A stretch of DNA of 63,898 bases, counting the filler, from Corallochytrium limacisporum Hawaii (lineage: Eukaryota > Protista > Pluriformea), in assembly GCA_002811645.1 (NCBI GenBank). It is 5 parts of 5 records of this genome, joined end to end, with 100 filler letters (N's around TTAATTAATTAA, not from the genome) between each part and the next. Parts side by side here need not be neighbours in the genome. Positions count along the whole stretch, not along the records: positions 53,857 to 62,724 come from PDIP01000169.1; positions 62,825 to 63,898 come from PDIP01000241.1; 3 more parts are not named here. One strand, 5' to 3'. Every line of letters starts with the position of its first letter. Positions within the stretch are counted from its first letter, which is position 1. The notes beneath the pieces were generated by a model. That model was not told where the DNA came from and ran no database searches. It saw nothing but the letters and a program-made list of their open reading frames with translations. The position numbers and the translations under genes are program-made. Below, in pieces: positions 1 through 63,898 of the stretch.

Positions 1-2437
1 AAAAAAATTTTTCGACGACTACGAGATCTTCGATGTCAAGTTAATGTGAAAAGGCTCAATTTTTTGAAGTACACTTAAGTGTTTATTCAATCCGTAAACG
101 AAATATTTGAAATTGATTTGGTGTATAATGATATTTAATAATAATGATAATAATCAAAATATATATTACTCAATCATGATTAAAAAGAGTGATCGGGGTT
201 CTCGTTTTCGTGCGATTTGTCTCATACTTAGGAGACAGAGGGTGGTACATGAGAATTTAATTAGGTTCAGTAAGCACGACATACAAGACATTTTGGAAAT
301 CTTGGAACAACTGACCTCACAATGCGCACATGTACGCACAAATTTAAACGGATTCCAATGTGGTGATGATGCCTACGATAACAATCGATAATGCAGTGAA
401 TCACACTGAGCTGTAATACTCTACGTAACTGCTCCGAGAGTCATGGTAATACACATAACAGGATGCGGAGCTTTCCTGAAGGACTGCAAGCAGGATGTGC
501 ATGTCTGCATCGGCGTAAGAAGCAAGACCACATAAACAGGTCTTCGTGGCTGTGAGGAATTCCGTTTGTTTGGGCGCCGAGCAGCAAGAACCATAACAAC
601 AAATGATTCAGATACTGTAAACTCAGCATCGGAGCATTCCAATTCTGAGATAATAGCACTGGCTACGATGCACGCTGTGGAACTTTGACGTCATGTTTCT
701 CTGAGGCCAGACAGCACACATCGGCGTCTTCAAGAGGACGCATGGTCTTCGTCATATCACCAGGTACATTGAATTCTGATGAATGGTTGAAGTTGTATGA
801 ACTCAATGCCTGTGGTTGTGACAGTGAGTTTAGATGGTTTTGTAAAACGGACACTTCAATTGCCTTTGCCATCTTCCCGTTCACCCGATGAATAAGTAGA
901 TATGCATCAATCCCTTCATTCCACCATGATATGGTCGTGACCATCCTTTCGTCCTCGAACAGTTACACACTTTGTAACAGAAGGTTGGAATCAATAGGCT
1001 TTGTAATGCCGCACCAACTCCACTGACGTATGCGAGCGGCAGAAACATCCAGGCGCCGTGTGCACTGCCATGTATTTTGGTACTGGTCTGACAATTTCTT
1101 ATCGCGTTCGAGCCTTCTGCGGGTACTGAATTTGCTGGGCTGCGAGCCATCTGGAGATCATCCGTGGCTAAGGTTCTGAGGTACCTGCCTCCTCAACTTG
1201 ATCGTCAGCCTCCTTGCCCACGAAACGCATATTACAGCTGCAGTAGCTTTCTGTGACCCCAGATGTCCTCCGTCAGTCTCAGGCGATTACGTTATCCAGA
1301 CATTGTGATGGGCCTGCCAGGAATCATGGACACCGGCGTGCACAGCCCATGATGAGTGTGTGTTGTTCGGAAGATGATGGACTAGCTCTAGTTCACGGGT
1401 CCTTAGTGTTGGCATAAATGTGAGTCCTCCTGAAGCCAGAGGAGGTCCGGCTCGACCTTTGATATCCCCACAGATTTGTAATCTTGTCCTCATGCTTTGT
1501 GTCCTCATGCAATCTCCATAACATATTGAAAGAAGTGAATACCCTTCCAACGCCTTCCAAAGGTTCCGTTTTGAAGAAGCTGGGTGTTGTAATAAAACGC
1601 AGGTTAGCATTGAACTTCCAGCAACGGCCCCTTGCTGAATGTTCTTCCGTCCCACAGCCCCTCCCCGGAAGCTCATTCTTTTGACACCGCCAACAACGAG
1701 TCAGTACGAATTTTTGGAAGAGTAACCAGGCACATCTACAGACAGCCATATTAGCATTTCCTAGGCTGGAGGCGTAGTAGCGCGCACAGATGTACCACTA
1801 AGAAACTGCATTCCCATCTCGGCCCGAAATTGGAAATTTAAACAAAGCTGGATGCAACCCAACATTGCGCAGTTTCCGGTGAAAGAATTAGTGGTCGAAA
1901 GGCACAGTGGTGGCAGCAGCTCTATGTAAGCACACGGCTCTATGTAAGCATACGCGTATCTTACGCACTGAAGGAAAGACAACGCGACAGTGAACAAACA
2001 ACGATTCCATGCGACTGTGTTGACCCTGATCAACTATAGTTTGGATTTCAAACACCGTAAGAAAGCTCTGGGGCCGTACCATGCCCAGTTCATGCTGCAT
2101 CGCTACTGACTTGTAACCCGGTTTCCCTTGCCATCTCCGTCCCCCTCGCCCCGGAAGGAGGGCCTCATGACCGCGCTAATTAACCACTGCAACTGCACAA
2201 AGGCTGTTGATAGACCGGCCGAGTGCGCACGGCGGAGAAAAGTTTCAAGTAGAGTCAGCTCACAAACGCCAGGGATCAGTGAATAGGAAATTCTTTCTAT
2301 GACTATTACATACAACCTTCATCACATTGCTTGGCTTCCCATAGGATCCTGCCCCGCAAGTGTTGGAAACCTCTCGCAGGGTTCTGTCCCCTTGGCTTCC
2401 ACCGTAGGGAGGGTCTCCCATTTGTTTTGGTTTGGCC

Positions 2438-2493
2438 GGTGTTTCCTATTGAAACTGACTTAGTTGGTGTTTCCTATTGAAGCTGACTTAGTT
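2438..2493. repeat. 28-bp tandem duplication (GGTGTTTCCTATTGAA[A/G]CTGACTTAGTT x2)
   Basis: Two adjacent copies with one mismatch, read directly. Confidence 0.85.
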
Positions 2494-2977
2494 TGAGCCG
2501 TCCGCTTCAAACCATGCAAACAGTACCACTGGTACACACACTGACACGAGCATTATTAGTGAGAATTCCATTGGGACCATTTGAGCAAGGCATCGAGCTA
2601 AATCTGTACCACCACTAGCAATTCGCCTCGCAAAGGCCACAGTAGACGAGGTTTCAACCACTGTCTCCGTCCTGATGATCCTGATGATTGCAATGTGACG
2701 ACCTTGTCAATGAAAGAGCACATTTGGTTGGGGAAAATGTCGACTTAGAGAGTCATGGCGCAAAGCACAAATGGAAGCTGAGAGCTTTTGCTAGTGGACG
2801 GCAAGCAGGAGCTGAGGGGTACACGGACCGGGTGAGGCGAGCCTAACATGAAAAGCCAATTCTGTGAAGGATACTGAGTTGTGGGCGTTGAGCAGGCATT
2901 GTTTATTATGACATTGATGTGAACTCACAACAGATACTACAACTCTCGAGGATGACGGTACCCGTACTTGGCACACT

Positions 2978-4589
2978 TTAAACAGCCGTTGCTTCAATTG
3001 GGATGAGCGGTCCGCCGATACCTCCAGCGGGAAGATCGCTATGCAACTCAGACGCCTTACTGTCATTGGTACCACCCAGGACATTGTTCTTGAGATAGTC
3101 GGCCATTGCCGCAAAATTCGGGCTCCCAAGTCCAGTCACTGGATCCCAACCTTCAATAGCGTCAAACCCACTACACTGGCCACTTGCATTGTTACCAGAC
3201 TTGATGTCAAAGAATGTATCCGGGGCATCTACCTTCATCTTGTAGAGAAGGGGATTCAAGAAGCCGAGCGAATTTCCACCGCTGTTGAAGCTGATGTCAT
3301 TAAGCAAGCTTACGATACCGGCAAAAGTTGGAGTAGCACAGGAGGTACCATCGACAAGTGTAAAGTTTCCGTTAAAGACGATTTCAAAATCGGTACCGAA
3401 GGCAGAAACATCTGGGTAGCCACGACCAGCGCTTCTGAAGGTGCTGGCTGGTGGGAGATTTGCAGTAGTCAGGTAGGTCTGTACAGCATCGGACTGATAG
3501 TCGGGTTGATCATACAAGTTACTGAAACCTCCGCCGGAGCTTCCACCATCCTTGCCAGACCAAGCCATAGAAGGACCGTCCGTACCACCAACAGAAGTGA
3601 TGAAGGGACAACCGGCTGGGAAGTCAGGCGAATTTACAAAGGAGTGTCGGTTTTCCGTGCAACCGACACCGTCGTCTCCTGACGCAAAGAGAATGGAACG
3701 GCCCGAAACACCGAACATCTGGAAATGTTCTTGCAGCGTTTCAGGGTTCTCCACCTCATCATCCTCATCCTCGCCATAACTGAGAGAGTGAACCCACGGT
3801 GAGGTATCCAGCATGTTCTGCTGACCCATTACCCAATCTAGGAAACTTCCAGCCCCTTCGAACTCGACCCAGGTCGTGACTCCCTGGGCAACACCGAGGA
3901 TGTATTGCACGTCCAGATTGGCTTCAATTCCGGGCTGGCTTCCAATGTTCTGGCCCATAGTGAAGTCAATTTTGTGAGGAATAACGCCAAAGGTGGTCTC
4001 GAATAGACTTAAATCATCGGGACTGTAGAACTGTGGGTCTGGATTTCCATTCTCATCCCCTACAGTGAAGGAGACGATGGCCTGTTTGTTAATGGCGCTG
4101 CTTGCCTCATGATTGATATTGTACTCGTCGTGGATTACATCCGGAGTGATAATCTGTGTGCTTTGCCGGCGGCGGTCGTTCCTTGGGGACATCTTTGCCT
4201 TAATTGGACGGCCACGAAGCAATAAGCCTGACACTTCGGTCAAGCTGTTACCGACATGATCAGGCACCGTGAAATCCATGGTTCGAATAATTCTATGTTC
4301 TGGTCTGTTTTCGTGGCTGTAAATGTTGAATTTCGCGTTGAAAGTCTTCTGAGCCTCAGATACAGACATGTGCACCCTGATCAAATCTTCCGCGGGGCTC
4401 TTGGTGACACTCTTTGTGTTGACAGACTTGAGCCACTCATCCACAGTGTCAATATGTTCCTGCTGAGGGCGAACAAGGTCGACTACCTCGGCCATACTCA
4501 GCCAATTCTGGTACTTGGGACTGTCGGGGTCACTAACTTCCAAGAGGGTCTTCTCTACCACGTCCATATTCTGATGGGGTAGCGCAAGA
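2978..4589 (-). CDS. Sedolisin / tripeptidyl-peptidase I-like serine peptidase (S53), 5'-partial (runs into N gap 4590-5042)
   Basis: Prodomain (VSDPDSPKYQNWLS), EANLDVQY (catalytic Glu/Asp), ASGDDG oxyanion motif, GTSCATP catalytic Ser, GWDPVTGLGSPNF Ca-binding end. The frame is open up to the gap. Confidence 0.93.
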
Positions 4590-6139
4590 NNNNNNNNNNN
4601 NNNNNNNNNNNNNNNNNNNNNNNNNNNNNNNNNNNNNNNNNNNNNNNNNNNNNNNNNNNNNNNNNNNNNNNNNNNNNNNNNNNNNNNNNNNNNNNNNNNN
4701 NNNNNNNNNNNNNNNNNNNNNNNNNNNNNNNNNNNNNNNNNNNNNNNNNNNNNNNNNNNNNNNNNNNNNNNNNNNNNNNNNNNNNNNNNNNNNNNNNNNN
4801 NNNNNNNNNNNNNNNNNNNNNNNNNNNNNNNNNNNNNNNNNNNNNNNNNNNNNNNNNNNNNNNNNNNNNNNNNNNNNNNNNNNNNNNNNNNNNNNNNNNN
4901 NNNNNNNNNNNNNNNNNNNNNNNNNNNNNNNNNNNNNNNNNNNNNNNNNNNNNNNNNNNNNNNNNNNNNNNNNNNNNNNNNNNNNNNNNNNNNNNNNNNN
5001 NNNNNNNNNNNNNNNNNNNNNNNNNNNNNNNNNNNNNNNNNNAGAGGTCGTGAACATGTGACGAGCTCCCATCAAGACGTCATTATCCACTACTTTCTCC
5101 AACTCATTCACTCAATGTGAACGCCCGAGACTAATTGACATTGCCTACGGCTGCCTTCTTGTTACTCTCGCATATGGGACGGAGTTTGATGCACTGAACT
5201 GGTCACAGGAAGTGCCCGCTTACAAGTATCTACCTTGCCATACGAAATTTCTCGGCCTTCGGACCACGAAGAGCCCTCGCGAGGCCTACTGGAAAAGAGC
5301 AGAATTTGATCGTGGGCAACGCGGTCTGTTCATTAGAAACATTCGTGACAACGGAGGACTCCGGAAGCTGAGCAGTAATTCACTCACCTTTGCGCATCGC
5401 GAGTTACGAGGACAACGATCCACGACACCGTGCCCAGAGCGTCCCAGGCGCCCCTTTCCCCCCCCCCCGGGGGGCGGAGGGAGGAAGGTGCCACCCCCAG
5501 GGAGATTACCGGCATCTGCTATTTGGTACGGTGGTTCTCTTCCTCCCCCCACACGCGATGGGATCTTACTAAGGGCGCCAGGTTGTGCAGCCAGCCAGTA
5601 GGTACGCGCACAAGAGTCATCGCCGTCACTCACAGGCCCTATTGCAACTGTATCACAGTTTCCTTCACTGCAAGAGTATGGGGCCACACAGATCCGTCTG
5701 TACGTGTGCTCAATGAGAAACTCAGGACAACCACCCATACAGTCCTCGTGTTGTTTCACACAAACGGGGACATCGACAACGGCCTATCGCTGGTGGCACT
5801 GTGGTGCTAAATGCTGATCTTACGAGATCACACACAATATGTCTGACTCTCTCCAACAGACATCTTCCGTTCATCAAAATCATGGAACAATCCGAAAGGG
5901 ACATCACTAGCAAGGCACGAACGGCAAACTGACCATACTCTTGTCTGCAACAGGATCATCACCTTTCTGCTGTAGGTATTGTGAACGGTGAGCAAACAAT
6001 TTATTGGTCTGAAACGTTCATGCCATTGCACAATGCCTTTCAGAACCTTGTTCACACAGCTCCAACGGCTACTGAATGTGTTCTTGAAGGAAGAGTATAA
6101 GCGTGCACGGAGAGTCAAGACAAAGAGTCAATGGAATTT

Positions 6140-6713
6140 TTGGTGGTGGTGGTGGATGATATGGTGACGAAGGGTAATGAGAGTAGTGATGACAATGAGG
6201 AGTTTTGCGCAACTGGCGGTGGCCCGCACGGGTCGCGGGAAAGCCAGAACACTGCATTGCAGCTTCCTTCAAGGAGTGTCGCCTGCGTATAGGGACCTGG
6301 CGATCAGACTTTGTTGAGCCAAATAATAGGGAGATTAAACCACAGCCGATCATAAGAAACTACCCGGCTGCTCCAGCATGATGTGTGGGCTGTTGGTCAT
6401 GGTAAACGAGGATGTTGCTTCAATAATCTTGTGTGCAAAGATCGATGCCATCGGTACACGGTCAGAGAGTGGCGGCAGTGTTCTTCGCTCAACTTGGATG
6501 GCTTCGAAGCATAAAAGGACAGTCATTATGGCAACAGGTGGACGTCTTAGTGGTCCAGCTATTTCATGTAACAACCATGTCGATTGCAAGATTAATTTCA
6601 GTTCCCAACCACCGATGCATGCATTGGGCATGCTGAAGGTCCAAATTAAGAGGGCCATAGTGACTGACAAGTGCGATCGAATCCTGACCATTGCTCTTTC
6701 TGTGATTTCGTAA
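6140..6713 (+). pseudogene. Eroded 26S proteasome AAA-ATPase (Rpt6/PSMC5-like) remnant
   Basis: Fragments across frames: GPG.QTLL (Walker A relic), SMMCGLLVMVNEDVASIILCAKIDAIGT (cf. [27 protein letters not shown]), LNLDGFEA* (cf. LNQLDGFEA), VIMAT, VDCKINF (cf. IDRKIEF). Contains stops and frameshifts. Confidence 0.65.
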
Positions 6714-9700
6714 AGTCTGAGGTGGGCCAAGATACCATTCCCACCTACCCCTCCCTCAGTTAGCACATATGCTGTGACTTTTAGCACACAGCTCTGTATT
6801 TGAAGTGCCACACGTCAACACACTGGTTTAGGGAACAATGGTCATTAGAACTGCACCATACATGCTATACAATTGGTTCAGGTTCCGTGGTACACCGGAG
6901 CAGCACAGACGGTTGTATACACCGAACTCTGAAGCGGTGATCAGCAGACCGGTTTGCTCTTCGCAATTCATGGTCCAAGTGATTTGGCCCGTGCCCATCC
7001 CCTGATTAGACTGCTGCCTTTCTCTTTCCCCCCCCCCCGCGGGGGCCCCCCATTTCGATGTTTTGACCTTCACAAAGTCGGCTCCCAGGAAGCAGACTAG
7101 AGTAATCGGGAATCCAATCACTGGCAGGCGCCGAAGCGGACTAACGAAATGAGAAAAACAAATTCCACACCTTCCAAGTCCGTGGTCCGTAGCTTGGTAA
7201 TGTTTTAGGTGAGTTTTGTGTCCCACACAGACAGAAACGGCTGCTCACCCTGAGCCTGGCAGTATCATATGCGCCTGATTGAACGGAATGCAATAACTTG
7301 GCAAATCAGGGAGTAAACTGGGCTACAAGAAACGGAGGCATTGCCAGTGCACACGCGGTCGCGCAGATGGATCATATTGTATTTTGCAATGGCATCCTGG
7401 TCACCCGGTTGCCATTAAAGCGCGCATATTATGTGTGCCAACGGGTAACCACGCTGGTACCACCGTAGTAAAAATAACAAGAGAAGGTCCCAATTCCACT
7501 TTTACCCCAGCGGAAGTCATAGCACTGTTCATATAATACCAACGTGCCGTGTAGCCCAGGACGGTGCAAGTCTTATTTTTCTTCACCGCCAGGAGACCGG
7601 GGAAGGTGGGAAAAGACCGAGGTAAGCGTATTGGCAAAGAGAATTGCGCTCCTGCCCCGGTGAGCGAGGAGGGTAAAAAAGACGGTATCAGAGCAGGGTC
7701 CAAACACATTAATTTCAATGGTCCATTACATTGCGTCCGCCTGCAGCCGAGGGCGGGGCCAGCATTCTTGAGGACATCTTCGCGGAGCGGCCGCTGTTTC
7801 CTTGAAATAGAGAGCGAGGTGGTCCCAATATGTCGGCTTACCTCACAGGACACCGGTCAGATTTATGGACTCCCGGCTGTGCCGTCGTCTTGCGAAATGG
7901 CGCCTTCAGATACCTCAATTGAATACCAGGTAATTGCCATTTTCGGCCACTTTGTTCGTTGATCCCAAACCACACACACACACACCACCCAGATTATGTT
8001 CTATCTCGTTCCCCAAATCAAAACAAAAACAAAGCAAAGCTTCTTTGACAGGGGCAGTTCCTGAGAAATAGAATGCGGAACGATATTAGTGGACTGCAAA
8101 CAGCACTATGGCGTTGGTGCCCTGTGTTAACTACAGGAAGACCGAGGAAGGCGGTCAGGTTATAAATGCAAGCTCCATGTGCCTATGTGCACGCGGTCGA
8201 TTAATGACCCATTGTGTAAGGAAACAAAACGGAATGTAACACTGCGTATTGTGTACGCCACCATATGCAGCCACAACTCTACTATGGTGGGCGCCCACCG
8301 CGCTGCATCGGGTCCGCGCTAACGCAAGGAACTGTTAATAGATTGGGAGAGTGCGTACTACTTAACGCTTCACTACGGATCAATTCGCAGACATCGTCCA
8401 CAAACCATTACAGTGCGTTCGCTATAGTTCACCTTGGTCAGTATGTCTCCGATGTCGTGCCGAAGATCTGTCCGTGAGTTTGAGATTGCGAGGAAGCATC
8501 ACAGTTTCATCAGAGCCCAAATGTACTTTTCCTTTCCCACTTGGAAGAGTCCCTTTTGAGTCCTCGGCCGTACTCTTTGTACATGCCGCTGAGGTCTTGC
8601 GATCAATTCAAACAGGAACACAGCACAAAGGCGCACGAGACATCATGCAACAATTCCATTAGAATCACTATGCACGACACCGAGGCTAATGGGCAATGTC
8701 CGAGAAGCCTAGACACCTGCGTTTGCAGTGCGCACAGGTACGAACTTTGAGCAGCGGCCTCTGTTCCGATGACGTCCATGATTGCAGGGATAGCGTGGTA
8801 AATCAAAGAAGGCACTGAACTAGAATACGCTAGATAACTACTCCGGGTATCATCGAAATACACGTAACAGGACGCGGGAACATTTTGATGGTGGACCGTA
8901 GCCCTTGGAGTGGATGTCGGCTGAGCACTCACGAAGGAGCCGGAAGACGGAAGGGCAAACCTACACAGCCACATACAGCGGATCAGGAATGGCGAACATA
9001 TGGCCGGGGGGAACAAACCCAGCCCTAAGAATCAACCCTGACAAGCAACTCTGAAAGCTCGATTATGGTACCCCTACCATTTCGACAATGTCACTGGTGC
9101 GATACACACTTCTCANNNNNNNNNNNNNNNNNNNNNNNNNNNNNNNNNNNNNNNNNNNNNNNNNCGGAAGACGGAATGGCAAACCTACACAGCCACATAC
9201 AGCGGATCAGGAATGGCGATCATATGGCCGGGGGGGGAACAAACCCAGCCCTAAGAATCAACCCTGACAAGCAACTCTGAAAGCTCGATTATGGTACCTA
9301 CCATTTCGACAATGGCACTGGTGCGATACACACTTCTCAAATTTGACGTCATGTTCCACTGAAGCCAAACAAAACTCAGATGGTGACTGCAGCAGGATAT
9401 CGTCTTGGACACATTCAATAAATATGAACGAAATTCAATGAATGATGGATGTGGCATTGTTTTCGTGAATACAATGGATTTTTAATGGTGTCGGCGATTT
9501 CATTTCACCTATTCCAAGAGAGTGCAAGCCTTCTTCTCGTCGCCATCGGATTAACAGCGCCTATAGACTAGATCTGTCCACTGTCAATTTATCAGCGTGG
9601 ACCCGTCCTTACGCCCTCTACCACATATTGCAACATGTGACAGACTGACTAGAGCAAAATGCGACAGCAGTAGGATACATGCAGCTGCGCACATTTGTAG

Positions 9701-9824
9701 GTGATCTGAAAATAATCACACATCTTGACTATACCGACCATTTATTATCGCTTTCCATTTGTGCCAGATATCGTGGAGTGCACGCACATCCATGAGATCA
9801 CCCCCGTCCAAAAAGGCTTAAAAA

Positions 9825-9945
9825 CTACGCCCTCCTTGTATCCGGTTGATGGCTATTGCGCGTACTTCTTTTCACAAATTCAGCCATGATCGGGAAATTA
9901 GGAGTACCCACACCAGTGACAGGGCCAAACCAAAACGGCAACGTT
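9825..9945 (-). pseudogene. Relic C-terminus of an S53 peptidase
   Basis: GPVTGVGTPNFPIMAEFVK mirrors DPVTGLGTPNFPAMSAYVA of the adjacent gene and lies just downstream of its stop. Confidence 0.7.
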
Positions 9946-10011
9946 GATGATGCTGGAAACCAAATGGAGCTGAACCAAACAACGCGGGCCGGAGAAAGAC
10001 TGACCCTCTCA

Positions 10012-11832
10012 TTAGAAACTAAGGTCGGCGCTCCGTCTGCTGCTGGCAGTAGTGCTCTGGGCAATGCTCGCGACGTAAGCAGACATAGCCGGGAAGTTCG
10101 GAGTCCCCAGGCCGGTGACAGGGTCCCAACCCGGTGCCGCGTTAAAGCCAGAACAGGGAGAATCGGGGTTCTTGCCAGACACGATGTCTGTGAACGCGTT
10201 GGGTGCCTCAGTCTTCATCTGATACAGCAACGGGTTCAGGAAACCGAGCGTACTGCCTCCGTTCGCAATGCTCACATCGTTCAGCAAAGTAATAATACCG
10301 GCAGTAGTTGGAGTCGAACACGACGTACCGTCAAGAAGGACGGATTGTCCGTCTAAGATGATTTCAAAAAAGGTGGAGAAAGCGGAAAGGTCAGGGAAGG
10401 CACGACCAGCGTTGTTGAACTGACGAGAAGGCGGGAGACTGATGGAGCTGTCCAGGTACGCGTTCACATGGTCATTCTGGTAGTCCATTCTTGAAAACTC
10501 GTTGCTGAAGCCACCGCCAGAGCCAGTCCAGGCCTCAGACGAACCGTCAGTGCCGCCAACGGTGGTTACATATGGAGAGCTGGCCGGGAATGAAGGGTCT
10601 TGCTTACCCCCGACACAACCTACACCACTGTCGCCAGACGCCACCAGAACAGTGCGACCAGTCGTGCCAAGCTTCATGAACTGGACGTTAGCTGCGTCCA
10701 TGTTCTCCCACTCACTTGATGATTCTGAGAATCCGTAGCTCATCGACAGAACCTTTGGAGCGTCGTCGCCACTTTCATCCACTGTATTGGCCCATTCAAG
10801 CAGATTGAAGAAATCTTTTTGGTAGAATACCCATGTCTCACAGCCTTGGCAACTGCTCGTGATGTACTGGACGTCCAGATTCGCTTCGTCTTGAGGGTTG
10901 GATGGATCGTTTGCCGGGCCAATTACCTTTTTGATGGGATTGGAAGTGACGTCGAACATAGACTGGAACTGCGCCAAATCTGAAACGGAGAAAAACTCAT
11001 CGTTTTCGCCATCAAAGAAGGATGCAACTGCCTGTTTGGATACCTGGGGCGCGCTAGGTGTGATCTGGTATTCTGAGAGGATCGCAGCTGGCGTGATCGG
11101 GTTGTTGAAACCGGGCGTACCGGCGAACCTTCGACGATCGTCATCAGGGTTGGAAAGTTGGGCTTTGAAAGGTCTGTAGTCAACCAGCATCAGCCCAGAA
11201 ACGTCGCTCAGTGCCGCAGACACCTCGTCCGGAACATTGTACTCCAACGTGCGGATAATCTTGCTGTGTTGGTTGGGAGGTCGGTAGTAATTGAACTTCG
11301 CATTAAAGGCTTTCTTGGCCTCGCCAACAGACATGTGCACGGTAATCAGGTCCTCAGCAAGATTCTTGGAGATACTGTCGCAGGCAAAGCCTTGGAGCCA
11401 GCTCTCCACGACATCGATATGAACCTGCTGGGGCCGTACCAAATCAGCCACTTCGTTCACATTAAGATATTGCTGGTAATTCGGGCTCTTCGGGTTACTG
11501 ACATCTTGTAGAGTTGCCTCCAGCTTTGCAACGTTCTGATTCTTCAGAGCGAAAATCACCTTCACCTGTTCATTTTCTTCGTCCTCCACCTCACCGAGGT
11601 CCGTCCATCCGGATGGCATTTCGTGACGCTTAGTCTTGAGGCGATGGGAATTGACTCTCGCTTCAATGGGCAGATCAAGACTGCTCAGACCTCCTTGAGC
11701 AGGAACCTCCGCAAGCGGCTGTTCATTGCTGTCCTCGTCAGCAAAGTCAAGGTTAACTTGCCGGCGGCCGTGCACAGGGGCAACGATCTCAGCCTGGGCA
11801 TTGCCCAGACCAACTGCTTCATAAACTTCCAT
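10012..11832 (-). CDS. Sedolisin / TPP1-like serine peptidase (S53), paralog 2
   Basis: Prodomain, EANLDVQY, ASGDSG, GTSCSTP, GWDPVTGLGTPNF. Start placed at ATG 11832, which has a TATTTAAA about 95 nt upstream; the ORF is open to 12003. Confidence 0.93.
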   Translation of the reverse strand: MEVYEAVGLGNAQAEIVAPVHGRRQVNLDFADEDSNEQPLAEVPAQGGLSSLDLPIEARVNSHRLKTKRHEMPSGWTDLGEVEDEENEQVKVIFALKNQNVAKLEATLQDVSNPKSPNYQQYLNVNEVADLVRPQQVHIDVVESWLQGFACDSISKNLAEDLITVHMSVGEAKKAFNAKFNYYRPPNQHSKIIRTLEYNVPDEVSAALSDVSGLMLVDYRPFKAQLSNPDDDRRRFAGTPGFNNPITPAAILSEYQITPSAPQVSKQAVASFFDGENDEFFSVSDLAQFQSMFDVTSNPIKKVIGPANDPSNPQDEANLDVQYITSSCQGCETWVFYQKDFFNLLEWANTVDESGDDAPKVLSMSYGFSESSSEWENMDAANVQFMKLGTTGRTVLVASGDSGVGCVGGKQDPSFPASSPYVTTVGGTDGSSEAWTGSGGGFSNEFSRMDYQNDHVNAYLDSSISLPPSRQFNNAGRAFPDLSAFSTFFEIILDGQSVLLDGTSCSTPTTAGIITLLNDVSIANGGSTLGFLNPLLYQMKTEAPNAFTDIVSGKNPDSPCSGFNAAPGWDPVTGLGTPNFPAMSAYVASIAQSTTASSRRSADLSF

Positions 11833-14440
11833 GGTGAATGTGTCTTCTACAAAGTAGCTTGAGCTTGCATGGAAAAGCACAGTGCTATGACTTATGGAGT
11901 CGATCTTTTGACCCGGATCCGCATCCTTTAAATAGCAACTGTCCAGATATGAGCTGTTTCTTCTGGCCACCCAGGAATTTCTCTTTGCTGGAGTCCTTGA
12001 CATGTGACAAGCTGCTCACGTCCGTTGAACATGTCATCACCGACCGCTTTGCAGAAACCGTTCACTCGATGTGGCTACCACGTTGAGTTTTGTTGGTTGC
12101 GGCCGGGCGGTTGTTACAAACGGCACGGAATCTGTTGTGAATTGGTCGCGGGTGATGACGGAGCACACGAAACTGCCTCCCAATTTGAAATTTGCCGGCG
12201 TACAGAACAGAGGCTCTCACGAGACTCACTAACGAAGGACATGATCATGATCAACGGGCTCTCTTTGCTGAAAATATTCTTGTCAACGTAGCCCTCCGGA
12301 TGCTGCGCACGGATATGTAATGTCGCTCTACTGTAATTAACACAAGACTGTTGTGGACGGACTGTACTTGGAAAGAGACTTCTCAGAGAGCTTCCCGGAT
12401 ACCGGGAAGTTAATTCAGTCCCCTTTGCCTTGTGAGAGCACGTCAAATGTGCGAGTCTTCACCAGGGCCCAGAACGGTGCCAAAGGCTGTGACATCGCTT
12501 GTTTCCACCTCTTGCTGGAAGGGGAGAGAGGGGGGGAAGGAACGACTGTGAGCGCGGTTTCTTCACCCAATGCCCCGATTTGACATACCACCCCAACAGC
12601 CAGTCACCTGTTTCACACCCAAAGGGTGATCCGGGATACCCGGCCCCTTGGTCCCGGGCCGTTTACGACGATGATTGGAGCCCTCGAGACCGCAAATGAT
12701 GGAGTGTGTAATACTTCTTTGTTGATGCAATGTCTCATACGACTGGAGTTAGCGTATTTAACAGATGGAACGTCAAATAACTGCCATTTCCGGCCGTTCT
12801 GGACCTCGGTAGGCCTTAATAGGGCCCAAGACCCACCAAAAAATCTCGTCCCTAGACTGCATACGCATTCAACGGCAGTTCTGGAGAAACCCGGGGACAA
12901 TGACAGTGGTGGCAACACAGCCGTGACAGCACAACTTGGGAATGTACTGCGCCACAGGTTAAGAAAAGTCGGCAATGTTTGTAATTACAACGCCCATGTG
13001 TTTGTGTGTACCACCGGTACGTACTCAGGATCAACAAATCTTCCGCTGCAAGAGCAGAAAATTAAAAATAGAGATTGCTATGTTTTTGGTTTTGTATGGA
13101 CGACAAATGTATTCTGCCACATCTCTACGGCGGGGGGGGCCTGGACGTTTTCGCTCGCTGCATCGGGACTGCTACCAAAAACTCGAAACCTCCAGGCAGT
13201 CAATAGGCAGGGCGCGGTACGGCGCTTTGACTGTGTGCCACTCAAGGTCAATTCACACACTACAGACAATATAGGGACCAAACACCTTTGGTATTTCTTT
13301 ACAAAGTGCCAAGGGGGTGTGCACGGTGCTTTGCGCCGCTTCAAGTTTCGTGCCCAGAAGACATTCCTGGGCGTTGGTGATGGAGGAGATCTCGACGAGT
13401 TACATTCTACCAGCCTTCCTCTTCGCACTCTGCCGTTGTCCCCATTGGTAACAATTCGTTTGTTGATGTCTTCAATGGCTTTTCAAACGCCCACAGGATC
13501 ATTTCGCGATCAATTCGTACCATGAGCACAGGCATAAACCCGCATAACTTAAGCATACAACAAACTCAGCTCATGAGCTTTGCCTGGACAACTGAATACT
13601 TGGAATACACGGCGGACAATAAGTGTAAGAGTCCGGGATTTCCGGCAGTGTCCACGGGTGTGATATATTGAATGTACGGGCATCAAACCGGTGTCAAGTG
13701 ATTTTCGCTGGCTACCATCTTTACGGTCAGGCGGGGGAACCGAAGAGATTACTTTGCGCCTGAAGAAGAACTGGGACTGACAGATAGGTAACACGTACCC
13801 CGATTATGGAAGTGCGCGCATGACAGGATGCGGGATTTTTTGATAGTGGCCACCGAAAGGAATAAATGGATGGACCCCCCCAGGGGGGGGGGGTGTTGCA
13901 GGAAGCCAGGAAAGCTCGTGGACCGGTGCAGCTTGTGAAGGACGCTGGGTATGCAGGGGGCCGGAGCAGCAATAGCTCGAAGAGAACAACATTCCCAAGC
14001 ATTTTATCCGCAGGATGTTTTAGCAGTTCAATTCGTTGTTATGATGGCATTCCGGGCATTGCATTTTTGGCACTTGACACGATGTTTCCCACTGAAGCCA
14101 GACACCACTCAACAGTGACAGCAGAACGACGTATGGTCTTGGTCACAACCAGTTGTTGCGAATGGATTCTAATGAATTTTCGATGCCATATGAATACAAT
14201 ACCTATGATGAATACTTTGGGGTGGTGTAATTTTGTAAACTAAGACTGCAAGCCTTCGCCACGCTCATCGGATGACACCGGAGATAGTGCCAAATCCCAC
14301 CACTCGCAATGGTATCAGCGTGCCCAGCCCTTGACCTACACAACGACACGTATTGTACCGACGATCGGGTTTATTGGTTCTGTAGATACAACTGCACGCT
14401 TGTATGCTAATTACCGAAATGCTCATGTCCGTTTAGACAA

Positions 14441-16090
<1,650 letters not shown>

Positions 16091-16629
16091 GGGGGAGGGC
16101 GACAGGCGGCCTTTACCTGGGTGAGCCTGGCGTGTGGGGGAGGGGAGCTGACGGGCTGCTTCCCTTCCCCTGGAATTGGCCTGGGGTTGGGTCCCCTTTA
16201 CGGGCCCTCTACCCCTCCCCGGGGGGCCGACCAATGTTTTGTCTTTGGGACCGACTAGAAGCGCCGTGATGGAGCGGAGGGGGGTGGGGGGCCCCTGTAG
16301 GTTCAGCGGTGGGACCGCTTGCAAACGATCATTTCCGACAATGGTCCTTCCGGAACATGCAGCCTTGGAACACGCGTAAGATTGATTTTGATTTTAACGG
16401 CTATCGTAGCGTCTACAATTTTTGACCCTTTGGTTGGCACCAACTTTGGGGCTCATTTGGTATTTCAAGTCCGCCGACTGAGATAAGCTATTGGTGTTCG
16501 GAATCAATTGGCTTATCTCCATGATGCACACGTCATCCCGGTTTACATGCACGTTTTGAGTGTTTTGGTAGTAGAAACGGGGAGAAAAAGAAAACAGTGC
16601 CAGAAACTTAATTTAAGAAGATTGCACTC

Positions 16630-17412
16630 ATGGCGTTCCAGGACGCGCTCAAGCAATATGAAGAGCTCAAGAAAGAATGGTCCAGTGGCAAGGACTTGAA
16701 GAAGACCGGGACCCTGCTCGAAGAGCTGAAAATAGCTCTTATGGAAGTACAATATCTACCTACTGAAGGCGAAGCTAAACAACAGGAGCTACTCTTGGCT
16801 CGTGAAGTTCTGGAAATTGGAGCGCAGTGGGGCGTCGCGTCGGGAGATTTGGACGCTTTTGAACGCTACATGGCACAACTTGACACATACTATCGGGACT
16901 ACGCCGGTCAGATGCCCGAGTCTGCGCACATGCGCCATCTCCAGGGACTGAAGCTGTTGTACCTGTTGGCCAAGAATCGCATTGCCGACTTCCACACGGA
17001 GTTGGAACTGCTGGACCCAAGTCTGCTGCAGGACAACGTGTACATTAAGTACCCTGCCCAATTGGAGCGCTATCTTATTGAAGGCTCATACAACAAAATT
17101 CTTATGGCCTCAGACAAGGTTCCGGATCCTAGCTACAAGTCATTCCTCTCCACACTCACAGAGACCATCCGCGTGGAAATTGCAGATTGTCTGGAGTATG
17201 CGTACGACAAGATGACAAAGAGCGACGCACAGAAAGTGCTCTTCCTCGACAATAAGAAGGACCTGGAGGCCATTGCGGCATCACGAAACTGGACCAGCAG
17301 TGGCACTGAGTACGTCTTTCCTCCCAAGGAGCAAACTAGTGGTCATGTGAATCCCAAACAGCTGCAGCAGCAGACCCTCTCCTATGCCAAGGAGCTAGAG
17401 CGGATCATTTAA
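16630..17412 (+). CDS. RPN12: 26S proteasome lid subunit Rpn12 (PSMD8)
   Basis: AREVLEIGA, FERYMAQL..YY, LL.LLAKNRIADFHTELELL, LIEGSYNK, YAKELERII C-terminus. Confidence 0.96.
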   Translation: MAFQDALKQYEELKKEWSSGKDLKKTGTLLEELKIALMEVQYLPTEGEAKQQELLLAREVLEIGAQWGVASGDLDAFERYMAQLDTYYRDYAGQMPESAHMRHLQGLKLLYLLAKNRIADFHTELELLDPSLLQDNVYIKYPAQLERYLIEGSYNKILMASDKVPDPSYKSFLSTLTETIRVEIADCLEYAYDKMTKSDAQKVLFLDNKKDLEAIAASRNWTSSGTEYVFPPKEQTSGHVNPKQLQQQTLSYAKELERII

Positions 17413-17629
17413 GGCATGTTTATCTGAAGGTTTGAAGTATCAAAACGCAAAGCAATGGACACAAAGAGCACCCTTATTATTGCACACTCTTCCAACCGGA
17501 CTGAAAATGTAGTAGACGCCAATACATGATGTAAGAAAGAATTCTGCCTTGTGAAAACTGGTAATTTATACACTAATAATTTCTTGACGCGAAGATGTGT
17601 TGTGCCTTGTGATTGGCACACAGACACGA

Positions 17630-20600
17630 TTATTGCGCATTGATGAACGACGTCTCGACCTGGACTTTCCCGTCATGGGACCAGAAGCCGGCTGCGGTAA
17701 CGTGGCCTTCATTACCGATGACCACAAAGTCCGGACTGCCGCGGCCTGGATTGATAGGCAACAGGCCAGTCAGTTGGTTGAGAACACTCTCTTTGGTTCC
17801 ATGTTTGTCGACGGCCTTGATACCCAGGCAAATGAGCAAGCCACCCTCGTCCCAGTCTGTCATGCTACCCGGTGGCAGGATGGTCGCAAAGGCACCAAAT
17901 TTGCCGAGCTTGAAAATGTCACCGTTGGATCCCTTGAGCCAGAGATGGAGAGCAATATCTCCATTGGTGTCCATATCCCACGAATTGTCGTTCTCAGGGC
18001 ACCCAAAGTGGACCTTGACAGACGAGGCTGGGCCATTCACTTGAGCCCCAACCGCAACCTCGTCCCGGCTGCCAACAAAAGCCACGCGCTGACCAATTTG
18101 GTGGAAGAGGGCATCTGCCATGTACCGACCGATCTCCAGGTAGGCCTTCTGACTCCTGCGGTTGAAGGAATCGGCTGCTCCGGAAGACCGTGACTCAACG
18201 GATCCGTCGGCGCCCACATCAATGGCAGGTTGCGGATCTTTGCCATCGCTGCCAAACAGTTTGCCGGGCACCACCATAGTAATCATGCCGTAGAGAGAAT
18301 CCACCATTGGTTGATGGTCCACTGGGATCGCGACTGGTCGCCGTCCAGGCCGTCCAAGATCCTGAGGACCCAGTGCCGTCATATCCAATGGGAGGAGCTG
18401 ACACCTTCTTGCTGCATTTGTGCACACCAGCATTTCACCAGCACCGACCGTAATCGGGCCCTGGACTGGGTGGCTACGGACCGTGACGATTGCATCATGA
18501 CTCTGGCACGGAGGAATCATGACAAATGTGTTGACATTGGCAGGCTTCAGGAGGTACGCTGACCCTTTCTCATTTTCCACCACAATGCTCGCTTCCTTGC
18601 CAATGATCTTGTTGGACATGATGTAGATACCATGGCGTCCTTGACCCCACCCGTGTGAAGTTGATTTCACCGTCCATGTCCGGGGCATGGCATAGACGTT
18701 GTCCGCGTCCTTGCACACCTGAGTATCAGGGGAATCACTATTGCGGTGCTCCACCCAGAAGCTGCGTGCGTTCTTGATGTAGTGAGTGATCCAGAAGGTC
18801 ACTTCCATTGCATTGAGCACACCATCAAACCAATGACTCTCACCCTTGGCTTCCATAACAGCTGACCAAAACGGTTCACCATTGACCTCGGATGCTAGCC
18901 TTGCCATCCGTCTGGGGTACCACACACTCACATTGTCGTCAACGCTACCATAGCGCACGGCAAAGGGAAGTTCATGGAGGTGAACACTGTTTAGATCGGT
19001 TGCCCACTGATTCTTCACGGAGCCAAAGACGGCCTTGAGCTGATCCGAGCTCCGGCCATCGGCGTCCCAGAACATGGAGCCAGGGTAACTGTCCATCTTT
19101 GTCCATCCTGCAGCGCACAGAGCAGCACTACCGTGGTCTGTCATCAGTGTAGAGAACACGAAGCATCCATGACCTCCCATCGAGTGACCACTGAAAAACA
19201 GATTCTGCGGATCGACAGGTTGTAGGGTGTCTGCGTTCTCGGAGATATGCTGTGTGAATGCTTCCAGGGCCATGACCCCATTGAGTGCACCAAACTCCTC
19301 CCAATCCCAGCCAAACTGGCGACGATTGGTGGGTTCCAGGATCCACGTACAATTCTGTTGGTCATAAGCACCGGTCCAGGCCGGTTTGAACGCTTTGACT
19401 CCTGCACCATGGGTTGCAAAGATGATTGGCAGAAGATCAAACTCGGCACAGTGGGTTCGAGCGTCAAAGGTTGTTGCATGGATTGCCGGCACCACGGCGG
19501 CGTGCTGTACGCTTCCGTCGTAGTCGTGGAAAGTCATACAGTAGGGATCGCCAGTAAACTCTGGAAGTGTGTGAATCACTCCCACTGTGTCCCAGTCACC
19601 ACTTGAAGCGGTTCCAATCTTCAAATGGTAGTCATCGACGTCAGTCTTTGGACCGTCCGCGCTCTCAACCGCCGTGACTCTTATGCCAAGGAATTGGTCT
19701 CCACTCACGACATCATCAAAGACATCTTTGGGCAGGCTAGGACAGTTCACAGCCACAGGGTAGTGATGATTCCGCAGCAGAGCAATACTCTGCTCACCAG
19801 CACAGTTAATCTCACTAATGTTGTCCTCGTCCTGACCATGAATCCAACTGACACTCACGGTACCGACGTACATGTCCTCCTCGCCTGCGGCGCGGATGGT
19901 GACACCTACCGGTCCCTGGGGTCTGCCACCCATCAAAGTCGGTAACTGTAGGTCGTAGGGGCTGATGACAATCCGTTTGGAATCGATGGGGTTCCTGGTG
20001 CTCATGTTCACGGTCACATCACGGCCGATGGAGAGGCGGACAGCAAGTACCCGCGACAGAGAGTCGTCAGTGTCGAAGGTGATGGTTCGGTGCATAATGT
20101 CCTCACTGTATTTGTCACCAACGTACTTTACCCTCTGATGGATGTAACTGCTGGTTCCTCCGACATGGAGGTTTGCACTGACACGCATGTGAGGCGCTTC
20201 TTCTTCGCTTCCGTCATTGATGATGGGCACGGGAGAGATCCAGCCAAGAGCCCAGCCCTCGTACAAGATTCCGCCTTCACCGAGTTGGGAAGTGATCAGG
20301 TCTGTGATGCTATCCACTGGCGGGATGTCAAGACTGGTACCATTAGTAGGAATGTCCTTCGTACCCTTTTCCCAGCACACTTTGCCCTCGCCTGCCAGTT
20401 CCGAAATGTAGCAGATGTTGTTTCCTAGTTCTCCTTGCGAACGAGCCATGGCTTTCATTAGTGGGTCAAGTCCATCGTACTCATCCAAGAATCCCTGGAA
20501 ATTAGGTCCCTGGCCATCTGGAACCAATGGTAGCAAGTAGAACCACTTGATGGTAAAGTCAGAGGAGACTTCAGCCAGCTCCGTTGCCGGATCCTGCTCT

Positions 20601-20653
20601 CCTGATCCCAGGAGTGCCAGTGAACCGACGTACAAATCCTGCAGGAATTTCAT
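17630..20653 (-). CDS. Large, probably secreted alpha/beta-hydrolase (S9/esterase-like catalytic domain)
   Basis: About 1007 aa from ATG 20653. THGAGV, PTNRRQFGWDWE, GHSMGGHG nucleophile elbow, DDNV acid, SHWFDG His. Confidence 0.82.
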   Translation of the reverse strand: MKFLQDLYVGSLALLGSGEQDPATELAEVSSDFTIKWFYLLPLVPDGQGPNFQGFLDEYDGLDPLMKAMARSQGELGNNICYISELAGEGKVCWEKGTKDIPTNGTSLDIPPVDSITDLITSQLGEGGILYEGWALGWISPVPIINDGSEEEAPHMRVSANLHVGGTSSYIHQRVKYVGDKYSEDIMHRTITFDTDDSLSRVLAVRLSIGRDVTVNMSTRNPIDSKRIVISPYDLQLPTLMGGRPQGPVGVTIRAAGEEDMYVGTVSVSWIHGQDEDNISEINCAGEQSIALLRNHHYPVAVNCPSLPKDVFDDVVSGDQFLGIRVTAVESADGPKTDVDDYHLKIGTASSGDWDTVGVIHTLPEFTGDPYCMTFHDYDGSVQHAAVVPAIHATTFDARTHCAEFDLLPIIFATHGAGVKAFKPAWTGAYDQQNCTWILEPTNRRQFGWDWEEFGALNGVMALEAFTQHISENADTLQPVDPQNLFFSGHSMGGHGCFVFSTLMTDHGSAALCAAGWTKMDSYPGSMFWDADGRSSDQLKAVFGSVKNQWATDLNSVHLHELPFAVRYGSVDDNVSVWYPRRMARLASEVNGEPFWSAVMEAKGESHWFDGVLNAMEVTFWITHYIKNARSFWVEHRNSDSPDTQVCKDADNVYAMPRTWTVKSTSHGWGQGRHGIYIMSNKIIGKEASIVVENEKGSAYLLKPANVNTFVMIPPCQSHDAIVTVRSHPVQGPITVGAGEMLVCTNAARRCQLLPLDMTALGPQDLGRPGRRPVAIPVDHQPMVDSLYGMITMVVPGKLFGSDGKDPQPAIDVGADGSVESRSSGAADSFNRRSQKAYLEIGRYMADALFHQIGQRVAFVGSRDEVAVGAQVNGPASSVKVHFGCPENDNSWDMDTNGDIALHLWLKGSNGDIFKLGKFGAFATILPPGSMTDWDEGGLLICLGIKAVDKHGTKESVLNQLTGLLPINPGRGSPDFVVIGNEGHVTAAGFWSHDGKVQVETSFINAQ

Positions 20654-22469
20654 GTTTGATTGAATGGCACACTCCAAATCTGGAGGTCTTAATCATGGCC
20701 AAAACTCCTGTACGTGCCGAGGCTCGGGATTATTAGCCGCGCCTTAAGTACGCTTCCGACATGCGACAGACCCTGGACCCACAACCGGTGCGTTCGGTTC
20801 CGTGTTACAGAGGAGGAGAGAAAGGCCTTCGCTGGCCCCCCCATCTCGCCCTGCCCCATGGAGAAAAAAGGGGGGGGGGGAAGATATGATAGCCCATGGC
20901 CGCGTGCCAGAGACAGGAGACATTTCAAAAACGGAAATTGACACGGTGGAGAGAGAGAACAGAGCCATTGACTGAGTATTTAAAACAAGAATCTGAAAAA
21001 AAAGAGTGTGCGGTGGAACATGTCCCGGCCTTGTCATATTTCCACGATCGATGCGACCGCTTCGTATCGGTGGGGTGCACCTTACCTACCAACCGTGTCC
21101 AGTGGAATGGATTCATACTTACGGACCTAACACACGCTTCAGACCTTGTGCTCGTGTTTCGCAATTAGTGTGTACTACTTGTAGAGCAGCAATTCAGTAG
21201 TAGCAGTAGTAGTAGTGCCACCGTGACCCGTTCCAGACGTGGCGATGGTTGGTCCGAATGGGTTGAGGGCCGGGCCTTTGCACCAAAAAGTAAGAGAGAG
21301 CGCAGAAAACTCTCAGTTTTGTCCACGGTGGATGCGGTTTGAGGGGGAGGGGGGAATGGGGGGAAGGTCGAGGGTGTTTGGGGCTCGCCGGTTGGTTGGT
21401 ATCTGCAAAGTATACCATCAATAGGATCAGTATTCAGGGAAAGATTAAACACTGCCTCCTCCTCCTCGTCCTCTCCGCCGGCCGCCCCGCCGCCCTATCT
21501 GTCGTTCTTCTCGGCTCACATCACATCCCCCACTTATCGCAGCCAGAGCCCAGAGGAATCTCTGCATATTTTTGCCACAGGGAGCCATCTGAGTAAAGGG
21601 CGTTTTCATTGCGTGCTGACGAAACAGCAAATGAAACCTAAGGAAGCGAATATGAGCGCGGAAGGTTTGGGAGTCTAATTTAGAAGAAACACTGGGGCAG
21701 GACCTGATTCTCTCCAAGTTTTGGAAAACTGGGGTGCGCCATGGTACCATCGGTGGCTCAGGGGCAAGAATTGCTGCAGGAACAAAACTCGATGTAGTTA
21801 ATGTACTGTACTATCCCATCGGTTCCTGACAGAAAGGGTCATACATGTTGGCCCGTTTCTCGATCACTTTTAATTCTTTCTTTCCTTTGCCGAGGGAGGG
21901 AAGCTCACGACAGTAGTAGTACATTCACTACTGCGATCGGCCGGCTCAGGGGGCGGTATTGGCGGGTCCACGGGGTCGGTCGCAGGTGGAGAGCGCAAGT
22001 GCCCTCCCCCTTCCCTGCTTTCCCGTGCGTCCCCCCGGGCGGGGGGGGGGCGGCCTCGTCCGGCAAGGCGAGAACCCGGGAAGCGAGAGCCCCCCTTTCT
22101 CCTGCCGTCCCTCACTACCGGAGAGTCACCTTCGCGTCGGTCCTGCGGGAGATCCTGAGCACAGCGCGCTGAGTACCCGAGAGACCAGAAGGCAAAAAAA
22201 AAAAAGGGAGAAAGAAAAAAGCCAGTCCCGAAAGCCCGGTCGCTCCGGTAGTTCTCGTGGAGCAGGAAGGGAAGAGAAGGGAAGGGGGTTGCGGGGCACT
22301 GGCTGCCCTTGGCAATAAGCTCAGGGTCTTGCAATCAGAAATATGGAAGTTGTGCAGGTATTCGGATGGTACCTACCTGTTGCTATCCAGATCCACACTC
22401 CAACAGATTTTAATTTAGTTCGATTTGATAGTATTCTGGACGGCTCGTGTTCATTAGACAATTAGAGTT

Positions 22470-23735
22470 ATGCCTGAGTTAGCGGAAGTAGAATCCGCTC
22501 GCAGGGCTGTGTATGCAGTTGCTGTTGGCAAGAGGATCCTGAAGTGCAAGGTGGAACAAGACACTAAGGTCTACGACAAGGTGGCCCCAAACGAGTTCGC
22601 AAAGTACATGACTGGAGCAACACTGACAAACATTCTACGCCACGGAAAGCAACTTTGGATGGAGGTGGACAAGAAACCAAAGAAGTTTCCTACGTTCCAC
22701 TTCGCCATGACTGGCAACTTTTTGGTGAGGCCGGCTGATACGGGCAGTGGTCGGAAGGTGCAGAAGATGGTTAGTCTTGTGGGTGGAGGTGATCATGGAA
22801 AGTTAATCATTAAGGAGCGAAAACGCAATCTATTGAAGGGAATCGTGGATACCGGTGAGGATGATGAAGAAAAGGTCCAGGAAATCGAGGATCGCAAGGA
22901 AGAGGTAGCATCAACATGGCCACCCAAGTTCTGGAAATGTATCCTCCAAATGGATGACGGTACGGAGGTAGCTTTCGTCAACGCCCGTCGATTTGGCCGG
23001 ATAAGGCTTGTTGACAGTATGGATGGCATTCTGTCGAAGCTCGGATTCGATCCGTACTTGAATATGGCCCCTTTGGATCACTTTGTCAAAGTCCTGGGCA
23101 AACGGAGTCTGCCCATCAAAGCACTGCTGCTCGACCAGAAGTTTGCTGCAGGCATCGGTAACTGGCTAGCTGATGAAATTCTGTACCAAGCTCACATCCA
23201 CCCGGAAACCGTCACGTCGACACTCAATGAGAAACAGGTCCAGGCCATCCACACAGCCATGAAGTATGTGGTGGACACAGCTGTGAATTGCAGGGCTGAC
23301 GCTAATCTTTATCCAGATGACTTTCTGTTTTTCCACCGTTGGGACAAAGGAGGACGAGTCGCCCAAGTTCTGGCGAATGGTGATCGCCTCGACTATATTA
23401 CAGTTGGAGGACGGACCTCGTGCTATGTTCCGGCGCGTCAGAAGAAAACAACCCACCGTTTGGTGGAGTATGAGTGGACAGAACACAATGGCAAGTCCAC
23501 AAGAGATAGGCTGAAGGAAGAAGAAGAGGTGACGACGAAGACAGCGGGACGGCAAGGTGCCACCAGAACTACCAACAAGGTGGTAGTGAAGATAGAGACG
23601 GAGGATACTCTGCGTGAGCTGCAATCGTCACCGAGCAAGAAACTGGCCGCAAAGGCAAAAGCCAAGGCACGTCAGGCCAGCAGTGCGTCAACAACTCCGA
23701 ATGGCACCAGGCGATCCGCTCGGATCCGATCCTAA
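22470..23735 (+). CDS. FPG: Formamidopyrimidine-DNA glycosylase (Fpg/MutM, plant/fungal-type, no Cys4 zinc finger)
   Basis: N-terminal MPELAEVE, RHGKQLW, H2TH motif IKALLLDQ..AGIGNWLADEILY, VGGRTS, basic C-terminal tail. Confidence 0.93.
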   Translation: MPELAEVESARRAVYAVAVGKRILKCKVEQDTKVYDKVAPNEFAKYMTGATLTNILRHGKQLWMEVDKKPKKFPTFHFAMTGNFLVRPADTGSGRKVQKMVSLVGGGDHGKLIIKERKRNLLKGIVDTGEDDEEKVQEIEDRKEEVASTWPPKFWKCILQMDDGTEVAFVNARRFGRIRLVDSMDGILSKLGFDPYLNMAPLDHFVKVLGKRSLPIKALLLDQKFAAGIGNWLADEILYQAHIHPETVTSTLNEKQVQAIHTAMKYVVDTAVNCRADANLYPDDFLFFHRWDKGGRVAQVLANGDRLDYITVGGRTSCYVPARQKKTTHRLVEYEWTEHNGKSTRDRLKEEEEVTTKTAGRQGATRTTNKVVVKIETEDTLRELQSSPSKKLAAKAKAKARQASSASTTPNGTRRSARIRS

Positions 23736-23804
23736 ATATTATCCGTATGTGTATTATATCAGTATGAAATGTATAAAGTAAAATGATTGGATATCTCGTG
23801 ATAT

Positions 23805-24665
23805 TTACTGTTCAGCTTTTTGTTTCTGATCCTCGGTCCGTGCCTTGGCTGCGTTTTCTTTAAGTTTTTGTTCAAATCGCTGGAACTCTTCTAAACCAAC
23901 CTTCTCTTCAATGTCGAGCACCTGCTCTACGCCGCGTACCTCGGGAATGTAATGCATGAGCATGTTCTCAATGCCACCCTTAAGTGTGGCCGTGGAAGAG
24001 GGGCATGATGTGCACGCACCCTGCAGCTTCAAGAAGACAATACCATCCTCAGGATCCCAACCAGAAAAAGCAATGTCGCCGCCATCATCCTGGACAGCCG
24101 GACGAATGCGGGTGTCCAAGAGTTCCTTGACCATCATAACTATTTCGTCGTCATCCTCATCAACAGCAGTGCTTCCGCTCACTTCATATCCCTCGCGAAT
24201 CACCGGTAGGCCGCTACCATAGAAGTCCATGATCGATGCGTACACGTCCGGCTTCAATTCATCCCAGTCCAGGTCTGCTTCCTTTGTGACTGTAACAAAA
24301 TCTTTTCCAAGCATGACACCAGTCACACCCTCGATTGTAAAAATGCTGGACGCCAGCGGGCTGGCCTGGGCTTCTGACTTACTGCTGAAATTGATGGTGC
24401 CATCATCTAAGACGCCCCTTCCGGGCGTAAACATCAATGAGTTTGGGTTCGGGGTGGAAGCAGTTTGAATGAACATTGTGCGTTTCAACAGCGCCACGCC
24501 AGATCCCATAATCGGTTTGACGCCATATGATTCCCTACGCGTAGGCTGCATTGAGGAACTACGCATAGCAATGCCGCTCACACCACGTACACTCCATCCA
24601 GACATGACCCGGGCTGCACTTAGTTGGCGCAAGGCGCTCCTTCCTGCTCGTGAAAACATCATCAT
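23805..24665 (-). CDS. NFU1: Mitochondrial Fe-S cluster carrier NFU1
   Basis: Arg/Ser-rich presequence, [37 protein letters not shown] (CxxC). Confidence 0.96.
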
Positions 24666-25435
24666 CTTTGTGTCACCTGTTTGTACCGTGTGGTCCGTTC
24701 CACCACTGTATACACCGGAAGAAAGTATTCAGTACCTAACAAGGATGCTTGTGGTATGGTTTTTTGTATGCCTATTTTGTTCCTTTTGCGCTCCTTACCG
24801 CCATAAAGTACCAAAGGAGAATACAGAAATGTTCAAAACTTCTCGGAACCTTACACCTCGGAATGTCGCGCAGTGGCCGTCGTCGCGAAGCTGAGGTCTC
24901 ACGCCAGTTTCTGCAGCCACCCACCCTTCTTGGCCCGGTTGGGCTGATCCCGCCTTGCCTAGTAAGAAACCGTCAGCAAGCGTTTCCCAAGTACTAGTAG
25001 GCCCAGAACTGAAACCGAGGGGCAGTGTTAATTCATTTTAACTGTTTATATTAGGTTATCAGGTATTAACACAGAGGCTGCTGCAAAAGCGAACGGGACG
25101 GAACAGAACTCGCGCCCTGTCCCTGGCGGGGCGTTTGTTTCGGAAACGTGAACCGGTAGCCCGGAAAAGTGCAGTACTTTTAATACGGAACGCTGCTGCG
25201 GTCTCGGTTTTAGGCAGATCGGTGGTCGTATTTCTTCAGTGAGTTTACGGTTTTTGCGTTTGGAACACCTTCGCTGGGTCCCCTCCTTCCCTGTCTCTGA
25301 GTATGGGATCCGGGCGCATCGGGAGAAGGTTATGGCTTTTTTGGGTTCCCATTCGCCCCGCTCCCTCCCTCCCCCTTCTCCAAGCGCGGGGACTCCGCGA
25401 AGCCAGTGAGACCGAAGGTGAAGGATTGGGGCTTC

Positions 25436-25473
25436 GTGTGTGTGTGTGTGTGCGTGTGTGTATGTGTGTGTGT
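25436..25473. repeat. (GT)n microsatellite, imperfect
   Basis: Read directly. Confidence 0.9.
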
Positions 25474-25914
25474 TACTCTATGCCCGGCCCCTTGCAGAGA
25501 GCCTCGTTGTCTGCAAAGTCGACTGTAGTGGGCCACACTAATCATTTACAGAAACATGGAGTTAATTGCTATCTGTTTGGCTCGTGAAGGTCTTTCAAGT
25601 AATTCGACACGGACAGTATGGCAAGCATACATGGCTCTTGCGACTTCTATGATCCGAACGTATGTGCTTGACATTGTTTCTTTACACTCGGGCTGTTGTG
25701 TGCACTTGAAAATCGGTTTGAGCGAACCTAGAGGTTGTTCGAATCTAGTCATACAACCGGAGTTTTTGTTGTAAAAGGGTCTCAAAGCGAAGGGACGCAA
25801 CAATGTTGAGTCGGGAAAAATTATCATTTGGATTATAAAGAAACAATTTATTGCACAAACAGTCAATGATCCGAAGATAGTATTATCATTCAATTAGAAA
25901 CACACAACTTAAAG

Positions 25915-27630
25915 ATGTCAAATTACAGACCACCATTCTCAGGTGGTCAACCACAGCAGAACTATCCGCCCCGGACGGGGTCGAGCTCAGGACAGCGGGG
26001 CCCCGGACCACAGAGTGCTACTGCGGGCGCAGCAGCAGTATTCAGTGCAGGCCGACCAGGATCGCCTGGCATGCCCCCTCCCGGACTGGCAGGAGGTCGT
26101 GGTGTGAACGGATCGGTAGGCTATGGTGACGCAGCATTCTCACCTATGGCCGACGGTGGGGACGACGGAAGCGGCATGAGCTCCCTCGTGGGCAACCTGA
26201 AGTTTGGGGGTGGCAGTGCCGGTCCAAGCGGACGCTCATATGCACAGATGGCAGAAAGCAAGCGCATGGGAGAACAAGGCCATATGGAAGGTTTTATGAA
26301 CAGTGCTGCCAAGGACGAGTTTGCTATTTCCCAGGATGATTTCCCAGCCCTCGGAGGGGGACCATCAATGTACGGAGGTGGCCTCGACCAGAGCCACGGT
26401 GCTGAATCTTTCGGACATTTGGAAGGCAAGGCACAGCCTCGCGCTGCAAACATGGGTGGTGTGGGTCGGGACGGTCCGATTGGCGGTGCCAGTGCGCACC
26501 ACTCTGCACCGCACTTGCACTTCGGTCAGGCCGGGGACAGTGGACAGAATATTGACCCTGCCGCTGTTGGTGGTGGGGCACAGGGAGGAGCTGCCATGCA
26601 GGCCATGGGTGGAGGGTTCATTGGCTGGAATGCACCCCAACGACAGCAACAGTCATCTCCGGGACAGGGGGCACCGGGAGCTGGGCCGGGAGGGCAGAGT
26701 GGAGAGTACAGTGCTGTACCCCAGGCAGCAGGGGGACAGATGTCACAGCAGGGCGGAGGAGGGTATGGCCAACCAACTTCTGCGATCACCTCCGGAGGTG
26801 CAACTGGATTCGGCAGTGGTGGTCTGGCTGGTAACCTAAGCCATATGAATGGCGGCAACAGCGGCGACAGTCCTTCCTCTCCACCTGGCGGTGCTGGGCT
26901 GGGAGGCCTGGGCGCCGGTGCCATGAGCTCATCAATGGGTGGTCAGGGGCAGAAGAGCGGTGACTACCCGAGCAGCACAGCCACCGGCCTAACCGGCACA
27001 ACTGCTGCCATGCGCGGGGGTTTACAAGACGAAAGCGAGGAGAGTGCGGCGAAGCGATTCGGTCTGCTCGGCTTGTTGAGTGTAATCAAGATGACGGATG
27101 AGGACCTGAACATGCTCGCCCTCGGTTCCGACCTCACCACCATGGGTTTGAATCTAACCAGCTCTGAATGTCTGTACAATACGTTTGGCTCTCCTTATTC
27201 GGGATCGCTCCCTCGGCCCCGTGACCTTGAATTTGCACTGCCCTCTTGCTACGCTATTCGGGAACCCATCCCAAGCGCACTGGGCAAAATCAAGCTGTTT
27301 AGCGATGAGACGCTCTTTTACATCTTCTACTGCATGCCGCGTGACAAGCTACAGATTGTGGCCGCCCACGAATTGTACAATCGTGACTGGCGCTACCACA
27401 AGGAGAAGAAGCTCTGGTTCACCCGCGTGTCCGGGAGCGTCACCGAGACGACCGAGACTTATGAGAAAGGCACCTACATTTACTTTGATGTCAATCTCTG
27501 GCAAAAGGTGCAGAAGGATCTCGTCCTGATGTACGAGCATCTCGAGGAACTGAGTGGCATGCCCCCGCCACAGCAGGGTCAGGCCCAGCAGCAAGCTCAG
27601 CAGCCTGCTGCCGTTGGAGCTCGGAAATGA
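25915..27630 (+). CDS. NOT2: CCR4-NOT subunit NOT2
   Basis: Gly/Gln-rich disordered N-terminus with EFAISQDDFPAL; FGLLGLLSVIK, LALGSDLTTMGLNL, FSDETLFYIFY, ELYNRDWRYHK (NOT box). Confidence 0.95.
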   Translation: MSNYRPPFSGGQPQQNYPPRTGSSSGQRGPGPQSATAGAAAVFSAGRPGSPGMPPPGLAGGRGVNGSVGYGDAAFSPMADGGDDGSGMSSLVGNLKFGGGSAGPSGRSYAQMAESKRMGEQGHMEGFMNSAAKDEFAISQDDFPALGGGPSMYGGGLDQSHGAESFGHLEGKAQPRAANMGGVGRDGPIGGASAHHSAPHLHFGQAGDSGQNIDPAAVGGGAQGGAAMQAMGGGFIGWNAPQRQQQSSPGQGAPGAGPGGQSGEYSAVPQAAGGQMSQQGGGGYGQPTSAITSGGATGFGSGGLAGNLSHMNGGNSGDSPSSPPGGAGLGGLGAGAMSSSMGGQGQKSGDYPSSTATGLTGTTAAMRGGLQDESEESAAKRFGLLGLLSVIKMTDEDLNMLALGSDLTTMGLNLTSSECLYNTFGSPYSGSLPRPRDLEFALPSCYAIREPIPSALGKIKLFSDETLFYIFYCMPRDKLQIVAAHELYNRDWRYHKEKKLWFTRVSGSVTETTETYEKGTYIYFDVNLWQKVQKDLVLMYEHLEELSGMPPPQQGQAQQQAQQPAAVGARK

Positions 27631-27782
27631 ATGACAGAGTTTCAGTTTCTACTTCACTGTAACACCGCTTCTAAGAATAACATCTTGGGTTCCTCAGAGG
27701 AAGTCCTTATTGCATCAATACAAGATTTTTGCTGCTTTTCATACAACTACACGACGAGCACTGTGTTTTAATACTGCCAATT

Positions 27783-28937
27783 TTAGAATGTTTCGGCGGC
27801 GAAGAACTGGGTGTTCTCGGCCTGGAACTCATTGATCATGCTGTCAATCTTGTCCGACCAGCTCTTCAGGGGAGGTAAGAGTTCACCAATTTGACGACGG
27901 TCAGGAACACGGGGCAGAACATGGGTGCAGTGGATGACACCGTCGACCTCATCGATGGTACCAGTGATGAGCTCCAGGGACAGAGCGCGAAGCAGGAACA
28001 TCTCCACATCATCCTCGTGCACACGGCACGCCTTCGAGACTTCCACCAGAGGAATTGTGCGCTCGGTGGCAGGCCGTCCGCTTACCATATTGATTAGAGC
28101 CTGCATGCGCAACTTATGGTTCATCTCAGGCTCCTGGGCGCGCAGATCTGCACTTTTTGACCATTCCGGTCGCAATTGTTCGTACTTTTCCATGTCCCCA
28201 GCATTGAATGCTTCGAGGAGCTGAATCATCCACGCGTACTGTGTGTCCTTAAGTGAGTCCAGGATGGGATGTAGCAGTAGTTCGCCGAAACTGTGTACAT
28301 CGGTGGCCAGAATGGCTGCAGTAGCAATGTGAAACGCACGTGTCTGTCGCTCCGTAAGCTCGAGGTCCTCTGGCTTGATACATCCCAGGTACTTCAAGCT
28401 CATCTTATAGTATCCAGCAGAATCGTGCTCTTTGGCCTTGAGATCCGCAAACACTCGATAGAACTCTGCATTGATCGGGGCCGGTACAGAGGGCAGGGAA
28501 TCTAAATATGTCTCAATCTCCTCAAGCAACTTTCGGGCACCGGGGACGTCGTCGTGCAAGACCTTGCGCTCAGCAACGGCGATACGGCACCTTTCCTTGG
28601 CCAGAGGTTCCTGTACCCTGTCCTTTACCTCTTCGATGAACTTGACCGCCTGGTCGTAACCAGTCATTGTATGCTCTACTGCCACTGCCATTTCAACCAG
28701 ACAGAAAGGGTTAATCTTCTGATCTATTTCCCGAATGACTTCGTTGTACAGTCCCAACATGGCTTCCCCATTGGTGCGGAAGCTCTCCAATGCTACTAAT
28801 TCCTGAAGCTTCGCCGTCAGCTGGTGGATCAACCGCCTGCTTAACAGTGACTCAATATCTCCCCACAGGGCCGCATGAGCAGAGTCTGAAGTCTTCTGCT
28901 GAGCCACGTAGGCCGCTGCATCTGTTTGCGGTCTCAT
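27783..28937 (-). CDS. RPN9: 26S proteasome lid subunit Rpn9 (PSMD13)
   Basis: RRLIHQLT, YYKMSLKYLG, FGELLLHPIL, VEMFLLRALSLELITGTIDEV (PCI domain). Confidence 0.94.
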   Translation of the reverse strand: MRPQTDAAAYVAQQKTSDSAHAALWGDIESLLSRRLIHQLTAKLQELVALESFRTNGEAMLGLYNEVIREIDQKINPFCLVEMAVAVEHTMTGYDQAVKFIEEVKDRVQEPLAKERCRIAVAERKVLHDDVPGARKLLEEIETYLDSLPSVPAPINAEFYRVFADLKAKEHDSAGYYKMSLKYLGCIKPEDLELTERQTRAFHIATAAILATDVHSFGELLLHPILDSLKDTQYAWMIQLLEAFNAGDMEKYEQLRPEWSKSADLRAQEPEMNHKLRMQALINMVSGRPATERTIPLVEVSKACRVHEDDVEMFLLRALSLELITGTIDEVDGVIHCTHVLPRVPDRRQIGELLPPLKSWSDKIDSMINEFQAENTQFFAAETF

Positions 28938-30638
28938 TCTTCAGTGTGCTCTTGCCCAGATGCAAATCAAAAGTTTAGCTCTTGTCAACAATACAAGCGG
29001 GATTCCACAATCATATGGTTTTAGTACCTACTGCCAAATACAGATCTTACTCTCACTGTTCTATTCATTCCGATAAGAACTAGATGATCCCTTCTCTCTG
29101 GGTCCAACCATGAACTACTGCCATCCGTCCGGACCGGTCGACCGTCTTCCATGGCCCAGTCTCTGTGGTCCCGGCGCCCTACGGCTCCGCCACTTGCCCC
29201 TTTCCCCCCCTCCTTCCCTCTCCCGTGCTACCGTCTAGCCTGTGCCTTTACTTCCCCTTTCCCAAGTCTCGCCCCTCGAAGGTCTCCCAAGCGCGCCTCT
29301 GCGCTTCCCAGCGGCCCCCCCATTAAACTAAGAAGAAAGAAACAAAACACATGAAAAAGCCACAACAGTGGCAGGCAGGCCGGCGCGTTCCCCGTACTGA
29401 AAGCACCGGTCTCCCGCGCGCCCAAAAGGCGTCACCAGCCCTCCCCCTTTCATTCAGGGCCGAGGCAGAATACCCCACGGCGACCAACGGCGAAAGTACC
29501 GGAACAAAATCTCCCCTGTGTGCGCTCGTTCTGGGTGCGCGGTCCAAATCATTTTAATTAAGTAAATAGGGTATCAGTTTAGTATCTCAACGGGAAACAG
29601 AAAAAGTAGAAATCGCAAAAACAAAAAAAAAAGGACTGGAGCTGCCTTCCCTGGGGAGGTAGGGGGCGTGAATGTACCGGAGTCTCTCGACCGGGTTAAC
29701 CGGAGAAAATGGCTTGGGTTCGCTGGCTCTTCTCTCTGCCCGTCCGAACGCAGCGAGCGGAGCGCACTGACACCAGCCGCGCAAAAAGGCTGCGGTCATA
29801 ATAGGCCCCCGCTCAGGTTGCATTCCGTTCCTTACGGGCAGTTCAAGCCATCAGTATGTATGCAGAGGGCGTTCTGGTAATGGTGCTTACACGGCCATGC
29901 AAGTGAACGTCAGTATGTAATATGAAACCGATCCTCCTAGGACTTCCCTTGAGATGTCGAGAAAGGATAAGAGCCCCCCCCCCGGGGGGAGGGGGGATGA
30001 CGGATGTATATACTAAAACTATTAACGTGCAGGGACCATTCGTAATCGTCTGGACACGGCGGTGCATCCATGCACAGCGGTCGTCTTACGGTTGAAACAG
30101 TCACATCATCCCCTTTATCTCATTTCCAGTTCTGTACCAGTTCGTACGTTCCACCGATGAAGAACGACGAGGGTGATGGTTCGATTGCTGAGCGGATAAA
30201 CCGCTCAACCGCATCCACTGCTCGTCACAAACACCATCCTCAATCCCGTACGATACGACTCGCATCACACAGTCATGGGCAGCCATCATGCCCGCAGAAC
30301 ACACAGCCATGCAGACAAAACTGGTGCGCTCACCTCACGAGATCGCCGCCATACACAAAGGCGCTGCGCCGCATCTTCCAGGCCCCGGTGGAACCCCCCC
30401 CCTCCGGGAGGGGGGCAGCAAGCAGCCAAGTCACTTTTCCTTCTTGTCCGAGGTTCGTTCTGCGCTTCTTCGGAAGGCGATGCGAGGCGAACGGCTGCAA
30501 ATTGGTACTACCTGCTGGCTTGCTGCGAGCCGAATGACTCAACCCCGCACTCCGGCCGCCGTCCTTTTTTGTTTAGATCAGTACCACCCTCTGTCTGGTA
30601 TGTCAGGGTCAAAACTCCGAAAAACTTGACTCCCGAGG

Positions 30639-30738
30639 NNNNNNNNNNNNNNNNNNNNNNNNNNNNNNNNNNNNNNNNNNNNTTAATTAATTAANNNNNN
30701 NNNNNNNNNNNNNNNNNNNNNNNNNNNNNNNNNNNNNN
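30639..30738. other. Artificial contig linker N44-TTAATTAATTAA-N44 (same at 40556-40655, 53757-53856, 62725-62824)
   Basis: Identical 100-bp all-frame-stop spacer four times. Confidence 0.97.
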
Positions 30739-31358
30739 TCCCAAGCGACGGCAGAGCTAAATCAAAATGAGTAGATTTGATACAATATTCCCAGACAGAG
30801 GGTGGTACTATCGTATTTATTATGGCTCCTGTTTCTTTCCAAAGTTCGCTGACCGGCTACACGTTCTTACCGGTTCTACAAAGGTACGCTGACGATTGAC
30901 TCATTGACTCGCACTCAAGGGGGGGGGAATTGGGCCCAAGCTAAAAGCTTGTTCGGACAAACACTCTGTCTCTAATATTGTGGCTAGTGATTACCCGGAA
31001 AGTCAGCAAAGCCAATTGGCAGGGACATTTACGGGTCTCCAACACGCGTAGATTTCAAAACAAGATGAAAGTATGAGTTCAATCACCCCCATCACCATCA
31101 GCCAACCAAAGAGAGTAGGCATTCCCGGCAAGTGTTCGATGCGGATAAGGGCCACAGGAGTTTTCGCTTCAGCTACGCAGTTTGGTCGCACGTCTATGCT
31201 CATACAATCGACCATTTTCCCGTATTTAAAAAGTAAGCCTATGGTAAATCATGTAGATGCTCAGGAGCGTTCTCAGTGTTGCAGATGGAGTTATGAAACC
31301 TGTACCGCATGGAATGCAAAGAATGACGTTGCATTGGAACTGACACAGATATAAAGAA

Positions 31359-32399
31359 ATGATGGCCACCAACGATTGTGCATGGGCAACCACGGTCTTG
31401 GAGACGCTACCTACACTCCAGCATCGGGTCTTGAAGTATGATAATTATGTGAAATTAGCCGCTGTGGCATGTGTACTGCGTGCGGGTACCAACAATGGCA
31501 AGCCGACGACAGAGATCCTCTTCCTTAAACGCGCGGAACGACCGGGTGATAACTGGAGTGGACATGTATGCTTCCCTGGAGGCCACAAGGAGCCAGAGGA
31601 GACATTGAAGGAGGCAGCAGAACGGGAAACTTTGGAAGAAATTGGTCTGAACCTCAAAGATCCTGCCAAATTCAAGTACGTAGGACGGCTGGATGATCGC
31701 TTCGCGGGTGGGTCACGCAGACCCATGGCTATAGGCGCCTTTGTGTATTATCAGATCAGCAATAAGACACCAAGCATTCACCTTAGTCTGGATGAGATAG
31801 TTGCGTATCGTTGGGTACCTGTTGATGTCTTCCTGAGCACGAAAAATCAAGCCTTGGTGCAATTGTTCAGTGTCGATGCGCGTAGACGATTTAACAATAC
31901 GCTTGTGCACCGAATCCTTAAAATTCTGGGAGCCACGGAGATCGAGTTTCCCTACGTCCCATTGCCGCCGAGCGCAGACCACCATGCGGAGTCAATTGAA
32001 ATGACGGACAACAGCCATGGACCGGACAGTGACTATGAGTTTCGTTTGTGGGGTCTCACCTTCATGGTCCTCTCCGAATTCCTTCATAAGACCTCGGATA
32101 AGGACCCTATGGATAAACCACGCTTCCGGACAGCCTTTCCGATCATCGATGGTTTCATCAACATAATGTTAGACAAGGAGAAAGGCAGCGGCTGTACGTG
32201 GGACTGGCGGCAACGGTGTTTGCCATTATTGTGCTCACAGGCAGGTAGTATAGATAGTTGCTTTTGTTTTATCAATAGACGCATTTGTGCAGAAGTAGTG
32301 CTCTATGTCTACAAGTTGCTTAGATCCGATCGTCGTCATTACTGCCATCAATTTTCTTCGATCCAGTACCTGCTAAGGGAAGTGTCGTGTACAGGCTAG
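31359..32399 (+). CDS. Nudix hydrolase (CoA-pyrophosphatase/NUDT7-8-like); true end probably 32248
   Basis: KRAERPGDNWSGHVCFPGG + Nudix box GHKEPEETLKEAAERETLEEIG, LWGLT motif. A frameshift near 32170 is likely (see findings). Confidence 0.9.
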   Translation: MMATNDCAWATTVLETLPTLQHRVLKYDNYVKLAAVACVLRAGTNNGKPTTEILFLKRAERPGDNWSGHVCFPGGHKEPEETLKEAAERETLEEIGLNLKDPAKFKYVGRLDDRFAGGSRRPMAIGAFVYYQISNKTPSIHLSLDEIVAYRWVPVDVFLSTKNQALVQLFSVDARRRFNNTLVHRILKILGATEIEFPYVPLPPSADHHAESIEMTDNSHGPDSDYEFRLWGLTFMVLSEFLHKTSDKDPMDKPRFRTAFPIIDGFINIMLDKEKGSGCTWDWRQRCLPLLCSQAGSIDSCFCFINRRICAEVVLYVYKLLRSDRRHYCHQFSSIQYLLREVSCTG

Positions 32400-35300
32400 G
32401 TGCAAAGACAATATCTCGTTTGATCAAATTGGCTGCCTCTTCTGCGCGCTTATAGAGATCCGGTTCGCCAATCACGCGGGCAGCATTGCGCAGATCTCGG
32501 CATGTCTCGTTCAGACGCACAATTGTTCGAACTACGCTGCCTTCTTGAATGTCTGTAAGTTGCGTCAGTTCAGAGAACGGTACACCCTTGGCCCATTCGT
32601 ACACGACCTCCACCAACGACGCATTTATCACAGTCTTCACATAAGTATCCGAAGCCAGGGGGAGCCCGTAGTCATACTGCACCTCACCAACGCGTGTCGC
32701 CGTGCTCTGGATGGCCGCCAATTTAGTGTTCAGATGCTCGGGAACAACCAGAAGGCTCTGAGACTTGTTTTGATTCACAAAGCAACTCAACAATGCGACC
32801 ATGTCCTCGGGGGCCAGTTCGGCGAAGAGACCTTCGTAGATGAGTTCAGTGACCAGGACCTCATCACAGGTATTCATTTCACAGGCCACTCTTCCTTTCA
32901 TGGCCACGGTACCGCGTTCGTCAATGTAGCGCAGTCGACGGAGGACCGCCAGGCGGGCCTGGTAGTCCGGGAGCATAGTTAGGGCGTCATCAGAGAGGGC
33001 GTTGCGGCGGTGCTGGAGGGCGACATTGAGGTAGTACACACTGCTCGCGTACCGGTAGTGATCAATGAATTGTGGGCACAGTTCGGTGCAGGGTAAGGTC
33101 TTGGCCCGGGCCAGGGCCTCAGTGCGGTGCGTGAACTCTTGGACAACATCAAGGTCCTGAATCTTGTAGTCCGCAGAGGGGTTAACCTCGGCCTGGGGAT
33201 CTTCGGTAAAGCGTTGAAGAGCCTCGAGAACCTGTGCACGGGCAATGCGTTGTTGTTTGGAAAGCAAAGCGGCACAGTCTTCAGGGCTTTCGTTTGAAGA
33301 AAGTGACGGAGACTTCGCGGTATTCAGGATCTTTGCAGCTTCAACGGCAGCGACAATGTCGCCGTGCACACGGTCACCGGCCGCCAGGAACCCCACATCA
33401 GATATATCTATGGAGGACAAGGTAAGCTGTCCAGCGGAAACGCCGCCTACCACCATCCGTGGCTGCTGAAGGGGTAGTGCATAATCGTAGTTACCAGCGG
33501 TGGACACGGCAATACTGGGGTTGGCATCCGCTGGCGATGTTAGTCCGAGGATCATGTGAATATTGCCTCCATTGCGCAGGGTGTTGTGCTCGTCGTCCGT
33601 GATGTGCAAGAGGACGTCAAGCATTTGTCCTTGATTCTTTGTCGCAACCAGGCAACCGACGACATTTCGGTGGTCTTTCCCAGCTACAACGACAATGCGT
33701 CCAGTTGCCAAGATTTTCTGTCCTCCAGGCGATGTATGCAGCGTACGGTGCACAAAGGCTCCAGCTTGACGCGCGATACTTTCGTAGCTGACACAGCGCA
33801 TGATCTCGGAATCAGCAAAGTCTTCAACTCCGCCACGGCAGATAGGACAATCAAGCACGCCGAGGGAGCGAAGGTTGTGTTTGATGTGCTGGGCATCGGC
33901 CTCGGCCTCCGGTGTGGACTTCTGCAGCGCAGCTTCGGAAAAACTCCGGCGCATTACATCCTCAATACGCATCTCCTCTACCCGCAAGAGATTCAGGATC
34001 ATATTATAGGTCAGACGAAATTGGGATGTCAGTAGCGTCGGCTTCCCCATGAGCATTTGATAGAGGATGTTTGCTTCAGGGACCTCGTCTTTACAGATGA
34101 TCAACACAGTACCGAACGTATCGAGACCTCTCCGACCTGCTCGACCTGCCATTTGAATGTACTCAGATGGTAACAATTCGCGCATAGCAGTGCCGTCGTG
34201 TTTGCGGATCGCGTCGAAGCACACAGTCTTGGCGGGCATGTTCACCCCCATGGCGAATGTCTCCGTCGCAAAGAGCACTCGGATGATTCCCCGTCCAAAG
34301 AGTATCTCCACAATTTCCCGCAGAATAGGCAGCAAACCTGAGTGGTGGACCGCAATGCCACGAGAAAGCATGTCAAGCACGCTAAGGACCTGTGGAAGTT
34401 TGCGATCGCTCTCTTTCAGACGGCTCAAGCAGCGCGTGGCAAATCGGTGAATCTCGGCCTTTTCCGTGGCCGTGGTGAGATCGAGGGACGACAGGCCTCG
34501 CGCGTTCCCCTCCACCTTGCGTCGACTGAACGTGAAGATTACCATCGGTAACAATTCGCGTTTGCGCAGGCTCTCGATCAGGGAAGCATAGATCATGCGG
34601 TCAGTACGTGTATTGCCACCCATAGTCTTGCCACCTTTCGGTCCATACGTGTCCTTTCGCATGACCCTCTGCTGGCCACCTCGACCGCGCTGTTGGCTGG
34701 CCGCTGTTGCACCTTTGTCCTTTGATGACGTGATTTGTACCATAGGGTCCCGATTGACCGCGTCTTTGGCCTCCTTGTAACCATTCTCCAGGAACCGGCC
34801 CTGTGTGTCAACCAAAAGATAGAATGTATCTTTGGATTTGGGGTCGTTGCCTGCGTAGAGGTAGTGTGCGAGGGGTACGGGGCGCTTTAGAGTAGAAATG
34901 ACATGAACCTTTCGCTGTTTGGTACGGCCAATCCACTCCGCAAATTCTATCGTATTTGGCACTGTGGCACTAAGCAGGACAATATTAATATGCTGGGGCA
35001 GCATGATTATCACTTCCTCCCATACCACACCACGCTCTGGGTCGTTAATGTAGTGGACCTCGTCAAAAATAACCCACTCCACATCCCGGATCAGGTCAGC
35101 ACCGCGGTACAGCATGGACCGCAAAATCTCTGTCGTCATCACCAGACAACTTCCCTCTGCATTGATCTGCACATCACCAGTGAGAATACCGACTTCCTTC
35201 TCACCGAACGTCTGACGAAAGTCATGGAATTTTTGGTTAGACAGTGCCTTGATTGGTGAAGTGTAAATAGCACGTCTCAAGTGTTTTTGGCTCAACGCAA

Positions 35301-36783
35301 TTGCATACTCTGCAACCACTGTCTTGCCAGCGCTCGTATGAGCGGCAACGAAAACTGTCTCCCCCTCTTCCATGCGCAGCACAGCCTGCTTCTGGAAAGG
35401 GTCAAGTTTGAAAGGGAACCGGCGCGCAAGGACCGGCACTTTCTTTTCAAAGTCCTGGGGCTCGATTGTGGCATCGACAACAACTGAGTACTTGCGTTTG
35501 GATGTCGATGTCTTTAAATGTTTCGGACTACCGTCCAAAATCATCGCCTCCAGGACCTCATCTCCGATCTGCCCGTCGTCACGGTGCTCATGACGCTCTT
35601 CAGATACAGAGATCATCGGTCGCGCGTCCGGACCAAGTTCCCCAGCTGCTGCTTTTACCGTCGGGCTCAGTCCGATGCCTCCATCCTCAATGGCGTCCTC
35701 CGCGTCGAGTAGGTCCAGGTCATCCTCGTCAAAGTCAATATTGACATACTCTGCCTTCGGACGGCCAGATGTCGCCCGGTGGCTGTGTTCTATCGCACTT
35801 GTCTCAGCAGCCTCTACGGCTTTACGGCCCTCGGAGCCGCCATCAATAAAGGACATACCGTGGCTAAGTCCGGGTGGTACCATTTGCCTCTCTGAATGGT
35901 CCAGGTCCCGAAACGCTTTCGCCCGGTGCTCCAACGACGACCTCTCGTCTTTGGCCCGCTCTGGCAAGAAGGCCACCCCGTTGTCCAGTAATCCGTACCG
36001 CGATTGTTGCAATCGCTGTGTGCGTTTGGCATGCAGGTCACCCATACCTCCCGGCGTGAATGGCATACCACCTGGAACGCCCCGAACTAGGTCCCTGGGG
36101 TTCTTGAACGGTCGGTTTAACGATGTTGGGTTCTCGGACACTCCATCTTCGAGGTCTGCAAGGCTGCCCTCAACTGCCAGCGCTGGTAGATGTGGGCCAA
36201 ACCCTTGTGGCCCCACGTTGATCTCGTCCCGTTCGGGCAGGAAGCGAATGTATTCTTTGTTCAGACCGGTCTCAACACCACTACCCTCCTTGCTGTTGGG
36301 CCCGTGGTGGATGATCCCCAGAATCTCTCCTGTTTTTGGATTCCGGTCCAGTTCTGGTGGTGGCTTCGGTGCCAAATGTGGCGGCACCATCATGCCAAGC
36401 ATTACTTCTTTCTTGCGCAAATGGGCCGAGATCTCATGACTGGAGTCCCATTGCAGATCTAGTGGCTTCTGAAGGCGCCTAAAGTCTGTAAGGAAGTTGC
36501 GCTCGAGGGTATCTTCAATCGCTTCCTGGTTCCAGGACGGAATATCCGGTGGCATTGGCAGGATCTGGGCCATCTGTGATGTGGGTAAAGTGCGTTCAAC
36601 CATCTTGAGCTTTCCCTGACCCGCTAGCAATCGATAATCGGGAGTGAGAGTGAGCGATCCTGAAAAATTGGGGGTCGGATTCATAACTGGTACTGAATCG
36701 GGCCATTTTGATACCTCTGTCGGTGCCTGATCACTCTGATCAGACTGCATAGCCTGGAGGGCATTGTCTATTGCTGCCTCCAT
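32320..36783 (-). CDS. SKI2: SKI2 DExH-box RNA helicase (cytoplasmic exosome cofactor)
   Basis: AHTSAGKT, PIKALSNQK, DEVH, LSAT, FATETFAMGVNMPA, QMAGRAGRRG, DSHCT end IKRDIVFAPSLY. The N-terminal RG..GGMPFTPGG motif is typical of Ski2 rather than Mtr4. Confidence 0.96.
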   Translation of the reverse strand: MEAAIDNALQAMQSDQSDQAPTEVSKWPDSVPVMNPTPNFSGSLTLTPDYRLLAGQGKLKMVERTLPTSQMAQILPMPPDIPSWNQEAIEDTLERNFLTDFRRLQKPLDLQWDSSHEISAHLRKKEVMLGMMVPPHLAPKPPPELDRNPKTGEILGIIHHGPNSKEGSGVETGLNKEYIRFLPERDEINVGPQGFGPHLPALAVEGSLADLEDGVSENPTSLNRPFKNPRDLVRGVPGGMPFTPGGMGDLHAKRTQRLQQSRYGLLDNGVAFLPERAKDERSSLEHRAKAFRDLDHSERQMVPPGLSHGMSFIDGGSEGRKAVEAAETSAIEHSHRATSGRPKAEYVNIDFDEDDLDLLDAEDAIEDGGIGLSPTVKAAAGELGPDARPMISVSEERHEHRDDGQIGDEVLEAMILDGSPKHLKTSTSKRKYSVVVDATIEPQDFEKKVPVLARRFPFKLDPFQKQAVLRMEEGETVFVAAHTSAGKTVVAEYAIALSQKHLRRAIYTSPIKALSNQKFHDFRQTFGEKEVGILTGDVQINAEGSCLVMTTEILRSMLYRGADLIRDVEWVIFDEVHYINDPERGVVWEEVIIMLPQHINIVLLSATVPNTIEFAEWIGRTKQRKVHVISTLKRPVPLAHYLYAGNDPKSKDTFYLLVDTQGRFLENGYKEAKDAVNRDPMVQITSSKDKGATAASQQRGRGGQQRVMRKDTYGPKGGKTMGGNTRTDRMIYASLIESLRKRELLPMVIFTFSRRKVEGNARGLSSLDLTTATEKAEIHRFATRCLSRLKESDRKLPQVLSVLDMLSRGIAVHHSGLLPILREIVEILFGRGIIRVLFATETFAMGVNMPAKTVCFDAIRKHDGTAMRELLPSEYIQMAGRAGRRGLDTFGTVLIICKDEVPEANILYQMLMGKPTLLTSQFRLTYNMILNLLRVEEMRIEDVMRRSFSEAALQKSTPEAEADAQHIKHNLRSLGVLDCPICRGGVEDFADSEIMRCVSYESIARQAGAFVHRTLHTSPGGQKILATGRIVVVAGKDHRNVVGCLVATKNQGQMLDVLLHITDDEHNTLRNGGNIHMILGLTSPADANPSIAVSTAGNYDYALPLQQPRMVVGGVSAGQLTLSSIDISDVGFLAAGDRVHGDIVAAVEAAKILNTAKSPSLSSNESPEDCAALLSKQQRIARAQVLEALQRFTEDPQAEVNPSADYKIQDLDVVQEFTHRTEALARAKTLPCTELCPQFIDHYRYASSVYYLNVALQHRRNALSDDALTMLPDYQARLAVLRRLRYIDERGTVAMKGRVACEMNTCDEVLVTELIYEGLFAELAPEDMVALLSCFVNQNKSQSLLVVPEHLNTKLAAIQSTATRVGEVQYDYGLPLASDTYVKTVINASLVEVVYEWAKGVPFSELTQLTDIQEGSVVRTIVRLNETCRDLRNAARVIGEPDLYKRAEEAANLIKRDIVFAPSLYTTLPLAGTGSKKIDGSNDDDRI

Positions 36784-37409
36784 TAAAACAGTTTTCGGGG
36801 CAGTATGATACGGTGTGTCACATTAAGGTATCCCATACATGTTGTTTTCTGTTCGGATGTGACTATGTCGACTTTGGTTGTGCTGTCGATTCCTTACAAT
36901 AAATCATGTCGTTGGACTTACAAATCGGACGCTCTTGATCTAACTGTCCGTGTGCCACTCAATTCTAGTTTTACATCATACACCTTGGTCCTCAAGTTGG
37001 TGAGAGGCTGCAGCCATGAGCCCCCCATACACGCGGGAGGTTTCTGGGTGATCGGGCGGGGCCCAATTTACCACACGAGCGGCCAAAATATTTCGTGGGC
37101 TGCGACCGTCCGATGTGGCAACAGGCGTCAATGCACCAGAGTCCGTTTTCGATTCGATCGCTCTCTTTGGAAATTAGTGTTCAACATTTTATTTTGAAAT
37201 ATGTAAAGGGGAAGTACACAAAGTAGGACAGTGTGTTGAGTTGGAAAGACATTACTAGCCCCTCTGGGTTCAACCCTGAACCGTTGCGGATGGTCTGCAG
37301 TATAGATGGCGACCCTTTCATGTTTCTACCCAAGACCCACTGCAAGCAGACAGGTCATCCTAGATCAAACCGAATCCCCTATCAAGAGAACTATTATGGT
37401 CTCTGTCTC

Positions 37410-38831
37410 TTAATTTGATCTGAACCAGCCGCGCTTCTTCTTTGGCGATGCAGAACCGTTCATACCGTTCACTTGTGTCTGAGTGGGTGCTGCACGCGTC
37501 GATGGAGAGGCTTGCATTGATGCTGAATAGTGAGTCGGGGTTTGGGGCGCCAGCAAGGGTCTTTCTTCGTCGGGAACGTAACGCGTGATCTCGGCAGCGC
37601 GATGATTGTAGTTCTTGGCAGTCACAAATGCCTGGATCATGATCGCAATCATGGCCAGGATAAGGTAAGCCATGAGCATGCCCATGGCAGCACCGATGCT
37701 AACGTCTTGGTGCCATCCAATACTCTCCCAACCGACGTGGATGCCGAGGAGGTTGTGTGTGCGCAGGGCTTTGGCAAGGGTGGCAAGTATGGAGCGATTG
37801 AAACCGGTCTTGGCAAAGAAGTCCGCCGCGGAAACCAGGCTCAGAGATCCAATGAACGACGTGGATGCAATCAGGGACGCCCGCTGAGCAAAGAGCACAA
37901 GCAGCACAAAAAGAGCCGCACTGACAGCGTAGATAGCGTACGTGAGGGCATCTTTTGTGATAAAGTCATTCAAGGGGGTGGCCAGCACCACAGTGGAGAT
38001 GCTGAGACCCCACACCAGACCGTAGATGATCATGGTGTAATTCCAGAAGTAAGACACAAGCCAGCCCGTCAGTAGCCCCAGGACAGTCGATAGTATGTAT
38101 ATGACAAGCAAGCTCAGCTGCAGGTGGTCGAAAAACAGGCGGAACGTAAGAATAGAGACAAGAACAAAGCCGAGGAAGAATAGTACCACGCGGTACAAGC
38201 GATAACCCACAAAGGCCATGAGCAAGCCCATGACACCAATGACGGAGGTGTAGATGGCAAGCTGGGCCTTGGGATTGACCGGAAAGTCGGGCTTATGTAC
38301 CGGCCCGGGAGTCGGAGTTTCAGTCACCGTTGTCGTCTCCGTGCTGCGATCAGTTGGCTCCTTCACTGGGTCCTTCGTTGGCTCTGTAGGTTCGTGCGTT
38401 GGTTGCTTTGTAGGTTCGTGCGTTGGTTGCTTTGTAGGTTCGTGCGTTGGTTGCTTTGTAGGTTTGTGCGTTGGTTGCTTTGTAGGTTCGTCCGTGGGTC
38501 GCTCTGTAGGAGTGGGTTGCCCCGTAGGCTCGTCCGTGGGCTCTGTCGTAGGTTCGTCCGTGGGCTCTTCCGTAGGGTTGTCCGTGGGTTGCTCTGTAGG
38601 TTCGTCAGTGAACGGGCCCAGATTTGCAGCTACCGCGCCCGTGAGCTGTTCTTCTGCAGGCTCATTGACCGAAGGCTTCCCATCTTTATTTCCCGAAGTC
38701 TCTGCGGCCTGGACATAGGGTTCAAATACAGGCACCGCCGCCAAGTCCAGCTGAGCTGTGCTTTCTGCCTCCGCAGGCAGTTCCACCAGACCCAGGACAA
38801 CAATGCCTGCCGCCAGTCCGTATTTCTGCAT
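37410..38831 (-). CDS. TMEM198/DUF4203-like multi-pass membrane protein with signal peptide and Pro/Thr-rich stalk
   Basis: Signal peptide, PT(D/H)EPT repeats, then about 7 TM helices with G...AFVGYRLYR..LF..GF and ASTSFIGS. Confidence 0.85.
   Translation of the reverse strand: MQKYGLAAGIVVLGLVELPAEAESTAQLDLAAVPVFEPYVQAAETSGNKDGKPSVNEPAEEQLTGAVAANLGPFTDEPTEQPTDNPTEEPTDEPTTEPTDEPTGQPTPTERPTDEPTKQPTHKPTKQPTHEPTKQPTHEPTKQPTHEPTEPTKDPVKEPTDRSTETTTVTETPTPGPVHKPDFPVNPKAQLAIYTSVIGVMGLLMAFVGYRLYRVVLFFLGFVLVSILTFRLFFDHLQLSLLVIYILSTVLGLLTGWLVSYFWNYTMIIYGLVWGLSISTVVLATPLNDFITKDALTYAIYAVSAALFVLLVLFAQRASLIASTSFIGSLSLVSAADFFAKTGFNRSILATLAKALRTHNLLGIHVGWESIGWHQDVSIGAAMGMLMAYLILAMIAIMIQAFVTAKNYNHRAAEITRYVPDEERPLLAPQTPTHYSASMQASPSTRAAPTQTQVNGMNGSASPKKKRGWFRSN
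38385..38605 (-). repeat. Coding minisatellite (12/24-bp units) encoding PTDE/PTKQ/PTHE repeats
   Basis: GTAGGTTCGTGCGTTGGTTGCTTT repeated. Confidence 0.9.
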
Positions 38832-41257
38832 TCTGTTTGGCAGGATTAACACACTTTCTGGGGCCGCGTGATATCCAAAGTGAAACAGCTACCATTCAAA
38901 GAACATGTTTGTGTGCCTAAATACTTTGGCGGCCACACAGCTTTTCAACAGCCGATGATTAAATAGTCGACAATCTCCTGCACATTCAGACTGGTCACAC
39001 CTCTACTTACGAGCAAGAGACCAGTATACACGCGCTAACCGAGTTTCGCTCAATCAAATTCCCGAAGAAGCAACATAGAAAGAAATTGCTACGGTGAACT
39101 GCAATGGCAGAGCACGGGCCCAGATCCCAACCGAACCCTAACACCCGGAAGGAAGGCGGGGTGGGGCGTACGTAGTCGTCGATGACATTTTCTTCTTTCA
39201 CTCTGCTCCCAATGCCCCTCTTTCTTATTCCTTTGTCCAATGGCCTGTACCTGCCCGTTTGCTTCCCACCAACCCCCAGTGCCACCAAATGCGGTACGCG
39301 CCTGTAACCGGCCCCCCACCCTCCCGCTTTGCCCTGCTGGCCCGGGTAAACTAGTTGTTACTGAGGGTTGCAAAACGAAGGGGCCGGTGGTGGGGGTGTG
39401 CTTACGGCCCACCCACACCGCTGCCGTGAAAATCCTCCCCAAGCCCGCTCCGTCCCCTTGGCCCCGTTTTGTTGGTTGTGACCCATGCTTCACAATTTCT
39501 TCCCTTTCTTGTGGTGGTATCAGGACAGGTTTAGCACCACCTCGAAAACTGAAACCAAGCGTGTTGGTTCTCCTTTGTCGCAAGACAAATGCCAGCGACC
39601 AATCTAGCAAGAAGATTAAGAGAAGGAAAGGAATGTCACAAGCGGATGTGGGAACCCGTGCAACGAACAACCTCCCTCCCAAATCATTTCGTCGTCTGTA
39701 ACCCATAGAAATCCCTAGCCTGTTGGGCACAATCAGAGGTGGTTCGAACTCACCAGACCGTGCACACCCCTGTTCTACTCGTAATGCATGTGCTAAGATT
39801 TTGATGGCGGATATGGAAATTCTTATACAATGATTTTGTGGATAGCGTCCAGGGAGATGTGCGTTGCACTAGGATAAACACAATTACTCAACTGTTACTA
39901 TTCACAGAGCAAATGCATTGGGCCACATGCCAGGGTGAACGTAACATAGCGTCCTCTGAGGAAGTAATACCGGCCATTTGATGTCATTCTCGAAATTGGT
40001 TTCACACATGCCGCACTTCAGGTCCTCTGTATTTGGGCAGTCTCGTTAAAGTCATATCTCTGCTGAGTAACTCGGACAGACCCGTTCAGAGAAACTGATG
40101 CGGCTGCATCACTTGCACTGTGGTGTGCTGACACTATGTGACTGGGAGCGTTGTGTGGATTCCCAAGCAGGGCACCAACAACAAATACGATAGTAGGTGG
40201 AGAACCGCTTGAAACCAAGTACCAACCTCTGCCCCATAAGTTAAGGAGGAATTTAGGTTTATAGGGTCGCAACCTTCTTTGAATCAAATAAATCTTGTCA
40301 CACTTGATTTCTTCCCCTTCCCGCCCTTTTCCCGCACCCTCTTCACTCGTCCTTTTTGACAACCAGTCGTTGTGGTACTTCAGATGGCATAATCCATCAT
40401 CGAAAAAAGGGAATCTTTGACGTGACATCTTTGAATTTTGGAAGAGAATTATGAGAAAACGAGCGAATTCATTGAAATGTGATGATTGCTCATGACTCAT
40501 ACAGCTGTGTTTGAAAGCGATCGGATGGATGGGTCACCATCTACGCCGCCACGAANNNNNNNNNNNNNNNNNNNNNNNNNNNNNNNNNNNNNNNNNNNNT
40601 TAATTAATTAANNNNNNNNNNNNNNNNNNNNNNNNNNNNNNNNNNNNNNNNNNNNAGAGAGAGAGAGAGAGAGAGAGATAGGGAGCGGGAGCGAGGGCGA
40701 AGTGGTGTTGGAAAGGCAAGGGTTGGTCGGTGCCTGGTACACCACCGCTGTGGTCCCGGTGCTGGAAGCGCCCGGTGAACGGCACAATTCCAACACCCCC
40801 CCCCCCACTCCCTACCAACCCTCTCTCCGAAGGCAAGCAAATCAGGAAAAGGCAAGTGGACTTGGAGTGGAAGAGGGGGACACCCCCCAACCTCTACCAT
40901 TCAAACAGAGGGTCGGCAGGGACGGTAGGAATGCAGGAGGACGAGAGGAAGTAAAAGGAGGCGAGGGGGGAGAGAGGGGGGGTGGGGTGGTGTGTGTTAG
41001 GGCGGAGAGCTGTAGCTGTTAGTACGAATTGGCAGTGCCAATTTTAGGAAGTGTTCCGGGATTGCTGACTAGATGATAGGAATTCGTTTGGGATAGTACA
41101 GCTCCGTTCCGTGCGAACAGACTGCCTGTGTACTTAAGTCCAGACAGTCCGAGGAGTAGGACTCAGAACAGCAAGTGCATCTGAGCTTTGTATTCTAACC
41201 AATCCATATAAAGAAGGCACTCTAAAGAAGAAACGACACACGCACACACAAACAATT

Positions 41258-43891
41258 ATGGATCCAATCAGCAAGGCAGCCGAGCGTACTCCGGTCTTTG
41301 ACCACCATGCGCATCCCATTACACACGGTTGGGCAAGCCGCAGCCTTGCACAGTACCTCTGCGAACGGGATGCTAGTGATCCCGAGGTCACCACCAGTGT
41401 AGCCTACAAGCGGGCCACCCGGGAGCTGGCGCGCAGAAAGTTGACCCGCGGAGGGCCAGTGGACCAGAAAACATACGCTCAGAAGGCGTTTGACGAGGCC
41501 AAAATAGGTGCTCTCCTGCTGGATGACCTCTTCATGCGTCCGTCAGAACGGGAGACTTCAGAGTACCACGCTGGTCTCACAGTCCATGGCACTTGCGGAC
41601 GCATCGTGCGCTTGGAAGCACTGATTGCGGACTGGGTGGAGCAAAATTTGCCCACCGGCTCGTGTCCCGGAGTGGAGAACTTGAAGCAATACATTGCTGA
41701 CGCCTGCGCTGGCGAGCAAGTGTCGGGTCTGAAGTCCGCCATCTGCTACCGCACCGGACTGGCCGTAGCGACCCAGTGGACCTGGGAGGATGCTCAATCC
41801 GCGCTGCAGCACTATTGGGACCGCTGCATCCAGGCCCGCTGCGAAGGTCAGACTGACGGTCTGCCGGCCGTTGGTCTTCTTAGCGATAGTCGGGATGCCT
41901 GCTTGCAGGAGAAAGCCTTGCTGGACCTCGTCCTAATCTGGGCATCTTCGGGAAACTTCACCACCGTGCCAGTGCAGATCCATACCGGGTTTGGAGACCG
42001 CGATCTGTCCTTGGTGAATGCGAATCCTGCACTACTGCAGCCGTACCTGGAGCATCTGAACAAGCTCAAGTCCCCGCAGAAGGTAGTCCTCCTGCACGCA
42101 TCTCACCCCTACAGTTCTGAGGCCAGCTACCTAGCGTCCGTGTTCGACTCCGTGTATCTCGACTGCTCCCTCGCCATTCCTTTGTTGAGTCACCGCATGA
42201 TGGAGCATGCCATCCAGGAGCTCATGGGATTGTGTCCGTTGGACAAGCTCATGTTCTCGACCGACGCACACCACAGCCCTGAGCTGTTCCTGTTGGGCAC
42301 CATCGACGGGCGCCGGGTTCTGGAGAAGGTATTGAAGAAGGCAGTACAGGACGGCGACCTGAGCCCCGAGGAGGCCGCTCAGACAGCGTGCGATATTCTT
42401 TGGAACAATGCCTGCCGGCTCTATGGCTTTGATCGGAATACCAAGAATCTTTTGCCACTGTACGATGCTAAGAACCTGTGCGGTGACTTGAACAACTCCG
42501 ATCCCATGTCCTTTAACAATGCCAGCCGCACCAGCAACTGGGATACCCTGCGCATGTGCATTACTGACATGGGTGGTTTATTGCGGGCGAGAGCTTTTGA
42601 CCGTGATTACGTGGAACGCAAACTCGTAGTTGAGGGTGGTGACAACCTGTTCGAATGGTGCAAGCCGATTGGTCTTACCAAGGCCTTGCTGGTCGTGCCC
42701 TACTTTGGTGACGTACCCTGTGCCAACAAATACGACTACGGTCCTGTTGGTGAGGTCGATATGATGCCTGCCAAGGACTGTGTGGCCAGGGCCCTGCCCG
42801 ACTTGGGTAACGGTACGCTGAAGGATACCTCTGTGATGGTCATGGCTGACATGCTTGAGAAGAAGACTGGTGTCCCTGCAGATGCTTGCCCTCGCAACTT
42901 CCTCCGCAAGATGGTCCGCAAACTCAAGGACGACCACGGTCTGACAGCCCTTATCGGTCTTGAGCACGAATTCATTCTCTACGAAAAGGCTGATCACCCC
43001 AACGCCTCAGAAGCTAACTTTGTGGAGGAATTGAACGGCCAGTTCTACTTACCGGTCGATCTGTGCAACTACGCTTCCACTGACGGCTTGAATCGTACGT
43101 ATGCCTTTTGGACGGAGCTGAAGCAACACCTAAAGAGGAACGACATTATCATCGAACAGTACCACGTCGAATCGAGTCCGGGTCAGTTTGAGTTAATCAC
43201 TCCCCCGAAAGATCCAATGTCCGCTGTCGATGACGCCTTGTATTTGCGGGAGTGCATTCGCGCCCTTGCCATCAAGCACGGCATGTATGCCTCTTTCCTG
43301 CCCCAGCGCGTCAAGGCCATGGGTGCCGGAAATGGTGCACATCTTCACCTTTCCGTGTGGAAGGATGGTGAAAACTGTTTCGGATCCAGTAATCCCGAGC
43401 ATTCCCGCTTGGCTGAGCACGTCGTTGGTGGTCTGCATGCCGGGTTGGATCACATTTCGTTCTTCACCCTGGGCAGCGACGAGTCATACCGTCGCTTGCT
43501 GCCTGGCTTTTGGTCCGGCGCCTACCAGATTTACGGTGAAGAGAACAAGGAGGCGCCGCTTCGTGGTTGTGGCAACAACGTGGAGGTGAAGACCAGCGAT
43601 GCCACGAGCAATCTATTCCTCTCCGTTGGAGCCATGCTCGCACTGAGTTGCAAGGGTCTCACGGACAAGGCGCCCATGCCCGCCAACACTCTGGAAGTGC
43701 CTCCGGCCGATTCTCCGATTCCGCGCATGCCGCAGAGTCGTGAGGAGGCCTACAAGGCTATGCTAGCCAACAAGCCGTTTTGGGAGGAGAACATGGGGCC
43801 GGTCTTGCTCGAGATTTACTCTGTCACGCAGACACAGAAGGTCATCATGGAACCGGTTCCAAAGGACCAGCTCGGTTTCTTACGGTACTAA
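41258..43891 (+). CDS. fluG: FluG/NodGS-like fusion: amidohydrolase + glutamine-synthetase-I-like domain
   Basis: DHHAH, LKSAICYRTGL, QIHTGFGD, VLLHASHPY, FSTDAH; then CPRNFL, GLEHEF, HVESSPGQFE, GNGAHLHLS, NKEAPLR. Confidence 0.9.
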   Translation: MDPISKAAERTPVFDHHAHPITHGWASRSLAQYLCERDASDPEVTTSVAYKRATRELARRKLTRGGPVDQKTYAQKAFDEAKIGALLLDDLFMRPSERETSEYHAGLTVHGTCGRIVRLEALIADWVEQNLPTGSCPGVENLKQYIADACAGEQVSGLKSAICYRTGLAVATQWTWEDAQSALQHYWDRCIQARCEGQTDGLPAVGLLSDSRDACLQEKALLDLVLIWASSGNFTTVPVQIHTGFGDRDLSLVNANPALLQPYLEHLNKLKSPQKVVLLHASHPYSSEASYLASVFDSVYLDCSLAIPLLSHRMMEHAIQELMGLCPLDKLMFSTDAHHSPELFLLGTIDGRRVLEKVLKKAVQDGDLSPEEAAQTACDILWNNACRLYGFDRNTKNLLPLYDAKNLCGDLNNSDPMSFNNASRTSNWDTLRMCITDMGGLLRARAFDRDYVERKLVVEGGDNLFEWCKPIGLTKALLVVPYFGDVPCANKYDYGPVGEVDMMPAKDCVARALPDLGNGTLKDTSVMVMADMLEKKTGVPADACPRNFLRKMVRKLKDDHGLTALIGLEHEFILYEKADHPNASEANFVEELNGQFYLPVDLCNYASTDGLNRTYAFWTELKQHLKRNDIIIEQYHVESSPGQFELITPPKDPMSAVDDALYLRECIRALAIKHGMYASFLPQRVKAMGAGNGAHLHLSVWKDGENCFGSSNPEHSRLAEHVVGGLHAGLDHISFFTLGSDESYRRLLPGFWSGAYQIYGEENKEAPLRGCGNNVEVKTSDATSNLFLSVGAMLALSCKGLTDKAPMPANTLEVPPADSPIPRMPQSREEAYKAMLANKPFWEENMGPVLLEIYSVTQTQKVIMEPVPKDQLGFLRY

Positions 43892-44027
43892 TGCTCCCGA
43901 ACTGGCCGAGACAGGACCTCTTCTCATGTCCTGTACATAGTGTTCAACCAAGAGAATATTATCATGTTATTGTCCAGCTTCACATCGTGTATCTTGTTTC
44001 ATAGTTAATTAGTTTTTACTAAGGATT

Positions 44028-44735
44028 TCAAATCTCACTCGGTATATCGTATATGCCTCTGTCCCGCTTTTCGGTGGACCGCCTGCTCTTCCTGCTTGAG
44101 CTGGTGCTCTTTCTGCTTGAGCGGCGTGGACTAGACACCTGGCTTTCCTTAACTACAACCTTACGCAAATCCCAATCGACATACACTTCACGCCCTCTGA
44201 CCAGCAAGGACGGGAGGAGGTTGCCACAGCACGTGGCGTCGATAATGTCCAAAAGTCCAAACGTCGACCCAACCATTAATCCCACAATCATGGTCCTCGG
44301 TCGGAAGAGAGAAACCACCGGAATAAGCCCGGTCTGGCGAATCGGTATGAACTGAATGACGAGGATGACGATCAGTATCAGTACGGAAGAAATCCATGTG
44401 GCGATTTCTGACCTGAACACAAGCTCAGTGCACTCTTCAACTGTTACCCCGAATGCTGTGTGTTGGGCCTCGCAATCATGGATATCTGCCAGTCCATAGC
44501 CGGTGAGCCAGGCCACGAAGTAAAAACATCCCATGCGCCAAATGAGGACATCGTAAAAGTAGTGCTTGATCCGCAGAGGATGGTGTCCCGGCCACACATT
44601 CGTGGCGTACTGTGCTACAAATTTGAACGTACTTGATTCTGCGTACGGATCCTGTGCAAGATCCAGGTCGTGGAGGTCATGGTCCTCGCTATGGTGGACA
44701 ATGATATTGCCTCCAGAATAGCTTTCTGTCACCAT
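44028..44735 (-). CDS. Hypothetical membrane protein with Ser/Arg-rich tail
   Basis: 235-aa ATG ORF with about 3 hydrophobic segments; no family recognised. Confidence 0.6.
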   Translation of the reverse strand: MVTESYSGGNIIVHHSEDHDLHDLDLAQDPYAESSTFKFVAQYATNVWPGHHPLRIKHYFYDVLIWRMGCFYFVAWLTGYGLADIHDCEAQHTAFGVTVEECTELVFRSEIATWISSVLILIVILVIQFIPIRQTGLIPVVSLFRPRTMIVGLMVGSTFGLLDIIDATCCGNLLPSLLVRGREVYVDWDLRKVVVKESQVSSPRRSSRKSTSSSRKSRRSTEKRDRGIYDIPSEI

Positions 44736-44794
44736 TGCGATGCGTCTGTGGACGCTTTCTGTTATCAGTTACTCTTCGCTGGGTTTGTTCTTGC

Positions 44795-45571
44795 TCAGAC
44801 TACGGAATTTCTCCGTTTTGAGGTGTGAGTTTCACTCAGCACTTCTGTTCCTTGTCTTCGTGCTGGACGCCAGCGGAAATGACTGTACTCTGCAAGAACG
44901 ATTTTTTCACGCCTTGCAGCTGACTTGGAGTGTGTTCTCTGCTTTGAAGGACTGCGCGATCGGGATCTCCGCGGAAGCTTTCGAAGAAGAAAACCTCTCT
45001 TGCGCTTGCGAGTTGTGTCTTTGCGCCTACTGGTGGAAGCAACAGTAACAGCAGCGGCAGCAGTGACAGCAGAAGCGGAGGTAGCAGCTGGAGGAGGAAC
45101 AGTTACAATCTCCGGAATCTGAGGGCAACCCCTACTGTATCGGGTGCCAAAGGATGGTTCGTATTGGCTGAAAGAGCTTTCAGTGACCTGATCGGTTGAA
45201 TCAACGATCACAACAACTTGAGGTGTTCCTACTGCCGACGATTCCCTGTGGTTAGCAATAATAGTTCGGTCGCTAAACTGAACACAACTCCGATCAGACC
45301 TACGCTGTTGCTTTTTCTTGTTGTGCCTTCGACGCCAGCGCTCGTTTCGTCGGTAGGTATCGTAATATGTGTTAAAGACAACGCCAATGTCTCCCCTAAT
45401 CAGGAAATAGTATGCTACTGCTACTGAAATACCCAAAAATATAATGAGCGCAGCTTCGATTCTTGGATCACCCCTTAATATATGAGGAACTGTAAGAGCA
45501 ATAATCGAAAAAAAAAGTGATACTACGGCACTCCTCTGTCTTACGGTTATGGCCTCATCCAGAGCTGGCAT
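44795..45571 (-). CDS. Hypothetical two-TM protein with very basic C-terminus
   Basis: ORF open to 45709, first ATG 45571; two TM segments, then R/K/S-rich tail. Confidence 0.5.
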   Translation of the reverse strand: MPALDEAITVRQRSAVVSLFFSIIALTVPHILRGDPRIEAALIIFLGISVAVAYYFLIRGDIGVVFNTYYDTYRRNERWRRRHNKKKQQRRSDRSCVQFSDRTIIANHRESSAVGTPQVVVIVDSTDQVTESSFSQYEPSFGTRYSRGCPQIPEIVTVPPPAATSASAVTAAAAVTVASTSRRKDTTRKRKRGFLLRKLPRRSRSRSPSKQRTHSKSAARREKIVLAEYSHFRWRPARRQGTEVLSETHTSKRRNSVV

Positions 45572-46077
45572 TATGTCATCCGACTTACATAGTCCCTGTA
45601 GGCAATATGGATAACTTTCTTCGCTATGTTCTACTTCCCGAACTGTGTACCATGATCTAAGCGTGGCATTTTGCCTGTAGAAGCATATTGAGATCCTCGA
45701 AATACCCACCTAGAGTGGACCTATCACTGGCCAAGTGTCCTAAGAGTCCTCATCTGTGTATACATGTTCATCAGTCTTGGTGAAGGAGATTGTGCGCATG
45801 GCGCGGACGACGACCAGGGTTGCGAGACGAAGTCGGAATAAGGCGCAATATGCCCAGTCAGTCACAGTATATCAACGCTTCCTTCCTTTCCCCCCTTTCA
45901 CCCCTCCCTAACGTCCATCTCGCCGCCTGTCTCATGTCCCCCCTCTCCCCCCCCCGGGGGAACAAATTCAGTACAGGTATGCCAAAATGTCGAAAACCAC
46001 TTGCTCCTTTGCGTACACAATATATGTGAATATTGAATCTCTCGGTGAGTAGTCCCACCTGCCAGGGGGTTACTCAT

Positions 46078-46097
46078 CCCCCCCCCCGGGGGGGGGG
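46078..46097. promoter_or_regulatory. Perfect C10G10 palindrome, representative of a dispersed Cn-Gn element
   Basis: About 14 related copies in the window, mostly upstream of genes. The regulatory role is inferred. Confidence 0.45.
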
Positions 46098-49000
46098 CGT
46101 TCTCTGACCCCACAAAACCTTCATCACTTTTGGTGCCGTCCCATCCAATTTCTCCTCGTTCTTGCCCGCATATACTCAAACTCCGTTACCCGTCTCCTAG
46201 TATCCGTCCCCTACCCCGCCCGTAGCAATATTTTCCATTTGATCTGTCGAACAGTCACACAGTCTTGACACTGTCCCACTCACCCTTTTTGGTTCCCTGC
46301 CTCCGTTCCCCCCCTCCGTTTTGGTGCTTGCTGCCTGAAGCGTCGTCATCCAAGAATTCCCGCCTTTGGCTTCTTTCGATTTTACAGTTTTCCCCGCAAA
46401 GCCGAGCGAGCTTCTTCACACCCAATGTTCAACGGTACGTAGTTTGAACACCAATACTAGAAGATCGTCACTACGTGTGCAATGATCCACATGGCCTACT
46501 CATCCAGTTCTTCTTGGCCCACATTGGAGAAGAGATGTTCCCTCGTCCTCCCTGTCGGGAGCTCCCCCTTTGACGTGTTAACATTCACTCAGGCCAGCCG
46601 TGAACATTGGGGATCCAAGGCGCGCACATTTAATGGAGCTGCTTCGGCAAGATGAGATTATCTGCTTGTCTCTGGGTCTGTGGCTTAGTGCTGTAACTCT
46701 ATTGATGTCCGACCCACCAGTGGTGTGTGCTTTGGCACGCTACTACTACTTTCTGGTCCATGTCTAATTCTTGCCTTCCACCATCCAAGTCGATATCATG
46801 CCATACCTTGTTTGAATCCCCTTGCCGGTGGTGTCTCCAAAGCAATAGTAAAATTGCGTGCGTGTTACTGGACAAAGCAACCTTTCCCAGGTATACCGTA
46901 TAGTGGTTGCAGTTTGCACAGATCTTGCTGCAACAATTTGCAAGACGACCACGTCCCCCCCGGGGCTGGGCAGGCAGGCAGGGTGTATATATCAGTCATC
47001 GCGCACACCTCCTATCAGTAGTCATACGAATTCTTGTTCTTCTACCATTCCTTCATATCCCCACCTACGTCCACCGTTTTCTGCAGCAACTCTCCATTTT
47101 TTCCCCCGTTCATATCTATGTTTTGGAGCATGTGTCAGAAAGATTTGTGTTACTTTTCTGATGATCTGAGGTCCCTTTATAACGTGGGGCGGCTGTAACC
47201 TGCAACCAACTGTGACCCAGTTATTCTTGTACGACCCGCTTCTTTTATCCTACACATGCCAGCAGTGATCCCCTTCCTAGGGCCGGGGCATGCCCGGTGG
47301 TGAGTAACCCGAGTTTCATTGGTGGAATGCAGGAGGCGGAGATGCTTTTGGAAAACACCTCGCCCGACTCAGGTATGTCAGTGTGCGAATTCGGGAGGGG
47401 GTGGCGGAGAGTTATTGCGTTTTGCCGCCCGAGGAAGGTGGGGGGAGTATCGTGACGATGATCGGTAAGAACTGACACAACAGACGTAATGGCAAGCAAA
47501 AAGGAAAAGAAAACAAACTCGTTGCTTCCAGGTAAACACAGTCATGAGATTTTTTTGCTTTGCGAACTAAACCTTACCTACTGTGGAGATCCTCATTGTC
47601 TACTTGTACCTGGGTGCCTATACTGTCATGTGTCCTACGCCCAAACGCACGGGACGATTAGTGAAAGGGGTGGATGGGAGTACAGGTGCCCTTGATGATG
47701 AACCACGTTGATTAATCCCGCTGCATTTCCATTACCCAAACTTAAGTCACTTTAGACTGGTTACAGATTGTCTTGTGTGCGTCGCACTTCCTACCTCTTC
47801 CATGCAACGTGGCTCTCGTTTACATACTACAACTTAGGCATGATTCGGTTTATGTTTATGTCCTCCCGTTCATTTATCTTCTTTATGTTCCGTACCCTGG
47901 GGTACCGGTCTACTTTTTGATGGTGTGGGACGCGGAGTCTGAGTGAATGAGCTGGCATTGGTGAGCATTCCTACTTCCACCAAACTTCATCGTCAGCGAT
48001 GCCAGGTGGATGGCATGGATGGTTTTGGATTCGCATAGCTTGGTGTAGGCTTTGGGTGAAGGAGCACTTTCATTCTGCTACTCGGCTGTCTTATTTATTG
48101 ACATAGAGGAAAGGTGCCGCCCTAGAATTTTGACCCAGCCGATGGGCTAATCGGGGGAATGAATTCAGAAACAAACGTCAATGTCTCCGCACTCCAGGAT
48201 AAATGCACGGTCCAACACCATTTTCTAGCCGGGTAGTAGCCGGTTAGAAGCATTGTGATCTAGTCGTTGATTCGGACAGAAAAGATGTCATTTGAGGGGG
48301 TTTGAAACCTGCCGTACTGTCCTTCCCAGTGCCGTAGCAAATACTTTTGGGACAGTTCAGAGCCATGAATGGAGCAGAATATTGGGGAGACGCAACTATC
48401 TCTGTCGACTGATAAATGTTCCTGTGAACTACAAGACACAATGCCCGCAAGGAAGAGAGACGTTTCTGCACTCCGCCGGCCCCCCCATGTACACGATGTC
48501 TGCTACGTATTCGCTCTTGCCCTTTCCGTTTCACACTTACTGCACTGGGATCGAAAAATACGCGTCAAAAGGGAAGGAGTGGTTCCAAATTACAAACCCT
48601 AGCGAAAATGTGGGACTGCTGTGAATTACCGCACACTGGTTGCCCTCACGTAGACCAATGCTAAGAGCAGCACAGTCCCTTTTTGGGAACCCAGTCCGTG
48701 AACACCCCGCGTATAGTGTGTGGTGGGTTGTGGATTGAAAGATGGAGTAACTGGCCGTTCGTATGTGGGCCATGTTGAGATCAAAAAGGGATCAGCCCGT
48801 CTTCGTGGGTGACAAAGACACAGCTGAACATGGATCCGCATGTCCTGAACGGATTTGGACGAGAGAGGAGAGATAAGTTGTGGACGGGCACTGGTATTGA
48901 CCATTATTAGTCCCACCACAAATATCGGTGTAACCTAACGGATATCTATGTTGAACCAGTACAAACGGATACATAGTAGAAGTAGAAACGTAGAATACCG

Positions 49001-50443
49001 AGGGAGTTGTAGTTCTGTACATGAGTATGTCCGGCCCACAATCTACACCTGATAGGACTTGGGCACATACAAATGGGTGCGTCTAAGGGAAACGCTGAAC
49101 GAGTTTGTAATCACACGCCGCGGTGTCTCCGAGACATCTACGATAACTGACTATGAACACCATACCTTTCACAATTTCACGGACCTGGGCTGCGAAAGAT
49201 ACTCCTACCCCATCAGTAAATTGGACGCTTGTTGATAAGTAGCGATAATGAGATTGTCAATGAAGTCTGTGTGCATGGGGGCATTCCGTATCCTCATATT
49301 TGTTTGATAGCGAGTTCTTAGCAGTGTTTGCGGTAGTTCAATGTTCTGTTAATTTAAAGTTTAGGTTAATTCGGGAATGGCATTGGTTCACGAAGGGGGT
49401 TGGGAAGGTGTTATCACAGAGGTTCATCTTTTGATGACATCGGCCTCCGGGCCACTGTACCTCAACCAGTGAAGCACAGAGGACATCCGGCATAACTTTG
49501 AGGAGCAAGCCCCCGAATGCAATAGGTTTAATACTCACAGTATCGTGCGCCGTGTGTGTGGGTGTCGCCAATGGACTCTCAGTTGCAAACATGGTAGTGG
49601 CTGTGCGTGCATAGGCTGATCTCTGCTCTTGGTCGTTGTTCGCATAGTAAACTGCTGGTCAAACCTGCGTGAACTTGGCGGAGCCGGGAGCTGACAAACA
49701 ATGAGTTCATGGTATACTCGGAGGACATTCAATCCCCGCAAAAATGATTCACTCCACCACTACTACAGAGGGCCCCAAAATAGTACTGCGTCCACATGTA
49801 CGCGTTAATTTGGTCTGTGCTCGTGACCAGGTTACCCCAATACTGCGATACCATTTCTGTGGGGAGTCATTCATACTGAATAGATTCCGGTAATGCTTTG
49901 AGCCCTACTTTTGGACTTCGTTTCGTGCCGTAGAGTCTAGTACGAGGCAATAACTAAGCCGCAATGTAGTCTGGGAAGAAAATTTTGCGAACGTCGGCTC
50001 AAGACGAATGTTCTCCTGCTCGTGTCAATACATCCAATATAGAAAGTCCCAAACGCAATCAGGATTCCATTGGACATAGTACATTCGCATTTCGGGGGGG
50101 GGGGCAAGAATTAATGGGCATTTGACAGAAGCGAAATTGTCAGACTTGGCAATGCGAAGGTCCTGTGACACCGCAGTAAGTGCCATCAACAATTGCTTGC
50201 ATGGATTTCAAAGAGGGCGGGAGTATGGCAGGATTCAGAATATTTAGCGCCTAGGGGAGCGCTGAAACAGAAGTCTCCATGTGAGCCAGTGTTGTGAATT
50301 GGTCGGAGTGTCTACACATGATCGGATAACGGAGTTGTGATGGATGTACGGTATATTACTCTACATATAATACATTTCTAAGGATGGTTGATGATGGAAC
50401 ATGGATGGAGATTGTGATGTTGGAAATGGCAAAATTTGGGACA

Positions 50444-52012
50444 TTAGACCTTGAAGTCACCGCTGTCCTGGCTCTTGCGTTCTGCTCCGGCGGGCCAGAT
50501 CACGGCCACGAGGAAACTCAGGGCACCAAGGATGAGGAAGACACCAGACACCACAAAGGCGGCAGTGGAACTGACGGCGAAGAGTGCGGCAATGGAGACT
50601 GGACCAACCAGCTCACCAAGTACACGACCGCATGATGACAGACCGGCGATACGCGCAGGGTCGTAGGTAGGGAACCAGTCCGTGATGATGGAGGCAGCTA
50701 AGTTACTGCGGGCAGCGACGGCAACTCCGTAGGCGACGTTGATGGCAATGAGGGACCCTGCTGTGGTACACAGGGGGAAAAGGGTCACGCAAACACCGGC
50801 AAGAAATCGAGAGACAAAGTAGACAACATTGCGGTTCGTGTGATCACCGAGCCATCCGAGCACGGGCTGGGCAACGCCCAGAGCTAGCGAATTGGCCCCA
50901 GCTGCAATGGCGGCCTGACCGAGACTAATGTCATTATAGGATGCCCAGGATACAGTGAAGATCAGTGGAGTGGCGTAGCCAAAGGCAAATAGGGCCTGGT
51001 TCAACCACATAAAAACGAAGCGGGGATACTTGAACAGGTGCACGTCCAGGGTCAGTTTCTTGGAGCGGGGGGGTTTGAGGTCTCGCAGAAGGACGGCAGG
51101 GAACACTCCAAAGACCACGACCCAGATGATCGAGAAGCGCATGGCATCACGCCATCCATAAGTCTCGATAAGTTTTGCCGCCAGCAGGGAGTACACGAAA
51201 CCCCCAATGCCCGAGCCCATCAGAGCCAGACCGAGAGCCATTGCCTTGTACTGGCGGAACCATTGCATAATGACACCAATGGATGGATAGAGGATCAAAC
51301 TGAGACCAGCACCCATGAGAATACCCCAGGTGAGAAAGAGGCCGTAGGCATGTTCGACGTAGCTGCTGGAAATGAGGCCCACAATCAGGAGGAAGGTTCC
51401 GCAGACCAAAGCATTCCGAGAGCCGAATCTTGAGGATGCGGTACCAGCCCATGGAGCGGCAAGGGCCTTGATGGCCAACATCAAGGCGATGGGCCAGGTT
51501 ACCACAGAAAGAGACACATTCAGGTCATTCTGAATACTATCAAGGTAGATCCCGTATGCCGTCAACATGGCCCCCAGGTTGCAAGCATTCATGAACACCG
51601 CAAAAACCTGAACGTACGCATACTTGGAGTCAATGCGAGAGTCTATGTCCACAGAGTTGGTGGATTCTTCTGAGCTAGTGGTGCTATAAACTTCAATCTT
51701 TTCGTCTTTCCAGGGTGCTCCGTAAAGATCTTCGACATTGCCTCCGTCTTTGGTACTACCTTGTTGCATTGACCGCCGCAATACGGCAGGCAAACTGTAC
51801 CGGGTCCCGTAGCTCACTAGGCCCTCGTCCGTAAGTGACGAACGCAATGATGTTGATGTTCCTGTTCCTGGTAACCCATTGCTGCTTGTAAATGATTGAC
51901 TATGTGGTACCATTATGGTATATATGTACGTGTATGTACTTGCTAGTGATCTTGTACTTCTATCTTGTCCAAGATCCCGTCTAGTTACTTTTCTAGGTCT
52001 TGAATCCAGCAT
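50444..52012 (-). CDS. MFS transporter, monocarboxylate (SLC16/Mch) family
   Basis: 12 TM helices, SRFGSR loop, QWFRQYKAMALGLALMGSGIGG, LIETYGWR, GWLGDHTNR. Start could be 52012 or 51913. Confidence 0.92.
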   Translation of the reverse strand: MLDSRPRKVTRRDLGQDRSTRSLASTYTYIYTIMVPHSQSFTSSNGLPGTGTSTSLRSSLTDEGLVSYGTRYSLPAVLRRSMQQGSTKDGGNVEDLYGAPWKDEKIEVYSTTSSEESTNSVDIDSRIDSKYAYVQVFAVFMNACNLGAMLTAYGIYLDSIQNDLNVSLSVVTWPIALMLAIKALAAPWAGTASSRFGSRNALVCGTFLLIVGLISSSYVEHAYGLFLTWGILMGAGLSLILYPSIGVIMQWFRQYKAMALGLALMGSGIGGFVYSLLAAKLIETYGWRDAMRFSIIWVVVFGVFPAVLLRDLKPPRSKKLTLDVHLFKYPRFVFMWLNQALFAFGYATPLIFTVSWASYNDISLGQAAIAAGANSLALGVAQPVLGWLGDHTNRNVVYFVSRFLAGVCVTLFPLCTTAGSLIAINVAYGVAVAARSNLAASIITDWFPTYDPARIAGLSSCGRVLGELVGPVSIAALFAVSSTAAFVVSGVFLILGALSFLVAVIWPAGAERKSQDSGDFKV

Positions 52013-53689
52013 TGCCACGAAATACAGACCTTCCGTGGCAAAATTTGTAGCTGGAAAGGATTACAAAGCTACAAATCTTTACAGTATCGAAGCGAAGCTC
52101 AAGAGTGGTTTCATTCTCTTGTTGTGGATTTCGGGTACAATTGATCAAGCTTTCTTCATCAAAAGAACCTGGCCAACCTCGTTGCCTCCCCCACCTCTGA
52201 TCGCATCCCAACTGCATCGATAGCTGGATTTGCACTTGTACTTACCACCCCTGCGTATTCCATATGTATTCTATAAGAATAGTTGCATGGGGCTGAGGTC
52301 TATGAAAGAAAATATGCTCCCCCTACGCTGTGTGGGCGGGCCTCGTCGCCCTCTCCCCAGCCCCCCGCCCCTTTCCCCCTCTCCCCTCCGTAGGGACCCT
52401 CCCATATTTTTTCCCCTTCCTCAATGGTCTTGCTTCACGGATCGGCTTGGGAAGGTCAGACCTTCAGTACACTTCTGGACAGTTATACTTGCTGGCCCAG
52501 AACCATTTCGCAAAAAAAAAATGCATGTCATCCAGAAAAAAATCACCACGCGCGTGTGGTCTTGTCTCGGTGAATAAATGAATGCGTCCCCGCAGTTGGT
52601 GGTAGAAACTTAATTCTTACCAATTTGGACCCAATTTTTGCGAATGGTCTCATTATCCAGTTGGTGCCGAAGGTAGCCCAGACCCACTCCGTTTTTGCCG
52701 CCGGCGAGTCCACTGGGTTTGCACAGTCGGGGCTGCGGCTGTCTTTGGGTGGTTGTCGCGATATGGCAGCGTACAAGTACGAGCGCGGACATGGCGGTGA
52801 CAACATTGCCAGGCCGAAGCTTTTGACATCATCATCATTGATGCATACTCCTTCTTGAAAAGTCCACTCGGCCATGCTATGGAAATGTTTCTGGTCTGAC
52901 CAATGCGTAGGAGACGGTGTGCCCAGGCCTGGTATGCGTCTCAGACTGAAGAAACGGGGCAATGATGCGCTTGCACATCGCAGATCAGAGCGGCCCCCGG
53001 CCGTGTGCTCACTAAGAAAAATTTGGGGAGTATATTTTTCTTCATAAGGGGGCTTATACCAGTGAGCTTGCGCAATATGAAAGATACATATGGTGTAGAA
53101 TACCGCTCGCGCGCGAGCTCGCCGATGTTCTTACAACAACTGAACGAATTGCAAGAGTTAGTGAATGGTCACAGAAAGTATTGGTTCCGGGATGTGGGCT
53201 CAAATGAAAACAACGAGAGAGGATATTACAACCCACGTAAATTACGTCGAGGGGCAGCTCGGTGTCTGAAGAATACAGAAAGAAGACCAGCACGGTGCTC
53301 TCTTTCGATGAAGGAAGGGTGGCATGTGCAAATGTGTTCGTTTAGCATAAACCATAAGCAATGCCTTGGAAGAGTGGATACGCCTCGCAACCTTCTTCCT
53401 GTCTGGCCACCTAGTTGTGAAGCAAACAGTTTGCCGATATCCATGGCGGGTGTAAAGATTTGATGGTCCAACCAGCTCCATCTCTTCCATGGTCGTCCCC
53501 TTCTGTGTATTCTGTCGTCTGTTTAGATCAACAATTCCGACGTATTCGTATGGGCGGGATACGATCGCATTTTTCTGCGCGGAGCTAGTTATTTTCACTT
53601 CAACTGCACACCTTGAATGCGCTGACTGGTCCATATTTTCAGTAGGGTCCCAGCTCAAACTTCCTCAAATGGAAAGTATTCGATTGAAA

Positions 53690-53756
53690 GGTTAGGGTTA
53701 GGGTTAGGGTTAGGGTTAGGGTTAGGGTTAGGGTTAGGGTTAGGGTTAGGGTTAGG
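53690..53756 (+). repeat. Telomeric (TTAGGG)n array, about 11 units, at contig end
   Basis: Perfect repeats with the G-rich strand running 5'->3' toward the contig end. Confidence 0.93.
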
Positions 53757-54058
53757 NNNNNNNNNNNNNNNNNNNNNNNNNNNNNNNNNNNNNNNNNNNN
53801 TTAATTAATTAANNNNNNNNNNNNNNNNNNNNNNNNNNNNNNNNNNNNNNNNNNNNCCCCCCCCCGGGGGGGGGGGTGGGAGAGGGGCGGGGGAAAGGAC
53901 CCCGCAAACGGAAGGTGTTGCGCTGATCATCAACAGCGGCCCTCCGACTCCACACGCAAACCAGTGTCTATGCTGAACAAGAGACATGATAAATGATGAA
54001 TCATTTGTGACGCATGGCACGCTGGACAGTTTTTTTTGCGTGGCTGCCGAATCCGGAG

Positions 54059-54069
54059 AGGTATTTAAG
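54059..54069 (+). promoter_or_regulatory. AGGTATTTAAG TATA-like motif upstream of aerolysin-like gene
   Basis: Identical 11-mer upstream of knottin 2; 10/11 match upstream of knottin 1. Confidence 0.55.
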
Positions 54070-54183
54070 AGGATCCGGGCAAGGGATCACTGAGCCTACT
54101 CAACTATCAACTACCTTGGTATTCTAGAGAGCATTATCTGATCGTATACCCAAACACACCTACTGCACTCGTGATAGACACAG

Positions 54184-55743
54184 ATGAACATGAAGCTACG
54201 CATCCAAGATGTCTGTGTCTTCCTGATGGTCGGTGCCGATGTCCTGGCCGATCCAGTCATCTTTCCGCCACTATTTCCTCAGATGTGTCCCCAACCCAGG
54301 ATAACCCCAGACGTTGACATCTGGGAGGAGAGGGCCGACGAGATTAACTTCTTTGACTACTTGTACATTTTGTCTGGTACAGCAGATATGACCCAACTGT
54401 CAGAGTTCATCGCCGAGAAAAGTACTGACTTTGAGGACTACATGTGGCGGAGAAAGGGGAATCTGCAGTATCTAAGAAGTGGTACTGAAATCGATGAATG
54501 GAAATCTATGATGTGGACGCTTAATGTGCTCACAGGTCCTCTCCTCGCGGCACCCTACCACATTGACCGAACAAACAGCAACGCAGATGACTGGGACGCA
54601 TGGTGGAATGCTATCCATGATCTAACTCCCTATGACAGAACTTCCCCCGTCAATGAAACTGTCCGCTGCGATACTGATGCGCTACAGCAGGATTTCAAGC
54701 CCAAAGCAATTGGTTTTCCCGTTTACTTGCTGCAGTTTCTGTTCAGTAACATTCCCACAACGCTCCCGCTACTGACTGTCACTGAACAGAAATCTGATAC
54801 AATCACGGGCCGTGTATGGGATGTGTCTACCGAGGACTTGCAAAGTGAACCAAAGAAGGCGATCCAGAACACAGGTTTTCTGTGCGACACGATCTCGTAT
54901 ACGTACGATAAAAAAGTCTCTGAATCAACCACTACAACCACTCAAACGCAGGTCTCTGACAGTCTTACGGTCAGCACAGAAATGTCCTACAGTACGAAAG
55001 CTAGCGCAAAATTTGGGGGCATTGTTGATGTTGAGGCTACCTCCACGATCAAGACCGGTTTATCCAATACCTTTGCCACGGCCTATACAACGACAAGCTC
55101 CGGAACCACAAGCACAACAATTTCCCAGACGTGGGACTCCACCATCCATATCCCACCACTGTCCGTTGTGAACGTTACTGTCTATACGGCGCAGACACAA
55201 GCCGACGTGTTCATTGCCGGAGACGTGGTCTACAACGAGGATAGAGTTGGCGTTAAGGCCTGGATCCAGGGCGATTTCATTGACATCCCCACCGGGGAGG
55301 TTTCGGACCTTATCAAGAGGGGTGACTTTGCCGCACTGAAGGACATTAAAGAAGCAGCCAAATTGGCTATGAAAGTCATTGGTGCAGACTGGAGCGATCT
55401 CTTCCTGGACTCGCTGATCTCTCCCACCGTCTCAGGCAAAGCGACGTCGACTGCGGGCGAGGCCCTCAAGATAAAGGTAAACTTTTGTGACAAGGACAGT
55501 ATATCCGGCGATATCTGTGATGAGTTCCTTGCTGAGCAGTTCCCTCCTACGATTCGAGAATGTCCGCCTTCAGGCAAGCGCCGTTCTGATGATGATGGGG
55601 ATTTCTTTGGTAGTGCTTCCTTTGACCCGGAGAATGTTCTGGCCGCCGTAGATTATGACCGTGACTGCTTTCATCTTGAACCCACAGCCGGTGAAACTCG
55701 CACATGGAATATTATTCCCAAACCAGGTTGTACTTCCAATTGA
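54184..55743 (+). CDS. Secreted aerolysin/ETX-MTX2-family beta-pore-forming-like protein
   Basis: Signal peptide; Ser/Thr-rich strands flanking an amphipathic hairpin (VSTEMSYSTKASAKFGGIVDVEATSTIKTGLSNTF); WDSTIHIPPLSVVNVTVYT motif; KRR followed by an acidic C-terminal segment. Confidence 0.75.
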   Translation: MNMKLRIQDVCVFLMVGADVLADPVIFPPLFPQMCPQPRITPDVDIWEERADEINFFDYLYILSGTADMTQLSEFIAEKSTDFEDYMWRRKGNLQYLRSGTEIDEWKSMMWTLNVLTGPLLAAPYHIDRTNSNADDWDAWWNAIHDLTPYDRTSPVNETVRCDTDALQQDFKPKAIGFPVYLLQFLFSNIPTTLPLLTVTEQKSDTITGRVWDVSTEDLQSEPKKAIQNTGFLCDTISYTYDKKVSESTTTTTQTQVSDSLTVSTEMSYSTKASAKFGGIVDVEATSTIKTGLSNTFATAYTTTSSGTTSTTISQTWDSTIHIPPLSVVNVTVYTAQTQADVFIAGDVVYNEDRVGVKAWIQGDFIDIPTGEVSDLIKRGDFAALKDIKEAAKLAMKVIGADWSDLFLDSLISPTVSGKATSTAGEALKIKVNFCDKDSISGDICDEFLAEQFPPTIRECPPSGKRRSDDDGDFFGSASFDPENVLAAVDYDRDCFHLEPTAGETRTWNIIPKPGCTSN

Positions 55744-56027
55744 CACTCTCCCTTGTCTGTCATAGTTGACGAACTGAACCATCAAGGATGTCAGACTCCA
55801 GCCACAAATAGTGGCTAGCTCAACGACCTCTAGTCTGGGTTGTTCAAATCATGAGCACACAGCCAGTGAACCGCAACATGATCATATAGCGCTTTGAGAC
55901 TTTTATGCATTTAATGAATTCTTCTCAAACTAACTAGTGAGTTTCTGGACGACGAAGATGTGTTCCTCGTCCAATGGTAGGAAAAGCATTGCGCTCTACG
56001 TTCCCATTCGGAGTGGAATGTTTCCAT

Positions 56028-56300
56028 CTACCAGTCGCATGTGCCGACCGGGTATGCATCGTGGCAACTTCCAAAGCAGCAGTCGGAGTTTTTGGAGCAA
56101 GGGGCACTGGGAATCATGCTGCATCCACCGACGGGCTCTTGTCCGAAGATCCTGACGTAGGCAGCATGGTAGTCAGCATTGGCCTGCGCGGTGACCTCGG
56201 CAGCGGCATCCTTGAACTGAGCAACCTGGTCCTGCTCAGTGGGCGCGCCCATTGCACCAGCAATGGCCAGGGCACAAACAAAAAGGATGGAGGACTTCAT
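56028..56300 (-). CDS. Secreted cystine-knot (ICK, C-C-CC-C-C) prepropeptide 1
   Basis: MKSSILFVCALAIAGAMGAP signal, acidic propeptide, C-x7-C-x5-CC-x3-C-x8-C; paralog at 60959-61216. Confidence 0.88.
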   Translation of the reverse strand: MKSSILFVCALAIAGAMGAPTEQDQVAQFKDAAAEVTAQANADYHAAYVRIFGQEPVGGCSMIPSAPCSKNSDCCFGSCHDAYPVGTCDW

Positions 56301-56388
56301 TTTGGGTGAGAAATTTGATTTGAATTCTTTTTTCAACACTTGATGGAAAGCTTAGAGATCACGCTCCGGTCGGTTCAAAACGATCTGA

Positions 56389-56399
56389 CTTAAGTACCT
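56389..56399 (-). promoter_or_regulatory. AGGTACTTAAG TATA-like motif upstream of knottin 1
   Basis: About 89 nt upstream of ATG 56300. Confidence 0.5.
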
Positions 56400-56939
56400 C
56401 TGCTGCGTGATCTTAGACCAAAGGTCCTTTCAAAAGATTATGCTTACTTTAGATCGGTTCATCAAATTTGTCACGTAGTTTCTCACGTCTTGTTAGATGT
56501 CCCCGCATCACATCGTACTGATTGAGCAATGAAAGACGTCTGTGCCCCGAAACAAAGAATCGAAGTGTGTGATGCGATCCAGTCATATCCGATCGTTTCT
56601 CCAAGCTCTCAGGTGAATGAGGGCCTGGTGGGCATGGTTTCGATCGCAAACGGGGCTATCCTGCCGTTTCTTAAGATGGTCTTACAACAGGGCAAACAAG
56701 CTGGCGTAGCTTCCGAAACCTGTCTTTCAACTCTGAAGTGGGGTAAAGGTCCACCGATCCAAAGGCAACTTCGCGTCAGAGCCTCCTTTTTCCTTTCCCC
56801 TCCGCCTCCAACCCCCTCCCCCGGGGGGGGGGGACATTCCCTCCCGGCCGGCCTGCCGGACGCTTTGAAACCGTGCCCAGAGGGGCCTCCATCGCCCTTT
56901 GTCACAGGACGCTTCCTCCTTCCTTGTTACCATCTTCAT

Positions 56940-57167
56940 TCTTGGGCTTTGTTGTCCACCGGTGAGTGGCAAGTGGGGTTTCTTCGAGGAGTACACACGA
57001 GGATCCACCTTAGAGAGGGTCCACACACCTTCGTTATCGAACAACAAGGACATCTTGGGCTTTGTTGTCCACCGGTGAGTGGCAAGTGGGGTTTCTTCGA
57101 GGAGTACACACGAGGATCCACCGTAGAGAGGGTCCACACACCTTCGTTATCGAACAACGAGGACATC
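56940..57167. repeat. 113-bp tandem duplication (2 near-identical copies)
   Basis: GTTGTCCACCGGTGAGTGGCAAG at 56951 and 57064. Confidence 0.92.
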
Positions 57168-57389
57168 TATCACAAACCACCCGTTTCGGTAAACATACAA
57201 ATGAATAATACTACGGCCCCACCCTCGCAGAGACGCAGTTCTCCCCAGTATGAGAATAGAGTAAGTCTTGGGTCCATCTATTTATGTCCGCCTAAACAAC
57301 TGCGCGATGTTAAGTGTAATTTGTGCTATGCCCAAGAACACAAATTCAGCAGTTTGCTTTTGGACCATTTCCTGTGAAATGTTGATTAT

Positions 57390-60300
57390 CTAACTTGATA
57401 AAATCCTGGGGATTGGAAGAGAGTCGTGGTAGTTCATGAAGGGAAGAGGGGGGGGATCAAGGGTGCGGTGAATAATTCGATTCGATAGTTGCAGGCTAGA
57501 AATTTATAGGGTTGTGTACCTTCTTGCTTAGCTCCGCTCTTGTGACTTTCCATGATGTTTGCTCTGATCCGATGGAGACTGCTGCAGGTGAAAGATCATT
57601 GCGCTAAAATAAGAAACCCTGTTGAGGAGGACGTTGGGTTCGACAACAATGCAACTTGTTCGCAACAAACACTGGATGGAACAATGCATTCCAAGATTGC
57701 TCAATTTAGGGAGTCAGCGTGGCAGGTAAGCGCAGCATACCCACTACTGCCGCCACTCCCCTATTTTCATACCTTGTATGGTAGGAGGATTACAAAGCAT
57801 CTGGGAAACAACTCCAGAAGAAATGGGGCTTGCACGAAATAGACACTATCAAGGCCTGTGATTCATCTACCGTGAAAGAAAAGGGGGTTTGAGATATGCC
57901 AGGGAATGGGAATCTGGCGTAGAGACGAGAGGAAAGTTACAGAACTGTCGAATTGTTGAACCCACTGGAAGAATGTTCAGCTAAACTGAGCATAGAAGTA
58001 CTACCGGCTTTCGCAGCCCTGGATACGACAGAGGAAGCACACTGATGACGGCTTGTATTCTATTTCGTATGTGTTTGTGTGCGTGTGGGTGATTGTGAGA
58101 GTTGAGTGGCACCATATGCGCACAATGTCACGAGTTCACTGTGATCTCAGGGGGAGGCGGTGATATTTCGTTAACATTGACTGTGACGGCCCTACACGAT
58201 AAATAAACAATAAAGATCCACTGTTGTTGCAGGGGTCGCGTCACCTGTCTGGATTGTTGCCGACAGCTCTATTTCCACAGGCAGGGCGCCCCCCCCCCCC
58301 GGGGGGGGAATCGGGGGCCAATTTTCAGCCTCAACCTCGCCCCCTTCCTTCTCCTGTTCTTGCGTGCAAAGCACTTCGCCTTCCAGAGGTTTGGGGAGCA
58401 GCTTGGGTAATTATTGATCAATTTCCTTCAGGTCCCCGGGCCGAGCCCCTGCGGTGTTTGCATATTCTCTCCGCGTATCCCCAGGGGGATATTCTGCGGT
58501 GGAACCCGGTCTAATTTTTATGTTAATTGGAGATGGGGGCTTAATAAAAACAAGACCGAACTCTTCGTCGGGGGCCTATTTAAAAGCGATTTGTAATTAC
58601 CAAAAGGAGGCTAAAGAAAAGAAACCCAAGGGCACCGGAAATCGCGAATGAGCATGACCTATCTAAACACCTCAACCCAACGTATCCATTCTTCATGTTC
58701 CTCATGAGACCTAGCACTTAAAGGACGCTTCGGAGTATACAGGGTTCGTGTTTAGAGTGGCTTACACAGGGAGAGAGGAACAGCACCCTGGTTCAATCTC
58801 AGCTCCGCGTCGGACCCGCCTTTCCTGTCTACCACGTCATCCCTCCCTGCCGGTCTGCTGGGGCCCCTTTGTCACTGTGTGCGGCAGAGGACCACCATCC
58901 CACTTCCCTTATGATCTTTCCTCGTTGCTTCATACTACTACTAGCCTTATCTTCGTTCTTGTTCGTCGTTTCCCACCGGAGAGGGGCGATCTCAACTTTC
59001 TTGGGAGTCGTTGTCCACCACTGTGTGGCGGTTGAGGTACTCGCCCCCAGAACAGAAGTAATTTCCAAGTACCATGCCTTCGTCGAAAACGGCAATATGC
59101 AAGGTCAAGTACAAAAGGAAGACACGGTCCGTACGGACTTGTGTCCTAGTATTAGTTCCATCGCTCCCTTTGTCGGTACCGGCGCGATCTAAGGAACCGC
59201 AAATACACTGTTTTCGGCCCCACTTCCAGTGAAAAGGTCCCTGCCAGCTTGATAACAATCCATAACGATAGAAGTGGGCACACGGGAAACGGGTCGTGGT
59301 GGTTCATGAAGAGAGGATCACGGGGGTTGCGAAATGTAAAGGGTCAGGTGAATAGTATTCATGGAGCTGTCAATTCTATGGTTGGTGAATAGGTTGTGCC
59401 GTTTTCGGTGATGTGCCTGGCTTGCTTTATTCCGTTGTTGTGACTGTCCATAGTGTTGTTATAATCCGAGGGAAATGCAGTTCCGCTATCGGTATAGGAC
59501 TGCGGTACTTTAAACCCCCCCATCTGAGGGATGCCTACAATCTATAGATACTTTTCAACCAATGCTGGGCTGCCCGCATTCCAAAGTTAAAAAAAAGAAT
59601 TGGGCGGTCCAAAAATTGGGAACCTAAAATACCTGCGCCCTCGTACTATTGAGAAAGCGACTGAAAATGACACGTAATATAGCTTAGAATGTCTAGATCA
59701 AAACGAACTCACTGATGTTACCAAATTGACAAGCATGGTGACCCTGTGGTTAACTTCAGACTTGCACGGCAGGGATGATGGAGCAGTTTGGAGAACCCCA
59801 ACAGAAGAAATGAGCGAGCTCGAATGGAGGAAATATTATGAAGGACTGTGGAAAAAGGGAACCGTGGGGGATTTGCGAAGGGGGGAAGAAACGGAAGGAA
59901 GTGGGGGAAGGTGTCGCAAATGTGAAACCACCATTAAAGCAATCAGCTTAACCAGGCATTTGGATTGCAATGCCCTGGGAAAGACTGAGGAAACGCACAG
60001 GGTGGAGGGCGCTCTTGTGCGAAATTTTCCTGTGAGTGAGTGTGAGAGTGACTGGTGCACCACGTCACGAGTATAATGTGATCTCAGGTGGACACTGCGC
60101 TAGTATCGCCGTACGTCGCACTGACTGTGTGCGTTTTCCCGAACACTGTCAATGTGCGTTGGGTCGGAAGCGGACTCTTCCCAAAAGCGGCGTGCCGAAA
60201 CCAAAAAGAAATGTAACACGGTGAAAAGCGCCAAGGTTTTGCTGTGGTCGCGTCACTTGAACGTCGGGATTGCGAGGCCAGTTTAGTACCCCACCAAAGT

Positions 60301-60710
60301 GGGAACGAGGGGCCTATTTTCCCAGTGGATAGAGTCCCCCCCGGGGGGGGGGGCGCTAAAACGAAACTCTTCAATGAGGGCCCATTTTAAAATCGATACT
60401 CAACGTATTTTTTCGCTTTTCCTTGCCGGGTTTGCCGGTTGCCCCTTCCAATATTTTGCTCTGGACGGAGATGCTGTGCGAGAAGGCAAGGCAACTGAAC
60501 GGGAGTCTATTTTAAAAGTGACTTGTAACTACCAAAAGGAGGTTGGAGAAACCAAAGGGGGCGGACATGGCGAACACGAGTATGACCTACCTCCTCAACC
60601 CAAAAGTATGCATCATACCCAGGTATTCCTAATGAGAAATAGCACTTAGACACGCTTCGGAGAATGGGGGGTTCGTAGTTAGACTGAACTACACAGAAAC
60701 AGAGGTACGG
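57390..60710. repeat. Diverged direct duplication, about 57390-58780 vs 59250-60710
   Basis: Shared blocks GTCGTGGT.GTTCATGAAG, GTCACGAGT...TGTGATCTCAGG, a CnGn core, TTGTAA.TACCAAAAGGAGG, ATGACCTA...CCTCAACCCAA. Confidence 0.75.
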
Positions 60711-60958
60711 TAGTCATAGTCCTCATGGAATAGGAAATGCATTCAAATACAAAACTGTTCTGTGTGGTACATGACCATATTGTGCCTGCTAAAAGACTAG
60801 ATCTTTATGATGATGTTGAAGTAACATCTGATCGAGGATAAAATGGGACAGGATGTTTTCCATCTATATTTGAGGAGTCCGACTAGCCCCATACCTTCTT
60901 TCCTGAACCAGCTACGCGGCAAATGAATGCACCATCATTCAAACATGATCCGTACGGT

Positions 60959-61216
60959 TTAGTACTTGCAGGTGCCAACTGGGAAACCCCTGTCACAGGT
61001 CAGAGGCCAGCAGCAGTCAGAGTTGCTGCTGCAGGGCCAGCCGTAAACAGGGCTGCATGCAGCAACAGCTTCCTTCTGGCTGTCGGGAAGGAGCTTCACG
61101 TAGGTCTCAATGAATTGCTCAGAAGCTTCCTTGAGCTGAGCCAAATCATCCTGCTCAGAGGGAGCAGCCATAGCGCCAACAATGGCAAGGGCACAAACAA
61201 CGACGAAGGACTTCAT
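60959..61216 (-). CDS. Secreted cystine-knot (ICK) prepropeptide 2
   Basis: MKSFVVVCALAIVGAMAAP signal, acidic propeptide, C-x7-C-x5-CC-x4-C-x8-C. Confidence 0.88.
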   Translation of the reverse strand: MKSFVVVCALAIVGAMAAPSEQDDLAQLKEASEQFIETYVKLLPDSQKEAVAACSPVYGWPCSSNSDCCWPLTCDRGFPVGTCKY

Positions 61217-61296
61217 TTTGATAATTGAACTGAACTGATGAACAGACTTGAATATTGGAGAATCTGATCACTTGCTAATGAATCTGATCGCTCGCG

Positions 61297-61307
61297 CTTA
61301 AATACCT
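61297..61307 (-). promoter_or_regulatory. AGGTATTTAAG TATA-like motif upstream of knottin 2
   Basis: About 81 nt upstream of ATG 61216. Confidence 0.55.
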
Positions 61308-63898
61308 TCCCCTGCAAACACTGATGAAAGAATTACTAAGCTTATGAGAATCAGTTTTAAGCCCAGAAACACCATGTTCCCACGAACTTGTGTACACTGT
61401 GCATTTAATGACATCCCAGGCCGCTGTATCGCAGATTCCATCTCGGACATGATGTCCTCATCCGCCTTAAATGGAGCCAGCTGTTGTGCCGTAGATTTGA
61501 TTATAACGACCATATGTGGCTAAATTGAAGTTAAAGATACCACAAGGACAATGACATCCTTTTCTGTGGTTAGTGTAGATTCCACCGCCTGGCAATATAC
61601 CGTCTCCTGTTCTTCTAGTTACCCTTCCCGTGGTCTGAGGAGCTACCTGCGGGAGGCAGCCCTCGGCGGCCCTTCTCCCCGCCCGCTTCTCCCCGAACAG
61701 AAAAGAAGTGGGAAGGGGAGAGGGGGGAAAGGGGAAGACCCCTATCCATGGTAGTCAAGGGTCACTCCGTTGCTTATTGGCGCAGTGGTGTGCGTAGTTG
61801 GACTCCATCCCGTCCAACCCAACCTCGAGGTGGTTTCACAACAAGCTTTATGGTGTACATTCATCAATTGTATAATCCTGCTAGAGCGACAAGACAATTA
61901 AGTAACATTTCTGAGACACCGGACTGTATGATGTAACTTAACTGGTTCCGGGCAGCCATAGCGGTGTATTCGTTCTGGTCACAATGGATGCTGAGAGTGA
62001 CGCCATCAGACACTTGTGGAAACTCTCCTGGAATTTCCTGTACATCCTTCCTCGTTGTATGGTCTTTTGACGTATGGTCAACTGTTGAACAATCGAAGGA
62101 GGGACACCATGGACCACTGACCAGATAACAACAGCTTCAACGGTGATGGGCAGGTCTCCCGTGCCAATGCGTGGGGATGAGAAACAAAGATGGACTGCCT
62201 TTGATTACATGACATTGTTAGATGCGACGGTACTGGCTGGCCCGAAGGTGATAAAGACGAGAAGGACAGGGAGGTTGCCGGCTTTGGGCACATGGGGCGC
62301 GTGTGTGAAAACTTGGGTATTGCAACCCCGTCAGGAGAATATTGCACAGACGCGCAAAGGAGATGGACATACAGTCGTAATCACGATCCCACTTAGTAAT
62401 GTTCTTGCCCGTGGCTGTAGCCTCTTGGTCTCAGCCATGTGACAACGCGGTCCGGGTGCTTCCCTTCGTTCTTGCCATCCCTGTCTTCCCAAATGTAACA
62501 TGGTGCTACTGTGGGTAAGATAAAACGAATGTGCCTGACGAATCCCTTCATCCTCAATTCAATAGCTACTGCGTTGTGTTTTGGAACGTTGGTGCGCCCG
62601 TTAAAATTAGTCACAATTTGAAACTCTCTCCGGGCCTAATACTTTCATACTACCAACCTCTGTTCAATAAAAAAGTGCATAATTTACATTATGGTTTGAA
62701 AGCTTCGTTTGAATCTTATAAAATNNNNNNNNNNNNNNNNNNNNNNNNNNNNNNNNNNNNNNNNNNNNTTAATTAATTAANNNNNNNNNNNNNNNNNNNN
62801 NNNNNNNNNNNNNNNNNNNNNNNNCTCCCCCCCTTCTCTCCGCCCCCGCCCCCGCACAGGCAGAGCACAGATTCTCCAGGCCCGCGCTGCACATTTGGAC
62901 CTCGGAGAGAAAAAGGGGGGGTCTTTGGGTAGAAGAAGGCTAAGGGACCGCCGCTGTGGTCGAGTACTTTACCGCTGGGGGTGGGGCTTTGAAAGGAAGG
63001 AAGGGGGGAGGAGGGGAAAGGAGTGCAAAACGCCAGTTGGCGCGCTGCCTTCCGCGTGTGTGGCTTGGGGGTTTCTTTTTACTTTCTCTCTTTTCTTTGG
63101 GGCCGATTTTTTCTTCATCAACGCTCCGTTCCTTCGCCCNNNNNNNNNNNNNNNNNNNGGGGCTTTGAAAGGAAGGAAGGGGGGAGGAGGGGAAAGGAGT
63201 GCAAAACGCCAGTTGGCGCGCTGCCTTCCGCGTGTGTGGCTTGGGGTTTTCTTTTTACTTTCTCTCTTTTCTTTGGGGCCGATTTTTTCTTCATCAACGC
63301 TCCGTTCCTTCGCCCTGCCGCTGGCCGGCGAGATCGCCTTGATTTTGTACTGGACACCGGTGCTCACCTTTGGGGGCCGCCGGAAACAACGAGGCCAGGA
63401 CCTCGTTCCGTATCTCGGCTTGCCCAACATTACCACACACACACACTCTTGAACGTGCGCGTCTTCATCCTCAGCTACGTGTAGCTGCTTGTACACGTCA
63501 ACTCACACAGGAGCTTCAACGGAAAAGCGTCAAGGGTGTTAAGGGATCGCAAAATGATTGCTCGGCTCCGAGACACACCAACAGCCACGGGGCTGCTAAG
63601 CAAACAATCAATATTGGAGGAACAAAGCGAACGACGGGCGGTACCGATCGGCGCGCGCGCCAGCTGCAGCACGGAAATGAATCGACACCCGTCGGGCGCT
63701 AGGTACAGATACCGGTCTCTTGCCACTGCCATAGCCAAATGTCTTTTCTTCAGCACACAGGCGCCCCGAGACACTAAGAGCCCTTTACATTGCACAGTGG
63801 AGAAAAGCTTTGGCACCAGCAGTGTAGGATCGCGCGAAGGCTTGTACAAACCCGCCGTACGAGCTCCATACCCACCTACATTCTCTGGCGCAATATCT

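Follow-up and report, generated by a model that had tools for sequence, protein, structure and literature searches.

A piece of the Corallochytrium limacisporum genome at positions 53857–62724 of the window (the whole 63,898-nucleotide stretch of DNA analysed, filler included) carries three credible genes by ORF list, and all three products look secreted. We think it reasonably probable (about 0.6) that these are independently transcribed effector-type genes in a region poor in genes and prone to duplication, one of them (A) encoding a pore former in pro-form and the other two (K1 and K2) inhibitor-cystine-knot (ICK) peptides. This reading is built on what we establish here: the gene structures, the fold assignments, the family sizes, a transcript-sized contig over A, and the organism itself, a unicellular eukaryote and single-celled relative of animals.

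The initial annotation had named these three as the only convincing genes of the piece, and our searches agree: the ORFs were confirmed, none of the other tested ORFs (89–282 aa) had a Pfam match, no tRNA or Rfam family was found on the piece, and tblastn with 35 family proteins against it returned no extra copy and no pseudogene. The ORF of A spans 54184–55743 (+, 519 aa), the annotated product starting at its third codon, 54190 (517 aa, P0001); that of K1 spans 56028–56300 (−, 90 aa, P0005), where the ORF list runs up to a GTG at 56339; and that of K2 spans 60959–61216 (−, 85 aa, P0034). The layout described earlier was borne out: A and K1 converge tail to tail, their stop codons separated by 284 bp, and K2 is found 4.66 kb past the start codon of K1. 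Local duplications are present too, although modest in extent: a 113-bp tandem repeat in two copies at 56940–57168, scattered matches of 73–83% between 58120–58769 and 60057–60696, and similarity between K1 and K2 in their 5′ coding sequence. The two knottin genes sit in a 4.7-kb stretch that holds repeats and C/G palindromes and no other genes.

Features of the three-gene locus, in window coordinates
Feature	Position	Strand	Description
TATA-like 11-mer AGGTATTTAAG	54059..54069	+	121 nt before annotated ATG of A
A transcript, probable extent	54121..55892	+	5′ UTR ~69 nt, 3′ UTR ~149 nt; from 1772-nt contig
Gene A	54190..55743	+	Predicted secreted aerolysin/ETX-MTX2-type beta-pore-forming protein, 517 aa (P0001), intron-free
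A predicted signal peptide, residues 1–20	54190..54249	+	By inspection: hydrophobic N-terminal stretch, small residues at −3/−1
A family-specific alpha-helical N-terminal part, ~residues 40–160	54307..54669	+	Model: helices 42–158, pLDDT 80–97
A aerolysin-type beta core, residues 179–434	54724..55491	+	Predicted structure and fold matches
A candidate membrane-insertion hairpin, residues 271–300	55000..55089	+	Hydrophobic and polar residues alternate
A dibasic KRR, residues 463–465	55576..55584	+	Start of disordered loop; candidate proteolytic activation site
A C-terminal small Cys-containing beta module, residues 479–517	55624..55740	+	Model and paralogue comparison
Gene K1	56031..56300	−	90-aa prepropeptide (P0005): signal peptide, pro-region, C-terminal six-Cys domain
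K1 ICK-type domain, residues 60–90	56031..56123	−	C-x7-C-x5-CC-x3-C-x8-C; cysteine framework and predicted fold
TATA-like 11-mer AGGTACTTAAG	56389..56399	−	89 nt before ATG of K1
Gene K2	60962..61216	−	85-aa prepropeptide (P0034), K1 paralogue
K2 ICK-type domain, residues 54–85	60962..61057	−	C-x7-C-x5-CC-x4-C-x8-C; cysteine framework and weak matches
TATA-like 11-mer AGGTATTTAAG	61297..61307	−	81 nt before ATG of K2

An AlphaFold2 (AF2) model of A (pLDDT 83, pTM 0.77) supports an aerolysin-family fold. Foldseek against the PDB gave 35 matches at E≤0.001, and all matches listed were aerolysin-family toxins, led by Cry51Aa (6e-9) and followed by Cry23Aa, epsilon toxin, parasporin-2, aerolysin and Dln1; in exhaustive structural alignment against 48,161 chains the top ten were all aerolysin-family (Z 8.3–5.3). 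By sequence, A scores 13.6 bits for Pfam ETX/MTX2 against a cut-off of 22; as this is below the curated threshold, the assignment leans on predicted structure together with weak or indirect sequence links. Among these, phmmer from A reached a cyanobacterial protein (E 5.6e-5) that itself clears the Pfam ETX_MTX2 and Aerolysin cut-offs, and a 22-paralogue profile weakly matched Cry51Aa1, parasporin-2, monalysin, C. perfringens enterotoxin and a natterin-like protein. The earlier description of A as ETX/MTX2-like thus stands on its fold. The EukProt proteome for C. limacisporum supplies all but one of its homologues, which group into 29 clusters at 50% identity; gene numbers place several of these side by side in tandem. 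Paralogues are 21–46% identical to each other, and the family was not found in any other organism sampled.

The modelled beta core has long strands at residues 204–227, 233–251, 305–321, 325–347 and 413–434, with a helical insert at 371–408. The candidate insertion hairpin is flanked by stretches of 50–53% Ser/Thr (241–270 and 301–330); AF2, however, models the hairpin itself as helices, which counts against the assignment. Downstream of the core, pLDDT falls below 50 at residues 463–478, and 8 of 14 closer paralogues carry RR or KRR in this linker region; more distant paralogues do not have the C-terminal Cys-containing module. Nearly all full-length paralogues share the same type of leader. 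The helical N-terminal part is also conserved across paralogues, and neither Pfam nor an Atlas feature search found a relative or look-alike of it.

These features place A closest to ETX/MTX2-type toxins, represented here by Clostridium perfringens epsilon toxin and by Cry51Aa, Cry23Aa, Mpp75Aa and parasporin-2 of Bacillus and Brevibacillus. Its predicted elongated beta-sheet core aligns with theirs at Foldseek E values down to 6e-9 and Z 7.3–8.3 over 190–246 residues, and it resembles them in its Ser/Thr-rich strands beside an amphipathic hairpin and in its predicted secretion as a pro-form that carries a candidate cleavage site in its C-terminal part. Identity, however, is 10–16%, under Pfam's cut-off; where the bacterial toxins have a small head domain, A has a helical N-terminal part of ~140 residues and the 371–408 insert; and A belongs to a eukaryotic single-species family of ~30 clusters. 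An aerolysin-type pore former has already been described in a unicellular holozoan, namely SaroL-1 (PDB 7qe3; PMC9468336), a lectin that forms pores and comes from the choanoflagellate Salpingoeca rosetta. Like it, A is an aerolysin-type module, predicted to be secreted, from a unicellular animal relative, and the beta cores align (Z 4.7 over 148 residues); SaroL-1, however, relies on a beta-trefoil lectin domain to target glycolipid, whereas A has its helical N-terminal part, with no detectable lectin domain and no detectable sequence relationship to SaroL-1. Animal aerolysin-like proteins (zebrafish Dln1, lamprey immune protein/natterin-like, Bombina aerolysin-like protein and molluscan biomphalysins) share the core fold (Z 5.3–6.9) and also appear among A's Atlas matches, and both groups show lineage-specific expansion in eukaryotes; the animal proteins differ in carrying jacalin, DM9 or beta-gamma-crystallin targeting domains, and we detected no orthology between them and A. 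Recurrent bacterial transfer has been argued for the aerolysin-like family (PMC3424411, PMC3110756).

Gene A seems to be transcribed in run X1, a probable RNA data set from 2015 and probably from axenic culture with no prey or competitor (conditions in PMC5560861). Bases 1–603 of a 1772-nt contig match 55892–55290 with zero differences, and the remaining 1169 nt would extend to ~54121; 0.20 of the piece's sampled words occur in the run, equivalent to ~1770 nt. The depth of this contig is 54.

K1 and K2 are 43–49% identical, with dN/dS ~0.38 at a dS near 1, and none of the six cysteines varies across an alignment of three full-length sequences, those of K1, K2 and a EukProt relative, P0006. Both have the make-up of precursors with a signal peptide and an ICK-type cysteine framework, and the fold predicted for them is ICK-like. 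The domain model (pLDDT 73) drew five Foldseek matches, all ICK toxins but statistically weak (E 4–9); against 48,161 chains just eight reached Z≥2, seven of them ICK toxins, with Z no higher than 2.6, low scores being expected for a 40-residue peptide. Like spider Toxin_12/huwentoxin-type peptides, omega-atracotoxins, O-superfamily conotoxins and sponge asteropsins, both precursors run from signal through pro-region to C-terminal mature peptide, with a C-C-CC-C-C framework of typical loop lengths, and ICK peptides from spiders, scorpions and sea anemones can be overlaid on the predicted fold at 1.5–2.5 Å over 27–31 residues. Both nonetheless fall below every curated toxin-family threshold (best 13–14 bits, cut-offs 21–27), and they come from a single-celled source with no venom apparatus; our searches found four knottins, with relatives in C. 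limacisporum only. Weak sequence and feature matches were almost exclusively to ICK toxin families, spider families no less than others. The proposed knottin identity is supported; the label conotoxin-like is too specific.

By analogy with aerolysin and epsilon toxin, A would be secreted through its signal peptide and reach a target membrane, probably via the helical N-terminal part; cleavage at the exposed dibasic loop would free the C-terminal module and activate the protein, which would then oligomerize, its Ser/Thr-flanked amphipathic hairpin (271–300) contributing to a beta-barrel pore. The C-terminal 31–32 residues of the K1 and K2 precursors would yield ICK peptides acting extracellularly on targets of their own, whether channel, enzyme or membrane. 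The proteins probably serve to fend off or outcompete grazers or other microbes, or to lyse other cells as a source of nutrients, and the three genes probably lie together because both families occupy gene-poor, duplication-prone parts of the genome, not as one regulated unit.

The motif AGGTAYTTAAG occurs exactly three times on the piece, once upstream of each gene and always on that gene's coding strand; allowing one mismatch gives four hits (one a near-match) against 0.19 expected. Compared within this piece, it resembles an ordinary TATA box. One other linked pair, Clim_evm1s6 beside Clim_evm2s6, seems to exist, judged from gene names alone: the former is 81% identical to K1 and the latter carries a piece of A at 84–88% identity. 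It looks from these identities like a duplicate of the A/K1 pair, and because both members are about equally diverged, as a single segmental duplication would give, it is not independent evidence. The same exact 11-mer before all three genes, with the second knottin/A-like pair, could instead indicate coupling.

A co-regulated killing or defence module, possibly with a pore that delivers or synergizes with the peptides, had been the central proposal of the initial annotation, and we now regard such a module, whether by delivery, binding or synergy, as distinctly unlikely. It has models in the Bombina skin aerolysin-like protein with its trefoil factor and in the Cry23Aa/Cry37Aa binary toxin, in which a small partner is encoded or acts together with an aerolysin-fold protein; here too such a protein lies near small ones, A adjoins K1, Cry23Aa is A's second-best structural match, an identical element stands 81–121 nt before all three start codons, and gene names imply the second pair. 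The small proteins here, however, are predicted ICK peptides and not C2-like or trefoil domains. Convergent A and K1 cannot share a promoter and each has a TATA-like element of its own, the element looks like a plain TATA box, and the second pair fits one segmental duplication. The expected co-expression was not seen, the run with A's contig containing no K1 or K2 words; and with ~30 A-family clusters against four knottins found, a knottin neighbour is not known for most A paralogues.

Independent effector genes also have to be weighed against an endogenous role, unlikely in our view but the foremost of the alternatives, in which A is a genuine aerolysin-fold protein with a non-lytic or self-directed function (nutrient uptake, vesicle traffic, or remodelling of cell wall or membrane in coenocyte cellularization), while K1 and K2 are signalling peptides or protease inhibitors. 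Endogenous roles have been assigned to animal aerolysin-fold proteins such as that of Bombina, whose structure, 6lh8, is among A's matches. The helical N-terminal part is unlike known lectin or receptor-binding domains, and the apparent transcription of A in what was probably a culture without prey or competitor would suit such a role; yet large, fast-diverging, tandem-duplicated secreted families are typical of conflict-driven effectors and not of housekeeping, and this one is missing from all other organisms sampled. The least likely of the readings we weighed leaves a single expressed pore-former gene and treats K1 and K2 as gene copies that are silent or in decay, or as small ORFs that were over-predicted. 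Their absence from run X1 and their gene-free, repeat-bearing surroundings would fit relics, but inducible genes are poorly judged from one culture condition, and K1 and K2 have unbroken reading frames with leader peptides, share all six cysteines with P0006 and show a dN/dS of ~0.38, and each gene keeps a TATA-like element at the spacing found in the expressed gene A.

The piece at 53857-62724 comprises 8,868 bases without N, at a G+C content of 44-56%, and holds 53 open reading frames (ORFs) of at least 50 aa. Three stand out: gene A, a candidate pore former of the aerolysin (ETX/MTX2) type, and K1 and K2, candidate genes for knottin prepropeptides. The initial annotation had described this sequence correctly, and the three ORFs lie where it placed them. 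A and K1 are convergent, with 284 bp between their stop codons; K2 has the same orientation as K1 and lies 4.66 kb past the K1 start.

Positions, strands and products of the three genes that stand out on the piece
Gene	Coordinates	Strand	Product
A	ORF 54184-55743; annotated start 54190	+	517 aa (P0001)
K1	56028-56300	-	90 aa (P0005)
K2	60959-61216	-	85 aa (P0034)

The proteins of A, K1 and K2 are all entries of the EukProt proteome, and we take the Clim_evm names carried by their relatives to mean Corallochytrium limacisporum. This free-living holozoan is marine and unicellular, and its genome, with 7,535 genes, was assembled from an axenic culture (PMC5560861). Elsewhere on the piece, eight other ORFs of 89-282 aa had no Pfam match, scans of the piece for tRNAs and Rfam families found none, and tblastn of the piece with the collected family proteins revealed no additional copy or relic. 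The local duplications that had been reported are present but modest in extent: between K1 and K2, where there are no genes, lie a near-exact 113-bp tandem repeat in two copies (56940-57168) and scattered matches of 73-83% between 58120-58769 and 60057-60696, about 1.9 kb apart, and K1 and K2 resemble each other in their 5' coding parts.

By sequence, A is remote from the curated families. It scored 13.6 bits against Pfam ETX_MTX2 (PF03318; E 0.06), missing the curated cut-off of 22, and had no significant sequence match in the PDB. An exhaustive HMMER search from A through 1.84 billion representatives returned 30 proteins, 29 of them from C. limacisporum, the query included; the sole match outside this species was an ETX/MTX2 toxin of the cyanobacterium Laspinema (P0033, WP_261251303.1; phmmer E 5.6e-5), with 30% identity over 145 residues. 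P0033 combines jacalin and ETX/MTX2 regions and passes the Pfam cut-offs for ETX_MTX2, Aerolysin (PF01117) and Jacalin. Strong matches to these same three families in a scan of the A-family alignment were all due to the included cyanobacterial sequence, and no Corallochytrium paralogue outscored it in that scan. A profile built from 22 Corallochytrium paralogues matched Cry51Aa1, parasporin-2, monalysin, Clostridium perfringens enterotoxin and a natterin-like protein weakly (E 0.009-0.55), with Cry51Aa1 and parasporin-2 at E 0.009-0.015. That the only outside relative is cyanobacterial is a possible hint that the core of A came from bacteria.

The predicted structure is what places A. An AlphaFold2 (AF2) model built on the family alignment (mean pLDDT 83, pTM 0.77) had 35 Foldseek matches in the PDB at E ≤0.001, and those listed all belong to the aerolysin family, led by Cry51Aa (6e-9) and followed by Cry23Aa, Sip, Mpp75Aa, epsilon toxin, parasporin-2, aerolysin and Dln1; a lamprey immune protein fell just past the threshold (E 2.4e-3). 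In an independent exhaustive alignment of the model against 48,161 chains, aerolysin-family proteins took all ten top places (Z 8.3-5.3), and matches in the ESM Atlas were biomphalysin-like proteins, natterins, jacalin-aerolysin proteins, bacterial aerolysins and ETX/MTX2 clusters. TM-scores were low, at 0.2-0.4. This elongated and hinge-prone fold usually gives such values, and the roughly 140 extra N-terminal residues of A lower them further. The model shows the defining trait of the aerolysin fold, long and twisted beta strands running antiparallel in an elongated core, and we regard this model-based evidence as decisive for the assignment of A.

Further hallmarks of the family can be read along the chain. 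Residues 271-300 alternate between hydrophobic and polar about a K-T-G turn, a pattern retained in the paralogues, and the stretches on either side are rich in Ser/Thr (53% in residues 241-270 and 50% in 301-330), which together are the signature expected of an amphipathic insertion hairpin with its flanking strands; AF2 drew this candidate hairpin segment as helices. By eye, a leader peptide opens A and nearly all of its full-length paralogues. Towards the other end, KRR at residues 463-465 starts the only internal disordered loop (pLDDT <50 at 463-478), which is followed by a small Cys-containing C-terminal module, and among the 14 closer paralogues, 8 have RR or KRR in this linker. The precedents of proaerolysin and epsilon protoxin lead us to infer that A would be activated by removal of the C-terminal piece.

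The part of A with the fewest parallels is its helical N-terminal part (about residues 40-160), which is conserved within the family and had neither a Pfam match nor a look-alike in an ESM Atlas feature search; whole-model structure searches were governed by the beta core. A 1060-aa protein, P0007 (Clim_evm1s30), carries a reprolysin/M12B metalloprotease domain at 148-341, after which come three repeats of this helical part together with a helical segment matching about residues 345-413 of A. The repeats come without the beta pore-forming core, which suggests that the helical parts are an autonomous module, or an array of fragments may have been merged into P0007 in error.

SaroL-1 is a precedent for a pore former of the aerolysin type among unicellular holozoans (PMC9468336), and it is well documented that aerolysin-like genes have spread over eukaryotes, in part by transfer from bacteria (PMC3424411, PMC3110756). 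A literature search found no paper mentioning Corallochytrium together with aerolysin. What is new here is a species-restricted expansion of the A family, with a helical N-terminal part for which relatives were not found. Such a large family, confined to one species and bearing this helical part, could reveal a new mode of membrane targeting.

K1 and K2 are 43-49% identical and share one layout: a hydrophobic leader whose -3 and -1 positions carry small residues, then a pro-region that is acidic and rich in Ala, and a C-terminal domain in which six cysteines, spaced over about 30-40 residues, form a C-C-CC-C-C framework (C-x7-C-x5-CC-x3-C-x8-C in K1, and the same with x4 as the fourth loop in K2). 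The proteome contains one closer relative of each: Clim_evm1s6 (P0006), which matches K1 at 81%, and the 58-aa Clim_evm1s3, which matches residues 1-57 of K2 at 86%. In an alignment of the three full-length sequences, K1, K2 and Clim_evm1s6, the six cysteines and the motifs N-S-D-C-C and P-V-G-x-C are invariant. Comparison of K1 with K2 gave an overall dN/dS of about 0.38 at a dS of about 1 (0.35 in leader and pro part, 0.45 in the mature part); the genes are under purifying selection, with the mature peptide evolving somewhat faster.

No curated Pfam toxin family (Conotoxin, Toxin_12, Omega-toxin or similar) reached its threshold with K1, K2 or P0006; the best were Toxin_12 for K2 (13.1-13.8 bits, cut-off 21) and Conotoxin_I2 for K1 and P0006 (13-14 bits, cut-off 27). 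The term 'conotoxin-like', used for these peptides in the initial annotation, is thus too specific. ESM Atlas feature scores of 0.79-0.82 lay under the useful level, and sequence matches in the PDB (E 0.14-10) were almost exclusively knottins of spiders, sponges (asteropsin) and sea anemones. Structure prediction pointed the same way: all five Foldseek matches of an AF2 model of the mature domain (pLDDT 73) were inhibitor cystine knot (ICK) toxins (TM 0.31-0.60, E 4-9), and among 48,161 chains only eight reached Z ≥2, seven of them ICK toxins, with rmsd 1.5-3.5 Å over 27-33 residues; absolute scores were low, as expected for 40 residues. The mature domains of K1 and K2 are thus predicted to adopt the ICK fold, and we accept both as secreted ICK-type peptides, prepropeptides of a kind that is new for a single-celled animal relative.

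Few scaffolds have been reused as often in the venoms and immunity of animals as aerolysin-type pore formers and cystine-knot peptides, and Corallochytrium is among the earliest-branching unicellular relatives of animals. That it has both as secreted, duplicated gene families means that the raw material was present among single-celled holozoans, either by inheritance or through gene transfer.

Expression could be judged from one 2015 data set bearing the same species label, run X1, which its record guesses to be RNA and which consists of contigs. One fifth (0.20) of the piece's sampled words were present in it. Over 55290-61289 it yielded a single contig of 1772 nt, whose bases 1-603 correspond to 55892-55290 with zero differences; the remaining 1169 nt would, by extrapolation, extend to about 54121, so that the contig would span the A ORF with short UTRs. 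Since 1772/8868 is 0.20, this contig accounts for all the X1 words found. Its two ends fall just outside one ORF, between silent flanks, which is transcript-like, and RNA-seq of C. limacisporum from a 2015 study exists (PMC5560861). Nothing in this one set of contigs, its RNA status guessed, covered 55893-61289, where K1 and K2 lie. We read these data as showing that A is transcribed in culture and that K1 and K2 are not detectably represented in X1, if the run is indeed RNA; contigs carry no expression ranking, and a single condition is weak evidence of silence.

The initial annotation had gone on to read A, K1 and K2 as a co-regulated killing or defence module; its protein identities are supported, while the functional module is unproven and, on scant expression evidence, not favoured. 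The genes are adjacent, and an exact AGGTAYTTAAG, in coding-strand orientation, precedes all three ATGs by 81-121 nt; with up to one mismatch allowed, the piece has four matches against 0.19 expected. On the evidence of this piece, the 11-mer reads as a plain TATA-type element, and the regions upstream of A, K1 and K2 are otherwise unalike. Because A and K1 are convergent, each gene needs its own promoter, and X1, which contains the A contig, shows no knottin. The families also differ in size, with about 30 clusters for A against the four knottins found by word-based searches, and in other species neither was found, except for the one cyanobacterial toxin related to A.

A second adjacent pair, the knottin gene Clim_evm1s6 and the A-like gene Clim_evm2s6, adjacent by gene number and known from gene names and protein sequences only, would speak for a unit that is kept together. 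Both of its members are, however, about equally diverged from the A/K1 pair (81-88% identity), as one segmental duplication would leave them, so the second pair is probably a duplicate and not independent evidence. We consider it unlikely, at roughly one chance in ten, that this single-celled animal relative wields a two-component secreted weapon in which an A-type pore former with a new helical targeting part works with neighbouring ICK peptides and the pair was duplicated as a unit. If the genes did act together, they would form a new kind of binary system, and as a two-component weapon they would show that both venom scaffolds and their combined use predate animals and venom glands; if they are not coupled, the locus remains a useful addition to the catalogue of a now-transfectable model protist's secreted arsenal.

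The A-like member of the second pair, P0004 (Clim_evm2s6, 409 aa), is a chimeric gene model. Its last 116 residues are 84-88% identical to residues 264-379 of A, the hairpin and core region, and its roughly 290 N-terminal residues are unrelated to A, had no Pfam match and show by eye a D-x-x-D-x-D-x-E motif, as in family-18 glycoside hydrolases. The model probably joins a truncated copy of A to its neighbour.

The one-mismatch copy of the 11-mer, at 59624-59634 on the minus strand, precedes by 101 nt a 54-aa ORF at 59359-59523 (minus strand), which we considered as a possible fourth gene. This ORF has no leader, cysteine or Pfam match, and its similarity to K1, K2 and A is not above that of shuffled controls; the arrangement is probably due to chance.

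The arrangement of the two families in the genome offers another account of the neighbourhood. By gene number, A-family members lie in tandem on scaffold 10 (genes 5, 6, 7 and 11), scaffold 33 (genes 82 and 83) and scaffold 108 (genes 85 and 86), and the EVM index numbers of the 30 members are strikingly bimodal, with 23 at 11 or below, seven at 82-262 and none between. The other two knottin genes are each 'gene 1' of their scaffolds, 3 and 6. Provided that the numbering is positional, both families lie near scaffold ends, perhaps in subtelomeric regions, and their co-residence in duplication-prone terminal regions would account for the neighbourhood of A, K1 and K2 without functional coupling.

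Four perfect palindromes of the form C(5-12)G(8-11) also occur on the piece, at 53857-53876, 56818-56833, 58289-58308 and 60336-60353; 0.03 C6G6 matches would be expected in its 8.9 kb. Comparison of their flanks revealed no longer common element. One of them makes up the very first bases of the scaffold, suggesting that assemblies may break at such C/G palindromes.
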